DNA of 64,000 nt from Candidatus Woesebacteria bacterium (GCA_050115675.1 JASFQB010000004.1:7601-71600), one strand, 5' to 3'; counted from the stretch's first letter, positions 1 to 64,000 are shown. Translations and numbers: made by a program. Notes: generated by a model from the letters alone, not told the origin.

Positions 1-1898
1 AGGTTCTTCCAGAAGAATTGCCATACGTTGAAGACATCATGACTAAGAAAAACCTAAACAAGGTGCTTTCAAAAGTATTTGAACTTTACGGGCAAGAAAA
101 AGCTGCCGAAACCGCAGACGCTATTAAGGACTTGTCTCTAGAATACGCAACAATGGCTGCCGTATCTACCGGTATGACCGATTACTTTGATGTTGACGGA
201 CTTGACGCCATCATCAAAGAAGGAGAAAGCAAGGCAACCAAAATTAGCGAGCAGTACGAAGCGGGTTTAATTACCGACGAAGAACGCTACAGCCTAACTG
301 TCCAAACCTGGCGCAACGTAGACAAGCAAATCAACGACTTGCTACAAAACGCGCTTGCAGACAAAGACACAAGTGTTAGCGTGATGGTCAACTCTGGTGC
401 CCGTGGCGACTTATCTAACGTCAAGCTTGCTACCGCAATGATTGGCGTAATGGTTGATGCAACGGGTAATGAAATTGAGTTGCCAATTAGAAGCAGCTAT
501 AAAAAAGGACTTTCTCCGCTTGAAGCCTTTGTGGCAACACGTGGTGCGCGCAAAGGTTTAATTGACACCGCGCTCAAGACTGCCGACTCTGGATATCTAA
601 CTCGTCGTTTGGTGGATGTGTCGCAAGACATCTTTACTATCGAGGACGACACGGAAGACAGTGGCTTTGCAGTTTACCGCTCAGAGACCGAAGAAACTAT
701 GGTTGATTTTGGCGACCGTCTATATGGACGCTACGCAGCTGAGGACATCAAGGGCCACGTTGCAAAGGGTGAGTTAATCACACGAGAAATCGCCAATGCA
801 ATTGACGCCGACGAAAAAGTAACTGAAGCCAAGATAATGAGCGCGCTGTCTTGCCAAAGCCTACGCGGCATTTCGCAAAAAAGCTACGGCATCGACATGG
901 CAACAGGCAAAATGGTTGCTCCATATCAACCTGTTGGAGTTATTGCGGCTCAGTCAGTTGGCGAACCTGGAACACAGCTAACCCTGCGAACTTTTCATGC
1001 AGGTGGTGTTGCCGGTGGTGACATTACCCAAGGTCTTCCGCGCGTGGACGAGCTATTCGAAGCCCGAGCGCCAAAGGGTCAAGCCTTCATGACTGAAGTT
1101 GGTGGCACTGTCGAGGTTTGGGAGGATGGCGAAAAATACATCATTCAGATCACCCCAGACAAAGGCCGAACCGACAAGCTAATACTTGAAGGTCGAAAAG
1201 CTCGCGTTAAAAGCGGCACCCAGGTACTTGCTGGCGACGTTCTAGCCGCCGACAAAGACGAATCCCGTCCACTTACAGCTGCATTTGACGGCGTTGTAGA
1301 AGTGACCAAAGAGCAAATCTTGCTATCAAGCATTAATCAAACCCCTGTACGATACGAAATCCCTGGATTCAAACAGCTTACTGTTAAATCTGGCGACCAC
1401 CTAGACGCAGGCGATCGATTAACAGCTGGTTCACTAAACCTGCACGATCTAATGAGACTTAAGGGCATTGAAGCAACTCAACGGTACATGATCAACGAAG
1501 TTCTGCGCATTTACACCGCACAGGGCCAGAACATTGCCGACAAGCACCTCGAGATCATTGTTCGCCAAATGTTCAGCCGCGTACAAATTGAAGACCCAGG
1601 TGATAGCCTATTTGTAACCGGCGACATCGTAAGCAAGGCTGCTGTTGTCGAAACCAACAAACAGCTTGTAGACGAAGGCAAAGAGCCTGCTCAGTTTATG
1701 CAGTTGCTCCTTGGTATAACTAAGGTTTCTATTTGGTCTGACTCGTTCTTGTCAGCTGCATCATTCCAAGACACAACTCGCGTCTTAATTAATGCAGCAA
1801 CAAGCGGTCGAGTAGATAGCCTATACGGCCTAAAGGAAAATGTGATCATTGGTCGCAAGATTCCAGTAGGTACTGGTGCAAGACAGCAAAAATCTTAA
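1..1898 (+). CDS. rpoC: DNA-directed RNA polymerase subunit beta' (C-terminal part; 5' end outside window)
   Basis: Frame open to window edge; beta' trigger-loop block GEPGTQLTLRTFHAGG and C-terminal NVIIGRKIPVGTG; precedes rpsL-rpsG-fusA. Confidence 0.95.
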   Translation, partial: VLPEELPYVEDIMTKKNLNKVLSKVFELYGQEKAAETADAIKDLSLEYATMAAVSTGMTDYFDVDGLDAIIKEGESKATKISEQYEAGLITDEERYSLTVQTWRNVDKQINDLLQNALADKDTSVSVMVNSGARGDLSNVKLATAMIGVMVDATGNEIELPIRSSYKKGLSPLEAFVATRGARKGLIDTALKTADSGYLTRRLVDVSQDIFTIEDDTEDSGFAVYRSETEETMVDFGDRLYGRYAAEDIKGHVAKGELITREIANAIDADEKVTEAKIMSALSCQSLRGISQKSYGIDMATGKMVAPYQPVGVIAAQSVGEPGTQLTLRTFHAGGVAGGDITQGLPRVDELFEARAPKGQAFMTEVGGTVEVWEDGEKYIIQITPDKGRTDKLILEGRKARVKSGTQVLAGDVLAADKDESRPLTAAFDGVVEVTKEQILLSSINQTPVRYEIPGFKQLTVKSGDHLDAGDRLTAGSLNLHDLMRLKGIEATQRYMINEVLRIYTAQGQNIADKHLEIIVRQMFSRVQIEDPGDSLFVTGDIVSKAAVVETNKQLVDEGKEPAQFMQLLLGITKVSIWSDSFLSAASFQDTTRVLINAATSGRVDSLYGLKENVIIGRKIPVGTGARQQKS

Positions 1899-1917
1899 AG
1901 ATAATCTATCTTAAGTC

Positions 1918-1950
1918 AAAAATCAGCCCATTATGGGCTGATTTTTGTTT
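1918..1950 (+). terminator. Rho-independent terminator after rpoC
   Basis: Stem aaaaatcagccc/gggctgattttt with 5-nt loop, followed by T-run. Confidence 0.75.
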
Positions 1951-1960
1951 TATAATTTTA

Positions 1961-2007
1961 TAAAAAATAGCCCGCCTAAACATTGCTATTACAAAGTTTA
2001 GGCGGGC
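1961..2007 (-). terminator. Terminator for the minus-strand orphan gene
   Basis: 12-bp stem gcccgcctaaac/gtttaggcgggc; T-rich tail on the minus strand. Confidence 0.6.
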
Positions 2008-2029
2008 AACGTTCAATGGCTAGCCTGGC

Positions 2030-2458
2030 TTAGGCGTTCTTTCTTTTTGGCCTTCTGCTTCTAAGCAGCCCAATAAGCTCATCACAGTTAGATTTCAACG
2101 CCCACCCGTTATTCATACATCGCCTAGCCTCATCAGGGCTAATTAATACGACTTTTCCCCTTGGCCAAAAAAGTTCACCAAAAGTGATTTTTACAATTCG
2201 CGGACGAAGCGTCCTTAAAAGTCCACCTCTGACTTGCTCGTCTTCAACGGCAAAACGCAAAGTAGAGCCTTGACTCATTCCTCTGCCCAAAGCGTTGTCA
2301 AATCCTGTCAGTTTAGCGCTTAAACAAAACACTCGACAAGCATCCGAAACCCTATCCACGATAGACAAAGCCGTGCTACTATCAAAATGCCCTGGCCCTA
2401 TAACAGTAACACTTCTAGACAAATGACTAAACGGATAGGCTCTTCTTTCGCTGCTCAT
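2030..2458 (-). CDS. Hypothetical protein (142 aa), antisense to the flanking rpoC/rpsL genes
   Basis: ORF with strong SD (aagggggctattATG on minus strand) and own terminator; no motif recognised. Confidence 0.6.
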   Translation of the reverse strand: MSSERRAYPFSHLSRSVTVIGPGHFDSSTALSIVDRVSDACRVFCLSAKLTGFDNALGRGMSQGSTLRFAVEDEQVRGGLLRTLRPRIVKITFGELFWPRGKVVLISPDEARRCMNNGWALKSNCDELIGLLRSRRPKRKNA

Positions 2459-2544
2459 AATAGCCCCCTTAATGGACTCGAGGATCTGAAGTATTATATA
2501 ATAACCGATCAGTAGTTACAACCCTCTGCTCGGCTGACCCACTG

Positions 2545-2573
2545 TTGCTCTCGCCACATTTTTAATGTATAAT
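2545..2573 (+). promoter_or_regulatory. Candidate sigma70-type promoter for rpsL-rpsG
   Basis: TTGCTC-17 nt-TATAAT with TG immediately upstream of the -10. Confidence 0.45.
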
Positions 2574-2669
2574 GTATAACGAGTTTCACGGTGATATGAT
2601 TAAGGTGTGGTGCTGACATAAAAACGCCTTTTCATTGAACTAGATTAACTAAAGAGGATTTTTGCTTTA

Positions 2670-3083
2670 ATGCCAACAATCAATCAGCTTATACGCAAGC
2701 CTCGCAAGACGGCTAAAAAACCAAGTAAATCTATTGCACTTGGGCGTATTCATAACACACTAAAAAATAAATACCTACCTATGGGCGCACCTCTAAAAAG
2801 AGGCGTTTGTTTAAAGGTCACTACGCGTACTCCACGTAAGCCAAACTCGGCTATGCGTAAGGTTGCTCGCGTTCGCCTAACAAATGGATATGAAGTTTGG
2901 GCCTACATTGGCGGCGAAGGACACAACCTCCAAGAGCACGCAGTTGTTTTGGTGCGTGGTGGACGCGTGCCCGACTTGCCAGGTGTGCGATATCATATTG
3001 TACGTGGCGCGCTTGACCTTCAGGGCGTTCAAAACCGCAAACAAGGTCGCTCTAAGTACGGCGCTAAAAAGGAGTCTAAGTAA
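2670..3083 (+). CDS. rpsL: 30S ribosomal protein S12
   Basis: [10 protein letters not shown]...[16 protein letters not shown]... classic uS12 sequence. Confidence 0.98.
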
Positions 3084-3559
3084 TGCGTAAAGTTACAAAA
3101 TCTCTACAACGCAAACTCACTCCTGATCGCAAGTATAACAGCATTTTAATTCAGCGCTTGATCAATAAAAGCATGCGTGACGGCAAAAAGCAGATAGCAG
3201 AAAATGCCGTCTACGAAGCTCTAGACATTGCCTGCAAAAAGCTAAAAAGCGATAACGCAGCAGAAGTTTTCGAAAAAGCTATCAAAAATGTTTACCCATC
3301 AGTTGAGGTTAAAAGCCGACGCGTTGGCGGCGCAAACTATCAAATTCCATTCCCAGTGCAGGGCCATAGGCAGCAGCACTTAGCGTTTATGTGGTTTGTA
3401 CAAGCTGCACGCGCACGCAAAGGCATGCCTTATGCTGAGCGTTTGGCAGCAGAAATTGTTGACGCCAACAACCAAGCTGGTGCAGCCTTCAAAAAGAAAG
3501 AAGACACTCACCGAATGGCCGAAGCAAACCGCGCATTTGCGCACTTTGCTCGAGGCTAA
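3083..3559 (+). CDS. rpsG: 30S ribosomal protein S7
   Basis: uS7-like sequence, start overlaps rpsL stop (TAATG), canonical order. Confidence 0.97.
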   Translation: MRKVTKSLQRKLTPDRKYNSILIQRLINKSMRDGKKQIAENAVYEALDIACKKLKSDNAAEVFEKAIKNVYPSVEVKSRRVGGANYQIPFPVQGHRQQHLAFMWFVQAARARKGMPYAERLAAEIVDANNQAGAAFKKKEDTHRMAEANRAFAHFARG

Positions 3560-3579
3560 TCTCAGCAAAAACTGCCACA

Positions 3580-3607
3580 AAAAGCACCCAATACTGGGTG
3601 CTTTTTG
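3580..3607 (+). terminator. Rho-independent terminator after rpsG
   Basis: Stem agcaccca/tgggtgct, loop atac, then TTTT. Confidence 0.7.
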
Positions 3608-3707
3608 TAGTTTCGTGCACATATTTTTACAAATGTATATTTACATATCGTGAAAGTCGGTTTATTGTATATAAGCCAATACGCAAAAACTGATTAGGGA
3701 GAGCAAA

Positions 3708-3833
3708 ATGGCAAACTGCAAAACACCACAGCAGTGCGTATGCAAATGCAAAGAATGCAAACCAACTGACGGCAGCACAATTGCAACACACTGCTGGGAG
3801 CACAGCCGAGGATGTCATAAAGCATGTAAATAA
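3708..3833 (+). CDS. Unannotated 41-aa cysteine/histidine-rich peptide (MANCKTPQQCVCKCKECKPTDGSTIATHCWEHSRGCHKACK)
   Basis: Hand translation; SD agggagag 6-7 nt upstream of ATG; 8 Cys + 3 His; bracketed by two terminators; below the ORF-track length cut-off. Confidence 0.6.
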   Translation: MANCKTPQQCVCKCKECKPTDGSTIATHCWEHSRGCHKACK

Positions 3834-3842
3834 GACCGGCTT

Positions 3843-3880
3843 GCCGCGCGCGTTATATTTTACGCGTGCGGCCTTTTACT
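3843..3880 (+). terminator. Rho-independent terminator after the Cys-rich micro-ORF
   Basis: 11-bp GC-rich stem (gccgcgcgcgt/acgcgtgcggc incl. one G-U) followed by CTTTT. Confidence 0.7.
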
Positions 3881-3979
3881 TAGTCGCCACTGGTAAATTA
3901 TAACTATATCTGCTACAATAAACGACAAACGTCTTTTTGCGTGTCAAAAAGAGAGACAAATAACTATAACGAGGATAAC

Positions 3980-6058
3980 ATGGCAACAATCTCCCTAAAA
4001 CAATTTCGCAACATCGGCATTATTGCCCACATCGACGCAGGTAAAACAACCACAACCGAAGGCATTTTGTACCGCACTGGCCTAAGCCACAAAATTGGCG
4101 CCGTGCACGAAGGCGAAACAACTACCGACTGGATGGAACAAGAGCGTGAACGCGGCATCACCATTACCAGTGCAGCCGTAACTTGCTTTTGGAAAGAGCA
4201 CAAAATCAACATTATCGACACCCCAGGCCACATTGACTTTACAGCCGAGGTAGAGCGTTCTTTGCGCGTTTTAGACGGCGCTGTTGTTGTATTTGACGGC
4301 AAAATGGGAGTAGAGGCCCAAACCGAAACAGTTTGGCGCCAGGCTAACAAGTATAACGTTCCTCGCGTTTGCTTCATCAACAAGATCAACCAAACCGGTG
4401 GTGATTTTTACAAATCACTAGAAAGCATTCACCACCGCCTAAGCAAGCGAGCTTTGCCCATTCACTTGCCAATTGGCTTTGAGCAAGGTGTCTGTGGTGT
4501 CGTAGACCTAGTTAGCATGAAGGCTTACACCTACAAAGAGTTTGCAGATCACGCACTTATCGAAGGCGAAATTCCTGCAGACATGCTAGAAAAAGCTAAA
4601 AACGCACGCACACTGCTTGTCGAAGCTGCTGTAGAGGCAGATGACGCATTATTTGAAAAATATCTAGAAAACGGCGAAGAATCAATTTCTGAAGGCGAAC
4701 TAAAAAGCGCACTACGTAAATCTGTGCTGTCTGGCGAATTTTACATCGTAACTGGCGGTGATGGCCGCGGCGTTATTGTAGAAAAAGTCCTAGACCTTGT
4801 TGTAGACTATCTACCAAGTCCACTTGACGTTGGTTCTGTTTGGGGTACAAATCCAAAAACTGGCGACCAAGTTGAGAGAAAGCCAGAAGATAGCGAAGCT
4901 ATGGCTGCCCTGGCATTTAAAGTTGCAACCGACCCATTTGTTGGTAAGCTTATCTTTGTTCGTGTTTACAGCGGCAAATTAAGCGCAGGTAGCTACATTT
5001 ACAACGCCACAACTGGTAACAAAGAGCGCGTTGGACGCTTGTTGCGTATGCACGCCGACAAACGCGAAGACATTACCGAAATTGGCGCAGGCGACATTGC
5101 TGCAATCGTTGGACTTAAAGACACAACAACCGGCACAACTCTTTGCGACGCAGCCAATCCTATCATACTTGAAAGCATTGACTTCCCTGAGCCACCAGTA
5201 AGCATTGCCATTGAACCAAAAACTAAAGCCGACCAAGAAAAAATGGGTATTGCCCTTCAGAGACTGGCCGAAGAAGACCCAACCTTCCGCGTACGTTCAG
5301 ATGAAGAAACCGGCCAAACAATTATTAGCGGTATGGGCGAACTTCACTTAGAAATCATTGTAGACCGCATGAAGCGAGAATTTAAAGTCGAAGCCAACAT
5401 TGGACAGCCCCAGGTTGCCTATCGAGAAGCAATTAAAAAGCAAGTCGAAATCGAAGGCAAATACATTAAGCAATCTGGTGGTCGCGGTCAATACGGTCAC
5501 GTATGGTTGCGAATTGAGCCAAACGAAACTGGCAAAGGCTTTGAATTCTTTGACGAAATCAAAGGCGGCGTTGTTCCTCAAGAATATCGCAACCCTGTTA
5601 AAAACGGTATCGAAGAGACACTTAAAAACGGTGTCATGGCTGGATACCCAGTAGTTGACGTAAAAGCAACTCTTTACGACGGTAGCTATCACGATGTTGA
5701 CTCAAGCGAAATGGCCTTTAAAATGGCCGGTGCGCTTGCAGCCAAAGAGGGCGTTAAAAAGGCTGCCCCAGTTTTGCTTGAACCAGTAATGAAGGTTGTG
5801 GTTGTGACTCCAGAGGAATTCATGGGTGATGTAATTGGCGGCCTAAATAGCAAACGCGGCCGCATTGAAAGCATGGAGGATTTAGCTGGTGGAACCAAAG
5901 AAATTACTGCGATGGTGCCATTGGCAGAGATGTTTGGCTACACAACAACTCTACGAAGCTCAACTCAAGGCCGAGCAAGCTCAAGTATGGAACTGGCCCA
6001 GTACGAGGAAGTTCCACCAAACGTAGCCGAAGCTGTTATTGCAAAACGCGCTGCCTAA
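3980..6058 (+). CDS. fusA: Elongation factor G
   Basis: [18 protein letters not shown]-domain, full EF-G length (692 aa from ATG 3980, SD gagga upstream; ORF-track start 3941 probably too early). Confidence 0.97.
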
Positions 6059-6159
6059 AGATTGATATTGCAAAGTGTAAAAATGCGACTTTGTTAAACA
6101 AATTAATTAATTACGCTATACTTTTAATGTAAGTCATTAATAAACGAGGGTAATTAATT

Positions 6160-7227
6160 ATGGCAAATAAATCTTTATGTTTAAGTTATCGCAGTTGGTC
6201 TGAATATCAATGGCCAACCACTTTAGATGCAATATACACTGACGGTGGCAGAGTTAATTTACAATACTACAACGTAAGGGACCCGTATTATTGCTACTCG
6301 TACTCATCAACTTGGAGTTCAAAATCTTGGAACGTGGGCGCAACAGGAACACCAGCTACGTCCATTAGAAACAGCGGCAAAGATGTAGGTATATTTTATA
6401 GATCCGGCGTTAAAGGTGAGGCAATATCTTGCATTAGCTGGGATTCTGGATCAACAAAATACGAGGCAGGCTGGTCAGAAAAACCAGAGATAATTGTGTC
6501 ACGCGACGTAGCTTTTGACCCAGGAGCGGTTGGACGCGACTCTACCCACATTGAGCTTGTCTGGACAAGCTCAGCAGGGGCGCTAAAACGTAGAGGCTGG
6601 GATTATGGCGAGGGTGGCTGGATGCCAATTGGCGAAATAATGCACGCCGACATTGTCAGCACCCCAAGCATTGTGTCACGAAACCCTACTTCCATGGACG
6701 GCGTTGCAATAAAAAACAATGGCGACCTTGTTCATTTTTGGTGGGATGTTAAGTATAGCCAGAATAGCGGATGGCAGTGGGAGACGTGGGGAGTAAATGC
6801 AACTGGCAACCCAGCGATTATCAACCCCGACAACGACTCTTACTGCTGCCTTTGCCGCAACGGACAAGGTCAGCTTGTAGTGCATAATTGGTCGAGCATC
6901 TCTGGGCACAGCCAAAAAGTAATCCCGGCAAAAATGAACAGCGACCCTGCGGCACTGTCATTGCGAGGGGCAATATACGTTGTTTATGTAGAAACCAACG
7001 GCGACCTCGTAATTCTACGCACCGACACAGAACAAAAACAAGTACTATTTAAGGGCAATGCACTTGCAAGCACACCACGAATAAGCATTGCTGAACACTC
7101 ACAGTTCCATACATTCACCTACATAATGCCTGAGATAGTTTTCTGGGATAAGAACAGCAAGCTAAGACGAATCAATGTGAATCCACAGATGGCAGTAATT
7201 ACCAGCGAGACCTTACCTTCAGTATAG
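6160..7227 (+). CDS. Hypothetical repeat protein, probable 7-bladed beta-propeller (lectin-like), no signal peptide
   Basis: ~50-aa internal periodicity with recurring [ST]-P...G-L/I-V/I-hydrophobic...W motifs (e.g. NNGDLVHFWWD, GQGQLVVHNW, TNGDLVILRTD). Confidence 0.55.
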   Translation: MANKSLCLSYRSWSEYQWPTTLDAIYTDGGRVNLQYYNVRDPYYCYSYSSTWSSKSWNVGATGTPATSIRNSGKDVGIFYRSGVKGEAISCISWDSGSTKYEAGWSEKPEIIVSRDVAFDPGAVGRDSTHIELVWTSSAGALKRRGWDYGEGGWMPIGEIMHADIVSTPSIVSRNPTSMDGVAIKNNGDLVHFWWDVKYSQNSGWQWETWGVNATGNPAIINPDNDSYCCLCRNGQGQLVVHNWSSISGHSQKVIPAKMNSDPAALSLRGAIYVVYVETNGDLVILRTDTEQKQVLFKGNALASTPRISIAEHSQFHTFTYIMPEIVFWDKNSKLRRINVNPQMAVITSETLPSV

Positions 7228-7247
7228 TTTTACAAAATGTACAACAT

Positions 7248-7279
7248 AAAGAAGCTTCTACTTTGGAGCTTCTTTTGTT
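7248..7279 (+). terminator. Terminator after the propeller gene
   Basis: Stem aaagaagctt/gagcttcttt, T-rich tail. Confidence 0.6.
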
Positions 7280-7317
7280 AGTATATAATTACCACATATT
7301 AAGGACGTATCAGCAAC

Positions 7318-8433
7318 ATGAAAAGCCAACTTCCACAGCCGAATTCCTACATAAAACAGATCGCAACGTACAAGACAGGCCTGTCAACCGGCGAATTGGC
7401 AAGCATGCTCAATAAACCTTTAGATCAAATTGTGCGACTTGCAGCCAACGAAAATCCGCACGGCCCAAGCCCTAAAGTCCAAGAAGTTATTAGAAACTAT
7501 GCAAAAGATATGTCAAGATATCCTGAGGTGCACGTATTACAAAAAGGCATTGCCAATTACCTTAAAGTTGACCCGCGTAGCGTAATCGTTGGCAACGGAT
7601 CTTGCGAAATACTAGAGATAATTGCCCGTGCATTTTTGCAAGTTGGCGATGACTCAATTTTTCCAGAGCAATCTTTTGTTGTATACAAACTGGCTAGCCA
7701 ATACATGGGTGCAAATTGCATATCTATTAAGTCCAAGCCCGGCTATGCAGATGACCTTGACGGCATGCTGGCTGCAATAACACCAAAAACACGCGTGATG
7801 TGGCTTGCTAACATCAACAATCCAACAGGCAATTTTACGTCGTACAAAGAAGTAAAAAAATTCATAAAAAGCATTCCATCAAGAATTGTCATAGTGCTAG
7901 ATGAAGCATATTTTGAGTATCTTGACCCAAAAGAAGTCGAGGACTCACTACAGTGGATTTATGAATTCCCTAATTTAATAGTCACCAGAACATTCTCTAA
8001 AGTTTATGGACTGGCAGGCCTGCGCATTGGCTATGGGGTAGGAGCACCCGTCATAATTGACTCACTACAACAAATGCGTGGCCCATATAACTGCAACAAC
8101 ATGAGCGTTATAGCAGCACTAAAATCACTAGAAGACAAGGACTACGTGAATCTGAGCCGCAAAGCAAATTCTGAAGGCCTAAAGCAGATTACAAAAGGAC
8201 TAGACAGAATTGGTTACAAATATCTGCCCACAAAAGGCAATTTTGTATCCGTAAATGTAGGCAATGCAAGCAAGGTTGCAAAAGCACTAATCAATGAGGG
8301 AATAGTAGTTTTGCCTCTAAACGGCTACAATATGCCAGAATATATAAGAGTAAGCGTTGGACTAAAAAGCGAAAATTCTAAGCTACTTGAGGGATTATTA
8401 AAAATCAAAAGCACTAAAGACTTTACTTTATAA
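7318..8433 (+). CDS. hisC: Histidinol-phosphate/aromatic aminotransferase (class II PLP aminotransferase)
   Basis: [28 protein letters not shown] and [18 protein letters not shown] (PLP-Lys) motifs typical of HisC. Confidence 0.8.
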
Positions 8434-8522
8434 GAGTAAAACATTATAATTTCAGCATACGCCTTGAGGCGGTTTTACTGCCTAATGCGAATAAAAATAA
8501 TATTAAGGAGAACTACATTACA

Positions 8523-9707
8523 ATGGCAGGATCATTTGACCGAAGTAAGCCACACGTAAACGTAGGTACCATGGGTCACGTTGACCACGGTAAGACCACT
8601 TTGACCGCTGCTATCACTGCAGTTTTGGCAAAGCGCCTTCCAAGCGAAGTCAACAAACCTATCGCCTACGACCAAATTGACAACGCACCTGAAGAGCGAC
8701 AGCGTGGTATTACCATCGCTACTTCTCACCAGGAGTACGAGTCAGAAAAGCGCCACTACGCGCACGTTGACATGCCTGGTCACGCCGACTACGTTAAGAA
8801 CATGATTACCGGTGCCGCTCAGGTTGACGGTGCTATTCTTGTTGTTAGCGCAGCTGACGGCCCAATGCCACAAACCCGCGAGCACGTTCTACTTGCTCAC
8901 CAGGTTGGTGTGCCTAAAATCATTGTCTTCCTAAACAAGATGGACATGGCCGACGCAGAACTAGTTGAACTAGTTGAAGAAGACGTTCGTGACCTTCTTG
9001 CTAAGAATGGCTTTGACCGCGACTGCCCAATTATCAAGGGCTCAGCTCTTAAAGCTCTAGAGGGCGACACCGCCAACGAAGACGCAATTATGGAACTTGT
9101 TAAAGCTATGGACGACTACATCGAGGAGCCCGTTCGTGACCTAGACAAGCCATTCCTAATGCCAATCGAAGACGTCTTTTCAATTAAAGGTCGTGGCACA
9201 GTTGCTACCGGCCGTATTGAGCAAGGTATCGTAAAAATCAACGACGAAGTTGAAATCGTTGGTATTCGACCAAACCAAAAGAGTGTTGTAACCGGTGTTG
9301 AGGCCTTCAAGAAGAGTCTTGACCAAGGACAAGCTGGCGACAACGCTGGCCTGTTGCTTCGAGGTGTCGAGCGCGACCAAATTGAGCGTGGTCAGGTTAT
9401 TGCAAAACCAGGCAGCATTACTCCACACACCGAGTTTGACGCCGAAGTTTACGTTTTAACCAAAGAAGAAGGCGGACGTCATACTCCATTCTTCAAGGGC
9501 TACAAGCCTCAGTTCTACTTCCGCACAACGGACGTAACTGGTGAGGTTGAGCTTCCAGCAGACAAAGAAATGGTAATGCCAGGTGACACAGTAACCTTTA
9601 AAGTTAAACTGCTTTCACCGATTGCCATGGACCAAGGTCTAACGTTTGCTATCCGCGAAGGTGGCCGAACTGTTGGTGCTGGCGTTGTAACCAAAATCAA
9701 CAAATAA
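8523..9707 (+). CDS. tuf: Elongation factor Tu
   Basis: [27 protein letters not shown] motifs; 394 aa. Confidence 0.98.
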
Positions 9708-9724
9708 TTTGCTACTAGCAAATC

Positions 9725-9763
9725 AATAACAAAAGAGGCCCGAACAAGGCCTCTTTTGTTATT
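9725..9763 (+). terminator. Terminator after tuf
   Basis: Long perfect stem aataacaaaagaggcc/ggcctcttttgttatt. Confidence 0.8.
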
Positions 9764-9819
9764 GGTCATTTTTTAAAAAACTGCGACATACATAACAAAA
9801 TAGTTATATACTTAAGAAA

Positions 9820-10746
9820 ATGATTAAATACTATAACAAGCCAACACTAGACACAAAGCTAAATAAAATCAAAGGGTATATTACAAACTCTTGGGTTAGC
9901 ATTGACGCTCCCAGCGCAGAGAACATTGCCTTCATAGAAGACAATTTTCAGGTAGACGGACAGTTCATTACGGAAGCACTAGACACTGGCGCCATGCCGC
10001 AACTTACAAAAAATAACGAGTTAGTGTACGCATGCCTAAGATATCCTCACAAGTCCAGCAACGAAACAACCACCAAACCAATAGTTTTTATTATTGGCAA
10101 AAACATACTAATAACCATCACTAAAAATCCAACAGATATATATGATGACTTTGTAAATGAAAAAATCAATTTTACTACAAGCGATCCGTCCGAACTAGGA
10201 CTACTTATATTTGACAAAATCATTCGCGAATACGAAAAAAACGTAAACCAAATTGGACGCACTGTCGAAAAAATACGACAAAAACTACGCGGACAAGTGA
10301 TACTAGACAAAGATTTTGTAGATTTTGTCGTAATAGAGGGTGAGCTCAACGAGTTTGAAACTATTCTTGGGTCAATGGGCGCTACACTGAAAAGCATAAC
10401 CGATGCCAAACGCATAAAGAACAGTGCAGAGTATCAAGACTTGTCCAAAAGCATTGCAACTGCAGCCGAACGCACACTAACAAATTGCAAATTGTACGAA
10501 AAATCAATTAGCAGCATAAGAGATGCTTACTCCACGCTAAGCTCCAACAAGCTAAATCAGACCATGAAGGTTTTAACGATTGCCACGCTATTTGTTGCGC
10601 TTCCAACAAGCGTATACAGCATGTACGGAATGAATGTGGCACTACCATTTGCAGACCAGTCTTGGGCGTTTGCATTTTTGGTATTACTGAGCTTATGCAT
10701 GCCGTTAGCCATAATCATGGTTGCAGTGCGCAAAAAATTACTTTAA
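9820..10746 (+). CDS. corA: CorA-family Mg2+/Co2+ transporter
   Basis: C-terminal two TM helices with signature YGMN (SMYGMNVALPF). Confidence 0.85.
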   Translation: MIKYYNKPTLDTKLNKIKGYITNSWVSIDAPSAENIAFIEDNFQVDGQFITEALDTGAMPQLTKNNELVYACLRYPHKSSNETTTKPIVFIIGKNILITITKNPTDIYDDFVNEKINFTTSDPSELGLLIFDKIIREYEKNVNQIGRTVEKIRQKLRGQVILDKDFVDFVVIEGELNEFETILGSMGATLKSITDAKRIKNSAEYQDLSKSIATAAERTLTNCKLYEKSISSIRDAYSTLSSNKLNQTMKVLTIATLFVALPTSVYSMYGMNVALPFADQSWAFAFLVLLSLCMPLAIIMVAVRKKLL

Positions 10747-10808
10747 AATCGATAACGACAATTAATCGTAGCATCACCCGGACACTATAACAATAACTAC
10801 AGCGCCCT

Positions 10809-10836
10809 TTTACAAATTTCGAAAATGATGTATAAT
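10809..10836 (+). promoter_or_regulatory. Candidate promoter for rpsJ
   Basis: TTTACA-16 nt-TATAAT preceded by TG. Confidence 0.45.
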
Positions 10837-10930
10837 TGTAGCCATACAAAATAATCGTTTTGAGAACTCAGCCGAACCTTAGCTTTTGCAAGGATTTGAG
10901 CAGAGGTTACAGAACAGCACAAGGAGCAAT

Positions 10931-11260
10931 ATGACTCAAGCAGCAGCTAACACTGCGCAGCCACGAATTCGTATTCGCCTAAAGGCATACGACCACAAGG
11001 TTATTGACCAGGCTGCAAAGCAAATTATCGATACCGCACTACGCACTGGCGCAACAGTGGCAGGTCCAGTACCCTTGCCAACGCGCAAAAGTACATACAC
11101 GGTGATTAAAAGCCCCCACAAGTATAAAACTGGTGGTGAGCACTTTGAAATGCGAACCCACAAGCGCTTGATCGACATCATCGATACAACACCAAAAACT
11201 ATTGATTCGCTGCAAAATCTATCATTGCCTGCAGGCTGTGATGCAGAAATTAGAATGTAA
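10931..11260 (+). CDS. rpsJ: 30S ribosomal protein S10
   Basis: [18 protein letters not shown]... uS10; start moved to ATG 10931 (SD aaggag); ORF-track start 10886 likely too early. Confidence 0.96.
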
Positions 11261-11276
11261 TTTATAGTAAAAACAA

Positions 11277-11309
11277 CAAAAAACCGCTATGCTGGCGGTT
11301 TTTTGTTTT
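11277..11309 (+). terminator. Terminator directly after rpsJ
   Basis: aaaaaaccgc/gcggtttttt hairpin plus T-run. Confidence 0.75.
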
Positions 11310-11346
11310 ACATAAGCTAAATCAATCAGTACAATGTAAAGTAGTT

Positions 11347-11610
11347 ATGGTAAAAAAACAACAAAACGAATCAAACAGCACATATTTTTTAAAACTCGTA
11401 CTTTATGTAATTTTGGGGTCATTTTGGCTTAAATTTCAGGAACCCTTGCTAATAGGGGATTTTTTAATCAATGGTTTTCCGCTAGGTTTAATAATTGGTA
11501 TATTTTTTGCCACTCATGATCATTTTGCCATAGATCGCAAAATAGAATATGCGGTTTTAGTCATAGTAACAATACTGACATTTTTTGTTCCTGCAGGAAT
11601 TGTAATTTAA
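11347..11610 (+). CDS. Small membrane protein (87 aa, ~3 TM), hypothetical
   Basis: Hydrophobic segments; no recognised motif. Confidence 0.55.
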   Translation: MVKKQQNESNSTYFLKLVLYVILGSFWLKFQEPLLIGDFLINGFPLGLIIGIFFATHDHFAIDRKIEYAVLVIVTILTFFVPAGIVI

Positions 11611-11634
11611 TAGGCATCAAATTAGCGCATCTTT

Positions 11635-11663
11635 AAAAACGACAAACACAAGCTGTCGTTTTT
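11635..11663. terminator. Bidirectional terminator between convergent genes
   Basis: aaaaacgaca/tgtcgttttt hairpin flanked by A-run and T-run. Confidence 0.7.
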
Positions 11664-11678
11664 ATAATCGTTTCGCAA

Positions 11679-13118
11679 CTATTGATGCACTATAACCTTA
11701 GTCCCAATTGGGGCAAAGTCGTAAAGTATCTTAGCATCCGCCTCGGTCATGTTTATGCAACCGTGACTCATAGGCGTACCAAAATTGTGATGCCAATATG
11801 TACCATGGAACGCCTCTCCACCATAAAAGAAGCTTACCCATTTAATGTTTGGCACATAATAATATTCACCGTTAATTGTTCCTGACATAGTTTTTAAGGG
11901 ATATTTAGCATAAATAGAACCTTCGCCAATGGCAGTTGGAGTAGCCGCTTTGCCGGTTGATACCAAAAACGTCTGAACTGCCGTATCGCCCGCATAAATC
12001 GTAACCGTTTGACTACTTATATCAACTTCTATCCACTTGCCAGTACCAGCCATGGTTACGGTCTTAAACGGAGCCTCTGTAACTTTTATCGTTTGATCAA
12101 GAGACTTGTTTTGATTTAAAGCATCTACAACATTTACAGATATCGCGTCAGCATCCTGTATTGTCCAGCCAGTTCGCCCTGCAGACAAAACCGTCTCAAC
12201 ACCAGTAGCTTTGTCGATTACCACTTTGCGATCTATTGGAGTTACAGTGACCTTAGGACTTAACGTTTTGTCAACAAGCTGCTCAACAGCGCCTTTATCA
12301 AACTCTATGGTCGCCGTACCGTTAACAAAGTCCGGCATAAAGTGCGTCCAGCTTGCTATGTCAGCTTGGTTTAACTGATATATAGTTGAGCCGTCCATTA
12401 TAAACTTAATTGGCAGATTGATTCTGTTGTTTATATCCTGCTGTACAGTCTGCAAGCCAGAGGCCTTAATTATTGGTTCAACAGGTGCAGTTGCTACGGT
12501 CAGCGTTACGTCGTGTGGATCGAGGGCAAGCTCTGGAAGCGCAGCTTCAAAAGCTCTAAGATCAAAGCCAGAGCCATCCGTACCTTCAACAATGTCATAC
12601 TGATGAGTTTCGTCATTAAATACCAGCTGAGCATCAACCGCATCTACAAATATCTCTGGGTAATTCTCTTGAATGTAGATCTTGAGCATGCCAGGGTCAT
12701 TTATAAACACCAACGGAACATCTTTGCTCTGCCACAACTGTAAATTTTGAAGCACATCGCCAGATTTACGAGCCGCCAAAACGTCCTTAACGGTTGCATC
12801 AACATCAACTGTTAAACCGATTTCCTCGTTAGAGACAACAGTCTGCTTTGCCTCAGTTGCAAAAGTTATATTAAATTTTGACTCGGACTCAACAGCTTTT
12901 CTGACTTCGTCTTCAGTTCTATTAGAAACATCAATACGCCCAACAGAAACACTTGGCGCTGTATAATTGCCATAAAACCAAACGAACAGCCCGCCTGTCA
13001 GCAGTATAATTACAGCCAGGATTACTCCAACCCAAATTAATACCTTGCGTCGCACGCCAGAAGCGCCACCCTTTTGTTTTTTATCCTCAGCCTGTATTTT
13101 TTTAGCTTTTGCTGCCAT
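11679..13118 (-). CDS. L,D-transpeptidase (YkuD domain) with N-terminal membrane anchor
   Basis: C-terminal HGTYWHHNFGTPMSHGCINM (YkuD His...SHGC active site); N-terminal TM helix. Confidence 0.85.
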   Translation of the reverse strand: MAAKAKKIQAEDKKQKGGASGVRRKVLIWVGVILAVIILLTGGLFVWFYGNYTAPSVSVGRIDVSNRTEDEVRKAVESESKFNITFATEAKQTVVSNEEIGLTVDVDATVKDVLAARKSGDVLQNLQLWQSKDVPLVFINDPGMLKIYIQENYPEIFVDAVDAQLVFNDETHQYDIVEGTDGSGFDLRAFEAALPELALDPHDVTLTVATAPVEPIIKASGLQTVQQDINNRINLPIKFIMDGSTIYQLNQADIASWTHFMPDFVNGTATIEFDKGAVEQLVDKTLSPKVTVTPIDRKVVIDKATGVETVLSAGRTGWTIQDADAISVNVVDALNQNKSLDQTIKVTEAPFKTVTMAGTGKWIEVDISSQTVTIYAGDTAVQTFLVSTGKAATPTAIGEGSIYAKYPLKTMSGTINGEYYYVPNIKWVSFFYGGEAFHGTYWHHNFGTPMSHGCINMTEADAKILYDFAPIGTKVIVHQ

Positions 13119-13278
13119 TAAATAACCTTAAGCTCTTTAAGTCCACGATACTCGCTTTTGACAAAAAAGGCAACATTTTTTGATTGTAAAATGCTTTGAT
13201 TAACTAATTGACAACAACCCAGCACATGGTACACTTAACCCGTCTAGTTTTTTTGCAAGTACAAAGTTAGGGGCAATA

Positions 13279-14115
13279 ATGCACATTGAGCCGACAGAAG
13301 TAGGAACCAACGTCTACAAATGGTGTGACAGGCTTTATCAGAGCTACCCAGAAGCAATAATCCCACTATTCAAAAGCACTTGCTCTACACACAGTCAGGT
13401 CATCGCGATAATTAGGATACAAGGCCCACTAAAAAGTGAAATTCGAGTAGCAAAACTATTCGTTAATAATGCCGCCAACTGTTATCAAGTCTACTTTGAC
13501 AGCGACACTAACGGCAGATGTATTACGGTTTACTCTGACGGGAGAATCTGGTCTATACTAAATTCAAACAATGAGATAACTACTCCCTCACTAACACTTG
13601 TTCAAATCCTAAACGGACTCACGTGCATTATGCCTATGGGCGTCTATGTATATAGACAGGGCAGTAGAGCAACCGGACTTGTGGGCATGACGCCTAAGGG
13701 TAGTGGGCGATATCTATCCGTGCTAGGACTTGCTGGTAAAGCACTGCCAGTCGCACTACGCAATTTGCAAGCCCCTGACTTTTGGAGGCTGCTTAGAGGT
13801 AACCAATTCGTCAGACTAGAATGCGATGAACTACGCAACGCAAAACTTTGGGCAGTTACATGCCCAGCACGTCTGGTCATAGAATACGACAGTACACCCA
13901 GCAAATATGACGGAAGGATTCCCGCGCTTGTATGGAATGGACCTTCAGGGCTAATACCAAACAATGCAACATTCGTGCAAACAAGCGATGATACGCTGCG
14001 TTGCTCAGATACAAGATGGCCAAATGATACAGATTTTAGCCTTATTGGCCAAGATCGTGCTCCGGCATTGCTGCTAGAACAAGAAAAACTAGTTTTTGTA
14101 CGTGCACTACTGTAA
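13279..14115 (+). CDS. Hypothetical cytoplasmic protein (278 aa)
   Basis: Long ORF, no TM, no recognised motif. Confidence 0.6.
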   Translation: MHIEPTEVGTNVYKWCDRLYQSYPEAIIPLFKSTCSTHSQVIAIIRIQGPLKSEIRVAKLFVNNAANCYQVYFDSDTNGRCITVYSDGRIWSILNSNNEITTPSLTLVQILNGLTCIMPMGVYVYRQGSRATGLVGMTPKGSGRYLSVLGLAGKALPVALRNLQAPDFWRLLRGNQFVRLECDELRNAKLWAVTCPARLVIEYDSTPSKYDGRIPALVWNGPSGLIPNNATFVQTSDDTLRCSDTRWPNDTDFSLIGQDRAPALLLEQEKLVFVRALL

Positions 14116-14218
14116 TAAAGTAAGTACCAAAAGTGACTTGACTGGTGTCACTGACCCCCATATGCGGACGTCGAATAACCAGTCCTTTTTTATTACACTA
14201 CATGCAGCTTAAGCACCC

Positions 14219-14248
14219 TTGACAACAGATAGGCCTATCTGTTAATAT
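14219..14248 (+). promoter_or_regulatory. Candidate strong promoter for the rplC operon with palindromic spacer
   Basis: TTGACA-18 nt-TAATAT; the whole spacer is the perfect 18-nt palindrome acagataggcctatctgt. Confidence 0.5.
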
Positions 14249-14351
14249 GTACCAGTATAGTTCTAATAAAGAAACTTCTTGGTAAGTTTGCAGGTCTGAA
14301 CACTCAGAAACCGCTAAATACCAAGTTTTTTCAATACAAAGGGTTAAAGGG

Positions 14352-14966
14352 ATGAAAGCACTACTCGGTACCAAAATTGGTATGACTCAGATCCTCCAGG
14401 AGGATGGTGTTGCTGTTCCGGTAACACTTATCCAAGCTGGCCCTTGTACAGTGACTCAGGTCAAAACTGTCGAAACTGACGGTTACAACGCTGTGCAAGT
14501 TGGGTACGGAATGGGTAAGAACCTGAGCAATGCCGTAGCAGGCCATATAAAGGCTGCAAACGTGACACCAAAACACATTCGTGAATTTCGCGATATCGAG
14601 CTAACTGAAGGCGAAAAAGTCGGCAGTCAGTTCGATGTAACAGCATTTGAGGTCGGCGAACACGTTGATGTTACCGGCACAAGTAAGGGTAAAGGCTTCG
14701 CGGGCAATGTAAAGCGAAACAACTTTGCCACCAGCAAGCGAACACACGGTGGTAACGGATACGTACGTAAACCTGGTTCAATAGGTTCTATGTATCCTCA
14801 AAAAGTATTTAAGGGCAAAAGAATGGCGGGTCAGATGGGCGCCGAGCGCGTTACTGTCAAAAACCTAGCTATCGCTCTGGTCGACAAAGAAAACAACCTG
14901 ATTGGCGTTAAGGGAGCAATCCCTGGTCCTCGCCGCGGGCTAGTAATCATCGGGGAGGTCAAATAA
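14352..14966 (+). CDS. rplC: 50S ribosomal protein L3
   Basis: uL3 sequence (GTKIGMTQI..., FKGKRMAGQMG). Confidence 0.97.
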   Translation: MKALLGTKIGMTQILQEDGVAVPVTLIQAGPCTVTQVKTVETDGYNAVQVGYGMGKNLSNAVAGHIKAANVTPKHIREFRDIELTEGEKVGSQFDVTAFEVGEHVDVTGTSKGKGFAGNVKRNNFATSKRTHGGNGYVRKPGSIGSMYPQKVFKGKRMAGQMGAERVTVKNLAIALVDKENNLIGVKGAIPGPRRGLVIIGEVK

Positions 14967-15586
14967 TGGCTGAATCTACCAAAAAAACAGAATCTACTCT
15001 TAACAAGAGTGTTTTTGCTGTTGATGTACCAAACCACGAATTGCTAAAGCTTGCCTACGAGGCATATCTAGCCAACGGCCGACCAAACCTTGCTAAAACT
15101 CTTTGCCGCGGTGAAGTTAGTGGTGGTGGTAAAAAGCCATGGAAGCAAAAAGGTACTGGCCGTGCACGTTTTGGATCTAGTCGTAACCCGATTTGGCGTA
15201 AAGGTGGTGTAGTTTTTGGTCCACTAGGCATCGAAAACTACAAAAAGAAGATTTCATCACAAAACAAACGAGTTGCTTTGCGACAAGCCTTAACGCTTGC
15301 GGCACAGGCAAACGAAATTGTGATTGTTGACGATATCAAAACTACCGGTAAAACCAAAGAGATTGCAGCATTTTTAAATAAGCAAGAGGCTAACAATCAT
15401 AAGCACGTAGTAATTGTAGTAGAAAACAAAACTCCTGAGCTAGTTCGCGCAACCAGCAACTTGCAGGGCGTTATTCTTTCTCAGGCTACATACCTAAACG
15501 TCTTTAATATATTGAACGCCGACAAACTAATCGTTACTAAAGCTGCCCTAAAGCAGATTGAAGAATGGTTGGGAGGTGACAAATAA
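14966..15586 (+). CDS. rplD: 50S ribosomal protein L4
   Basis: uL4 motif KPWKQKGTGRAR; operon order. Confidence 0.97.
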   Translation: MAESTKKTESTLNKSVFAVDVPNHELLKLAYEAYLANGRPNLAKTLCRGEVSGGGKKPWKQKGTGRARFGSSRNPIWRKGGVVFGPLGIENYKKKISSQNKRVALRQALTLAAQANEIVIVDDIKTTGKTKEIAAFLNKQEANNHKHVVIVVENKTPELVRATSNLQGVILSQATYLNVFNILNADKLIVTKAALKQIEEWLGGDK

Positions 15587-15885
15587 TGTCAGCTAACGAA
15601 TTAACCCTAATTCCACGCATAAGCGAAAAGACTTATGCTTTGGCGCAGGCAAACACTTATGTGTTTAACGTTCCAAGCAATGTAAACAAACAACAAATTG
15701 CAGATGCAGTCACTAAGCAATACGACGTAACTGTAAAAGATGTAAACATTGTTATTGCTAAGGGCAAAGTAAAGCAAACAATTCGCAAGGGTCGCCCTGT
15801 TCAGGGCAAACGAAACGATGTCAAAAAAGCTTACGTTACTTTGGCCGAAGGCAGCAGCATAAAAATGTTTGAGGAGGAGCAATAA
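15586..15885 (+). CDS. rplW: 50S ribosomal protein L23
   Basis: Size, position, uL23-like sequence. Confidence 0.95.
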   Translation: MSANELTLIPRISEKTYALAQANTYVFNVPSNVNKQQIADAVTKQYDVTVKDVNIVIAKGKVKQTIRKGRPVQGKRNDVKKAYVTLAEGSSIKMFEEEQ

Positions 15886-16721
15886 TGGCTATTAAGGCTT
15901 ATAACCCAACAACAGCTGCCCGCCGTGGCATGACAAGTCAAGATTTTGACAAAATCACCACTAAAAAACCGCTAAAATCGTTGCTCGTGTCTCAAAAGTC
16001 ACGCGCTGGTCGCAACAACAATGGCCGAATCACAACTCGCCACCGAGGTGGTGGTGTTAAGCACCATTATCGACTAGTTAACTTTCAACTTGCCCCTGGT
16101 ACAGTTGCCACAGTTGAACAAATCGAATACGACCCGAACCGATCAGCACGCATTGCGCGCATTAAAGACCAAAACGGTCTTTACCACTACGTAATTGCAG
16201 ATAATAGCATGTCGGTTGGCAAAAAGATTTCTTGCGGCAACGAGATTGCAATCGAATCAAGTAACCGGATGTCACTTGCGAACATTCCAACAGGTACGCT
16301 CATTTACAACATCGAACTACGTGCTGGCCGCGGTGGACAGGCAGTTCGCTCTGCAGGCGCCAAGGCTCAGCTACTTGCCAAAGAGGGTGAATATGCTCAG
16401 GTTAGAATGCCTAGCGGTGAGGTTAGGCGCTTCCGCCTAGAATGCATGGCATCTCTTGGCACTGTTGGTAACGAGCAACACCAAAACGTTAAAATTGGCT
16501 CAGCAGGCCGAAAACGACGTATGGGCATTCGCCCAACTGTTCGTGGTGTAGTAATGAACGCCGCAGATCACCCACACGGTGGTGGTGACGGTGGTCGTCA
16601 CGGTACAGGCAAGGCTCCTCGCACACCTTGGGGTCAGTTAACACTTGGCTACCGAACACGACGTCGCAAATCTACTGACAAGATGATAATAAGAAGCCGC
16701 CACATGGCGAAGAGGAAATAA
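15885..16721 (+). CDS. rplB: 50S ribosomal protein L2
   Basis: uL2 motifs GRNNNGRITTRHRGGG, MNAADHPHGGG. Confidence 0.98.
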   Translation: MAIKAYNPTTAARRGMTSQDFDKITTKKPLKSLLVSQKSRAGRNNNGRITTRHRGGGVKHHYRLVNFQLAPGTVATVEQIEYDPNRSARIARIKDQNGLYHYVIADNSMSVGKKISCGNEIAIESSNRMSLANIPTGTLIYNIELRAGRGGQAVRSAGAKAQLLAKEGEYAQVRMPSGEVRRFRLECMASLGTVGNEQHQNVKIGSAGRKRRMGIRPTVRGVVMNAADHPHGGGDGGRHGTGKAPRTPWGQLTLGYRTRRRKSTDKMIIRSRHMAKRK

Positions 16722-16724
16722 GGT

Positions 16725-16982
16725 ATGGGTAGATCACTCAAAAAAGGTCCATTCATTGACTTCAAGCTCGCTAAAAAGGTGGCAGCTTTAGAAGCCAATG
16801 ACCGAACCGTTATCAAAACCTGGGCCCGCGCATGCACAATAACACCAGAAATGGTGGGTCGAACAATTGCCGTTCACAACGGACGCATGCACGTACCTGT
16901 ATTTGTAACCGAAAACATGGTAGGTCACAAACTTGGCGAGTTTTCACCAACACGTAAGTTCCGCGGCCACAAGAAGAAATAA
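16725..16982 (+). CDS. rpsS: 30S ribosomal protein S19
   Basis: [12 protein letters not shown]..., VHNGR uS19. Confidence 0.97.
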
Positions 16983-16992
16983 GGTATAGCGT

Positions 16993-17400
16993 ATGAATAT
17001 TCAAGCAACAATCAAAGGCGTTAAAATGAGCCCACGCAAGGTTAGCCTTGTAGCTGGCCTTGTTCGTGGCCAAAACGTTGCAGACGCACTGGTTATCTTG
17101 CAGCACACCCCAAAGCGCGCCGCAAAACCAGTTGCAAAAGCAATTGCCAGCGCTAAAGCAAACGCCGTAAATAACCATCGCGTAGACGAAAAAACTTTGG
17201 TAATCGACCAATTGCAAGTTACTGCAGGTCCACGACTAAAGCGCTATCGTCCAGCAGCCATGGGTCGAGCTTTGCCATACCAAAAGCGAACCAGCCACAT
17301 CAGCGTGACCGTTAGCGGTACAGAAAAGCCTAAAAAAGTAGCCGCCAAAAGCGAAACTAAAAAAACGGCTCCAAAAGCCGCTGAAAAGAAGGAGCGATAA
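16993..17400 (+). CDS. rplV: 50S ribosomal protein L22
   Basis: uL22 sequence with Lys/Ala-rich C-terminal tail; order. Confidence 0.95.
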   Translation: MNIQATIKGVKMSPRKVSLVAGLVRGQNVADALVILQHTPKRAAKPVAKAIASAKANAVNNHRVDEKTLVIDQLQVTAGPRLKRYRPAAMGRALPYQKRTSHISVTVSGTEKPKKVAAKSETKKTAPKAAEKKER

Positions 17401-17402
17401 CG

Positions 17403-18035
17403 ATGGGTCAAAAAGTTAATCCTATCAGCATGCGCCTTCAGGTCAACAAAAACTGGCGATCAAAGTGGTTTGCTGACAAGCGTGACTACGCCACTAATCT
17501 TCATAAAGACCTGCAAGTACGCAAGCTGATCGAAAAAAAGTTTGTAAACCGCGCAATCGTTGATCGAATTGAGATTGAACGCTCACCAAGCCTAGTAACT
17601 GTAACCGTCTACACCGCAAAAGCAGGTGTGCTAATCGGTCGCGGTGGCGCTGGCGCTCAAGAGCTAAAAGCTCAAATCGAGAAGATCATGGGCATGCAAG
17701 CTCGTCTAAACATTGAGGAAGTACGCCGTCCAGAGCTAGCAGCTAAACTAGTTGCAGAAAACATTGCTCGTCAAATGGAACGACGCATCAACTTTAGACG
17801 CGCAGTTAAAATGGCCGCGCAAAACACCATGAATGCAGGCGCCAAAGGTGTTCGTATTGAGGTTGCTGGTCGACTAAACGGCGCAGAAATGTCGCGCCGC
17901 GAAAAAGAAATTCAGGGCTCTGTACCTTTGCATACATTGCGTGCAGATGTTGATTATCACCTAGCAACTGCCCAGATTCCTGGCGCAGGCATTGTGGGAA
18001 TTAAAGTTTGGATATATAAGGGCGAGGTAGCGTAG
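17403..18035 (+). CDS. rpsC: 30S ribosomal protein S3
   Basis: [12 protein letters not shown]..., KH domain GRGGAG. Confidence 0.97.
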
Positions 18036-18036
18036 T

Positions 18037-18450
18037 ATGTTATTACCTAAAAAAACCGCCCACAGAAAAGTCCGCAAAGGCAAAAACAATGGCGTAGCTA
18101 CGCGCTGCAACTACATTGCATTTGGCGACTTTGCACTACAAAGCATTGGCAACGAACGAATTACTTCACGCCAAATTGAGTCAGCCCGTCAGGCTATGAC
18201 CCGATACATCAAGCGTGGTGGCAAAATTTGGATTCGCATTTTTCCTCACACTCCAGTTACCCGCAAGCCCCAGGATGTTAAAATGGGTAGCGGCAAAGGG
18301 AACCCAGAGTTTTTCGTAGCAAAAGTAAAAACTGGCACCGTCATGTTTGAGATGAAGGGCGTTAACGAAGAAGTTGCCCGAGAAGCCATGAGACTTGCTA
18401 GCCATAAATTACCTGTTAAGACTAAGTTTATTAAGAGAGAGGAGGTCTAG
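18037..18450 (+). CDS. rplP: 50S ribosomal protein L16
   Basis: [11 protein letters not shown]... uL16. Confidence 0.97.
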
Positions 18451-18453
18451 GTC

Positions 18454-18666
18454 ATGTCTAAGACAACAAAAGAACTCCAATCGCTTTCTAAAGTTGAATT
18501 GCAACAGAGAATTGATGAGTTAAAGAATGAACTTGTTCAACAAAAGCGCGCTCGCGCAGCAGGCGAACTGATGAATTCGCAAGCAATTAAGAAAACTCGT
18601 CGCACAATTGCAGTAGCCTTAACGCTAATAAGCAATGCCAGCGACGCAAAGAAAGAGGAGGCCTAA
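18454..18666 (+). CDS. rpmC: 50S ribosomal protein L29
   Basis: Size, position, uL29-like helical sequence. Confidence 0.93.
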   Translation: MSKTTKELQSLSKVELQQRIDELKNELVQQKRARAAGELMNSQAIKKTRRTIAVALTLISNASDAKKEEA

Positions 18667-18669
18667 ACT

Positions 18670-18939
18670 ATGGCACGAAAGCTAGTAGGCACCGTTACCT
18701 CTGATGTTCAAGCCAAGACCATCACGGTGGCGGTTGCTCGCCGCGTCACTCACCCAGTGTACGGTAAGCAATACACCGTCACTAAGAAGTTTGCGGCACA
18801 CGACGACAAAAACGAAGCTCACGTTGGCGACAAAGTAGAGATCGTTGAAACACGACCAATAAGTAAGAATAAAACTTGGCAGCTTAGCCGCATTATCGAA
18901 ACCGGCCACAAAGCTATCGAGCTAAAAGAGGAGGCGTAA
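18670..18939 (+). CDS. rpsQ: 30S ribosomal protein S17
   Basis: uS17-like ([16 protein letters not shown]..., [13 protein letters not shown]). Confidence 0.95.
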
Positions 18940-18940
18940 C

Positions 18941-19309
18941 ATGATTCAGCAAGAATCGCGCCTTAAAGTAGCCGATAACAGTGGCGCAAAAGAGATCTTG
19001 TGTATCCGAGTTTTGGGTGGAACCAAGCGTCGCTACGCTGGAGTAGGCGATATTATCGTCGCTACAGTAAAAGACGCCAACCCAGCAGGAAACGTCAAGA
19101 AAAAAAGCGTAGTTAAGGCAGTAGTTGTGCGAACAGCCAACGCAATCAAGCGCAAGGATGGCTCAACCATTCGTTTTAACGAAAATGCAGCGGTCATCAT
19201 CGGTGATGATAAAATGCCAAAGGCAACTCGCGTATTTGGACCAGTTCCACGAGAATTGCGCGATGCCGGATACATGAAAATCGTTTCACTTGCTCCGGAG
19301 GTACTATAA
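18941..19309 (+). CDS. rplN: 50S ribosomal protein L14
   Basis: [18 protein letters not shown]... uL14. Confidence 0.98.
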
Positions 19310-19645
19310 ATGTCAACAAACCAGCCAAGAACAATGAAGATAAAAAAGAATGACCTAGTTAAAGTAATGTCAGGTGCTCATAAGGGTAAAACGGGCAAGG
19401 TGTTGGCAGTTCATCCAGCTAAGCATGCTGTAACAATTGAAGGCATTGGTAAAATAAAACGAAGCATCAAGCCAAACCAGCTCAACCCAAAGGGCGGCAC
19501 CAAAGAGCTGCACAAACCAGTTAGCGCAAGTAAAGTCGCCGTCGTAACAGACAAAGACAAAGCTGTCAGAATTGGTTACTTAGTCAAAAATGACGGAACA
19601 AAAGTGCGAGTTGCCCGCAATAACGGCAACAAGGAGATTAAATAA
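19310..19645 (+). CDS. rplX: 50S ribosomal protein L24
   Basis: KOW motif (VMSGAHKGKTGKV); order. Confidence 0.95.
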   Translation: MSTNQPRTMKIKKNDLVKVMSGAHKGKTGKVLAVHPAKHAVTIEGIGKIKRSIKPNQLNPKGGTKELHKPVSASKVAVVTDKDKAVRIGYLVKNDGTKVRVARNNGNKEIK

Positions 19646-20226
19646 TGACTAACAAGACTATCACACCTACAGTCCCACGTCTGAAACAGCTCTACAACGA
19701 GCAGCTGATTAAAGATCTCCAAAAAAACCTAAAGCTAGAAAACGTAAACCAGGTTCCAAAGCTAGAAAAAATTACCATCAACATTGGCATAGGCAAGCAC
19801 AAGGACGACAAACATTACCACGAAGTAGTAGTAAGTAACTTGCGCAAAATTACCGGCCAACAGCCTGTTGATCGTATGGCCAACAAATCTATTGCTACAT
19901 TTAAAATTCGCCGTGGCATGAACCGCGTTGGCGTTAGTGTAACATTGCGCGGATCGCGAATGTACGAATTTTTAGACCGCTTGGTGAATATTGCATTACC
20001 TCGCGTGCGTGACTTTCATGGCGTTTCAGAAAAAGCTTTTGACAAAGCCGGAAACTACTCTTTGGGTATAACCGAGCAATCAATTTTTCCAGAGCTAGGC
20101 TTTGAAGACACTCAGATTCTGCATGGTCTACAAGTGAATTTTGTAATTAAGTCACAAGATACCGAGCATAGCAAGGCTCTACTTACAGCCTTTGGTATGC
20201 CATTTGAGAAGAAGGAGAAGCGTTAA
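19645..20226 (+). CDS. rplE: 50S ribosomal protein L5
   Basis: uL5 sequence; order. Confidence 0.97.
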
Positions 20227-20495
20227 TGGCTAAGAAATCTATGATTGCACGCGATAAAAAGCGCCGAAATTTAATCACAAAATTTGCCGCAAAGCGAGCT
20301 GAGCTTAAAGCAGCTGGCGACTACGAAGGCCTACAGAACCTTCCGCGCAACGCTAGCCCAACTCGCTGGAAAAACCGATGTGTAGAAACTGGTCGACCAC
20401 ACGCCTATATGCGCAAATTCGGACTAAGTCGAATTGAGTTCCGAAACAGAGCAAGCAAAGGCGAAATCCCTGGCGTAACAAAGGCCAGCTGGTAA
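20226..20495 (+). CDS. rpsN: 30S ribosomal protein S14 (long, non-zinc form)
   Basis: 89 aa, ends ...[11 protein letters not shown]; lacks CxxC pairs. Confidence 0.95.
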
Positions 20496-20507
20496 GGAGA
20501 ATATGCA

Positions 20508-20909
20508 ATGAGTATGCTTTCTACAGATCCAATTGCTGATATGTTAAGCCGTATCCGAAACGCTGCCGCCGTTGGTAAGCAGCAGATCGTACTGCCACAC
20601 AGCAAAATCAAACAAACAGTTGCAGAGCAACTTGTAAAAACCGGCTACCTAACCGATATTAAGGTTATCGAGAAAAAACCACAGTCTGAAATTCAAATTA
20701 CTATCAACGACGAAGGTCAAAGCTCAAACATAACCGAAATCGTACGATTAAGTAAGCCCGGCCGCAGAGTTTACGTCAAAGCTGACGAAATCCCACGAGT
20801 CAAAAACGGTCGCGGCGTTGTATTAGTATCGACAAGCCAAGGCGTTATGTCGGGCGACAACGCACGCAAACAACGACTTGGCGGCGAGTTAATTTGTAAG
20901 GTTTACTAA
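20508..20909 (+). CDS. rpsH: 30S ribosomal protein S8
   Basis: DPIADMLSRIRNA uS8 N-terminus. Confidence 0.97.
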   Translation: MSMLSTDPIADMLSRIRNAAAVGKQQIVLPHSKIKQTVAEQLVKTGYLTDIKVIEKKPQSEIQITINDEGQSSNITEIVRLSKPGRRVYVKADEIPRVKNGRGVVLVSTSQGVMSGDNARKQRLGGELICKVY

Positions 20910-20926
20910 TATTTAAGGAGATATCG

Positions 20927-21463
20927 ATGAGTCGAATCGGAAAACTACCTATTCAGATCCCTTCGGGTGTGACAATCACGGTTGATAAAGACGCCATCGT
21001 TGTAACAGGGCCAAAAGGCAACTTGTCGCAACCAACGCTTTCTCACGTGGACGTCACGATTGACAACAATATAGCGTCTGTTACACGCAAGTCAGACGAA
21101 AAAATTGCACGTGCACAGCACGGGTTAATGCGAGCATTGGTCAACAACATGGTTGTTGGTGTAAGCAAAGGCTTCGAAAAGAAACTTGAGCTTAACGGCG
21201 TTGGCTATCGCGTAAGCGGCGGCGGACAGGCACTAAATATGACTTTGGGTTTTTCACATCCCGTTGACTACAAAGCTCCTGAAGGAGTTCAGTTTACAGT
21301 AGAGAAAAACCTAATAACCGTAAGTGGTATTGACAAGCAAAAAGTTGGTCAGATAGCTGCTGAAATACGAGCACTTAAAAAACCAGAACCTTATAAGGGT
21401 AAGGGCATTAAGTATATCGACGAAGTAATTGTCCGAAAAGCTGGCAAGAAGGGAGGTAAGTAG
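20927..21463 (+). CDS. rplF: 50S ribosomal protein L6
   Basis: MSRIGKLPIQIPSGV uL6. Confidence 0.97.
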   Translation: MSRIGKLPIQIPSGVTITVDKDAIVVTGPKGNLSQPTLSHVDVTIDNNIASVTRKSDEKIARAQHGLMRALVNNMVVGVSKGFEKKLELNGVGYRVSGGGQALNMTLGFSHPVDYKAPEGVQFTVEKNLITVSGIDKQKVGQIAAEIRALKKPEPYKGKGIKYIDEVIVRKAGKKGGK

Positions 21464-21465
21464 AC

Positions 21466-21822
21466 ATGAGTAAAGCTACACAAAAAATTGTTAATCGTCT
21501 CTTGCGCAAAAATCGAGTACGAGCTATTGTAAGCGGCACAACAGAGAGGCCACGCTTAAGCGTTCGTATTAGCAACCGGCACATCAATGCGCAAATCATT
21601 GACGACACCAAACAAAAAACTCTTGCTGGAACCACTACGGCTACCACAAAAGCAGCCACAGGCAACCTGACAGAAAAAGCCGCTTGGGTCGGTGCGGATA
21701 TTGCTAAAAAGGCTAAAAAAGCAGGTGTAACCAAAGTTGTGTTTGATCGTGGCGGACGCCAATACAAAGCAAGGCTACAAGCACTTGCTGAAGCAGCACG
21801 TAAAGAAGGATTGGAGTTCTAA
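21466..21822 (+). CDS. rplR: 50S ribosomal protein L18
   Basis: uL18 (RPRLSVRISNRHINAQIIDD, VFDRGG..Y.GR). Confidence 0.96.
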   Translation: MSKATQKIVNRLLRKNRVRAIVSGTTERPRLSVRISNRHINAQIIDDTKQKTLAGTTTATTKAATGNLTEKAAWVGADIAKKAKKAGVTKVVFDRGGRQYKARLQALAEAARKEGLEF

Positions 21823-21823
21823 T

Positions 21824-22390
21824 ATGGCAGCTACTACAGAAAAGCCGCAAGAACAACGCTCTGCGCGTCCGCGCCGTCAAGAGCGCGCACAAGCTCCGCG
21901 TGAAGAAAAGATTTTTGAAGAGTTTGTTATCAACATTGACCGCGTTGCCCGTGTTGTACGCGGTGGACGACGCTTTCGTTTTAAAGCACTAGTTGCCGTA
22001 GGCGATCGCAAAAACCGTGTAGGCATTGGCGTATCAAAAGGCGCTGACGTTCAGGCTGCGGTCTCAAAAGCAACCGAGATTGCGAAAAAGAACCTAGTAA
22101 CTATTCCGATCAAGAATGCTACCATTCCACACGACGCAGAAGTTAAGGTTGGTGGTGCACGCGTGCTGTTAAAACCAGCTGCGCCTGGTACAGGTGTTAT
22201 TGCTGGTGGTGTTGTTCGCTCAATCATTGGCCTTACAGGCATTCACAACCTATTAAGTAAGTCCTTGGACTCAACAAACAAAGTAAACAACGCATACGCA
22301 ACCATTGAGGCTTTACGCTCATTAGTTCCAAGTGAAGAATGGATCAATACTAACAAAAAAACATCCGCTAAAAAAGCAGGAGATAAGTAA
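21824..22390 (+). CDS. rpsE: 30S ribosomal protein S5
   Basis: uS5 (VINIDRVARVVRGGRRFRF); start moved to ATG 21824 just after the rplR stop; ORF-track start 21737 overlaps rplR. Confidence 0.96.
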   Translation: MAATTEKPQEQRSARPRRQERAQAPREEKIFEEFVINIDRVARVVRGGRRFRFKALVAVGDRKNRVGIGVSKGADVQAAVSKATEIAKKNLVTIPIKNATIPHDAEVKVGGARVLLKPAAPGTGVIAGGVVRSIIGLTGIHNLLSKSLDSTNKVNNAYATIEALRSLVPSEEWINTNKKTSAKKAGDK

Positions 22391-22860
22391 TGAAGATTCA
22401 TGAACTTAACGCAACTCCAAACAAAGACCGCAAGCGCGTTGGTCGCGGCATTTCTGCTGGACAAGGTAAAACTGCGGGTCGCGGAACAAAAGGCCAGCTT
22501 TCTAGAACTGGAAAGAAAATTAGCCCAGCGTTTATGGGTGGACAAGGTCCTCTTTCTCAGCGCGTTCCAAAGCTACGCGGTTTCAAGAGTCTACGTGCTC
22601 CTGCTCAAGTAGTCTACACAGATCAACTTGAAGCATTAGCGAACAAGACCGCTGATAACTTTACGCTAGCAGAAACCGACCTAGTGGCAACCCCTTACCA
22701 CACAGTTAAAATAATTGTGAGAGGTGAACTAAAAGCAGAAGTTGCTGTAAAAGTACAAGGCGCTTCTGAAAACGCTAAAGCCATAATCACAAAAGCTGGT
22801 GGTAGCTTCGAAAAAATTGCAGTACCCCTGCAAAAAAGCAACAAAAAAGTTGAAGAGTAA
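22390..22860 (+). CDS. rplO: 50S ribosomal protein L15
   Basis: uL15 (KRVGRGISAGQGKTAGRGTKGQ); follows rpsE directly, with no rpmD. Confidence 0.96.
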   Translation: MKIHELNATPNKDRKRVGRGISAGQGKTAGRGTKGQLSRTGKKISPAFMGGQGPLSQRVPKLRGFKSLRAPAQVVYTDQLEALANKTADNFTLAETDLVATPYHTVKIIVRGELKAEVAVKVQGASENAKAIITKAGGSFEKIAVPLQKSNKKVEE

Positions 22861-22873
22861 AGACTGACCGCTC

Positions 22874-22923
22874 TCTAACATAGCAAAAAAGATCCAGCAA
22901 AGGGTCTTTTTCGCTATGTTAGA
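22874..22923 (+). terminator. Long hairpin/terminator between rplO and secY
   Basis: ~25-bp imperfect stem tctaacatagcaaaaaagatcc / gggtctttttcgctatgttaga. Confidence 0.6.
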
Positions 22924-23029
22924 AAACTTGGTATTGCCATTTTGGCAACATTAATTCGTAAACCTAACTACAATATTGGCCAAAGATGTGTTATCTTTGA
23001 ATAAGTAAACATTGCAGCATAGGATATAC

Positions 23030-24451
23030 ATGAACTGGAAAACGATTCTAAAGTCACTAAAAAGCCGAGATATGCAAAAGCGCATTTTTATTGTGCTAGG
23101 ACTGTTTGTTGTATACCGTTTTTTGTCGCACATTCCAGTACCCCTAGCTGATCCAACACAATTACGTGTCGTGCTAGAAAACATGATAAGCAGCACAGAT
23201 CTTGGTGGTTTCATGAATCTACTTTCTGGAGGGGCGCTGTCTACAATGTCTATTGTGCTTGTTGGGCTTTCTCCATACATTACAGCCTCTGTAGTAACAC
23301 AACTGCTAACCAAGGCTATTCCAAAGCTAGAAGAGCTACACAAAGACGGAGAAACTGGCAGGCGAAAGATTCAACAATGGACAAGAATCATTACATTACC
23401 ATTGGCGCTTTTGCAATCTGTTGCCTTTATCTTTATACTTCGCCAAACTGTACTTGCAGGCAACACAGGGTTAGATATAACCGCAAACACCTCAATTGAG
23501 CAATGGATACTCATGATAACCTGCATGACCGCAGGGTCCATGCTGCTAATGTGGCTTGGCGAGCTTATGACAGAGCAAGGGATAGGCAACGGCATGTCGC
23601 TTATAATTTTTGTAGGCATAATTGCAGGCCTGCCTCAAATGCTTGGCACTTTAGTAACCTCAATTGGCAGCGTAACAACCGAATCAGACAAGTTACACGT
23701 ATTTAACTGGGTCACACTACCAATAAACTGGATTGCACTTGCAGTGGCGCTGTCGCTTGCGATTACAGGTTTGATTGCACTTTACCTCATTGTTAAATTA
23801 AACGAAGCACAGCGTATTATAACAATAAATTACGCAAAAAGAGTACAGGGCAACCGAAGCTACGGCGGAGTTACAAGTATTTTACCAATTAAAATGATTA
23901 CCGCAGGTGTAATACCCGTAATTTTTGCGGTAGCGTTTTTGGCACTGCCAGCATTTATTGGACAGGTGTTTTTGTCTACAGACAATTTGCAACTTCAGTC
24001 TATTGGAACAAATCTTACAACGTGGTTCCAAACTCCAACCGCCACTACATTTGCCACGGGTGAACTTACCAGCCTAATTTATCCGGCAGTTTACTTTTTG
24101 CTTGTAGTTGGATTTACATACTTTTACACAAGCGTAGTATTTAACGCCAACGACATTGCAGACGGACTACAAAAACAAGGTGGTTTTATAGCAAACGTGC
24201 GCCCAGGACTGCAAACCGAAAAGTTTTTATCTAGGACTGTAAATAGATTAACACTATTTGGATCGTTGTCACTTGGCTTAATAGCCGTACTGCCGTTTTT
24301 GTGCGAATTTATATTTTCAAAATTTGGCATACAGGCGCAAAATCTTGCAATTGGTGGCACAGGGCTATTGATTGTAGTGTCAGTGTCCCTAGAAACACTA
24401 CGTCACATCAATTCTAGAGCGTTGATGGTAACGTACGACCGAGACTACTAA
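23030..24451 (+). CDS. secY: Preprotein translocase subunit SecY
   Basis: 10-TM protein with SecY N-terminus (...RIFIVLGLFVVYRFLSHIPVP...); start placed at ATG 23030. Confidence 0.95.
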   Translation: MNWKTILKSLKSRDMQKRIFIVLGLFVVYRFLSHIPVPLADPTQLRVVLENMISSTDLGGFMNLLSGGALSTMSIVLVGLSPYITASVVTQLLTKAIPKLEELHKDGETGRRKIQQWTRIITLPLALLQSVAFIFILRQTVLAGNTGLDITANTSIEQWILMITCMTAGSMLLMWLGELMTEQGIGNGMSLIIFVGIIAGLPQMLGTLVTSIGSVTTESDKLHVFNWVTLPINWIALAVALSLAITGLIALYLIVKLNEAQRIITINYAKRVQGNRSYGGVTSILPIKMITAGVIPVIFAVAFLALPAFIGQVFLSTDNLQLQSIGTNLTTWFQTPTATTFATGELTSLIYPAVYFLLVVGFTYFYTSVVFNANDIADGLQKQGGFIANVRPGLQTEKFLSRTVNRLTLFGSLSLGLIAVLPFLCEFIFSKFGIQAQNLAIGGTGLLIVVSVSLETLRHINSRALMVTYDRDY

Positions 24452-24461
24452 ACGCACACTA

Positions 24462-24490
24462 TTGACATACAGATAATTGACTATTACAAT
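24462..24490 (+). promoter_or_regulatory. Candidate promoter for the first gene of the secY-infA insert
   Basis: TTGACA-17 nt-TACAAT. Confidence 0.5.
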
Positions 24491-24519
24491 ACACTTGTTA
24501 TGTTTGCCCCTGTTGAGAG

Positions 24520-25263
24520 GTGATCGAGGTGAAGTTTGGCAGAAGACGCCACGATGAATCTCCAAATGTAGAAACAGTGGTCGAGGAAACCACTACTGAA
24601 CCGGAAGCCCCAACTGACCCCCCTCCTGGTATTGTGCCAGGTCTTGGTAAAAAGATTGTTCAGCCCCATGACGGAGACTTTTCAGACAAGGATGTAGATG
24701 ACGACTACGGATATAAAGGCCCGTTATCGTTTGCGAGGGCAGACGAGAAAACCACCACATTTGCAAGGCTAGTTGTTACCCTTAAGTGGAATGCCTTTCC
24801 ACTTGGGCTTTTGATGATCGACATCTTACTCAGTGTTGGTGGCTTTGCGGCCATCTTTAAGCCCGCGATAGACAGTAGTGATGGATGGACTAAAACCGGA
24901 ATCATGGTAAGCATTCCGATCAGCTCGTTCGTGCTAAGTGGCGCTCAGATGTACGCAATCAGCATGATCAAGACAGCTTTTGTGCGAATCAAGAAGAAGC
25001 GCTCAGGACAGAAGATTAATGTGTCGTACTTCGGTCTTGCTGCTCCGCCAATCTTCCTATTGTCATTCTGGTTGATGGACCAGCTCGTTGACTGGATCGG
25101 TTACACATACATGACTACCGGAAATCAAGAATGGGCGATGAACGTTCTTCCGCCAGGCAACGTCCAAACGACCGGTTGGCTAATTGGTGGATGGTTCGTC
25201 TGGGCATGTGCATTTGTCTCAGAGTTTGTCTTTGAGCACAAGGCACGCATTGGAAGTCGATAG
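24520..25263 (+). CDS. Membrane protein (247 aa): acidic/Pro-rich N-terminal region plus ~4 TM helices, hypothetical
   Basis: GTG start (24520, or 24529 with SD gagagg); hydrophobic segments; no motif recognised. Confidence 0.65.
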   Translation: MIEVKFGRRRHDESPNVETVVEETTTEPEAPTDPPPGIVPGLGKKIVQPHDGDFSDKDVDDDYGYKGPLSFARADEKTTTFARLVVTLKWNAFPLGLLMIDILLSVGGFAAIFKPAIDSSDGWTKTGIMVSIPISSFVLSGAQMYAISMIKTAFVRIKKKRSGQKINVSYFGLAAPPIFLLSFWLMDQLVDWIGYTYMTTGNQEWAMNVLPPGNVQTTGWLIGGWFVWACAFVSEFVFEHKARIGSR

Positions 25264-25269
25264 AAAATC

Positions 25270-25303
25270 GCATGGCCGAGAGGAGTACTTTTCTCGGCCA
25301 TGC
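25270..25303 (+). terminator. Hairpin after the 247-aa membrane protein gene
   Basis: Perfect 12-bp stem gcatggccgaga/tctcggccatgc; weak T-tail. Confidence 0.5.
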
Positions 25304-25339
25304 AACAATTCAATATAATCATTTTCACGCTTGAATTGA

Positions 25340-25368
25340 TTGACATTTTTACTGTGATCTTATATAGT
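25340..25368 (+). promoter_or_regulatory. Candidate promoter for the three-gene sub-operon
   Basis: TTGACA-17 nt-TATAGT. Confidence 0.5.
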
Positions 25369-25438
25369 TTAAACGTTCAAAACTAAAAAAGTTTGCACGT
25401 TAACAACGCGCCATATTCCAAAGGAAGGGAGATGGACT

Positions 25439-26620
25439 GTGTCCGCTAAGATTAAAAAGACTATCATTCTTTCTGCTACCAGTCGAAGACGCCGAGCCAT
25501 TGCATTAGCTGGAGTTATTTTTGCGCTGGTTGCCGTAATTGGACACCTACCGCAAAATTGGACAAACCCAATTCCAGAAAGTGCTCAAAAGGCAGCTGCG
25601 GCAGCGATCCAAAAGGGCGAACGTGCCCAAACTGGAGTCTCTGACTCGCTATCAGCCGACAACCTAGCAAAGCAGCAGCAAGCTGCTCGCCACAGCGTCG
25701 AGCTAACAAAATTAGCAACGTCTGAGGATACATACAGCTCAACAAAAGCTACAAACGTAGCCAGAAAGGGTTTTAAGTACGCTTTTTTGTTCATTCCACT
25801 AATTGCGCTTCTTTGGTTTTTTATGCGTAAAAAGAACAAAGTAAGTCTAGGCGAGACGCTGATTTTTAGCACTCTACTAATACTTGCTGCGGCCTTTCCT
25901 GCAGAAATCGCTAAGTACTCTCAGTACCCAGTAAGATACATTGCATATGGTACAACCTGCGGATGGTCTGACGTCTGCTCTAAAGACAAGCTCGTAGAGC
26001 AAACTAACGATCAAACCGTAACGCGCGCCTATATTGACACAATGTATTCAAAGGAACAGCTACAAGGCGAAACCTCGCCTTGGGATGTCAATAGCGCCGA
26101 AGAACACACGCAAAAAGTTCTGAGCGGTCAACCGTTTAGCGCTACTGAGCACGAGTACTACTTGAAGCATTCCACCGAGATGCCCGAAGGCAAACGAACA
26201 CTGACAGCAAGAACTGCGCGGTACTTTACTGCAATTAGAAATAGTGTGATTAATCTTTTTGGCTACACTTCAATCGCAACCGGCCTAACAAGCAGCCTTG
26301 CGGGTTTGCTCTTGATACCGCTTTTTGCCATGACATGGGTCATGCCCAAGCGCGAAAAGCGGAGGAAGACCCTTAACTTAATAGCTAAATCAGCAGTGTT
26401 GCTCCATGTGGCATTTTTTGTCTCGCTGGCAGTTTTCTTTTGCTTCAGCTGGGTAAGTGTCTTGATTCTGAAGAGTGTAGAAATTCTTGGAATTGCCGGC
26501 TGGCCTATTAGCTTAATGCTGATTGTGCCGCTTTGCTGGGCTACATATTACCAAGTTGTAAAGTTTGCAAAGTGGTCTAATAAAAAAATTAGGCCACCAA
26601 AAACAATGAGAGTCAGGTGA
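25439..26620 (+). CDS. Polytopic membrane protein (393 aa, ~6 TM, two large soluble loops), hypothetical
   Basis: GTG start with SD gggaga; TM pattern; no motif recognised. Confidence 0.7.
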   Translation: MSAKIKKTIILSATSRRRRAIALAGVIFALVAVIGHLPQNWTNPIPESAQKAAAAAIQKGERAQTGVSDSLSADNLAKQQQAARHSVELTKLATSEDTYSSTKATNVARKGFKYAFLFIPLIALLWFFMRKKNKVSLGETLIFSTLLILAAAFPAEIAKYSQYPVRYIAYGTTCGWSDVCSKDKLVEQTNDQTVTRAYIDTMYSKEQLQGETSPWDVNSAEEHTQKVLSGQPFSATEHEYYLKHSTEMPEGKRTLTARTARYFTAIRNSVINLFGYTSIATGLTSSLAGLLLIPLFAMTWVMPKREKRRKTLNLIAKSAVLLHVAFFVSLAVFFCFSWVSVLILKSVEILGIAGWPISLMLIVPLCWATYYQVVKFAKWSNKKIRPPKTMRVR

Positions 26621-26625
26621 TTTCA

Positions 26626-27336
26626 ATGGCCAAGGTCATAAAGCAGAAAAAGAAGTCAAACACGACCATGGGAATACTTCTTCTAATATCCCTTGCTCTA
26701 ATTGGAACATTGCTAAATAGATTAAATAGCGGCCCGGAATCTATCGCCACATACACTGGCACTGGACCGGACTCCGCCCCTACAGAAGTATTGCCTGCGC
26801 CCACAGCAACAATAAAACCCGGCGAAACGCTTAAAGCACCGCCAGGCGCAAAAGTAGGCGAGTGGGTGGGTGATAACAAAAATAGGTTCAACAACGCCGC
26901 CATCATCATTACCGAAGGCATGAACTATAAAGCAAACTTTGGGAAAGACGTACCCTGCCGCGGCTGGATCGTGGCCATCGGAACATCACTCCAAGAGAGC
27001 GGACTAGTTAACCTAGGCGACCTCGGAAAGAAGAATGATCATGACTCACTTGGGCTTTTTCAGCAAAGGCCTAGCCAAGGCTGGGGAACCCCAGAGCAAG
27101 TCAAGGATCCCGTGTATGCATCGCGCAAGTTCTATCAAAAGCTCACAAGTTCAAGGGTTGCGGGCTGGGAAAGCATGCGGCTTGCTGATGCCGCACAAGC
27201 GGTACAGAATTCAGCCTACCCTGATTACTATCAAAAACGTCGTAATGATGCGATTGATATTGTACACTTGATACTGAACTACAATGGAGTATCTACCGCC
27301 ACATGCCCCAGTAAGAGTAATCTACAGGGGCTATAA
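26626..27336 (+). CDS. N-terminally anchored secreted protein, probable lytic-transglycosylase/lysozyme-like peptidoglycan hydrolase
   Basis: TM anchor then SLQESGL...DHDSLGLFQQRPSQGWG (catalytic-Glu-Ser plus GLxQ pattern of the SLT-like fold); SD aggtga before ATG 26626 (alternative GTG 26617 overlaps the upstream stop). Confidence 0.5.
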   Translation: MAKVIKQKKKSNTTMGILLLISLALIGTLLNRLNSGPESIATYTGTGPDSAPTEVLPAPTATIKPGETLKAPPGAKVGEWVGDNKNRFNNAAIIITEGMNYKANFGKDVPCRGWIVAIGTSLQESGLVNLGDLGKKNDHDSLGLFQQRPSQGWGTPEQVKDPVYASRKFYQKLTSSRVAGWESMRLADAAQAVQNSAYPDYYQKRRNDAIDIVHLILNYNGVSTATCPSKSNLQGL

Positions 27337-27348
27337 GGAGGTTTACCT

Positions 27349-28215
27349 GTGGTAAGGAAGCAGCGGGAGGTGGCTAGGCGAATACCAGCTACTCCCCAGC
27401 AAAGGGCACTACCCCCTGGCAAGACTACAACTCGAGTGGTTCGCGTTGTAAAAAGACAGCGAAAAGTTGGTATTTTTGAACGCCTTTGGCGTCGAATACA
27501 ATGGAAGTACAAGTTACCAATTATTGCATTGGCAAGTATTTCCTTTTTTACCTACCTCGCAACACCCGAGGGTGCGACCAACGAGACATTTGTTCTAGGT
27601 CCAGGAGAGGCGGCTCCCGCTCAAACAAACCAAGATGAAACTGCTGAAGGGTCAAACCCAACAGCAGGAGAAGCTAAGATCTATACCGGCGTGACCACTG
27701 GGATCTCATGGACTTTAGCATATCCGGCGAGTGACAATAAGCAAGCCTTCAGATACTATTTTGCCAATGGAAAATACTGTGGCGACATTGGAGATGCGAG
27801 CCATCAAAACGCAAGCTTCCCGCAAGACCACACTCCCCGCAGCGCGGAAGTGTACAATGGCAAGGCGATGAAGCGTGGATGGATTTACGCTCAAGACTTT
27901 TGTGCAGGAGGGAGTTTTGACCTTCCCCTGTTTGTCCGCTGGATTCTTGACGAGAAGCGCAAAGATCCTGGTAAATATCCAGAGATCAAATACATAATCT
28001 CTCGAAACGCAGCCAATCAGGCATGCGGCAAGAAGTATTTTGGATTCTTCGGGTTTAATCCTGATGGATCAATACGCTGGCAAGCAAACAGTGGACACAC
28101 TGGCCACGTGCATATTAGCTACAAACCAGATTATGAAAAAGCCAGATCTACAGTTATGTTTGATTTTGCCAAATGGCAATCTGGACACAGCATTAGCGAT
28201 TGTGGTATTTCGTAG
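27349..28215 (+). CDS. N-terminally anchored secreted protein, possible zinc peptidoglycan peptidase (HxH signature)
   Basis: GTG start with SD aaggagg; TM anchor; C-terminal NSGHTGHVHISY resembles the HxH metal motif of LAS/M23-type peptidases; the rest is unrecognised. Confidence 0.35.
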   Translation: MVRKQREVARRIPATPQQRALPPGKTTTRVVRVVKRQRKVGIFERLWRRIQWKYKLPIIALASISFFTYLATPEGATNETFVLGPGEAAPAQTNQDETAEGSNPTAGEAKIYTGVTTGISWTLAYPASDNKQAFRYYFANGKYCGDIGDASHQNASFPQDHTPRSAEVYNGKAMKRGWIYAQDFCAGGSFDLPLFVRWILDEKRKDPGKYPEIKYIISRNAANQACGKKYFGFFGFNPDGSIRWQANSGHTGHVHISYKPDYEKARSTVMFDFAKWQSGHSISDCGIS

Positions 28216-28218
28216 TAA

Positions 28219-28252
28219 AGCTGCCCGCCCCGCAAAACGGGCGCGGGCAGCT
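28219..28252 (+). terminator. GC-rich terminator closing the insert
   Basis: 10-bp stem agctgcccgc/gcgggcagct. Confidence 0.6.
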
Positions 28253-28277
28253 CTAAATAAAATTATTAATCGTCAAC

Positions 28278-28382
28278 TTGACACTTAGCATGTGTGCGCT
28301 ACAATAACTATTAGTTATTGCTGCGTTTTGTGCAGTTTATCTTAGAAACAGGCTTTACAACTGCAGTTTTTACCTGTATAAT
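28278..28382 (+). promoter_or_regulatory. Two tandem candidate promoters upstream of infA
   Basis: TTGACA-16-TACAAT (28278-28305) and TTTACA-16-TATAAT with upstream TG (28355-28382); the proximal one leaves only a ~10-nt leader without SD. Confidence 0.4.
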
Positions 28383-28397
28383 CTATGATTGTAATTC

Positions 28398-28685
28398 ATG
28401 GCTAATAATAAAGAAGTTATCAAGATAGTTGGACGCGTGGTGGAGGCTTTGCCTGGCGCCCAGTTTAATGTTGAGCTTCAAAATAGCCATATTGTCCGTG
28501 GACTAGTTTCGGGTAAGATGCGAAAGCACTATATTCGGCTTGTTCCGGGCGACTGGGTCGAAGTTGAGTTAACCCCTTACGATCTCACAAAGGGCAGAAT
28601 CACCTTCCGATTCAATGAACAACCTAAAGACAATAAAGGGAGAGGCACGCGTGAAGGTCAGACCAAGCGTAAAGAAAATCTGTAG
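28398..28685 (+). CDS. infA: Translation initiation factor IF-1 with ~22-aa basic C-terminal extension
   Basis: S1-like IF-1 core ([20 protein letters not shown]...KGRITFRF) followed by [23 protein letters not shown]. Confidence 0.93.
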
Positions 28686-28767
28686 CAAATGCCGTTTTCG
28701 CCGCGACAAGGGGCGACTTCGTGTTATTTGCAGCAACCCCAAGCATAAACAAAGGCAGGGTAATTAA
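28651..28767 (+). CDS. rpmJ: 50S ribosomal protein L36 (zinc form), not in ORF track
   Basis: Hand translation from GTG: [38 protein letters not shown]; SD aagggagagg; overlaps the infA 3' end by 35 nt in another frame. Confidence 0.93.
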
Positions 28768-28769
28768 AT

Positions 28770-29156
28770 ATGGCACGAATTGCAGGGGTGACAGTCCCAA
28801 CAGAAAAACAAGTGCAGATTGCGCTAACTTATATTTATGGCATTGGCAACCACCAAGCTTTACAAATCCTTGATGCGTGCAAGGTTGACCCAACCACACG
28901 AGTTAAGGATCTTACTGAAGACGAGTTAACAAAGATTCGAAACGAAATTACAGAGAATCACATTGTTGAAGGTGAATTGCAACGAATAGTTGTTGCCAAC
29001 ATCAAACGCCTAAAAGACATTAACGCGTACCGTGGCTTGCGCCACAAGGCCAACCTGCCAAGCCGTGGTCAGAGAACTCGAACCAATGCTCGAACTCGCC
29101 GCGGGAAGAAACTTACAGTTGGTGGCACAAAAAAGAAAGCCCCATCAAAGACTTAA
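28770..29156 (+). CDS. rpsM: 30S ribosomal protein S13
   Basis: MARIAGV...ALTYIYGIG uS13. Confidence 0.97.
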   Translation: MARIAGVTVPTEKQVQIALTYIYGIGNHQALQILDACKVDPTTRVKDLTEDELTKIRNEITENHIVEGELQRIVVANIKRLKDINAYRGLRHKANLPSRGQRTRTNARTRRGKKLTVGGTKKKAPSKT

Positions 29157-29165
29157 GGATAACAT

Positions 29166-29558
29166 ATGGCAGACAATAAGACAGTTTCAAAGAAAAAGTC
29201 AAAGCGAACAGTGGCCAACGGTCAAATGCATGTTCAAGCGACTTTTAACAATACTATCGTAACCTTTAGCGACAAAAAAGGTGCCGTTTTAACAGCAAGC
29301 AGTGCAGGCGCTTGTGGTTTTCGTGGCTCCAAAAAAGGAACAGCCTATGCTGCTCAGGTGGCAAGCGAAAAAGCGGGTACTGCAGCAAAGCAAACTTATG
29401 GCCTATCAAGCGTTGACGTAATGGTCAAAGGCGTTGGTCTAGGTCGCGATGCAGCAGTGCGTGCACTTCAAAACTTAGACATTACAGTCGATACAATAAA
29501 AGATGTAACCGCAGCACCACATGGTGGTGTTCGCCCACGCAAGGCAAGGAGAGCTTAA
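29166..29558 (+). CDS. rpsK: 30S ribosomal protein S11
   Basis: uS11 (HVQATFNNTIVTFSD..., PHGGVRPRKARR). Confidence 0.97.
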   Translation: MADNKTVSKKKSKRTVANGQMHVQATFNNTIVTFSDKKGAVLTASSAGACGFRGSKKGTAYAAQVASEKAGTAAKQTYGLSSVDVMVKGVGLGRDAAVRALQNLDITVDTIKDVTAAPHGGVRPRKARRA

Positions 29559-29560
29559 GC

Positions 29561-30178
29561 ATGGCAAGAGACCGAAGTCCGATCGTCAAGCAGAGCCGCC
29601 GTGAAAGCTACGCTTTGCATCCAAAAGCACACAAGATCATGGTTAAAAAGAGCGGCATCCCAGGCCAGCACGGCCGTTCGCGCCAAGCCAAGCCTAGTCT
29701 GTATGCCGTACAGCTACGAGAGAAGCAAAAAGTTCGTCGCCTATACGGCTTGCTTGAAAAGCAATTCTCTAACTTAATGAAAGAAGCCAGCAGAAGCAAA
29801 GGCCAATCTGGTCAAGTTTTACTGCAGCTACTTGAGCAACGCCTAGATAACGTTGTTTACAGAGCCGGTCTTGCAACTAGCCGTCGTGCCGCACGACAAT
29901 TAGTTACACATGGACATTTTATGTTAAATGGCCGCCGCGTAGACATTCCATCAATCCGCGTGAGCGCTGGTGACGAAATTGTTGTTCGTCCAAGAAGCGC
30001 AAAAACAGTTTACTTCACCAAAATTGACGACGTAGTTAAAGAGACCAATCAGCCCACTCTTAGCTGGATGAAAGCTGATGTCAAAAAGTTAACAATCAAG
30101 ATAACTGGCGAGCCTACTCGTGCAGAAGCAGAGCCAGAAATAACAGAACAATTAATCGTTGAGTACTACTCACGCTAG
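29561..30178 (+). CDS. rpsD: 30S ribosomal protein S4
   Basis: uS4 with S4 RNA-binding domain (RLDNVVYRAGLATSRRAARQLV). Confidence 0.97.
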   Translation: MARDRSPIVKQSRRESYALHPKAHKIMVKKSGIPGQHGRSRQAKPSLYAVQLREKQKVRRLYGLLEKQFSNLMKEASRSKGQSGQVLLQLLEQRLDNVVYRAGLATSRRAARQLVTHGHFMLNGRRVDIPSIRVSAGDEIVVRPRSAKTVYFTKIDDVVKETNQPTLSWMKADVKKLTIKITGEPTRAEAEPEITEQLIVEYYSR

Positions 30179-30192
30179 AAGGAGAAAGTTAC

Positions 30193-31113
30193 GTGTCAAA
30201 AGTAATTCACAATCCAACACTTGCAAGTATAGAGGAGCACTCAGCCACTAGCGCAACGTTTGTTATAGAACCACTGCACACCGGCTACGGTATGACTTTG
30301 GGTAATAGCTTACGCAGAGTTTTACTTTCATCAATCGCAGGTGCAGCTGTTGTAGCCTTTAAGATCGAGGGTGCTACCCACGAATTTACAACTGTAAAGG
30401 ACATCAAAGAAGATGTCGTTGATATCATGCTAAACCTAAAGCAAGTTAGATTCAAGAACCACTCAGATGAACCAATTATGGTTCGCCTAGAGAAAAAAGG
30501 CACTGGTATCGTTACTGCAGCTGACATCAAAGCACCTGCTGACATCGAGATCGTAACACCTGACACGATTATTGCCACAATTGATGACCCTAAGGGTTCA
30601 TTGATTATAGATATCGTTATCGAGACAGGTCGCGGATACCGCACAGTAGAAGAATCGACCGAAAAGCGCACCCACAGTGACATGATTGCTGTAGATGCCG
30701 TATTTAGTCCTGTTTTACGTGTACGATACAAAGTAGAAAATACTCGTGTTGGGCAAACAACAGACTTAGACAAGCTTGTTTTGACAGTAGACACAGATGG
30801 CTCGCTTTCACCTCGCGAGGCGTTTGAAGAAGCAGCAGCTATTTTAATCAACCAATATACAGCGTTAGCGGGTTCTACTCGTGTAGAATCAGCACCTAGT
30901 GCGCCAAAGGGCAATGATGACATGTCAGAATTAATGACACCAATCGAAAACCTAAACCTTTCTGCACGCACAACAAACGCGTTAATCAACAATGAAATCC
31001 GCACCATCAAAGACCTAGTTACACTTAGCGACTCTGAACTACGCGAGCTTAAAGGCTTTGGCAGCAAAGCGCTAGACGAGGTTAAAGACAAATTGGCGGA
31101 GATGGAGCTTTAA
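30193..31113 (+). CDS. rpoA: DNA-directed RNA polymerase subunit alpha
   Basis: GTG start with SD aaggag; alpha NTD motifs (GYGMTLGNSLRRVLLSSI) and CTD (LNLSARTTNALINNEIRTIKDL). Confidence 0.96.
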   Translation: MSKVIHNPTLASIEEHSATSATFVIEPLHTGYGMTLGNSLRRVLLSSIAGAAVVAFKIEGATHEFTTVKDIKEDVVDIMLNLKQVRFKNHSDEPIMVRLEKKGTGIVTAADIKAPADIEIVTPDTIIATIDDPKGSLIIDIVIETGRGYRTVEESTEKRTHSDMIAVDAVFSPVLRVRYKVENTRVGQTTDLDKLVLTVDTDGSLSPREAFEEAAAILINQYTALAGSTRVESAPSAPKGNDDMSELMTPIENLNLSARTTNALINNEIRTIKDLVTLSDSELRELKGFGSKALDEVKDKLAEMEL

Positions 31114-31114
31114 G

Positions 31115-31531
31115 ATGCATCGTCACGGATATAAAGGAAGAAAGTTTGGTCGTGAGCGCGATCAACGACGTGCCTTGCTTAAAGGCTTGTTAACTTCTCT
31201 TTTCGAGAATGGCATGATTGAGACAACTTTAACAAAAGCTAAAGATCTTGTACCTGAAGCAGAAGTACTAATTACAAAAGCAAAATCAGGCAGCCTTCAT
31301 GACCGCCGTCAGATAATTAGCAATGTTTCTACTGTTGCGATTGCACACAAGCTTGTTGACGAGATTGCACCAAAGCTTACAGGTCGCACAAGTGGACATT
31401 TGCGCATTACCCGTACTCGTGTGCGCGTTGGTGACAATACTCAAATGGCAGAAGTAAGCTTTGTTGATGACATTACAGCTAAGGCTGAGCCCGCCAAGGC
31501 TAAAGATGAAGCCACAAAGGTGGAGAAGTAG
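31115..31531 (+). CDS. rplQ: 50S ribosomal protein L17
   Basis: MHRHGYKGRKFGRERDQRRALL bL17. Confidence 0.96.
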   Translation: MHRHGYKGRKFGRERDQRRALLKGLLTSLFENGMIETTLTKAKDLVPEAEVLITKAKSGSLHDRRQIISNVSTVAIAHKLVDEIAPKLTGRTSGHLRITRTRVRVGDNTQMAEVSFVDDITAKAEPAKAKDEATKVEK

Positions 31532-31535
31532 AGAC

Positions 31536-31967
31536 ATGAAGACATATAACCAAAAACCCGCCGAAGTTACTCGCACATGGGTAATTTTGGACGCAGCTGA
31601 AGCACCGCTAGGTCGCATTGCAACAACAGCGGCCAAGTACCTAATCGGCAAACATAAACCCACATACACGGCACACGTTGACGGTGGCGACAGTGTTATT
31701 GTAATAAACGCTGCCAAAAGCGTAGTAACTGGCGCAAAAGAGTCCAGCAAAGAATACCATAACTACAGCGGTTTCCCTGGCGGATTAAAGACTAAAAAGC
31801 TTAAAGACGTTCGCGAAAGCAATCCAAACAGAATCATTACTGACGCTGTGCAGGGCATGCTTCCTAAAAACAAGCTTCTTGACGGTCGCATGAAACGTCT
31901 TAAGGTTTACGCAGACGAGCAACATGGCCACGAGGCCCAAAAGCCAGTCAAGATCGGAGTTAAATAA
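31536..31967 (+). CDS. rplM: 50S ribosomal protein L13
   Basis: uL13 (RTWVILDAAEAPLGRIA...); start at ATG 31536 after the rplQ stop. Confidence 0.96.
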   Translation: MKTYNQKPAEVTRTWVILDAAEAPLGRIATTAAKYLIGKHKPTYTAHVDGGDSVIVINAAKSVVTGAKESSKEYHNYSGFPGGLKTKKLKDVRESNPNRIITDAVQGMLPKNKLLDGRMKRLKVYADEQHGHEAQKPVKIGVK

Positions 31968-31969
31968 CA

Positions 31970-32371
31970 ATGACAGCAAAAAATGAATATTTTTACGGGC
32001 TAGGTCGCCGCAAGGCATCTACTGCACGAGCTCGAATTTACAAGGGCAAGGGCGTAATTACCATCAATGACAAAGAGGCTATTGAGTATCTAAGCAAAAA
32101 CCAAGCTATGTGTGATGAGCTAAAGCAGCCACTTGCACTTATTGGTAAAGAAAAAGATTACGACATTACCATTCTTGTTGAAGGCGGTGGACACTCAGGC
32201 CAAGTAGACGCTATCAAGTTAGCGATTAGCAAAGCTTTAAGTGCTATGAACGATGATCTTCGTTCAACCCTTAAGAAAGCTGGGCTTCTAAAGCGCGACC
32301 CACGTGAGGTAGAGCCAAAGAAATACGGTTTACGAAAAGCTCGCAAGCGCGAACAATTTTCGAAACGTTAA
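31970..32371 (+). CDS. rpsI: 30S ribosomal protein S9
   Basis: uS9 (GLGRRKASTARARI..., ...KARKREQFSKR). Confidence 0.97.
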   Translation: MTAKNEYFYGLGRRKASTARARIYKGKGVITINDKEAIEYLSKNQAMCDELKQPLALIGKEKDYDITILVEGGGHSGQVDAIKLAISKALSAMNDDLRSTLKKAGLLKRDPREVEPKKYGLRKARKREQFSKR

Positions 32372-32382
32372 TCTCAAAATTC

Positions 32383-32432
32383 TATACAAACGCAAAAGAC
32401 TTCTGTTGCAAGGAGTTTTTTGCGTTTGTATA
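32383..32432 (+). terminator. Terminator after rpsI
   Basis: 15-bp stem tatacaaacgcaaaa/ttttgcgtttgtata. Confidence 0.7.
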
Positions 32433-32451
32433 AAAAATTACCTAAATTGAA

Positions 32452-32486
32452 AAGGCGCCCCAGCTCTATATGAGCTGGGGTGCCTT
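32452..32486 (-). terminator. Terminator for the minus-strand membrane protein gene
   Basis: 15-bp stem aaggcgccccagctc/gagctggggtgcctt (one G-U). Confidence 0.65.
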
Positions 32487-32513
32487 CTTTAACAATTACA
32501 TTGGTTCTTGATG

Positions 32514-33236
32514 TCATTTAACTTCCGCCTTGTCCGCCTGAAGCGTTAGGGCGGTACCACTGCTTGATTTATCGCCAGGCTTTGACTCAGGCGGCGAACT
32601 ACCTGCTGACGCTTTATCTAAAAGTTGCCGCCCGACTACCGCAGCAGGCAAAAAGCCACCTTGCACCAAGAAGCTAGCTGCAATTTTTTCGTTAAAAGAC
32701 AGGGCAAGCATAATTACAAGATCAGCAATCCACCACCCAAAAGGAACATTAGAGGGAAAAACATTTTGAGCCGCTACATCACCAAGTGATGCGCGCGTAA
32801 AACCACCACAATCTGCAAGAGTATCGAGCAACATAACACCAATTACAGCAACGGCTGGCAAGAGCTTAAGAGCATAGTCTACAAAAGAAACGCAATCCGA
32901 CCGTTTGATATAGAATATACCATCTTTTCCTTTGTAAATGTTTGCCCAAAACGAAATTTGTACACCAGATGTAATAACTGACATCGAGATGCTTGCAATC
33001 ACATTAACGCTTAGCACAAACAAACCAAGATCGTATGCTGGCAGAAACTTGAACCACAACGAGTAGAATGTCGCACCAAAAGAAATATCAATTAGAGCAA
33101 GAGATAAAATGGCCACAATGTAAATTGAACTGTTAAAGATTCTCCAAACTAGAGTCACCAGTCTCACTTCCCATCCGTCAGTATCAGTTTGGCTGTGATC
33201 TTTTGACACAACGCCTCCCGACATAGCATTACGCAA
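32514..33236 (-). CDS. Membrane protein (240 aa, ~5-6 TM, Ser/Pro-rich C-terminus), hypothetical
   Basis: Hydrophobic segments; no motif recognised. Confidence 0.65.
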   Translation of the reverse strand: MRNAMSGGVVSKDHSQTDTDGWEVRLVTLVWRIFNSSIYIVAILSLALIDISFGATFYSLWFKFLPAYDLGLFVLSVNVIASISMSVITSGVQISFWANIYKGKDGIFYIKRSDCVSFVDYALKLLPAVAVIGVMLLDTLADCGGFTRASLGDVAAQNVFPSNVPFGWWIADLVIMLALSFNEKIAASFLVQGGFLPAAVVGRQLLDKASAGSSPPESKPGDKSSSGTALTLQADKAEVK

Positions 33237-33306
33237 GAAACAAGACCCATACAGGCCCTAATGGATAGGCAAACAATAACACACAATAACAAGCCAAACA
33301 ACATAT

Positions 33307-33335
33307 TTGACTTTAGATTATGCACGATCTAAACT
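33307..33335 (+). promoter_or_regulatory. Candidate promoter for the leader transcript
   Basis: TTGACT-17 nt-TAAACT; predicted start ~33342, i.e. at the leader ATG (leaderless). Confidence 0.35.
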
Positions 33336-33342
33336 AACAGGT

Positions 33343-33460
33343 ATGCGAACATTTAGACAGGCTTTTTATTTTTGGTTTACCGCGCACCATTAGGGCGGTT
33401 TGTTTGCGTATAAAAAATAATTATTTAAAAAGATCGCCCAAAAAGGCGATCTTTTTAAAT
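33343..33460 (+). promoter_or_regulatory. Candidate transcription attenuator: 16-aa aromatic leader peptide (MRTFRQAFYFWFTAHH) plus alternative hairpins and a 16-bp terminator
   Basis: Leader ORF 33343-33393. Segments: 1 accgc (33379-83), 2 gggcggttt (33393-401), 3 aagatcgccc (33430-39), 4 ggcgatcttttt (33445-56). 1:2, 2:3 and 3:4 pairings are mutually exclusive. Confidence 0.4.
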
Positions 33461-33483
33461 TAAGTGTACAAAAGGAGAAACTT

Positions 33484-34734
33484 ATGACACAATTACTTGA
33501 AACGGTAGGAGAGAGACAAGTGGACAGAGTTGACGCTATTTTTGAAAGCGCAAGACGTCGCGAAAAGGAGATGCTTGAAAACGCGCAAAAATCAGAATTA
33601 ACTGCGGCCGAAATGCGCCTAATGCTACACGAATGCCTTCAGCAAAATCCAGAAGCCCTTAATGCAATCCATAAGTCCAGGCGCGAGATAGCCGCTGTGC
33701 AGCTTGGGTTAAGCAATAAGGGCGTTTTTATTTCTGGACAGTGCTCTCCTGACATGCGCCCGCTAGAAGATGGACGTTACCCTGCATACGAGGTTCCCCA
33801 CGCGTTACACGAAAACGCACAAAGACACGTTGACTCTTTAGTACATATACCTCGCGTATGCTGGAAGAAGCCACGAAGCAGTGCGGGACCAGCAGGACTA
33901 TATCACGAGCAGGGCGGAGCAACCTTTGCATTGCGCGAGGTTTATCTACCACTGGTACAAGCTGGGGTGCCATTTGCCTACGAATTTTTAGACCCAAATG
34001 ACCCTCTTCAAGATTGCGCAAGCTACGCATGGTTGGGTGCACGTAGCGTAGGTCACAATGCGCTTTGGTATCCGCTTTCTGCAAATGCAACATGCCCGGC
34101 TGGATTAAAAAATGGTGAGGCTGGCAGATTTCATAAAGTTGACGATGCAGCAAATGCTATTCGTAGCCGAACAACTGTCCAGGCTGCACTACCGGGATAC
34201 GAAGCCACCATCATAACAAGTGGCAACAGCTTCGTAAACTCCATATATCGCGGAGGAGAACTAGTAAAGCTCGGGCTGGAGGATCCAGGCGAAATTCGCG
34301 AAGCCTTTCAGCAGGGATACAAGGATTTCTGCCGAACATCTTATAAACATCATATGCGCGTAATGTTAGACATATCCCACGGAAATGCTAAGTTATTTAC
34401 GCGAGGCGCACGAGACGAACGTGGGCAGTTAGATTGCTTCGACGCTTTTGAAGACCTCTTGCAGCAAAATCCTACAATAGTTAGATACGGCGAAATGAAT
34501 GCGCCACGCGATATTACGGTAAAAGACGTGACTATGGGAGCCATGGCTGAGGTAAGCTGGCTGCCTGGAAGAAACAACGCAGAAGAAGGCGTCATTGCAG
34601 GACGCAGCGATGTTGACGCCTGCCTGGGATTAGGCCAGGGGATTGACTTACAAAAGCGCATGGCCGAGCTGTTTGATGACGGCAAAAATGACATACCACT
34701 ATGGATAGATCACCCAGCCTTCCAGGAGGTGTAA
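33484..34734 (+). CDS. 3-deoxy-7-phosphoheptulonate (DAHP) synthase homolog, type I-alpha-like, divergent
   Basis: Aligned by eye to my recollection of E. coli AroG: GQCS (GPCS, Cys61), PRV...KKPRS (R92/K97/R99), EFLDP...WLGARS, GLKNGEAG, RGG, LDISHGN (His268), GAMAEVSWLPG (Glu302), SDVDACLG (Asp326). Confidence 0.7.
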   Translation: MTQLLETVGERQVDRVDAIFESARRREKEMLENAQKSELTAAEMRLMLHECLQQNPEALNAIHKSRREIAAVQLGLSNKGVFISGQCSPDMRPLEDGRYPAYEVPHALHENAQRHVDSLVHIPRVCWKKPRSSAGPAGLYHEQGGATFALREVYLPLVQAGVPFAYEFLDPNDPLQDCASYAWLGARSVGHNALWYPLSANATCPAGLKNGEAGRFHKVDDAANAIRSRTTVQAALPGYEATIITSGNSFVNSIYRGGELVKLGLEDPGEIREAFQQGYKDFCRTSYKHHMRVMLDISHGNAKLFTRGARDERGQLDCFDAFEDLLQQNPTIVRYGEMNAPRDITVKDVTMGAMAEVSWLPGRNNAEEGVIAGRSDVDACLGLGQGIDLQKRMAELFDDGKNDIPLWIDHPAFQEV

Positions 34735-34785
34735 TATCGCCAATGACTCGTCATATAATCACAAAAATTGTATACTAGGAATAAC

Positions 34786-35835
34786 ATGCAACAAGAGAGA
34801 GTATTAACAGGCATTCGCTCTAACGGCGAGCCTCACATAGGAAATTATCTGGGCGCTATGCTGCCTATGATAGAAATTCAAAAACGACATGAGCAAAGCA
34901 AAGAGATGTTCTTTTTTGTACCCGATTTGCACTCGTTTACAACGCCAGTAGACCACACCACACTTTATCAACATACTGTACGCAATCTTAAATATTACGT
35001 AGCCGCGGGCATGGATTTTTGGGCTGAGGGCACATTTTTGTATCGACAAAGCTATATATCTGCACACAGCGAATTAACCTGGATTTTAAACTGTTTTGCC
35101 TATTTTGGCGAGTTAGGACGAATGACCCAGTTTAAAGACAAATCCGCTAACGAGGAGCGCAACGTGTCTGTTGGGCTGTTCGACTACCCAGTCTTAATGG
35201 CCGCAGACATTTTGCTTTATAACGCCAGATACATACCTGTTGGCGAAGACCAGCGTCAGCATCTAGAGATTACTCGAGATCTTGGTATTAGGATTAACAA
35301 CAAATTTGAAGACGTCTTTTCTGACGGAGTTTTTAAAGTTATACCAGAAAACTGGGACAAGCAGCTTGAGTTTTCTCAGCGCGACAGGGGAGTGCGAATT
35401 AGAAGTCTGCGAAATCCAGAAAAAAAGATGAGCAAATCTGTCAGTGACCCTGCTGGCACAATTGGATTGCTTGACGATCCAAAAGATGCAGCTAAAAAAA
35501 TTATGTCTGCAACAACCGACAGTGTAGGCTCAATAAATTACGACTGGCAAGCTCAACCTGGTATTTCTAATTTGATTCAAATTTTAGCACTTTTAACAGG
35601 CAAACCTGTACACGAAATTGCAGCCAAGTGGCAAGGAAATCAGCGCTATGGAGACCTAAAACAAGCTACTGCGCAAGAGGTAGAAAGGCTTTTGACTGAT
35701 TTTCAATCTAAAACCAACAGCATCAACGAAACTAAATTAATTGCAAAACTCGAAGAAGACGAAGCCAAAGTTAACCAAATAGCAAAAGCAACATTACTGC
35801 GCGTACAGCAAGCAGTAGGATTAAGACCTCGTTAA
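34786..35835 (+). CDS. trpS: Tryptophan--tRNA ligase
   Basis: GEPHIGNYLGA (HIGH-type), VGEDQRQHLEITRD, KMSKS; ~349 aa from ATG 34786. Confidence 0.9.
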   Translation: MQQERVLTGIRSNGEPHIGNYLGAMLPMIEIQKRHEQSKEMFFFVPDLHSFTTPVDHTTLYQHTVRNLKYYVAAGMDFWAEGTFLYRQSYISAHSELTWILNCFAYFGELGRMTQFKDKSANEERNVSVGLFDYPVLMAADILLYNARYIPVGEDQRQHLEITRDLGIRINNKFEDVFSDGVFKVIPENWDKQLEFSQRDRGVRIRSLRNPEKKMSKSVSDPAGTIGLLDDPKDAAKKIMSATTDSVGSINYDWQAQPGISNLIQILALLTGKPVHEIAAKWQGNQRYGDLKQATAQEVERLLTDFQSKTNSINETKLIAKLEEDEAKVNQIAKATLLRVQQAVGLRPR

Positions 35836-35843
35836 AAAGCAAA

Positions 35844-36719
35844 ATGAGCGAAACACTACACATTACAGCAGTAACAACTGGAGAGAGATTGGATGTCTTG
35901 CTTGCAAAATCGTGGCCAAATTTTAGCCGCAGTTTTTGGCAAGCAAGATGCTCAGCTGGCTTTGTTATTAGTGACGGCACGCCACGAAAATCAAGCTATT
36001 TAACTACAGAGGGTGAAGAATTTAGTATAATAATGCCCGAAAAACCAGACTTTAGTGAGCAAAACATTCCCGTACTCTACCAAGACGACGACGTGATTGT
36101 GCTAAACAAACCAACAGGCATACTTACTCATGCAAAAGGCGCAATTTGTGACGAATTTAGTGTAGCTGAATTTGTGCGCCCACTTACAACAGACAACCCA
36201 AACAGCAATCGACCAGGAATCGTTCACAGACTAGACAGAGGTACATCAGGAGTAATCATTGCAGCACGCAACCCCGAAGCTAAGTCTTGGCTGCAAAAAC
36301 AATTCTCTAACCGAAAAGCCAAAAAAAGCTATATCGCATTATTACATGGTCACCTAAAAGAGCCCTCTGCAAAAATAGATCTACCGATAGAGCGCAACCC
36401 ACGCAAACCGCAAACTTTTAGAGTAGGGAGTAATGGAAAATCGGCAATAACAGACTACGAAACCATCCAGGTTTTGCCAAATTACACCTTAGTTAGGTTT
36501 TTTCCGCTAACTGGACGCACACACCAAATAAGAGTACACGCTGCATATTTAGGACATCCAATTGTTGGCGATCCATTTTATGGGAAACCCAGCAAAGATA
36601 TCGGTAGGTTATTTTTACACGCCTCCACACTAGAGATTACACTGCCATCCAAAGAGCGAAAGGTTTTTGAAGCACCTTTACCCAACAAGTTAAAGCAGTA
36701 CATAGATGATATCAGCTAA
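35844..36719 (+). CDS. rluD: RluA-family 23S rRNA pseudouridine synthase (RluD-like, with S4 domain)
   Basis: HRLDRGTSGVII catalytic-Asp motif; TGRTHQIRVH. Confidence 0.85.
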   Translation: MSETLHITAVTTGERLDVLLAKSWPNFSRSFWQARCSAGFVISDGTPRKSSYLTTEGEEFSIIMPEKPDFSEQNIPVLYQDDDVIVLNKPTGILTHAKGAICDEFSVAEFVRPLTTDNPNSNRPGIVHRLDRGTSGVIIAARNPEAKSWLQKQFSNRKAKKSYIALLHGHLKEPSAKIDLPIERNPRKPQTFRVGSNGKSAITDYETIQVLPNYTLVRFFPLTGRTHQIRVHAAYLGHPIVGDPFYGKPSKDIGRLFLHASTLEITLPSKERKVFEAPLPNKLKQYIDDIS

Positions 36720-37542
36720 GACGCATATCCATCCGGGATCGTTTAAAATTTTTAACGCCTATGCAAAAAATCCGCCACACGCGCTGCTTATTACAGGACC
36801 TTCTGGCATTGGTAAGTTTGCAGTGGCAAAATTTTGGGCAGAACAAACTAGCGTGCATAGTAATTTTGAAGTAATTGAGCCCGAAGGTAGCACGATAAGC
36901 ATTGAGGCAATCAGAGGTTTATACCGCAGTTCACGCAGCAAACAAGTTGGACAACAGATGATTATTATTAAAAATGCCCAAGCAATGAGCGATGCGGCCG
37001 AGAATGCCCTACTAAAGCTACTCGAAGAGCCAAGGGCTGGTATTACTTTCATATTGACTGCCACACACAAGCACGCGTTGCTACCGACAATTCTGTCACG
37101 AGTGCAGCATATTGAACTTCGTAGGCTTGATCAAAAAACAATGCAGAATTTAGTCATCACAGCCAACCCAAACCTAACGCCAACAGATATGGCGCAATTG
37201 CTTTTTATTGCTGCGGGCCGTCCAGAAGTAGCAATAAAACTAGCAACCAGCAGCGACCAGCTTCAAAAAAAACGTCTACTAATGCAGCAAGCAAAAGAGC
37301 TAATATCCGCTAAACCATATCAGCGCATTTGCGATATAAATAAACTCGCTAGCAACAGATTAGACTGCATCGAGATATTAGATGCCATGCTTCTAATGAC
37401 CCAAGTTCAAATAAAAAGCGCCAGTCCAAGCTTAGTAGATCATCTTTTAGGGCGTGCGAACATAATAGAAAACACATTGGCAAAAATCTCGTGCAACGGC
37501 AACATTAAAGCGCAATTGCTAGCGTTGTTCAGTCTGCTATAA
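36706..37542 (+). CDS. holB: DNA polymerase III subunit delta'
   Basis: HALLITGPSGIGK P-loop-like, AENALLKLLEEP, SRVQ motifs. Confidence 0.75.
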   Translation: MISAKTHIHPGSFKIFNAYAKNPPHALLITGPSGIGKFAVAKFWAEQTSVHSNFEVIEPEGSTISIEAIRGLYRSSRSKQVGQQMIIIKNAQAMSDAAENALLKLLEEPRAGITFILTATHKHALLPTILSRVQHIELRRLDQKTMQNLVITANPNLTPTDMAQLLFIAAGRPEVAIKLATSSDQLQKKRLLMQQAKELISAKPYQRICDINKLASNRLDCIEILDAMLLMTQVQIKSASPSLVDHLLGRANIIENTLAKISCNGNIKAQLLALFSLL

Positions 37543-37553
37543 TATAAGCAAGT

Positions 37554-38210
37554 ATGTTTTCACTGCTACTAATAGTCGCCATGGGCGCACTAACAATTTA
37601 CAGTTTTATAAAACCAGCCGAACCTGTTGATTTGGTGGTTTCTACTCGTTTGGGCGAAAAGCTTGAACGTTTGTGGGATATTGCGCATGAGGGAATCCGC
37701 GAGCAAAAATACCTACGAGCAGAAAAAGCCTTGCTTACAATTTTGCGCGTTGATGAGCGAAACGCTACTGCCTATAACCGTTTAGGCATTCTTTACGCAA
37801 AGCAAAGGGCATACAAAAACGCCATAGAATGTTTTGAAATTGCACAAAGTCTAGAGCCAAGCGCGTCAAGCTTGCACAACGTTGGGCTAATTTATTACGA
37901 AACAGGCCAATACGACAAAGCTGCCCTGGCGTTTGAGCAAGCAATAGAAATTGAAAGTTCGCTTGCAGCTCGCCACATTGCGTACGCTAAAGTTCAAGAA
38001 AAACTCGGTCACGCCAAAAAGATGATTGGCGCACTAGAAAAAGCCGTAGAAATTGAGCCAAATCCGCAATCGCTTACGATTTTAGCAGACGCCTACGAGC
38101 GCAGCGGAGAGGATATTTTGGCTGCTTCAATACGAGAAAAAGTCAAGGAAATAGTAACCGCCCCTCAGTCTGCCAAAAAAATCCATCAGCCGCGCCGTGT
38201 TGTGATGTAG
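37554..38210 (+). CDS. TPR-repeat protein with N-terminal TM helix
   Basis: Repeated A..YN.LG..Y...Y..A...FE.A 34-aa units. Confidence 0.75.
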   Translation: MFSLLLIVAMGALTIYSFIKPAEPVDLVVSTRLGEKLERLWDIAHEGIREQKYLRAEKALLTILRVDERNATAYNRLGILYAKQRAYKNAIECFEIAQSLEPSASSLHNVGLIYYETGQYDKAALAFEQAIEIESSLAARHIAYAKVQEKLGHAKKMIGALEKAVEIEPNPQSLTILADAYERSGEDILAASIREKVKEIVTAPQSAKKIHQPRRVVM

Positions 38211-38276
38211 ATGTAGTTATATCATTAAAACCGCTCGCTTTTTAGGCGACTATGCCTATACTTGCGAGCGGATTTT

Positions 38277-38708
38277 TTAGCCCAACAATCGACTTACTAA
38301 CCAGTCTTCAGTTTCTGCCAACCCTTCGAAGATTGGAGCGTAGGGGAAGCGACCAGACAGATCAGTATAAGCTTTTTTGCTTGCAGTAACAGCGTGTTTT
38401 GCGCTTAGACTTGTGTGGTCGAAAACTGCAACTACTCGCGCTGTATCGTATTGAGCCATTGTAGCTTCGACCATAGAGTATGCACTTTGTGAATTGCCCA
38501 GCTCCATTGGATCACCAAGGTAGAAAAATAGATAGTCTGCGCTTTTTTTGACCTGATCCTCGCGCCTACGCGCCTCGTCATTCCAATCTGCGACAACTGG
38601 ATCGTAAAACCAACCACGCCGACAGCCGCGCGCAACCATACGGTCGACAAAGCCATTACGCCAATTATTATTGCCGCAAGTCCCGCCCAGAAACACCAGC
38701 TTGCCCAT
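38277..38708 (-). CDS. Nucleoside 2-deoxyribosyltransferase-like (Rossmann/SLOG-like) protein
   Basis: N-terminal KLVFLGGTCGNNNWR pattern and size recall the Nuc_deoxyri_tr2-type family; weak call. Confidence 0.4.
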   Translation of the reverse strand: MGKLVFLGGTCGNNNWRNGFVDRMVARGCRRGWFYDPVVADWNDEARRREDQVKKSADYLFFYLGDPMELGNSQSAYSMVEATMAQYDTARVVAVFDHTSLSAKHAVTASKKAYTDLSGRFPYAPIFEGLAETEDWLVSRLLG

Positions 38709-38789
38709 GATTTATCTCCAATGGTAGATAGGCGTCTGCATCGTATAATACAACATTTCGCAATAAAACTCACTATCAACCAGCCAGGC

Positions 38790-38818
38790 TTGGCAACAAG
38801 CTAAAAAACTGCTACAAT
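38790..38818 (+). promoter_or_regulatory. Candidate promoter for the tRNA-Thr/tRNA-Tyr pair
   Basis: TTGGCA-17 nt-TACAAT, 13 nt before the tRNA 5' end. Confidence 0.5.
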
Positions 38819-38831
38819 TTCTCTGTTATAT

Positions 38832-38907
38832 GCCGACATAGCTCAGTGGCCAGAGCGGCTGTTTTGTAAACAGCGGGTCGTGGGTTCAAATCCCTCTGTC
38901 GGCTCCA
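38832..38907 (+). tRNA. tRNA-Thr (anticodon TGT), CCA encoded
   Basis: Manual cloverleaf: acceptor gccgaca/tgtcggc, anticodon loop ttTGTaa, T-loop ttcaaat (one U-U in the T-stem). Confidence 0.9.
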
Positions 38908-38911
38908 GTTT

Positions 38912-38997
38912 GCTGGGATAGCGAAGTGGTCAAACGCATCTGACTGTAAATCAGACGACATTAGTCTTCGGGGGTTCGACTCCCTCTCCCAGCACCA
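38912..38997 (+). tRNA. tRNA-Tyr (anticodon GTA), long variable arm, CCA encoded
   Basis: Acceptor gctggga/tcccagc, anticodon loop ctGTAaa, 15-nt variable arm, T-loop ttcgact. Confidence 0.9.
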
Positions 38998-39005
38998 GTA
39001 CAAAC

Positions 39006-39035
39006 ACCAGCATTAAGCTGGTTTTTGTATTTTTT
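39006..39035 (+). terminator. Terminator after the tRNA pair
   Basis: accagc/gctggt hairpin followed by TTTTTGTATTTTTT. Confidence 0.7.
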
Positions 39036-39084
39036 AGACATTTTACATAAAAAATAAGGCTCAAAGGCCATATTTACATAATTT

Positions 39085-39159
39085 TGGAGCCTCGACCGAG
39101 ACTTGAACTCGGGACCCCTTCCTTACCATGAAAGTGCTCTACCGCTGAGCTATCGAGGC
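39085..39159 (-). tRNA. tRNA-Thr (anticodon GGT), CCA encoded
   Basis: Reverse complement folds: acceptor gcctcga/tcgaggc, anticodon loop atGGTaa, T-loop ttcaagt. Confidence 0.9.
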
Positions 39160-39170
39160 ATAACAGAGCG

Positions 39171-39199
39171 ATTATACCAATAATTATCCCTTTTGCCAA
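39171..39199 (-). promoter_or_regulatory. Candidate promoter for tRNA-Thr(GGT)
   Basis: On the minus strand TTGGCA-17 nt-TATAAT, 11 nt before the tRNA 5' end. Confidence 0.5.
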
Positions 39200-39212
39200 G
39201 ACAAGACGCTTA

Positions 39213-39241
39213 TTGCAAACGTCGTTCATACGTGCTATAAT
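39213..39241 (+). promoter_or_regulatory. Candidate promoter for rpmG
   Basis: TTGCAA-17 nt-TATAAT. Confidence 0.45.
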
Positions 39242-39281
39242 TCTATTCAATTGACAGCATATAAGTAATAAGGTTTTATTG

Positions 39282-39449
39282 ATGGCTAAGAAAAAAGGAA
39301 CTGTTAAAGTTGTTACGCTAAAGTGCGTTGAAGATGGTCGCAGTGTTTACCAAACTCGTCGCAACACAAAGAACGGTGAACGTCTTGAGCTTAAAAAGTT
39401 CAACAAGTTTTTGCGTCGCGTAACTTTGCACCGCGAACTTAAAAAGTAA
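39282..39449 (+). CDS. rpmG: 50S ribosomal protein L33 (non-zinc form), not in ORF track
   Basis: Hand translation MAKKKGTVKVVTLKCVEDGRSVYQTRRNTKNGERLELKKFNKFLRRVTLHRELKK; bL33 pattern with a single Cys. Confidence 0.9.
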   Translation: MAKKKGTVKVVTLKCVEDGRSVYQTRRNTKNGERLELKKFNKFLRRVTLHRELKK

Positions 39450-39531
39450 TCTTTTGAGATGGATATCATAAAAATAGCAGCTATTTTAGTTGCTATTTTT
39501 GTTCGCGTCAAGATATGAGATAATATCGTCC

Positions 39532-40005
39532 ATGACCAACATATTGGCAGTTGCAGAAACTATTGCCCGTAATGCTCACAGTGGACAGCTGTATGGCGGC
39601 AAAGATTATGTAGCGGCTCATGTCATCCCAATTGTTTCAACAATTAATCGACTAGGCTATAATGACTTGCATCAAGCAGCAGGCTGGTTGCACAACACTA
39701 TAGAAGATACAAAAGTCACCGCCGATCTCCTTAAAAGATACGGAATACCCACTCAGGTAATTTGCGCAGTACAGACCATGACTAAACATGCCAGCGAGAG
39801 CCACAATGCCTATCTACAACGAGTACTTTCTAACCCTATGTCAATTGTGGTTAAATTTGTGGATTCATCAATTAACCTGGCGAATACGCTGCTAAATTCG
39901 TCCGACATGAATGTTGCCGACTTTAGACAACTAACTGACGAATACACAAGAAACATTGCTGTACTGCGACCACGACTACCCTCACCATACACGGTCATTG
40001 GCTAA
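39532..40005 (+). CDS. HD-superfamily protein related to the RelA/SpoT (p)ppGpp-hydrolase domain, with HD changed to HN
   Basis: ARNAHSGQLYGGKDYVAAHVIPIV...AAGWLHNTIEDT...VKFVDSSINL parallels the SpoT blocks AH.GQ..G.PY..H, LLHD.IEDT, VKLADRLHN. Confidence 0.55.
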   Translation: MTNILAVAETIARNAHSGQLYGGKDYVAAHVIPIVSTINRLGYNDLHQAAGWLHNTIEDTKVTADLLKRYGIPTQVICAVQTMTKHASESHNAYLQRVLSNPMSIVVKFVDSSINLANTLLNSSDMNVADFRQLTDEYTRNIAVLRPRLPSPYTVIG

Positions 40006-40012
40006 GCAAATA

Positions 40013-40045
40013 TACCCGCCTATCAATTTACGTATGATAGGCGGG
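40013..40045. terminator. Bidirectional terminator between convergent genes
   Basis: Perfect 12-bp stem acccgcctatca/tgataggcgggt. Confidence 0.7.
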
Positions 40046-40076
40046 TGTTTAAAATAACAGACTCATGCTCCAAAAA

Positions 40077-40742
40077 TCATTTCTGATATGAACGTTTTTT
40101 ATCAAGTTCGTCAGCAAGCCATACACCGACTCTTAGCATCTCCTGCAAATTCTTTACAGTTATGGACATGTTTGTGGCATATATAATTAAGGTGTCATCA
40201 TCGATTTCGTAATCAAATTGCTTAAAATGATGCGCCAGCATTGCGGTTATTTCAGGACTAATCATTGAACGCACCTTGTTTATGTCACTTTGATTTGCCA
40301 AGATCTTAAAATATTTTAAAAATTGCGGATCATCCTGCAAAAAACTACCATATAAATTTTCGTGCTTACTATATTTGGCAAAAAAATCATAATAAAACGA
40401 TTTTTCATGGTGATTTGCGTCTAAAAATACATGTGGCAGCCCCTTGCTTTTAAGATCAATCTGCATAATTTGCCATTTGTAGTTTTTTGATTGCCCAGGC
40501 AAAAAGTTTAGCGTATTTTGACGCTCGACCACAACAACATCGCGCCCCCTAAAGCTACCCATGGCACAATAGTCGTCTTTATGACTTACACTAAGCGTGA
40601 CGCCACGAACAACCCATTGGTCGCTTTCATGTTGATTTATTTTGCCAAAATACACAAATTTAAATTTTGAGGCAAATTGTTTTATCGCCCTTTTTGCAGC
40701 AACATCTTGTACTGTCGAAATTTTACTTTTTAGTATGTTCAT
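40077..40742 (-). CDS. Hypothetical protein (221 aa), last gene of the glycogen operon
   Basis: ORF overlapping the GH15 3' end by 20 nt (start ATG 40742); no motif recognised. Confidence 0.6.
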   Translation of the reverse strand: MNILKSKISTVQDVAAKRAIKQFASKFKFVYFGKINQHESDQWVVRGVTLSVSHKDDYCAMGSFRGRDVVVVERQNTLNFLPGQSKNYKWQIMQIDLKSKGLPHVFLDANHHEKSFYYDFFAKYSKHENLYGSFLQDDPQFLKYFKILANQSDINKVRSMISPEITAMLAHHFKQFDYEIDDDTLIIYATNMSITVKNLQEMLRVGVWLADELDKKRSYQK

Positions 40743-42723
40743 GTGGCTCCGCTTGTTCAATTGACTCAAATGGATCTGAAGCCAAATCTATTACCGAGTT
40801 TACAAACTCGGCCTGACTCCACGCCAGTGGAGCAACCGACGAAAATGCTTGAGTTTGAGAATTTATTTGTTCAGACAAGACTCCGCTCTCCAACATATTA
40901 TCCTTTACCCAGTTTATTATACGCCTAGCTTGCGGCGCTCGACCAGTCTCTATGTAGTATTGCGCCATCCAAAGAGTGGTTACAAACCAAGGGTTGCCCA
41001 GGCTGCTAGGGTCGGTACGGTTATAGCTATCATATTCGTAACGGGGAATAGAAAAGGCGGTCTTATCGTTAAAACCAAAAGTTCGTTCTAAGGTTAGATA
41101 AGACTGTTCAACTTCGTCTGACCCTACATCGAACAGACCAAACATAAACGCTCCATAAAAGCTTGATACGTCAACGGTTTCATCATATTTTATATTTGCG
41201 TGGCCCTCTTTGTCTTTTGTCCGCAAAAAACCTTTATAAAAGAACTGCTTATCTCTATTAAATAGCATATTGCGTGCGGAGTGCTGGATATCGTCCGCTA
41301 CAACTTGCCAGCGCAAAAACTCTTGCTGGCGCCCCATAACCTCGGCCAAACGTGCACTAGCCAACAGAGCTGCATGGACTACGGCAGTCGTATATGTTGT
41401 AGTTAATAGCTTTTCTTCCCACAAATCGTAAGAGGCGCGCGGTAACTTGGTTATGTCATCAATATAACTAGCCAAAAAGTTTGCAGCTGGCCTAACTAGC
41501 GAGTCATAAAACTCTTGTAGCATTTGATCATCTTTTGTCGCCTCGTAGTACTGGCCAAGCAAAAATAGTACAATGGCTGTTTCGTCCTCTTGTATTGGAG
41601 GAATAACGCGCCCTGCCGCACAATAGGGATGCCAACTGCTTCCAAGCGTGCCATCTGACATGTATTTATGCATCAAATAGCCCTCTGGCTGCAAAGCGTG
41701 TCTACAAAAGTATAAAAAGTTTTTTACTTCTTCGTAGTAGCCCATGCGCAATAACGGCCACAAAACAAACGCTGCATCGCGCGGCCAACAATAGGCATAG
41801 GCATCGCGCGAGTAGTTTAACATTGTAGTATCTACAGCAGCTATAACAGCGCCACGCTTATCTATATGAGCTTTAATAATAAGCAAACTATCAATCAGCG
41901 GGTTTGCAAACTCTTTGTCTACATGATACAAATAGTTTTTTGCAGGCTTTAGCCAATCATGCCAGTAAGTGGCAGTTTTTAACATTCGTTTATGTATGCC
42001 TTCTATGCGAATTCTTCTAAAAATATGCAGGGCCTCGCGATGCTCTAAACCCGCGGACACCCAATAGGTTAACCGTTTTGATTCGTGAGCTTCTATAAAC
42101 AAGTTAAAACCCATCACCGAATCAACGCTGCCGTGCTCTACAGGATTGCCGCTCAAAACACCATCCTCAGCATCTTTATACGTACCTTCTTTGCCCTCAA
42201 TAGCGTAAACTCCAACAGAGTACTGATCAAAAGGCTCACCCTCAGATGTTTGCGCCCCAAAAACAAATGCGCGACTACCTTTATAGTGCAAAATTGCGTT
42301 GTCTAGCGGTAAATATTGCGCAGTGTCACCATTAAGACTGTTGCTAATGCGCATAACTTGATGCAAAAATATACGAATTTCGCGTGGGGTATCCCATTCG
42401 TTTACTACGTGAATGTTTTGAATAAAGGCGTTAAAATCCGCATCCACACAATTTTGCAGCTGCACCAAAACTCCAAGACGATCGTTGCGCGCAGTAACTT
42501 CGCCAATTAAAGCGTCGCGTTCGTATTTTATTTTAAATGACCAATTACCGTCATCTAGCCAGCTAAATCCATTTGCTGTCCAAACGCCAATTTTCCACCT
42601 CATATGACCTGCTGCTGCATGGTTTTCTAGACCAACATAAGGATAGTAAAAGTCATGAATTTCGCCATAAAGATTAATACCCACATTTAACGAACCATTG
42701 CTTAAAATTAGTGGACGAGTCAT
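40723..42723 (-). CDS. Glycoside hydrolase family 15 (glucoamylase/glucodextranase-like)
   Basis: AYAYCWPRDAAFVLWPL and (alpha/alpha)6-type C-terminal region typical of GH15. Confidence 0.8.
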   Translation of the reverse strand: MTRPLILSNGSLNVGINLYGEIHDFYYPYVGLENHAAAGHMRWKIGVWTANGFSWLDDGNWSFKIKYERDALIGEVTARNDRLGVLVQLQNCVDADFNAFIQNIHVVNEWDTPREIRIFLHQVMRISNSLNGDTAQYLPLDNAILHYKGSRAFVFGAQTSEGEPFDQYSVGVYAIEGKEGTYKDAEDGVLSGNPVEHGSVDSVMGFNLFIEAHESKRLTYWVSAGLEHREALHIFRRIRIEGIHKRMLKTATYWHDWLKPAKNYLYHVDKEFANPLIDSLLIIKAHIDKRGAVIAAVDTTMLNYSRDAYAYCWPRDAAFVLWPLLRMGYYEEVKNFLYFCRHALQPEGYLMHKYMSDGTLGSSWHPYCAAGRVIPPIQEDETAIVLFLLGQYYEATKDDQMLQEFYDSLVRPAANFLASYIDDITKLPRASYDLWEEKLLTTTYTTAVVHAALLASARLAEVMGRQQEFLRWQVVADDIQHSARNMLFNRDKQFFYKGFLRTKDKEGHANIKYDETVDVSSFYGAFMFGLFDVGSDEVEQSYLTLERTFGFNDKTAFSIPRYEYDSYNRTDPSSLGNPWFVTTLWMAQYYIETGRAPQARRIINWVKDNMLESGVLSEQINSQTQAFSSVAPLAWSQAEFVNSVIDLASDPFESIEQAEPHEHTKK

Positions 42724-43937
42724 TTACTGCGCTCCTTGTGCGCGTCTAAAATCCGCAGTTTTAAATCTCTAAGCACATTCATATAATTTACAAAACCATC
42801 ATAAGGCGAGTCGTACGGGCTAAAATAGGCATGTACATCACCATCCGTAAACCACTTAGTGCACATATAGTAAAAATGATCAGAGGTTTGCAACTTGCGC
42901 CAGTCATTAATTATCGTATTGTCGCCACTGGTAAGTACAATTTCTTCTAAATTATACAAGCTATTTATAGCTTGCTGTTGCATTGTGTTGCCCAACCAGG
43001 CCGTTAAATCACGCTCAGCGTCTGCCCAGGTAATTGTTTGAGGCGCGTCTATTTGCCCCTTTGGCTCAAATTTATCTATTGCCTCACTTGGAGTTACAAA
43101 CATATTGCCGTTAAATTTACCAAATTCTGCTGGCAGAGCAGTTAAAAAGTCAAATATTCCATGCTCTTTCCACTGATGCTCGCCAAACGTTTCGTAGTCC
43201 ATAAACAAATTTACCAATTGTTGGTCAGAAGGAAGGGCATTTAGCCAATGTGTAAATTTTTTGACTGTTAGTGGCCACTCAGCCCAGCTGCGGTCAGAGA
43301 ACCTAAACGCAATATCATCCGAAAGTTTATAATTTTTGAGTAACAATCTGATATTTTTAGTATTAATAGGACGATATACATGGTTTGGGCTTTGCTGATT
43401 TAGAATCCTATCCCAACCTTCAGCTACAATCCCCTTATACCCAGCTTGATCAGCCCAGGCGGCAACATCGTTGTTATACGCAAGCTCGGTATTTCTAAAC
43501 ACAACAGGTACAATTCCAAAAATGTCTTGAATTTTTTGGTGATGCATGTGCACTTGCTTTTCAAACTCAAACATAGAGTAAAAAAACGCCAAGCTGTGAT
43601 AGTAAGTCTCGGCCAAAATCTCTACTCGCCCTGTGGCCACTAAACGCTTAAAACTATCTAGTGTTTGAGGTGACCAAGCTTCAAGTTGGTCCAATAAAGT
43701 GCCCGTAATAGATAGTGCTAACTTAAATTCTGGATGATCTTTAAGAAGTTTTAGCAAACATTCATTGGTCTTAAGGTAAGATTTGTGCGCAACCTTTTGC
43801 AGAACATCATAGTTTATATCGTGCCCGTCTTTAACCATGGCAAAGTAATTGCTGTTTTTTCCTGCATCAAAAACACTATAGCCTGCCACTCTGTAGGGCT
43901 GATGCGCGTGCAAGTAAAGGCAAATGGAGCGACTCAT
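42720..43937 (-). CDS. Glycoside hydrolase family 57 (alpha-amylase/branching-enzyme-like)
   Basis: N-terminal LYLHAHQPYR and MDYETFGEHQW (nucleophile Glu region) GH57 signatures. Confidence 0.8.
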   Translation of the reverse strand: MSRSICLYLHAHQPYRVAGYSVFDAGKNSNYFAMVKDGHDINYDVLQKVAHKSYLKTNECLLKLLKDHPEFKLALSITGTLLDQLEAWSPQTLDSFKRLVATGRVEILAETYYHSLAFFYSMFEFEKQVHMHHQKIQDIFGIVPVVFRNTELAYNNDVAAWADQAGYKGIVAEGWDRILNQQSPNHVYRPINTKNIRLLLKNYKLSDDIAFRFSDRSWAEWPLTVKKFTHWLNALPSDQQLVNLFMDYETFGEHQWKEHGIFDFLTALPAEFGKFNGNMFVTPSEAIDKFEPKGQIDAPQTITWADAERDLTAWLGNTMQQQAINSLYNLEEIVLTSGDNTIINDWRKLQTSDHFYYMCTKWFTDGDVHAYFSPYDSPYDGFVNYMNVLRDLKLRILDAHKERSK

Positions 43938-45160
43938 ACGCGAACCTCTTTTGCAGTAGTTTTTGAATATAAACCACCAATTTTTTGCGCAACATCACGC
44001 CATGACATGTTCTTAAATTCGGCATGCGATTTAGTGAGCAGTTCGTGATGTAGACTAGGGTAATAGGTTGCCGCAAGTATATAATCGGCCATTTTTTGCG
44101 TATCCCAGTAGTCAAACTTTAAAACATTTTTTAGCACCTCACCAACACCCGATTGCTTAGAAATTAAAGCTGGAGTGCCACAACCAATTGCCTCTAGTGC
44201 TGCAATGCCAAAAGGCTCCGAAACAGACGGCATTACAAACACGTCACCAATAGCAAAAGCATCTCGCCACTTTTTCCCGCGCACAAATTGCCCTGTAAAA
44301 ATAACATTTTGACTAATGCCCAAATCTGCGCTAAGCTGCAACAGCTCGTGATATTGTTCGCCACTGCCAGCAATTAAAAACAGTATTTTAGAATTTTTTT
44401 GTATAACCAATTTTGCAGCCATTAGTAATTGAGTCAGACCTTTTTGCACAGCAAGCCTGCCAACATTTACCACGACTTTGTAGCCATACTGCTTCATTTT
44501 GCTTAAATACACATAAACATTATCACCGTCAATTGGGTTAAAACTTTCAGCATCTATGCTATTATGGACAACCTCAACTTTATTTGACGGAATTTGATAA
44601 TTACTTGCAATAATATCTTTTGTAGATTGACTTACCGCAATAACGCGATCTGCCATCATTAAAGTATTGTATTCAATATCATGAATTAACGGATTGCCCG
44701 AATGTCCGCCAGCACGATCAAACTCGGTAGCATGAACATGTGCAATTAGTGGCTTTTGACTAAGTTTTTTAGCACATGCAGCCGCCTCGAATGTTAGCCA
44801 ATCATGCGCATGAATAGCGTCGTAATTACTTTTTTTAACAATTTTGCTTACAGCTTTAGTATATCCAGACTGTAAATTGCGAAGCTCAGACATATGCGCA
44901 GATATATTGCCGATTTTAGGTGGCTCAAGTTTAGTATTATATACATTTTCGAGGCCACTTCTGCAAAGCTGCCCATGCGCGCAGGACAATGCAGGGACGA
45001 CATTCATAAAATCTATTTGATTGTGATCATCTTGATATGGAACTACAAAATCAATTTCGACACCACGCGTCGACAAGGCCTTGCAAAGTTCAAAGCAGGC
45101 AACGCCCAAACCTCCGGTATTATAAGGTGGCAGTTCCCACCCAAGCATTAAAATCTTCAT
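43934..45160 (-). CDS. Glycogen-synthase-like glycosyltransferase (GT-B, GT4/GT5)
   Basis: MKILMLGWELPPYNTGGLGVA N-terminus; C-terminal E..G....EA motif (PSVSEPFGIAALEA). Confidence 0.8.
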   Translation of the reverse strand: MKILMLGWELPPYNTGGLGVACFELCKALSTRGVEIDFVVPYQDDHNQIDFMNVVPALSCAHGQLCRSGLENVYNTKLEPPKIGNISAHMSELRNLQSGYTKAVSKIVKKSNYDAIHAHDWLTFEAAACAKKLSQKPLIAHVHATEFDRAGGHSGNPLIHDIEYNTLMMADRVIAVSQSTKDIIASNYQIPSNKVEVVHNSIDAESFNPIDGDNVYVYLSKMKQYGYKVVVNVGRLAVQKGLTQLLMAAKLVIQKNSKILFLIAGSGEQYHELLQLSADLGISQNVIFTGQFVRGKKWRDAFAIGDVFVMPSVSEPFGIAALEAIGCGTPALISKQSGVGEVLKNVLKFDYWDTQKMADYILAATYYPSLHHELLTKSHAEFKNMSWRDVAQKIGGLYSKTTAKEVRV

Positions 45161-45283
45161 TATTGCGCGATGATTATAGTAACTCTTATTATAGTATAAG
45201 CGTTATGAATACCATATTCAATCCTACGCAAAATATGTGATACCATTCTTGGTAGCATACACATCGACGGATAGGAGCATGCC

Positions 45284-45754
45284 GTGATTCGGCACGAGGG
45301 AGAGCAGGATCATCTTGTGGAAACATACGAGGCGCAAGACTGGAGCTACTTGGCATCCACAACCGACCTTCACGAAAGAACAAGAATCACGTGGAACAAT
45401 AAATGTCTTAGCATGATCTTTAAAGGCCTTGTGGGTAAACATTGTGGCAGCGGAGTTGCCCATAAGCACAGAAGAGCTGTGACACATCTTGCATTTCTGT
45501 ACGTTAGCGTACCCGCAAGCGAGATGCCAAGAAGATGCAAAGAAAGCGCACGAGAATTCGGGGCACGCAAAACAATGCATGCAGCAATGACCTGCCTGCA
45601 CATTCACGAACTAGAGCACACGATACCGCGCAGTCCCTTTGACGAATTACAGTTTGTTAGAAGAGTTGTTATCACAACTTCAACAGAGCTAAGCGAAATT
45701 CCACCATTTTACGCGCAGAACACCGAATGGTGGAGGGCGTATAGAATAGACTAG
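45284..45754 (+). CDS. Hypothetical protein (156 aa) containing an HExxH motif
   Basis: GTG start 6 nt after AGGAG; purine-rich first codon positions. Overlapping minus-strand ORFs look like shadows. HIHELEH motif; stop abuts hairpin ggggctagaa/ttctagcccc. Confidence 0.4.
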   Translation: MIRHEGEQDHLVETYEAQDWSYLASTTDLHERTRITWNNKCLSMIFKGLVGKHCGSGVAHKHRRAVTHLAFLYVSVPASEMPRRCKESAREFGARKTMHAAMTCLHIHELEHTIPRSPFDELQFVRRVVITTSTELSEIPPFYAQNTEWWRAYRID

Positions 45755-45879
45755 GTAAGCGGGGCTAGAATTTCTAGCCCCAACAAACTATCTCGGGCTA
45801 TGGTAAAATATGGCAATTCGTGTTATAATTAACCCAAGTTATTAATTAGCCACTTATGGGCTAGATTACCAATGTATTT

Positions 45880-47697
45880 ATGATAGATCCAAAGAATATT
45901 CGAAACATTGCCATTATTGCGCACGTTGACCACGGCAAAACCACCCTGGTAGACGGGCTTTTAAAGCAATCTCACACTTTTAGAGACAACCAGGCAGAAA
46001 TGAGCCAGGACTTAATAATGGATAGTGGCGATCAAGAGCGCGAGCGCGGCATCACTATTACCGCCAAGCAAACAACTATTGAATATCAAGGATGCAAAAT
46101 CAATATTGTAGATACACCTGGACACGCCGACTTCTCCGGTGAAGTTGAACGGACTCTTAACATGGCAGATGGGGTACTACTTATTGTAGATGCCCAAGAA
46201 GGCCCAATGCCACAAACAAAATTTGTTTTAGGCAAGGCTTTGGGATTGGGGCTAAAACCAATTGTAATTATCAACAAAATTGACAAGCCCAGCCGCAGAG
46301 TCGCAGAAGTAGAGGATGAAATTGCTGATCTATTCTTAGAACTTGCCATCAGCGATGATCAATTACATTACCCAATTTATTACGCAATTGGCCGCGAAGG
46401 CAAAGCATGGGCCAGCTGCCCAGCAGATCCATCTAAAGATGCAGACTTGGCGCCAATTTTCGATGCCATTATAAACGAAATTCCTGCGCCTAGCATACAG
46501 GTAGACGCACCTTTGCAGCTGCTTGTTACAGCCTTAAACTACGATAGTTTTTTGGGCAAATACTCTATTGGACGTATCCAACGTGGCATTGTCAGCCAAG
46601 GCCAAGCCATTACCCTAGTCAAGACCGATGGCACCATCGTAAAGGGCAAAATCGACAAAATTTTTGTAAACAAAGGCCTGGGCAAAGTTGACGTACAGCA
46701 AGCCTCTGCTGGCGACATTGTATCTGTCACTGGCATTGGCGAAGCGCACATTGGCGAAACAATTACCGATGTTGAGCATCCAGAGGCACTGCCCGTTATC
46801 GACATTGAAGCCCCAACGCTTAAAATTTACCTTGGCCCAAACACCTCGCCCCTAAAGGGTAGGGAAGGACAGTTTACAACAAGCCGCCAAATTGGAGACC
46901 GACTTCAAAAAGAACTAGAAACCAACGTCGCTCTTAAAGTAGAAGATCAAGGAATTGGCTTTTTGATAAGTGGCCGAGGCGAACTACACCTTAGTGTGCT
47001 TATCGAGACTTTACGCCGCGAAGGCTACGAATTTGAGGTAGGCCGACCTCAAGTTGTTACTCAGATTATTGATGGCAAAGAGCAAGAACCCCTTGAAGAG
47101 TTAATCATCGAAGTGCCAGACGAATTTGTTGGCGCAGTGAACCAAGAGCTTGGTCTGAGACGCGGAGAACTTAAAGAGCATTCCCAAACTGCAAAAGGCG
47201 GCACAAGGCTAACGTACATTATTTCTACACGAGGCATGCTTGGGTTACGCAACCTGATGCTTACCGCCACAAAAGGCACGATTATCATGAACAGCTTACC
47301 ACACGGCCACCAGCCAGTTGGTACGCCATTGCAGAAAACCCGAAATGGCGCCCTTATCGCTACCGAAGCTGGTGTTGCTACGCCATATGCGCTAGAAGCC
47401 TGCGAAGCACGCGGCGAACTATTTATTGGCCCAGCAACCCAAGTTTACCAAGGTATGATTGTTGGCCAGTACAATCGAAGTGACGATCTTGAAGTTAACG
47501 TATGTCGAGCAAAACAGCTCACCAACATGCGCAGCAAATCATCTGACGGCGCCGTGCAACTTACCCCATTTACACAGCTAAGCCTAGAGCAATGTCTAGA
47601 CTTTATTGAGGACGACGAGCTACTAGAGGTGACTCCGGAAAGCCTACGTCTGCGAAAGCGCTTTTTAAGCCCCGTTGACCGCAAGCGCAATAAATAA
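45880..47697 (+). CDS. typA: Translational GTPase TypA/BipA
   Basis: [23 protein letters not shown]-terminus, 605 aa, EF-G-like domains. Confidence 0.92.
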
Positions 47698-47804
47698 TCT
47701 GATTATTTTACATGCTGCACTCTGATAGACTTAAACTTAACTTGGTTAGGCCACTACAACAAAAGGCAAACCCGAAAAACCAAACGATACAACGGTAAAG
47801 GTTT

Positions 47805-48407
47805 TTATGATTCGTTAAATACTTTTTTGTATACTTTGTCAGAAACTTGAAAAATCTGAGCATCAGATTTGCCATCGCCGTAAGAATGAAGTTCGTAGCT
47901 CTCGCGCTTTGGATTTTCTGCCAAAAAACGCTTCACTTTTTCTGGCCCAAAGCAGTTTGCTCCATCCAGCCTGCCCGTTAGGTAGCCATTCTTTTTTTGA
48001 AGTTTTGTTGCCAACACATCGTTTACTCCATACTTTTTTGCCCATGGCTCAATCCAATCTTCGATTGATGCACTGCAAATTACCACCCTAGAACCATTTT
48101 TTTGATATCTTTTTATGCATTTTAGACCTTCGGGATTAGATATTTCGTCTAGTCGTGTTGCATATTTTTTGCAAATTGACTGAAAATTTTCGTCGCGCAC
48201 ACCTTTAAAAAAACGCGTTAAAACATTTTGCTTCGCCTGATGTCTTGGAATAACCTTAAGTATATATAAGATCAGCGTAGGTAAAGATAGTGCCATTAAA
48301 TAATTAAACCTTGCAGCAGAAGTCGAAAATCGCAAAAAGTCTATAAAAGTATCTCTGGTTATGAGAGTCTCGTCAAAATCAAATACTGCGATAATTGGTT
48401 TTTTCAT
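47805..48407 (-). CDS. HAD-superfamily (IB-like) hydrolase
   Basis: IAVFDFDETLI (DxDxT) motif I; C-terminal GDGKSD motif; start placed at ATG 48407. Confidence 0.8.
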   Translation of the reverse strand: MKKPIIAVFDFDETLITRDTFIDFLRFSTSAARFNYLMALSLPTLILYILKVIPRHQAKQNVLTRFFKGVRDENFQSICKKYATRLDEISNPEGLKCIKRYQKNGSRVVICSASIEDWIEPWAKKYGVNDVLATKLQKKNGYLTGRLDGANCFGPEKVKRFLAENPKRESYELHSYGDGKSDAQIFQVSDKVYKKVFNES

Positions 48408-48411
48408 TCTC

Positions 48412-48558
48412 TTACCCAACCAAATATTTGATCGCCACAATAAAATAGACACCCCACCACTCATGGGCATAAAATTTTAAGCTGCCGATCACCATAGCCA
48501 AATTACGATACCAACGTTTTGACCTAAAAACATCTAAGAGTAGCTTTAAAAAGCTCAT
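48412..48558 (-). CDS. 48-aa ORF (MSFLKLLLDVFRSKRWYRNLAMVIGSLKFYAHEWWGVYFIVAIKYLVG): small membrane protein or N-terminal relic of a UbiA-type prenyltransferase
   Basis: Fits between the two neighbouring genes, leaving gaps of 3-4 nt; R.K.W..NL pattern resembles UbiA/DPPR-synthase N-termini. Confidence 0.35.
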   Translation of the reverse strand: MSFLKLLLDVFRSKRWYRNLAMVIGSLKFYAHEWWGVYFIVAIKYLVG

Positions 48559-48562
48559 ATTT

Positions 48563-48919
48563 TTAGCCCTGTGCTTTTTTTGAGCGCTTCCAAGGCCAGC
48601 GCCCCTCAATTTCCATGTCAAATTCTATGCTTAAGAAGGTTCTAATAGCAACAATTACGGCTAGCGTTAATAAACTTGCAGGATTAAAGTCGCCAGCAAC
48701 AGATCTAATAATGTCACCCGCAACTAAGAATTCTAAACCAATCAAAATGCTTCTTGCCATGTTTTGGCGATAAAACAAATAAAGATTATGTATGCTTCTT
48801 TGTTCAAAAGCTTTAACAAGCACAGCCAAGCTAGCAATAATAACCCCGCCCAAAATAATGCACACGCCTGCGGCATCTAAAAATTTGCTTGCATACTGAG
48901 CAAACGTCGAAAAATCCAT
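48563..48919 (-). CDS. DUF1622-like membrane protein
   Basis: SD ggagg; LEFLVAGDIIRSV...IVAIRTFLS pattern recalled from DUF1622. Confidence 0.6.
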   Translation of the reverse strand: MDFSTFAQYASKFLDAAGVCIILGGVIIASLAVLVKAFEQRSIHNLYLFYRQNMARSILIGLEFLVAGDIIRSVAGDFNPASLLTLAVIVAIRTFLSIEFDMEIEGRWPWKRSKKAQG

Positions 48920-48938
48920 TCTACATCCTCCAAGTTGG

Positions 48939-49160
48939 TTATTTCAGTATTTTAGGCAGTTTATTCCATGCTGATTTTATTTTTATAGCCAAGATTATTG
49001 ATGATATACCAATAAACAAAAACGCTACTGACGCCAAAGCTATAAGCAATGCCGGATAAATAACCACTAGAATCGCTAAAATGATAAAAGCAATCCCTTC
49101 AAGCAAAAATGACCAATAGACGTTTGAGATTGTCTCTTTTATAACTGCCAAATGTTGCAT
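48939..49160 (-). CDS. Small membrane protein (73 aa, 2 TM; HdeD/DUF308-like)
   Basis: Start at ATG 49160 behind SD aaggagg; two long hydrophobic helices. Confidence 0.6.
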   Translation of the reverse strand: MQHLAVIKETISNVYWSFLLEGIAFIILAILVVIYPALLIALASVAFLFIGISSIILAIKIKSAWNKLPKILK

Positions 49161-49367
49161 ATCTCCTCCTTTGTTGTTAACAAAATTATAACATCCACCA
49201 GTCAAAGCAAGAAGAAGAACATAGTTAAAACTTTATTTTGTAAATAATTTATGCGCAATGTTGTCTATTTTGAATATTTTTAAACAAAGGCTATTATTAA
49301 ACTATAGTGCTATGCAAAAAGCTAAATTAGAGCTATCTAAAAATTAACTAGCACTAGGGGGGCAAAA

Positions 49368-50000
49368 GTGTTAAAAAAATATATATTAAGTTTGGTAATT
49401 GCTGCCATACTTGCTTTTTCGAATGCGATACCTGTCTTGGCCGTTCAAAATCAGGGCTCAACCAGCGGAAATTCTAGTTCGGGCAATGACAATGCCGGAA
49501 CCGGAACAGGCAATATTGACTCACTTCACGACGGAACAGGCACAGGCGACAGCACGCAGACACAAGCTGGGCAAGACGACTCGACCACGGCTGGACAGGG
49601 CCAAGGCCTAAGTTCAGAGCGAAAGCAAACATGCGAGAATAGGCAAAACTCGATAAACACAACGATGTCGCAATACTCTGCCACCGTGCAAAATCGCTTG
49701 TTACTTTTTAATAAAATTGTCGAGCGAATACAGACTTACTACATTGAGAACAATTTAAATGTTCCAGAATATGAACAGCTCATGGCAATCGTTGCAAGCC
49801 AGCAACAGATCACCACAGAGGCAATGACCCAAGTAAGGCAAGGCAATACTATCGACTGCGGTTCTGGCGATCCCATTGGCACAGCACAACAGTTTAGAAC
49901 ACACGTTCAAACCGCTCAGGGCGACCTTGATCAGTATCGAACAGCAATTCATAACCTACTAACAGCTGTAATTAGCGCAGCAGAATCAAGCGAGCAATAA
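49368..50000 (+). CDS. Secreted protein with signal peptide, G/T/S/D/Q low-complexity region and helical C-terminal domain, hypothetical
   Basis: GTG start behind SD agggggg; N-terminal hydrophobic leader ...IPVLAVQ. Confidence 0.65.
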   Translation: MLKKYILSLVIAAILAFSNAIPVLAVQNQGSTSGNSSSGNDNAGTGTGNIDSLHDGTGTGDSTQTQAGQDDSTTAGQGQGLSSERKQTCENRQNSINTTMSQYSATVQNRLLLFNKIVERIQTYYIENNLNVPEYEQLMAIVASQQQITTEAMTQVRQGNTIDCGSGDPIGTAQQFRTHVQTAQGDLDQYRTAIHNLLTAVISAAESSEQ

Positions 50001-50001
50001 T

Positions 50002-50289
50002 ATGAGCATTCAAAATAAGCAAAAGGGCTTTACGATAATCGAAATATTAATTGTAATTGCCGTAATTGCCCTGATAGTATTTGGCGGATGGTGGGTTTAC
50101 ACCCAAAACAACAAAAGCGACACAGCCACTTCTACTACAACAACTGAGGTAGTGTCTGAAGAGGATATTAACAACGAAGTCATTGTGCCACAAAATGCAG
50201 ACGATCTAAAAAAACTTGATACGCAGCTTAACGACGCGAGTCTTGGCGACACAGAAGTTTCAGATCTAAGTAGCCAACTAGACTTTTGA
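50002..50289 (+). CDS. Minimal type IV pilin-like protein (95 aa)
   Basis: Class III signal/prepilin motif KG|FTIIEILIVIAVIALIV; short acidic C-terminal part without Cys. Confidence 0.75.
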   Translation: MSIQNKQKGFTIIEILIVIAVIALIVFGGWWVYTQNNKSDTATSTTTTEVVSEEDINNEVIVPQNADDLKKLDTQLNDASLGDTEVSDLSSQLDF

Positions 50290-50299
50290 AATAGTCATT

Positions 50300-51601
50300 A
50301 TGTCAGAAATTACAAAGCAACGCTTGCTCATCCTGGCGATATGTCTAACGACTATACCCTTTTTTGCAACAGTCAATCTACCCAGCAATTGGGGGCTAGG
50401 CACCCAGGATATACAGTCTGTTGCTTTGTATTTTTCTGCCGTTTCTGGCTATATTGGCGTAGCATTACTGATTTGGCAATTGCTACTTGGGACTCGCAGT
50501 GTGTCGGGGCTATTTTTTGACGACCTGCCAGATAAGTTAAAGCTTCATCACAAGCTTGGAATGTACGGCTCAATTGCTGTGCTATTGCACCCTGTATTAT
50601 TATTGGTGGTCTATTCAGAATCGCTAGTATACGTACTCTGGCCAACAGACGACAGCTCGTTTGAATTAGCAGTTACATATGGACGAATAGCTTTTTGGGG
50701 CATGGTTCTATTATGGCTATCTGCTGTAATATTTAGAAAATACATATCTTACAGGCTTTGGCGCTATGGTCATATCTTAGCCTCATACTCCGCGTTGGCA
50801 TTTGTAATTTTACACACCCCAGAGATAGGTAGCTCTTTTAAAAACGATTGGATTCAATTTTATTGGTATTCTTTTATGGCAATTGCTGCAATTTGCCTTA
50901 TTTTAAGATTGAGATTCTTGACTGGCCTAGGTAAAGTGAAGTACACAGTCGTAAACAAAAGCGACTTAAACGACAAAGTATACACAATAACACTTAAACC
51001 CGTCAAAAAGCAGCTTGTTATCGCAGCAGGCCAACACGTTTTTATACAGGCAGCACTACTGAGAGAGAGTCATCCGTTTTCTGTACTAGATTACGACCCA
51101 AAAACCGGACAGCTACAAATCACTATCAAAGTTTTTGGACGTTTTACTAGCAAGCTTCGCAATATTAAGGTCGGACAGAAACTGCTACTAGATGGCCCTT
51201 ATGGTAACTTTTTAAGTACACAGAATAACGACAAGCTAACGGTTTACGTTGCGGGAGGAATAGGAATAACGCCATTTTATCAAAATGCCATAAGTAGTAA
51301 TAATAAAAATACCTACCTGTTTTTTGTAAACCAAGACAAACAAACTGTGGTGTTTGGTGATGAATTTAGATCAAAACTAGCAGATAATTACATTGAGCTT
51401 TTTACACAAGAAAATATCAAAGGCAAGAATATCGAACACGGACGCTTTAGTTCGGACATCCTTTTAAGATACATAAATAATCCAAGCAACGCTCAGTTTT
51501 ACATATGTGGACCAAAGGGAATGATGGATTCTGCAACGCAACAAATTAAAAACTGCGGAGTGTCAGAAAAAAACATTCACACAGAAGATTTTAGCTTTTA
51601 A
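50300..51601 (+). CDS. NOX/ferric-reductase-like flavocytochrome (6-TM ferric reductase domain fused to an FAD/NAD(P)H FNR-like domain)
   Basis: Two intramembrane His pairs (HHKLGMYGSIAVLLH, HILASYSALAFVILH); HPFSV FAD motif; GGIGITPF and CGPKGMM NAD(P)H motifs. Confidence 0.8.
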   Translation: MSEITKQRLLILAICLTTIPFFATVNLPSNWGLGTQDIQSVALYFSAVSGYIGVALLIWQLLLGTRSVSGLFFDDLPDKLKLHHKLGMYGSIAVLLHPVLLLVVYSESLVYVLWPTDDSSFELAVTYGRIAFWGMVLLWLSAVIFRKYISYRLWRYGHILASYSALAFVILHTPEIGSSFKNDWIQFYWYSFMAIAAICLILRLRFLTGLGKVKYTVVNKSDLNDKVYTITLKPVKKQLVIAAGQHVFIQAALLRESHPFSVLDYDPKTGQLQITIKVFGRFTSKLRNIKVGQKLLLDGPYGNFLSTQNNDKLTVYVAGGIGITPFYQNAISSNNKNTYLFFVNQDKQTVVFGDEFRSKLADNYIELFTQENIKGKNIEHGRFSSDILLRYINNPSNAQFYICGPKGMMDSATQQIKNCGVSEKNIHTEDFSF

Positions 51602-52464
51602 TTATAGGGGATAAAACCAAAATTTGCAGTTTGCCAGAACGTTAAGTTTTGCCGTACTTCCATAAAATCGACATTAAACTCATTTGCTAATTGCACACGC
51701 TTTTTACGATCTACAAGCAAAAAGGTAGTAGCCAAAGCGTCAGCTATTTTAATGCTATTCGATCTAACATGCACACTTAGCAAATCGGGCTGAACTTGCG
51801 TATGCCTGCGTCCAGGGACTATATGACTGTACGCCTGTCCGTCTGACCCCGCCCAAACACGTTTCGAGTTTGACGATGAAGCTATAGCCTCAAGCGCAAT
51901 TGCCACCTTGCCAATAGCCAGGGTAGCATCATTTGGATGCTCAATTAACACTTCCTGCAAGCTGGCGCCAACCAAAATATCACCGCCACCGTTAATAACA
52001 TAATTATAAAGGCCGTTAACCTTAAAGATTTCTGAAATTTTATGGATTAGCCACCCCTTACCAATGCCGCCAAGGTCAATCTTTACAAAATCGGCCATGA
52101 CAATTTGGCGATCAAGCAGCAAAACATCAGTCGATAAATTATTAGAGATTTTATCTTTAAAATCATGCTCTTTGCCATAACCTAGCCTTTCCAACTCTGA
52201 ACATACCGATATATTAAACGCACCATCAGTCTGACAATACATATCTAAACAATACTGAAAAATCTCTAAAAATTCTTTAGGCGCACCATAAAGCTTCTTG
52301 TTACGGTTAAGCCTACATACCAAAGAGCTATCAATAAATCGCGAGTAGTTCTGCTCAAAACGACTAACCTCAGACAATATCTCTTGTTGAATAGCTAGAT
52401 TCTTTTGATCTGTTTCGATTTGCCAATGAGTACCCAAAGCATCAAAGATAAATACGTTGGCCAT
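51598..52464 (-). CDS. apbE: FAD:protein FMN transferase (ApbE family)
   Basis: DLGGIGKGW, AIASSS...YSHIV blocks typical of ApbE. Confidence 0.8.
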   Translation of the reverse strand: MANVFIFDALGTHWQIETDQKNLAIQQEILSEVSRFEQNYSRFIDSSLVCRLNRNKKLYGAPKEFLEIFQYCLDMYCQTDGAFNISVCSELERLGYGKEHDFKDKISNNLSTDVLLLDRQIVMADFVKIDLGGIGKGWLIHKISEIFKVNGLYNYVINGGGDILVGASLQEVLIEHPNDATLAIGKVAIALEAIASSSNSKRVWAGSDGQAYSHIVPGRRHTQVQPDLLSVHVRSNSIKIADALATTFLLVDRKKRVQLANEFNVDFMEVRQNLTFWQTANFGFIPYN

Positions 52465-52471
52465 TTCTCAT

Positions 52472-52990
52472 CTATAACTTAGCCTGTTGCATTACATCTG
52501 ATAGAGCAGCGTTAAAGGCGTCTGTAGTTAATGACGCTCCACCCACACGACTAAGGTTTATGTCTTCAATTTTACGACCAACAACTTGCCCAGACAAAGC
52601 AGCATCAAAGTTATTAAGATATACAGTAGATTTACTATCGCCAGAATCAAGCTTGTGAGTTGCGCTGACCGAAGTTAGGACATCGCCACTTAATATAACT
52701 TCTACTTCAAGTCCATTAGAACTTTTTGGAACATCATATGCAACATTAGCTATGTATGTGCCGTCTTTGCAAATATTCATACTCATCGGCATCTCAATGA
52801 CGTCTTGCACAGAGGCATCAGCGCCACCGCTAGACAGCTCACCATCGTCCATAACTTGCTCGGCTGGAGCCTTAGACTGACTGCCGGGCTTAAGCAAAAA
52901 AGCATACACGCCAGATGCAACAATCGCCAGCGTGATCAACATTCCAACAATTTTAGGGGTTGCCTTGTTGCAAGATTTAACTTTACCCAT
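52472..52990 (-). CDS. Membrane-anchored FMN-binding-domain protein (probable ApbE substrate)
   Basis: N-terminal TM anchor; C-terminal VGGASLTT resembles the [ST]GA[ST] flavinylation motif. Confidence 0.6.
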   Translation of the reverse strand: MGKVKSCNKATPKIVGMLITLAIVASGVYAFLLKPGSQSKAPAEQVMDDGELSSGGADASVQDVIEMPMSMNICKDGTYIANVAYDVPKSSNGLEVEVILSGDVLTSVSATHKLDSGDSKSTVYLNNFDAALSGQVVGRKIEDINLSRVGGASLTTDAFNAALSDVMQQAKL

Positions 52991-53010
52991 ATCTACATAT
53001 TAGCAGAAAG

Positions 53011-53658
53011 CTACCTACACCTTTGGAATGCAGGCAAATGCTTGTCTTGCGATGCATTCATAAGATTAGTAAAAACAGCCGTTATGTCAGGGTAATCTGC
53101 AACTTTTGAAAGCAGGTCGTCTCTGTACAAAGCAACATTAGCAATTTCGGCATCAACGCCAATTTGACAGTTTTCACTTAAAGTGTCTTTGGCAGCTACG
53201 TTTCCTTCATAAGGATTGGTCGGAATTTGCTCGCCGTATTTATCCAAGATTGCTTTTAGTGATGCAATATGACTTTCTTCGGCACGAATAATCATAGCGA
53301 ATGGTCGCACCTGACCCAATTTCGAGATTACTGCGTCATAAGTGCTGTACGCCTTGTACTCGTCATCTATAGCAGATCTAACTGCCGCAGAAACATCAAC
53401 TGGCAATTGACCAACAGGATATTCCAGACCACTTACAGCTAGGCAATCGTCACCCACGCAGTTTTTATTAGTAGTTTCGGTTTGCGTAGACTCTTCAGAT
53501 ACAACCTCCGTCTCTAAATCGCTGTTATTACTGTTGTCTATGCCAATTTTACTCGCCACCAATACAATAACTATTGCCACAACAACCATCACAGTTACTG
53601 CAACTGCAACGATAATCAGCCACGTATTCAAATGTCTTTTATCTGCCTCCATGCGCAC
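53011..53658 (-). CDS. Membrane-anchored ferritin-like (DUF2202-type) protein
   Basis: TM anchor; DDEYKAYSTYDAV...IIRAEESHIASLKAILDKYG pairs of E/H-containing helices. Confidence 0.6.
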   Translation of the reverse strand: MRMEADKRHLNTWLIIVAVAVTVMVVVAIVIVLVASKIGIDNSNNSDLETEVVSEESTQTETTNKNCVGDDCLAVSGLEYPVGQLPVDVSAAVRSAIDDEYKAYSTYDAVISKLGQVRPFAMIIRAEESHIASLKAILDKYGEQIPTNPYEGNVAAKDTLSENCQIGVDAEIANVALYRDDLLSKVADYPDITAVFTNLMNASQDKHLPAFQRCR

Positions 53659-53688
53659 CCCCTAACTTTTATAATGTTGATATTAACA

Positions 53689-53940
53689 TTATAAAACTTT
53701 TTGCAAAGTATGAACATCAAAACCAAGAACCTTAATTATCTCAGCCTTGTCATTTTTGCTATCCTCAATAGTAGTGAATGGAACTCCCATCTGACCGCTA
53801 ATTTGCACCATTTTTTGTGCCGCTATTGGATTTACATCAACGCGATACTCGGTAAACTCAATGTTTTTATCTTTCAGCCAACGAGTTAGCATATGGCAAT
53901 ACGGGCACATTTCTGTTGTGTAAACAGTTATTTTTTTCAT
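53689..53940 (-). CDS. Glutaredoxin/NrdH-like redoxin
   Basis: KITVYTTEMCPYCHML (CPYC) ; SD aaggag; start ATG 53940 overlaps the fur stop (ATGA). Confidence 0.88.
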   Translation of the reverse strand: MKKITVYTTEMCPYCHMLTRWLKDKNIEFTEYRVDVNPIAAQKMVQISGQMGVPFTTIEDSKNDKAEIIKVLGFDVHTLQKVL

Positions 53941-54329
53941 AGATTCTTCTCCTTTTGCAAGCAATTACCACATATACCCTGAATATTTAAATGTCCACTA
54001 AACTTGCAATCACCCAAAACGGCTCTAAGATTATCAAGAAGATCATTAGGCAAATTTATATCACGCAAGCAACCACATTTTTTACATTCAAAATGGTCGT
54101 GCTCAAGTAAATTAGCGTCAAATCTCGCCGCATTATCCAACGACGGGGGAGCCGATGCTAGCTCGCCGTTAGCAAGCAGTCCAGAGGTTACCCTATGGAC
54201 AGTTGTTGCGCTTAATACTGGCACATCATTTCTTAAATGAGCTAATATGTCAGCATTTGTTGCGTGACCTACGGACCCAACATACTCAAGCGTGGCAATT
54301 TTATATCTAGTTTGTCTTGTGCTTGTCAT
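53937..54329 (-). CDS. Fur-family transcriptional regulator (Fur/PerR/Zur-like)
   Basis: Winged-helix N-terminus; HDHFECKKCG and CGNC CxxC pairs. Confidence 0.85.
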   Translation of the reverse strand: MTSTRQTRYKIATLEYVGSVGHATNADILAHLRNDVPVLSATTVHRVTSGLLANGELASAPPSLDNAARFDANLLEHDHFECKKCGCLRDINLPNDLLDNLRAVLGDCKFSGHLNIQGICGNCLQKEKNL

Positions 54330-54368
54330 GACAGCCTTATTGTAAACAATTTACAATAAGGCTGTCAA
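54330..54368 (-). promoter_or_regulatory. Promoter embedded in a perfect 17-3-17 palindrome (probable Fur-family operator)
   Basis: gacagccttattgtaaa-caa-tttacaataaggctgtc abuts the ATG. On the minus strand this reads TTGACA-18 nt-TACAAT, with the SD taagg inside the repeat. Confidence 0.6.
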
Positions 54369-54376
54369 TAGCCATA

Positions 54377-54407
54377 TTTAAAATGCCCCACATATACTGC
54401 GGGGCAC
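54377..54407 (-). terminator. Terminator after the 114-aa gene
   Basis: tgcccc/ggggca hairpin followed by TTTTAAA on the minus strand. Confidence 0.6.
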
Positions 54408-54419
54408 ATTTAGAGCAGA

Positions 54420-54764
54420 CTAACAACAAGTAAGACTAAATGAAGTGTGAGCAGCTGGCGTAGAGTTGCCAAGCAAAATCTGCACACGCCTAACCATGTC
54501 TACATCACTACCACTAACTACATAATAGTCGCCAGCAGAGCTATCCATGCGTTCAAGTGTCCACCCACCCACTTTAACAACATCGCCATGATCGCTATAT
54601 AGCACATAACAAAGCGCAGACAAAAACCGTTGCACTTGGCCGCCCTGCCTTAGCTCTCTTGGCGTATCATTAGGATAGGCGTGCTGAACGCGCATAAGCA
54701 TGGCAAGTGTTTCGCGAGCTACTTTAAGCGGACAGTTTGCCCTATGCTGCTTAATCATAACCAC
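54420..54764 (-). CDS. Hypothetical protein (114 aa)
   Basis: ORF only; ends in ...LTCC; no motif recognised. Confidence 0.5.
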   Translation of the reverse strand: MVMIKQHRANCPLKVARETLAMLMRVQHAYPNDTPRELRQGGQVQRFLSALCYVLYSDHGDVVKVGGWTLERMDSSAGDYYVVSGSDVDMVRRVQILLGNSTPAAHTSFSLTCC

Positions 54765-54806
54765 TCCTAAAAGATAGAGACAGCTTGAAACTACTAATTA
54801 ATAATA

Positions 54807-55814
54807 CTACAAATTGACTAGAAGTTGCGAAGCAATGTCGTCTACGGCCTGAATTTTTAAAGCATCAACTGGTCCATCAGTACTTCCACAACTACGATTA
54901 GCAACAACTCTCGAGTCATCGCTTAGGATAACTGCACTATAATGAACCGTTGCATAGTTGCTGCCCTTCGAAAACTCGTAATTAATTGTTGGCATACTAT
55001 ACTTCTGGTCACTGCTGGTTGCACTACTCAAAATAAGAGCATCGCCAGCATCGGGACCATTAACCGTAACACCATTTGTTGTTTTTAACTCGTCGATTTG
55101 CGGCGCTACGATTTCGTCTAAATTGGCACCTGGCAAATCTTCTGATGTAGCAGTGCCATAAACTATCGAACACATTCCATCATCTGACATATAATACTTA
55201 AAGTCATCTGAGCCAGAAGCTTCCTCTGTGTAGCCTGCAGGGGCAGTAGGTAATGTTAGAGTAACAGCATTTAAGGTGTCCAGATTAGCCGCCTGAGCTG
55301 ACGAAGATGACTCGCTTGCCGATTGCGATGCAGACTTATTGCCCGTGCCAAAAAGCCACAAATACGTCAAAGTCGCTGCGCCCGCAAACAATGCAAGCAA
55401 AATAACTACTACAATTATCCTCTTAACCCTACTTTTAGCCTTGGGCGCCTCAAGCATGTCCGACTCAGGCATTGACTGCTGCGTCTGCCCAGAAGACTGT
55501 ACAGACTGCTGCTGGTCAGACATATTATAATTTTGTGGCTGGTCAGAGGTAACGGGAGGCTGGTCGGGCGTTATTGCTTCTGGCATCTGCTCGGAGATCT
55601 GAGGAGTAGGGGATGGTTGAGCTTGCTGTGTAAAGTTGTCTGTAGCAGCATCCTGTTGTGGCTGCGTAGGATTTGTATAATCTTCTGTGTTTGGCTGTGG
55701 TGAGGTAGAGGGGTACAAATCTTGATGACCCTGACCAGCAGTTTCGCCGCCTTGTGGTGTTTCTGGTTCAGCCCCCACAGGTGCAACAGGCGTTTTGTTG
55801 TTTTCTGGATTCAT
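54807..55814 (-). CDS. Single-pass membrane protein: Pro/Gln-rich cytoplasmic N-terminus, TM helix, extracytoplasmic domain; hypothetical
   Basis: Start at ATG 55814 behind SD agggggg; TM IIVVVILLALFAGAATLTYLWLF. Confidence 0.6.
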   Translation of the reverse strand: MNPENNKTPVAPVGAEPETPQGGETAGQGHQDLYPSTSPQPNTEDYTNPTQPQQDAATDNFTQQAQPSPTPQISEQMPEAITPDQPPVTSDQPQNYNMSDQQQSVQSSGQTQQSMPESDMLEAPKAKSRVKRIIVVVILLALFAGAATLTYLWLFGTGNKSASQSASESSSSAQAANLDTLNAVTLTLPTAPAGYTEEASGSDDFKYYMSDDGMCSIVYGTATSEDLPGANLDEIVAPQIDELKTTNGVTVNGPDAGDALILSSATSSDQKYSMPTINYEFSKGSNYATVHYSAVILSDDSRVVANRSCGSTDGPVDALKIQAVDDIASQLLVNL

Positions 55815-55883
55815 AACCCCCCTAGCTAATTCATATTGCTCTTTGCTTTCTATTATACACAAGCGCAATAAGACAAGAAGGGC

Positions 55884-56375
55884 TTATTTGATTTTTATCC
55901 TACGATACGAATAACCCATTGCTTTTTGCCAACGTTGCAGTGCGGCTAGATATTCGCGAATTTCACCATTAATTTTTGAAATCCTTACAAGCGCAGGGCT
56001 ATACGGCGCCATAGTTTTATAGTAAGCCAATTCTTTTTCGCTGCCAATTTTTCGCGCGGGATATGCCATTGCAAAAGCCCTACGACCATAATCCTCAAAG
56101 TAATTTCTGCTACCCATCGGAGGAAGATAAGCATCTGCCTCCATTCCCATTCCGTGTATTATTTTTCGCACATCAGCTAAAGTTAAATTCTCGTTAGAAG
56201 TACACAAGGCGTAGATTGTATGATCACTAGCTTCAAAGACGGAAGTAAACGAACTTTTACCAGTAGAAACATCAGCAATTACCATGTGCTTAATATCAAC
56301 ATTTACACCAAAATATTGGCTACATACACGCGCCACCTCGCGAGACTCAAGTGACGTATCTTTTAGATTAATCAT
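55884..56375 (-). CDS. Hypothetical protein (163 aa)
   Basis: ORF only; no motif recognised. Confidence 0.55.
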   Translation of the reverse strand: MINLKDTSLESREVARVCSQYFGVNVDIKHMVIADVSTGKSSFTSVFEASDHTIYALCTSNENLTLADVRKIIHGMGMEADAYLPPMGSRNYFEDYGRRAFAMAYPARKIGSEKELAYYKTMAPYSPALVRISKINGEIREYLAALQRWQKAMGYSYRRIKIK

Positions 56376-56421
56376 GTTGCTATAACTGTATCAGATAAGT
56401 TGTCAATTGTCAACACTGCGT

Positions 56422-57357
56422 TTAGCCTAGGCCTTTTTGCACTTTATAAATGGTAGCTTTTTTACCAGACACAAGAACATCCCATCTGCCTAAGACCTTG
56501 AGGTTCGGCTGAGCAGCCAAGCATTCATCAAATCCAGAAAAAGCGCTTAAAACAACCATGACCCCAGCACACTTTAAGATACGGGAAGCCTCTAATAAAA
56601 ACCCTTTATATAAAGCTTCCAGATCGACAACTGAATCATATTTGCCCCAAGGAGGGTCAGTCACAACACGATCAACGCTACCTGATTTTATAAAGTCAAG
56701 CCCACCAATTAAGTTTGTTTTATGCCACACAATTTGAGGCATTTCATGCCTATCTGGCAACACGTTTAAGTCAACCGCAACAGCCTTTTTAACGCCAAAT
56801 CCGCGCACTGCTTCATACAGAATAGCACCAGTGCCAGCAAACATGTCAACAATAGTATCTTTTGCTCTTACGCCTGCAGCCAGACAAAGAACGTTCGCAA
56901 GCTCTGGCCTAAGCTCTCCAGGTGCAAGATTATCTCGTTTAAATTTTGCTCGTGGCAATCGCAACGAAAAAAGGCTAGTGCCATCATTTCTTTTTATTAC
57001 GTAAAAGTCATTTCGCGACAACCGAGAATTTGGTGTTAACTTAAAGTCATGTTCAATTTGTCGCTCAAACTTGGACTTGTTATCTAAAGCCATAGAGACG
57101 GGCTTGCCGCCGCTGATACAAATCAACCTAAAATGTTCACCCTTTATTAGTTTTTTAATTCTTGATACATTTTCAATAACAACAAAGACATTTGTAAAGA
57201 ACCTAATTTCTATAAGACGCTCTATATTTAACGCTGAATCAAAGGTTACAGAGCTCTCATCGTGCTCTAAAATCTTAAAATCAACTACACTAAAACCTTT
57301 TAAATACTTCACAATTAATGGAAACGTACCTGCCGGAAATGTAGCTATATATTTCAT
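56422..57357 (-). CDS. SAM-dependent RNA methyltransferase (UPF0020/THUMP-associated type, DPPW motif)
   Basis: Motif I VDMFAGTGAILYEA, motif IV VVTDPPWG. Confidence 0.75.
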   Translation of the reverse strand: MKYIATFPAGTFPLIVKYLKGFSVVDFKILEHDESSVTFDSALNIERLIEIRFFTNVFVVIENVSRIKKLIKGEHFRLICISGGKPVSMALDNKSKFERQIEHDFKLTPNSRLSRNDFYVIKRNDGTSLFSLRLPRAKFKRDNLAPGELRPELANVLCLAAGVRAKDTIVDMFAGTGAILYEAVRGFGVKKAVAVDLNVLPDRHEMPQIVWHKTNLIGGLDFIKSGSVDRVVTDPPWGKYDSVVDLEALYKGFLLEASRILKCAGVMVVLSAFSGFDECLAAQPNLKVLGRWDVLVSGKKATIYKVQKGLG

Positions 57358-57504
57358 AATAATGGCCAAATAATAGCACAAATTACTGCCCAGCTAAAGA
57401 TCAGGTTCATTGCGCATCAAGCCGCTATGCTACTACAATAAAGTAAAACTGAATTTTAACTGTACGCTTTTAGGTTATTGTATGCTAACATTGACGACAG
57501 TACC

Positions 57505-58941
57505 ATGAAAAATAAAGTATTAGCCTTTTTAACCAAGCCCTCTGTAGTACTATTTTTTGGGTTCTTTATTTTTTTTGCATCACTAAGCACACTTTTATAT
57601 GCTAGCAATACTTCTGATACTGTTATTCGCTCGGACGGAAAGGGCTATTACTTATATTTGCCAGCTACATTTATCCATCACGATATAAGCATGCAATGGA
57701 CAGAATATCTTCAAAAAAGTGATCCATTTTATTCGGGGAGCGGGGAATGGTATGGGTTAACTGAATCTCAAAACGGCAACTATTTAAATAAGTACACAAT
57801 AGGCTTAGCTATTTTGTGGGCACCTTTTTTTGTGAGTGCACACATTGCCGCCAACATGCTAGGATTAACCCCTGACGGCTTTTCTGCAATATACAACGGC
57901 GCCATTGCAATTGCAGCGGCTTTTTACACAAGCCTTGCTTGCATTATGCTGTATAAACTTTTTGCAAGACATTTTTCTGCGAAGGCATCGCTACTTACTA
58001 CGATTGCAATAGCACTGGGAACAAACCTGCTTAACTATGCCACGTCCGATGGGTGTTTTACGCATGTATACTCGCTATTTTTAATTAGCAGCGTACTCTA
58101 TCTAACTTCAATATGGTACAAAAAACCAAGCTATAAACTCTCTGTTGGCATTGCGGCAATATTTGCGCTAGCAGTTCTTGTTCGTCAGACCACTATAATT
58201 TTTGCAATTATCCCCATCTTGTGGAACGTCTGCAACATTAAGCAACTCAAAGAAAGATTGGCTTTATTTTGGCAAAGACGAAAATACTTATTTGCCATGG
58301 CAGCAAGCTCATTCGCAGTAATACTCCCTCAGTTGATATACTGGAAAATTGTTTCGGGAAATTGGCTAGTATTTTCTTATCAGGGAGAATCTTTTAATTT
58401 TGCAAATCCACAAATTATAAATATACTGTTCTCGACAGATCGAGGGGTGTTCTTTTGGGCTCCAATTCTTACAATATCCCTAATTGGGTTAGTGCTTGCA
58501 AAAAAATATCTAAAAGAATGGGCGATAGGCATATATGTTTTCTTGCCGATATGGCTATGGGTAGTGTCGTCATGGCATAGTTGGCAATTTGGCATGAGTT
58601 ATGGACACAGAGCATTCATAGATGTTTTTCCGATATTTGGACTGCTGATTGCACTTACATATTCAAAATTAAACTCAAAAATATTAAAAAATTGTTTTAT
58701 AATTTTTTGTACTTTGTGTATTTTAGCAAGCCTGTTTTTAACGCATTTATATTGGATATCCGCAGTGCCAGCCGCAGGGACGACCTGGGATCAGTACGTC
58801 AAAATCTGGCAGCACGAGACGGGGCTAATACCACTTCGCGGATTAACATCTGGCTTCTTAGGGCTAATTGGATTGATCGCACTAACACTTGCCCCAGCGC
58901 TGCTGTATTTTTTGCACAAAACGAATAACAACCGCGGATAG
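57505..58941 (+). CDS. Polytopic membrane protein, possibly GT-C-type glycosyltransferase
   Basis: >=10 TM helices, first extracytoplasmic loop with DGKGYY; function uncertain. Confidence 0.35.
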   Translation: MKNKVLAFLTKPSVVLFFGFFIFFASLSTLLYASNTSDTVIRSDGKGYYLYLPATFIHHDISMQWTEYLQKSDPFYSGSGEWYGLTESQNGNYLNKYTIGLAILWAPFFVSAHIAANMLGLTPDGFSAIYNGAIAIAAAFYTSLACIMLYKLFARHFSAKASLLTTIAIALGTNLLNYATSDGCFTHVYSLFLISSVLYLTSIWYKKPSYKLSVGIAAIFALAVLVRQTTIIFAIIPILWNVCNIKQLKERLALFWQRRKYLFAMAASSFAVILPQLIYWKIVSGNWLVFSYQGESFNFANPQIINILFSTDRGVFFWAPILTISLIGLVLAKKYLKEWAIGIYVFLPIWLWVVSSWHSWQFGMSYGHRAFIDVFPIFGLLIALTYSKLNSKILKNCFIIFCTLCILASLFLTHLYWISAVPAAGTTWDQYVKIWQHETGLIPLRGLTSGFLGLIGLIALTLAPALLYFLHKTNNNRG

Positions 58942-59008
58942 CACGCGGCTACCAAAAGCAGTATAATAGGCAGTTGAAGACGAGCGACACAAGCGCTAAG
59001 GAAGAACA

Positions 59009-60580
59009 ATGACAAAGAACACTAAGCATGACAATCCGGAAGACATACCCGCAAGCATCTACAAAAAAAGATGGAGCATATTAGCAGTATTGTGCGCCAG
59101 TTTACTGGTAGTAATGCTTGCAAACAGCAGCCTAAACCTAGCGCTTCCATCACTGGCATCAGAGTTAAAGCTCGACTCCCTTCAATTAACTTGGATTGTT
59201 GACATATACTCATTAATCTTCGCCAGTCTACTTTTCACAGCAGGAACGCTAGGTGACCGCTTTGGGCGTAAATTAATAATGCAAACTGGATTATTAATAT
59301 TTTTGACCGGCACTGCATATGCAGGTTTTTTTGCAACAGATGGCATATCGCTAATAATTGCACGAGCAATCATGGGCATAGGTGGAGCAATGGTAATGCC
59401 AACTACACTTTCTATTGTAGATAACATCTTTCCTCGCAGCGAGCGACCCAAAGCAATTGCAGTCTGGAGTGGTATAGCCGGAGGTGGCGTGGCGCTTGGG
59501 TCAATTTTAAGCGGATTTTTAATGGAGCACTACAGCTGGCAAGCTACCTTTGTGTTTAGCGCTGCCGTTGGCACAATTGGTTTTTTGCTAAGTCGATTTG
59601 TGACCCCAGAGTCTAAAGACGAAAAACAGTCACCAGTAGATTGGCTTGGAGCGGTTCTTTCAACAATAGGCTTGCTTGGAATTGTTTATGCAATAATTGA
59701 AGCACCCTCGGCTGGGCTGCTAGAGGCTAAAGTATTGTCAGCTCTAATCTGCGGCTTAATTAGCATGACTGCTTTTATAATATGGCAAACAAGAACAAAG
59801 TCACCAATGCTAGATATAAAATTATTTAAAATTCCTGCATTTGGCGTTTCTTCACTAGTAGTTACGTTAGTATTCTTTTCGCTGATGGGGATATTTTTCT
59901 CAATAAGCCAGCTATTTCAACTAATCATGGGCTATGGAGCATTAGAATCTTCCGTAAGGATGCTGCCAATATTTGCACTTATGGTGCTAGCTTCGCCATT
60001 TGTGCCAAGTATTGTTAAAAAAATTGGCTCACGCTGGACGGTAACCAGCGGGCTTGTCTTGATTTGTGTTGCATTTGTACTGATGTCGCAATGGCCAGCA
60101 AACCCAACACACTGGAACGTTATAGGCGCAATGCTAGTCATGATGACGGGCATGGCGCTAGCAATGACACCAGCAACAAACATGCTAATGTCCGCTGTGC
60201 CCAAAAACCGGGCAGGCATGGGTTCTGCCATGAACGACACCACACGAGAGCTTGGTGGGGCGCTAGGTGTAGCCATGCTTGGATCAGTACTAAGCTCAAC
60301 CTACGCAGACAAAATACTATCAGCAACAACCAATTTGCCAGACCAACTTAAAACTACAGCCAGCGATTCACTAACCGCTGCGCTTCAAATAGCGAGCAAT
60401 ATGGGCAGCGTAGCAGATGAGCTTGCAATGGCTGCAAAAACAGCCTGGATGCAAGGTCTATCTTCGGCCACAATCGTAGCAGCCATAATAATTGCCTGTG
60501 CAGCCATAATTACAGCGTTCTTTTTGCCGCACTCTCACAAAAAGGGCGACGAAGACGACATGCTTGGATCCGAAAAATAG
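59009..60580 (+). CDS. MFS transporter, 14-TMS DHA2 (EmrB/QacA-like) drug:H+ antiporter
   Basis: GTLGDRFGRK (MFS motif A), ~14 hydrophobic segments, 523 aa. Confidence 0.85.
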   Translation: MTKNTKHDNPEDIPASIYKKRWSILAVLCASLLVVMLANSSLNLALPSLASELKLDSLQLTWIVDIYSLIFASLLFTAGTLGDRFGRKLIMQTGLLIFLTGTAYAGFFATDGISLIIARAIMGIGGAMVMPTTLSIVDNIFPRSERPKAIAVWSGIAGGGVALGSILSGFLMEHYSWQATFVFSAAVGTIGFLLSRFVTPESKDEKQSPVDWLGAVLSTIGLLGIVYAIIEAPSAGLLEAKVLSALICGLISMTAFIIWQTRTKSPMLDIKLFKIPAFGVSSLVVTLVFFSLMGIFFSISQLFQLIMGYGALESSVRMLPIFALMVLASPFVPSIVKKIGSRWTVTSGLVLICVAFVLMSQWPANPTHWNVIGAMLVMMTGMALAMTPATNMLMSAVPKNRAGMGSAMNDTTRELGGALGVAMLGSVLSSTYADKILSATTNLPDQLKTTASDSLTAALQIASNMGSVADELAMAAKTAWMQGLSSATIVAAIIIACAAIITAFFLPHSHKKGDEDDMLGSEK

Positions 60581-60585
60581 TAAAA

Positions 60586-60607
60586 GGCCCCGGATTTCTC
60601 CGGGGCC
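60586..60607. terminator. Bidirectional terminator between the MFS gene and cca
   Basis: Perfect 9-bp GC stem ggccccgga/tccggggcc, loop tttc. Confidence 0.7.
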
Positions 60608-60611
60608 AGTC

Positions 60612-62072
60612 CTAGCTTGAGATGCGTTGGTAGTACGCCAGCCCGCTAGCCACATCGGCAAATTCGCCTCGCAGCTGAGCGTCGTAAAGTCGCCCAAGCA
60701 CCTCGCCAAGTTGACGACCAGGAACAAGTCCAAGGTCAATCAGGTGTTTGCCCGTAACCAAACGGGCTGGTGGCGACTGAACAACAGCTAGCTGTTGAGC
60801 CAGCCTAAAGTAAGCGCCAGACGGGGTGTCAGAGCAAAACTCCAGGCCCCTGCCATTTGAGTCGCTTCTAGAAACCAAGTCCCACTGCCGAATATTGGCA
60901 GGAGCCAACTTTCTAGAAAGCCTTCTTACCTGAGTAGCAGTCGGAGCGCCATTACTAAGCGCATACATGTGTCTTTCGACAATTTTTGCAACTACTGCAA
61001 TGACATCCTTGGGCATCTTCAGATCATTCAAAAACCTCCTAGCTGGCTCAATGCCAGCAGTCTCGTGTCCGTGCGAAATCCAACCACGAGCATCATCGTA
61101 AACCGTGGTAGCCGCCTTGCCCATATCGTGGCAAAGCGCACCTAGCATAACGACAGTCGCATCTGCCTTGTTAAGGCCTTCGTCTTGGACAATACGTGCT
61201 GCTGCATCAACAGAGGATACTGTATGCTGCCACACATCACCCTCTGGATGATACTTCGAGTTTTGCTGCACACCAACCAAATCGTTGAGCTGTGGGTGCA
61301 GCTTGCGCAGAACCTCAAGGTCTCTCGCAACTTCAAGCCCAACGCTTGGTCGAGTAGAGCGCAAAAGCAGCTTAAGCCACTCTTCGCCAACTCGCTCGCG
61401 CGAAAGACTAGACAAATCGATGCCACGACACAGATCAGCAGTTGCAAGGTCGACAGAAAAGCCAAATCTCCCCGCAAACTGCATCACACGCAAGACTCGC
61501 AGCGGATCATCTGCAAACAGCTCAAAATCTGTTGCTCGCAAAATTCCCGCCTCAATGTCATCAGCTCCGCCAAATGGATCGTGCAAACGACCACTCAACG
61601 GGTTAACAGCCATTGAGTTTATGGTAAGATCACGACGACGCGCCGCGTCCTCAACGCTCATAAATGGGTCGCCAACAACATCAAAGTCCTTGTGACCAAC
61701 ACCAGTTTTTGAGTCGCGACGGGGGGTAGAGAAGTCAATTAAGCTTCCCGTATAGGGGCTAACTAGCTTTGCCACCTTAAAGCTTTGGCCTACGATCTGA
61801 ACATTGCCAAAAATTGCAAGAATCTTGACCATCTTTTCGAACGAAATGCCATAAACCTCTACATCAAGGTCCTTAGAATCAAGCTGCACTCCACGACAAA
61901 TGCCAATCAAGGTATCACGGACAAAGCCACCCACAACAAGCGCGCGGCCACCTTCGCGAAGAACATGCCTGGAGACTGCAGAAACTAGCAACAGGTCCCT
62001 AGCAAAATTCACATCGCGCTGAGCAACAGCAAATTCGTTGAATGTCCTAATGCTATTTATCGACATAATCAT
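60612..62072 (-). CDS. cca: tRNA nucleotidyltransferase (CCA-adding enzyme) with C-terminal HD domain
   Basis: GGFVRDTLIG...SKDLDVEV, RRRDLTINSMA, HD-domain CHDMGK. Confidence 0.88.
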   Translation of the reverse strand: MIMSINSIRTFNEFAVAQRDVNFARDLLLVSAVSRHVLREGGRALVVGGFVRDTLIGICRGVQLDSKDLDVEVYGISFEKMVKILAIFGNVQIVGQSFKVAKLVSPYTGSLIDFSTPRRDSKTGVGHKDFDVVGDPFMSVEDAARRRDLTINSMAVNPLSGRLHDPFGGADDIEAGILRATDFELFADDPLRVLRVMQFAGRFGFSVDLATADLCRGIDLSSLSRERVGEEWLKLLLRSTRPSVGLEVARDLEVLRKLHPQLNDLVGVQQNSKYHPEGDVWQHTVSSVDAAARIVQDEGLNKADATVVMLGALCHDMGKAATTVYDDARGWISHGHETAGIEPARRFLNDLKMPKDVIAVVAKIVERHMYALSNGAPTATQVRRLSRKLAPANIRQWDLVSRSDSNGRGLEFCSDTPSGAYFRLAQQLAVVQSPPARLVTGKHLIDLGLVPGRQLGEVLGRLYDAQLRGEFADVASGLAYYQRISS

Positions 62073-62145
62073 TCCTTAGGTTAGCACCTCTGGGCCTAAG
62101 TATTATTATATCATAAAAAGCAAATTTATTCTAGTAAGCGTCGGT

Positions 62146-62174
62146 TTGACACTACCCCTGGTGAGTGTTATATT
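62146..62174 (+). promoter_or_regulatory. Candidate promoter for the kinase gene
   Basis: TTGACA-17 nt-TATATT. Confidence 0.5.
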
Positions 62175-62253
62175 TTACTGGACTGCTGATATAGCAAATC
62201 AGCTGTTTGTTCGTTACATCATAATGACCTTCAAGATGTGAGGGGAGCTGATT

Positions 62254-63447
62254 ATGGAGCCTTTGCGGCCTGACGACCCTAAGCAAATTGGACACTTCGC
62301 GACTGTTCGCGTGCTTGGCCAAGGCGGAATGGGTCGTGTGTATCTTGGTATATACAGCGAGGGTAATGGTCAGCATTATGCAGCCGTCAAGGTTATGTCA
62401 AGCAAGTACACATCAGATCTAAGTTTTGTTAAACGGTTTCAGCGCGAAATTCGTGCAGCGCAAAAGGTTCAAGGCTATTTTACTGCTAATGTTCTCTGTA
62501 GCGGAGTAGACGGCAAAACCATGTGGTTTGCCAGCGAGTATATTCCCGGAAAGACTCTTGCCGAAGCAATCTGTCAGTCAAATTTTGACAATGATTCGCT
62601 GATTAAACTGGCGTGGAGTCTGTACTATGCAATAGTTGCAATTCACAACCAGGGCATTGTACATCGCGATCTTAAGCCTCAAAATATCATTTTAAGCAAG
62701 CATGGCCTTCGAGTAATTGACTTTGGCGTAGCTTACATTTCAGACGAGTCAACGATTACCGCAACAGGGTTGCTACTAGGAACGCCGCACTACATGGCGC
62801 CAGAACAAATTGCCGGAGAAAAGCCAGCAGCACCATGGGATATTTTTGCCTTTGGATGTATCTTGACTTACGCAGCCACTGGACACCATGCCTTTGGAGA
62901 TAATGTAAGCTCGGCTTTTACCGTTTGCAATGCTGTCACAAACTTAGAGCCAAATCTTGACAATGTGCCTGATTCGGTTCGCACGCTAGTCGAAAAATGC
63001 CTCAACAAAGACCCAAGCAAGCGCGCAACACTAGAAGACATCAGAAGAATGCTGCCAGATGTACCACATTCGGCGATTACTGGATCAGACTGGCTTCCAC
63101 AAACCATTGGCGAAGGGGTAGCCGAGGTCACTCGCGTGATGCCTGCAGCAAGAGACATTAAGCGTGTCATTCTTGCTCAGCCCAAAAGTCAGCCGCAGCC
63201 AGAACAGCCCAAGGTAGATAGGGCCAGTCAGCCTAGCCAAAAAAGATCGAGATCATTTTCTGACGTATTGCAAATTATTCTAATTATCACCGTAATTGTT
63301 CTTGTCCTTATGCTGGCTAATCAGTATGGATTGCTTGACCGCAAAGCCAACAACGACCCACAACCTAGCCCAAGCACAACGAGTCAATCGTTTGCACCTC
63401 ACACAAAAGGCGACGAACATCACGCCACTGTCCATACTGTTGTTTGA
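62254..63447 (+). CDS. Hanks-type Ser/Thr protein kinase with C-terminal TM helix
   Basis: GQGGMGRVY, AVKV, VHRDLKPQNIIL, DFG, HYMAPE; TM IILIITVIVLVLML. Confidence 0.92.
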   Translation: MEPLRPDDPKQIGHFATVRVLGQGGMGRVYLGIYSEGNGQHYAAVKVMSSKYTSDLSFVKRFQREIRAAQKVQGYFTANVLCSGVDGKTMWFASEYIPGKTLAEAICQSNFDNDSLIKLAWSLYYAIVAIHNQGIVHRDLKPQNIILSKHGLRVIDFGVAYISDESTITATGLLLGTPHYMAPEQIAGEKPAAPWDIFAFGCILTYAATGHHAFGDNVSSAFTVCNAVTNLEPNLDNVPDSVRTLVEKCLNKDPSKRATLEDIRRMLPDVPHSAITGSDWLPQTIGEGVAEVTRVMPAARDIKRVILAQPKSQPQPEQPKVDRASQPSQKRSRSFSDVLQIILIITVIVLVLMLANQYGLLDRKANNDPQPSPSTTSQSFAPHTKGDEHHATVHTVV

Positions 63448-63473
63448 TATAGACAAAAAGCACATGCTCAAAT

Positions 63474-63504
63474 CCCGCTCTGCTAGCAAAATCAGCAGGG
63501 CGGG
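63474..63504. terminator. Bidirectional terminator between convergent genes
   Basis: 11-bp stem cccgctctgct/agcagggcggg (one G-U). Confidence 0.6.
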
Positions 63505-63523
63505 GCCTACAAAAATACAATTA

Positions 63524-64000
63524 TCAAACAGCGGTCACGCTCTTTAGCGAAAATTCTTCGCCACCCACATTGTTGGCAAAGTAGCTATCGTGACTAACAT
63601 AAATTAGTGCGCCATGATATTTAACTAAGCTATTTTCAAGCTCCTCAATTGACGGCAGGTCTAAATGATTTGTTGGCTCATCTAAAATCAACAGGTTAGG
63701 ATCATTTGCCAGCATCTTAATAATTTGCAAACGAGCTTTTTGGCCACCGCTAAGCTGCTCTACACGCAAATTGCCATCATGGACAGGGTCGAACAAATAA
63801 TCACCCATCAAGCGCATTATGCCTTCTGTATTTATTGGAATTTTAAGATCGTAATAAATTTTTTCTATAGCTTCAAGCAGTGTTGAAGAAGTAGTGCCAG
63901 GATCAATTTCTTGGTCGTAAACACTTATCTTTAGCTTTGAGCTGCAATTTATGTCGCCTTTTACACGAGTTTGGACTTTTTGACCACCAGAAGCCGCAAC
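63524..64000 (-). CDS. ABC-F family ATPase (C-terminal part; 5' end outside window)
   Basis: [10 protein letters not shown] signature, [12 protein letters not shown] Walker B, VSHDSYF. I translated the frame by hand up to position 64000 and found no stop. Confidence 0.85.

Follow-up and report, generated by a model that had tools for sequence, protein, structure and literature searches.

A putative ribosome-mediated attenuator and a divergent type I-alpha DAHP synthase homologue upstream of trpS in a Saccharibacterium

The locus considered here lies in a window of 64,000 nucleotides (the whole stretch of DNA that was analysed, part of a 251.7-kb contig) and comprises a 5' element at 33343-33456, a 416-codon gene resembling those of DAHP synthases (DAHPS), and trpS, which is followed by three further genes on the same strand (Table 1). 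The order rpsI, leader, DAHPS-like gene, trpS, rluD, holB, TPR gene is common to relatives at 90, 81, 68, 63 and 35% identity, the same slot being also occupied by other DAHPS-like subtypes, and in related loci the protein clusters c1, c2 and c4 recur downstream of trpS with the rluD-holB-TPR order kept. Judging by this synteny and by the 52-70% identity of TrpS and the TPR protein, the host is a CPR bacterium, as the first-pass annotation of this DNA had presumed, and more precisely a Saccharibacterium; the NCBI label of the MAG is 'Woesebacteria'. In GenBank the MAG is represented by protein MGD8373892.1 and locus tag prefix PVI21_, and the 251,673-bp contig belongs to JGI metagenome 3300042731. 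The same annotation had put the stop codon of the DAHPS-like gene (34732-34734) 51 nt before the trpS start, seen no terminator between them and proposed a common transcript. The distance and the lack of a terminator were confirmed, and since the gap to trpS is 20-60 nt in all relatives, the two genes are very probably co-transcribed.

Table 1. Features of the DAHPS-like-trpS locus, with positions counted from the first nucleotide of the window
Feature	Position	Strand	Description
Promoter-like site	33307-33335	+	-35 TTGACT (33307-33312), 17-nt spacer, -10 TAAACT (33330-33335); consensus scan
Leader peptide ORF	33343-33393	+	MRTFRQAFYFWFTAHH*; 16 codons plus TAG (33391-33393); translation
Regulatory codons	33364-33378	+	TTT TAT TTT TGG TTT (Phe-Tyr-Phe-Trp-Phe), directly 5' of region 1; sequence
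Region 1	33379-33385	+	ACCGCGC; pairs with region 2 (anti-antiterminator helix); MFE fold
Region 2	33393-33404	+	GGGCGGTTTGTT; pairs with region 1 or region 3; first base shared with the leader stop codon
Intrinsic terminator	33427-33456	+	5' arm AAAAAGATCGCCC = region 3 (33427-33439), loop AAAAA, 3' arm GGCGATC and T-run = region 4 (33445-33456)
Shine-Dalgarno of DAHPS-like gene	33472-33477	+	AAGGAG; precedes ATG at 33484; sequence
DAHPS-like ORF	33484-34734	+	416 aa; divergent type I-alpha DAHP synthase homologue
Spacer DAHPS-like to trpS	34735-34785	+	51 nt, no terminator-like hairpin
Weak promoter-like match	34748-34776	+	TCGTCA-17-TATACT; could give basal trpS transcription
trpS, tryptophan--tRNA ligase	34786-35835	+	349 aa from ATG 34786; TIGR00233 281 bits (cut-off 176.75)
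rluD-like pseudouridine synthase	35844-36719	+	Pfam
holB-like DNA polymerase III delta'	36706-37542	+	Pfam
TPR protein	37554-38210	+	Pfam

The 416-residue ORF is real and encodes a type I-alpha DAHP synthase homologue, and a divergent one, as had been noticed by eye. It belongs to the Pfam family DAHP_synth_1 (PF00793; 38.4 bits at a gathering cut-off of 25.5, residues 72-302) and stays below the cut-off of the NCBIfam AroF/G/H equivalog TIGR00034 (74.9 vs 173.2 bits), as do all its relatives in Saccharibacteria, with 21-143 bits vs 173. The closest solved relatives by sequence are exclusively type I-alpha enzymes (E 4e-18 to 1e-14, residues ~52-302 and 350-389), identity being about 24-30% to AroG and 23-30% over the enzymes of this type. 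The AF2 model, built on a shallow alignment and of moderate confidence (pLDDT 72.8, pTM 0.78), has the barrel fold, and its structure matches in Foldseek are AroG, NmeDAH7PS and Aro4 only (1gg1, 1kfl, 4hso and 1hfb; E ~1e-19, target-normalised TM 0.72-0.77). In comparison with AroG, the protein carries an N-terminal extension of ~25-45 residues, already recognised in the first reading, a C-terminal tail and, past the His motif, 18 inserted residues (~328-345). A chorismate-mutase-like nature of the extension was considered and rejected, as no CM_2 match was found at E <= 1.

For the residue alignment we used an AroG reference sequence 100% identical to that of PDB entry 1gg1. The metal ligands Cys61, His268, Glu302 and Asp326 of AroG correspond to C87, H299, E356 and D378, and the residues holding PEP and the phosphate of erythrose-4-phosphate (E4P) are likewise present (R92=R124, K97=K129, P98=P130, R99=R131, T100=S132, R165=R187, K186=K209, R234=R256), while G163 aligns with G185; the equivalents of the four metal ligands and of R92, K97 and R99 had been predicted correctly. 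In 18 Saccharibacteria homologues, which are only ~20% identical, 20 alignment columns are invariant, and every metal, PEP and E4P-phosphate residue of AroG is among them. By this alignment, the metal, PEP and E4P-phosphate site of the protein is intact. The GWKG segment of the beta2-alpha2 loop, also reported as replaced in the first reading, is indeed GPAG here (W104-K105 to P136-A137); the loop has pLDDT < 50 in the model and is highly variable at this site among the Saccharibacteria homologues (PA, SP, QP, MR, KR, DH, PT, TT), some subtypes of which have moreover lost both the beta6a/6b insert and the loop at 303-325 by deletion. On what the lysine of GWKG (Lys107 in NmeDAH7PS) does, the literature searched yielded nothing. 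Given the absence of the GWKG loop and the score of 75 bits vs 173, specificity or regulation of the protein may differ from those of AroF/G/H.

The reading frame of the DAHPS-like gene is unbroken in eight lineages (58-100% identity). Comparison with the orthologue at 90% identity gives a pN of 0.065 and a pS of 0.718, hence a dN/dS of ~0.03 at saturated synonymous divergence, similar to that of the adjacent, essential trpS (0.044); by these estimates the gene is under purifying selection. The first-pass annotation had assigned it a GC content of ~52% and seen therein a hint of acquisition. The computed value is 0.492 at a window mean of 0.437 (96.7th percentile of the window), and this small excess, together with a pS against the related locus L001 that is higher in the DAHPS-like gene (0.72) than in trpS (0.45), is what could suggest that a foreign DAHPS gene was recently taken up by horizontal transfer. 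However, GC3 (0.434) is inside the range of the neighbours, so that recent transfer was rejected on composition; the identical slot is occupied in relatives down to 35% identity and by other subtypes, and no close homologue outside CPR was found, the next-best match after the family having E ~1e-18 in a search of 1.8 billion representatives. We therefore regard recent acquisition as highly improbable.

The 5' element, which had escaped the first-pass annotation, consists of the 16-codon ORF MRTFRQAFYFWFTAHH and overlapping anti-antiterminator, antiterminator and terminator helices. As the leader ATG is 8 nt past the -10 box, transcription presumably starts at or next to this ATG and would give a leaderless or almost leaderless mRNA; in most of the 71 related loci the -10 box is also placed 6-9 nt before the leader ATG and there is no Shine-Dalgarno sequence. 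The whole leader folds at -37.6 kcal/mol (z = -4.55) and the terminator alone at -19.5 kcal/mol, while the antiterminator is the MFE fold obtained with region 4 omitted (-21.7 kcal/mol). The family covariance model matches 33364-33455 with 65.5 bits (E 8e-14), the sole strong match in the 64-kb window, in which neither a second leader copy nor a one-mismatch motif was found, only terminators. The hallmarks of an attenuator are found here together: a short ORF with codons for the regulating amino acids; a terminator before the first gene and a mutually exclusive antiterminator, the latter with covariation in the family; and a suitable placement of codons and stop, the former ending at 33378 with region 1 starting at 33379, and the latter (33391-33393) sharing its last base with region 2.

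From this anatomy, the operation of the element can be envisaged as follows. Transcription would start at or beside the leader ATG, and a ribosome would translate MRTFRQAFYFWFTAHH. If charged tRNA-Phe, -Tyr or -Trp runs short, the ribosome would stall on TTT-TAT-TTT-TGG-TTT and cover region 1, so that region 2 could pair with region 3; no terminator would form, and RNA polymerase would go on to transcribe the DAHPS-like gene and trpS. With an ample supply of charged tRNAs, the ribosome would reach the TAG codon and occlude region 2, the 3:4 terminator would form, and most transcripts would end at 33456. The masking of region 1 by the stalled and of region 2 by the released ribosome is a footprint argument, and the direction of regulation would follow this logic.

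A pattern search recovered 73 matches in Saccharibacteria MAGs (species genomes) and 12 elsewhere, about 8 being expected by chance according to our own calculation. The leader parts TGGTTTACC and GGCGGTTTGTT are invariant by construction of the search pattern; the covarying positions fall outside the part fixed by it. An ATG-started, stop-free ORF in frame with the Trp codon is present in 71 of 74 loci (control frames: 1 and 2), the ATG-to-Trp distance being 9-11 codons in 59 of the 71. The [Y/F]-W-F core is conserved, Tyr preceding Trp in 55/71 and Phe in 13/71, with synonymous codons in use at this position across the 71 loci (TAT 52, TAC 3, TTT 13, TTC 3). Pairing in the family alignment amounts to 85.3% of cells for helix 1:2, vs 22-51% when slid (col23-col30: CG 34, GC 12), to 92.6% vs 41-57% for helix 2:3 (col30-col107: GC 35, CG 15, UA 8), and to 91.1% for helix 3:4. 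Since a spacer of either 11 or 12 nt puts the region 2 segment in two reading frames, this segment appears to be conserved as RNA. A search of Rfam at E <= 10 over 32300-36000 gave no T-box, and its only matches, to Phe, Thr and Trp leaders, were below threshold; the scores were 28.7 bits for Phe_leader and 20.8 bits for Trp_leader, at gathering thresholds of 55 and 41. The family is absent from Rfam 15 and had no match in the literature searched, so that a leader-peptide attenuator of at least 70 Saccharibacteria species (73 found) appears to be new and not previously described.

In all 64 evaluable Saccharibacteria loci trpS is located downstream of the leader, which by this distribution is primarily a leader of the trpS operon. 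Leaders with many aromatic codons also occur at loci whose sole cargo is trpS, and the leader alone is therefore no proof of a biosynthetic role of the cargo; in a close lineage, P0004 (L003/L004), the gene was kept and the leader lost. Between leader and trpS there is a slot whose content ranges from a four-enzyme operon to small ORFs only. DAHPS-like genes are found in 11 of the 73 leader loci, prephenate dehydratase in two (PF00800, E 1e-49 and 4e-38) and chorismate mutase in one. The four-enzyme operon, at locus L098 of a relative (SRR28521197), comprises a DAHPS-like gene with P-A at the GWKG site, as in the window protein, a prephenate dehydrogenase-like gene (tyrA), CM/PDT (pheA; NF008865 240 bits vs 219, TIGR01807 81 vs 70) and IlvE (313 bits, cut-off 279), followed by trpS. 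Its leader reads YFFFTDF, without a Trp codon, which suggests that the regulatory codons may track the cargo. In the distant subtypes L010 and L053 the DAHPS-like gene is followed by the same c8 protein, which belongs to no known family, and by an Asp/Glu-racemase-like gene; cargo families c8, c9 and c11 gave no Pfam or PDB sequence match, and a 355-aa ORF elsewhere in the window (6160-7227) is unrelated to any cargo family. As far as gene content goes, the slot holds lineage-specific cargo enriched in enzymes of aromatic amino acids, which in the lineage of the window is the DAHPS-like gene alone.

Such a gradation of slot contents, along with the genome reduction typical of the group, might be taken to mean that the DAHPS-like gene is an evolutionary leftover which no longer has a function, the last survivor of an aromatic operon in decay. 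This idea, already disfavoured, deserves very little credence in view of the dN/dS of ~0.03 over saturated synonymous divergence, the frame kept intact in eight lineages and the invariant active site. 

We consider it fairly probable, on the strength of the comparative data as a whole, that the ORF is a fast-evolving yet functional type I-alpha DAHPS and the first gene of a DAHPS-like-trpS(-rluD-holB-TPR) operon under the ribosome-mediated attenuator at 33343-33456. The enzyme would then use PEP and erythrose-4-phosphate as substrates to form DAHP, which would presumably be destined for aromatic amino acids.

It is also conceivable, though rather unlikely, that the protein is a neofunctionalised DAHPS-like aldolase, condensing PEP with a phosphorylated aldose, with a changed substrate or product fate and with partners outside the canonical shikimate pathway, and still induced by shortage of aromatic aminoacyl-tRNAs. 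The sub-threshold equivalog scores of all Saccharibacteria homologues, the freely variable GWKG loop, the deletions of the beta6a/6b insert and 303-325 loop, the unusual neighbours of the gene in L010 and L053, and the fact that no downstream shikimate gene was seen in the window are in line with such a change of function. Yet none of the ligands of PEP and of the E4P phosphate varies, nor does the KPR(S/T) motif, and the L098 homologue with the same P-A loop as the window protein sits in a textbook Phe/Tyr operon.

As to the pathway, none of aroB, aroD, aroE, aroK, aroA and aroC, nor genes for chorismate mutase (CM) or prephenate dehydratase (PDT), were found in the 64-kb window and 10 kb past its right end. 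The earlier statement that the window contains no further gene of the shikimate pathway was therefore accurate, and the term 'orphan' holds for this stretch of DNA only. Cultivated Saccharibacteria have been described as devoid of amino-acid biosynthesis (PMC10633639), in which case DAHP may have no canonical sink in the genome of the window. It was proposed in the first-pass annotation that an orphan enzyme might feed a non-aromatic route, such as that of a sugar acid or cell-envelope precursor, or act as a sensor. The isolation of the gene in the window and the general auxotrophy of CPR bacteria fit this proposal; nevertheless we find it quite improbable, because the leader with its Phe, Tyr and Trp codons and the aromatic enzymes in the same slot of relatives, L098 above all, tie the enzyme to aromatic amino-acid supply, the operon is shared with trpS, and a purely sensory protein would not be expected to have all catalytic residues strictly conserved.

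Saccharibacteria, like other CPR bacteria, are regarded as host-dependent amino-acid auxotrophs, and to our knowledge almost nothing is known of nutrient sensing in them; the Saccharibacteria/Patescibacteria literature searched contained nothing relevant on shikimate, DAHP synthase, chorismate, leader peptides or attenuation. The leader suggests that Saccharibacteria monitor the charging of aromatic tRNAs, and its cargo (DAHPS-like, chorismate mutase, prephenate dehydratase, prephenate dehydrogenase-like, IlvE and possibly salvage enzymes) indicates that part of them retains, or recently retained, Phe/Tyr biosynthetic enzymes. One may further speculate, with considerable doubt, that different lineages keep different fragments of the pathway (only the first step here; only CM, PDT and prephenate dehydrogenase in other lineages), and that the missing steps are supplied through metabolites exchanged with the host bacterium, the Y-W-F attenuator switching the fragment according to the charged-tRNA status of the symbiont. 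If so, biosynthesis would be shared by the episymbiont-host pair, and in the attenuator CPR bacteria would have their first described device for sensing amino acids, through which one could ask what the host actually delivers. Genetically tractable Saccharibacteria could serve as a test system, provided that the leader precedes their trpS. The DAHPS-like family in itself offers a natural series of barrels that have diverged extremely around an unchanged active site, which may help to separate catalytic determinants from regulatory ones. Should the genome have a full shikimate pathway, the enzyme would be ordinary and the leader would still be the more valuable result.

Among known enzymes, the protein is to be compared with E. 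coli AroG/AroF/AroH (1KFL, 1GG1, 1QR7), DAH7PS of N. meningitidis and yeast Aro4. It shares with them, in the model, the (beta/alpha)8 barrel with type I-alpha decorations, and in sequence the Cys/His/Glu/Asp metal site and the KPR(S/T), GAR, KNG, RGG and SH(G/A)N motifs. It differs from them in its low identity (23-30%), in its score (75 vs 173 bits), in GPAG for GWKG, in the N-terminal extension, 18-residue insertion and C-terminal tail, and in having no known pathway partners nearby.

As for the leader, in Firmicutes a T-box riboswitch upstream of trpS allows read-through when tRNA-Trp is uncharged, by competition between antiterminator and terminator. The trpS read-through logic is similar here; however, the window leader has no Stem I or specifier, with ~30 nt before the conserved core, and its sensing would go through a translating ribosome. 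The T-box reading was rejected, as there was no Rfam T-box match even at E <= 10. TnaC of the E. coli tna operon is a leader peptide of ~24 residues in which a Trp (position 10-12) directly precedes a Phe (...KWFNID...), and it resembles the window leader in being small and having Trp then Phe. In contrast to the Rho-dependent tna operon, an intrinsic terminator and an antiterminator are present here, and neither for trpS nor for DAHPS would it be sensible to be induced by a surplus of Trp. Since species differ in which of two frames they use for the C-terminal half of the leader, there is no conserved Pro-stop arrest module, and on this ground and that of the intrinsic terminator a TnaC-like arrest peptide was rejected.

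Closer parallels are the leaders of E. coli trp (trpL) and pheST (pheM), the latter operon being controlled by attenuation as stated in the summary given in PMC11802643, and showing by precedent that cognate codons can regulate the operon of an aminoacyl-tRNA synthetase. They have in common with the window leader the alternative 1:2, 2:3 and 3:4 helices, the codons at the 5' edge of region 1 and the intrinsic terminator, and differ from it in that it has, instead of tandem identical codons, a single Trp codon with Tyr and Phe codons on its flanks and does not match Rfam Trp_leader or Phe_leader at gathering score. According to the same source, which summarises Neshat et al. 2014, the C. glutamicum aroR leader (Phe-Tyr-Phe) upstream of aroF is a short ORF with consecutive Phe/Tyr codons, through which a DAHP synthase gene is controlled by ribosome-mediated attenuation, as we suppose for the window. 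Compared with aroR, the window leader belongs to another phylum and has another sequence, adds a Trp codon, has trpS as the constant member of its operon and appears to be leaderless.

The 416-aa product belongs to the Pfam family DAHP_synth_1 (38.4 bits, threshold 25.5) and lies outside the curated equivalog, since the NCBI AroF/G/H model gave it 75 bits against a cut-off of 173. Its solved relatives detected by sequence were exclusively type I-alpha DAHP synthases (E 4e-18 to 1e-14), and a Foldseek search with its AlphaFold model (pLDDT 72.8, pTM 0.78) returned only AroG, N. meningitidis DAH7PS and yeast Aro4 (E ~1e-19, target-normalised TM 0.72-0.77), which bears out the homology proposed in the first-pass annotation. 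In a pairwise alignment with E. coli AroG (reference 100% identical to PDB 1gg1/1kfl), C61, R92, K97-P98-R99-T100, G163/R165, K186, R234, H268, E302 and D326 correspond to C87, R124, K129-P130-R131-S132, G185/R187, K209, R256, H299, E356 and D378, respectively. Thus, all the metal ligands and arginine/lysine residues named in that annotation are present, together with further ones, and the GWKG loop is replaced, as it stated, with P136-A137 at the position of W104-K105. The protein is labeled phospho-2-dehydro-3-deoxyheptonate aldolase by JGI and hypothetical by NCBI. Only eight proteins among 5.8 billion clustered ones are 58-100% identical to it; when 1.84 billion representatives were scanned exhaustively with HMMER, one further relative appeared, P0009 (37% identity, E 3e-55), the next matches having E ~1e-18. 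Across 18 Saccharibacteria homologues, some just ~20% identical, 20 columns are invariant and take in all metal, PEP and E4P-phosphate residues of AroG, while the GWKG positions are free to vary, a pattern typical of a catalytic core kept intact within a relaxed or changed periphery. By these comparisons, the protein is a new, strongly diverged member of the known type I-alpha DAHP synthase family.

Comparison with the 90%-identical orthologue (locus L001) revealed strong purifying selection on the DAHPS-like gene (pN 0.065, pS 0.718, dN/dS about 0.03), the adjacent trpS giving pN 0.030, pS 0.451 and dN/dS 0.044. As a side observation, pS between 33484-35835 of the window and 2627-4969 of L001 is far larger for the DAHPS-like gene (0.72) than for trpS (0.45); the gap might stem from codon constraint that differs between the two genes, or from recombination that replaced an allele. 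Recent acquisition had been suggested on the basis of a GC content of ~52%. The measured value is 0.492 against a window mean of 0.437 (96.7th percentile), a small excess, and GC3 (0.434) is inside the range of the neighbours. Moreover, the relatives at 90, 81, 68, 63/62 and 35-37% identity all lie 5' of trpS-rluD-holB-TPR, mostly just after rpsI, and this retained position disfavours recent acquisition. At 52-70% identity, the window TrpS and TPR protein match their counterparts in MAGs titled Saccharibacteria/Saccharimonadales, which also share the gene order; therefore the source organism is a Saccharibacterium, and the NCBI label 'Candidatus Woesebacteria bacterium' (MGD8373892.1) is probably a taxonomic mislabel.

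The region 5' of the DAHPS-like ORF, bounded on the other side by a divergent membrane-protein gene, contains a leader that the first-pass annotation overlooked.

Coordinates of the features in the window
Feature	Position	Strand	Remarks
Trp/Tyr-rich protein, 355 aa	6160-7227	+	no Pfam family; precedes the HisC-family gene
HisC-family aminotransferase	7318-8433	+	TIGR01141, 303 bits, cut-off 276.6
Promoter-like site (putative)	-35 at 33307, -10 at 33330-33335	+	
Leader ORF	33343-33393	+	16 codons, translation MRTFRQAFYFWFTAHH
Strong terminator (predicted fold)	33427-33456	+	just 5' of the ribosome-binding site
DAHPS-like ORF	33484-34734	+	416 aa; good ribosome-binding site AAGGAG

The leader RNA folds at -37.6 kcal/mol (z = -4.55). 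Without the 3' arm of the terminator, the MFE fold pairs GGGCGGUUU (from 33393) with AGAUCGCCC (to 33439), a pairing predicted to be the antiterminator. In Rfam, the window leader region resembled the Phe, Thr and Trp leaders below threshold only; with our covariance model exactly one strong copy was found in the window (65.5 bits, E 8e-14). A spacer of 51 nt, in which there is no terminator-like hairpin, separates the DAHPS-like stop from the trpS ATG (34786), and the two genes are very probably co-transcribed, as proposed earlier. A promoter-like match, TCGTCA-17-TATACT (34748-34776, + strand), ends 10 nt 5' of the trpS ATG and might drive a basal level of trpS expression that bypasses the attenuator, the transcript being near-leaderless.

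The leader also precedes the DAHPS-like gene in four other lineages, whose proteins are 90% (L001, leader peptide MQQFSQAFYFWFTAYY), 81% (L005, MQQSFNIAFNYWFTALTRAVC), 63% (L006/L007, MSTNQTNRFYTWFTCAKRRFVRSVHH) and 35-37% (L010, MNKALTYFFYWFTTPQLAVCSVRLHP) identical to that of the window. In the lineage of P0004 (L003, 1423-1567, and L004) it is lost, the gene directly following rpsI and its terminator; the protein there (68% identity, 390 aa) is devoid of the first ~27 residues.

Scanning 185,579 species genomes with the pattern TGGTTTACC-N8-14-GGCGGTTTGTT, both segments of which are invariant by construction, produced 85 matches (about 8 expected by chance, by our own calculation): 73 in Saccharibacteria/Saccharimonadales MAGs and 12 scattered elsewhere, the latter without the leader ORF and terminator layout. 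An ATG-initiated stop-free ORF is in frame with the Trp codon in 71 of 74 non-redundant loci (1 and 2 for the other two frames), its ATG being 9-11 codons upstream of Trp in 59 of the 71; the preceding residue is Tyr in 55 and Phe in 13, with synonymous codons in use. In related loci this ATG lies 6-9 nt after the -10 box and lacks a Shine-Dalgarno sequence, so the leader mRNA is apparently leaderless. Owing to a spacer of 11 or 12 nt, GGCGGTTTGTT is read in two frames (...VAVCSVR* or ...GGLFRVFA*), and this half is thus conserved as RNA. In the 73-sequence alignment the mutually exclusive helices 1:2 (anti-antiterminator), 2:3 (antiterminator) and 3:4 (terminator) have 85.3, 92.6 and 91.1% of cells paired, against 22-51, 41-57 and 42-70% when the 3' partner was slid. 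The position just 5' of GGCGG, outside the fixed pattern, covaries with region 3 (GC 35, CG 15, UA 8) and with region 1 (CG 34, GC 12). One locus, L033, carries tandem copies (3046-3144 and 2657-2755, minus strand; 96 and 61.5 bits) with an 80-aa ORF between them, followed by an unannotated 420-aa gene and trpS.

In 64 of the 73 loci, trpS follows the leader on the same strand, and the remaining nine end at a contig edge within 1.7 kb; hence, the element is the trpS-operon leader. The contents of the slot between terminator and trpS vary. DAHPS-like genes of several very different subtypes (310-363 aa) occupy it in 11 of the 73 species; two species carry a prephenate dehydratase (PF00800, E 1e-49 and 4e-38) and one a chorismate mutase, at threshold. 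Aspartoacylase/aminoacylase-like, M20 peptidase and Asp/Glu-racemase-like genes and an aldo-keto reductase gene occur as well. Three unannotated families, c8 (~270 aa), c9 (~340-355 aa) and c11 (~411-420 aa), without Pfam or PDB sequence matches, occur at L010 (3097-4514), L053 (genes 2-3 after the leader), L018, L027, L095, L020 and L033, and are candidates for aromatic or amino-acid salvage functions. In most Saccharibacteria (about 40 of loci L012-L095), the attenuator is directly followed, ahead of trpS, by an ORF of 50-110 aa that has a Shine-Dalgarno of its own; these ORFs, which may be real proteins or gene remnants, form several unrelated small families (e.g., ...RRR..ELxEAAKRG..., ...LAQEAFRLANYDMTPED..., ...LRQHGVE...DDxRPPEEIVR...).

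The clearest case of aromatic cargo is L098, with the order rpsI, leader (4190-4302), DAHPS-like, prephenate dehydrogenase-like, CM/PDT/ACT, IlvE, trpS (DAHPS-like through trpS, 4320-9197), rluD, holB and TPR. Its CM/PDT/ACT and IlvE exceed NCBIfam cut-offs, and its DAHPS-like protein shares P-A at the GWKG site with that of the window. Region 2 of its leader diverges (GAGGCGGCTAATT), and the peptide MSQTLHAVAYFFFTDFSEAAN contains Tyr and Phe codons and no Trp codon; judging from this locus, the choice of regulatory codons seems to follow the cargo. The aromatic codons of the leader and the aromatic amino-acid genes of L098 speak against the sugar-acid route or sensor role put forward initially; of that interpretation, the competent-looking enzyme and its probable co-transcription with trpS stand.

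As to the pathway, aroB-aroC, CM and PDT genes are absent from the 64-kb window, as had been noticed for the shikimate genes, and from 10 kb beyond. HisC-type enzymes are aromatic aminotransferases in some bacteria, so the HisC-family gene, located between fusA and tuf in the str operon region, may be a second window gene related to aromatic amino acids. According to PMC10633639, cultivated Saccharibacteria lack amino-acid biosynthesis. We infer the activity and substrate of the DAHPS-like enzyme and the fate of DAHP; it may belong to a full pathway, to one that host metabolites complete, or to a modified route. The last is kept possible by the recurrent pairing with c8, which always follows the DAHPS-like gene and precedes a racemase-like gene (L010, L053).

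The best-supported reading, which we hold to be moderately probable, is a DAHP synthase of I-alpha type that is functional, very divergent and expressed with TrpRS under leader attenuation. As in classical attenuation, ribosomes stalling at the leader Phe/Tyr/Trp codons would allow both to be expressed together; the transcription start, ribosome footprints and direction of regulation are what we infer here. Neither a Saccharibacteria DAHPS nor a leader-peptide attenuator from any CPR bacterium is described in the literature searched. With this leader a known class, the ribosome-mediated attenuators, gains a new member, and one that is new for CPR bacteria. Precedents, as given in PMC11802643, are E. 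coli pheST and the aroR leader (Phe-Tyr-Phe) preceding aroF in C. glutamicum, the latter sharing with the window an aromatic-codon leader 5' of a DAHP synthase gene.
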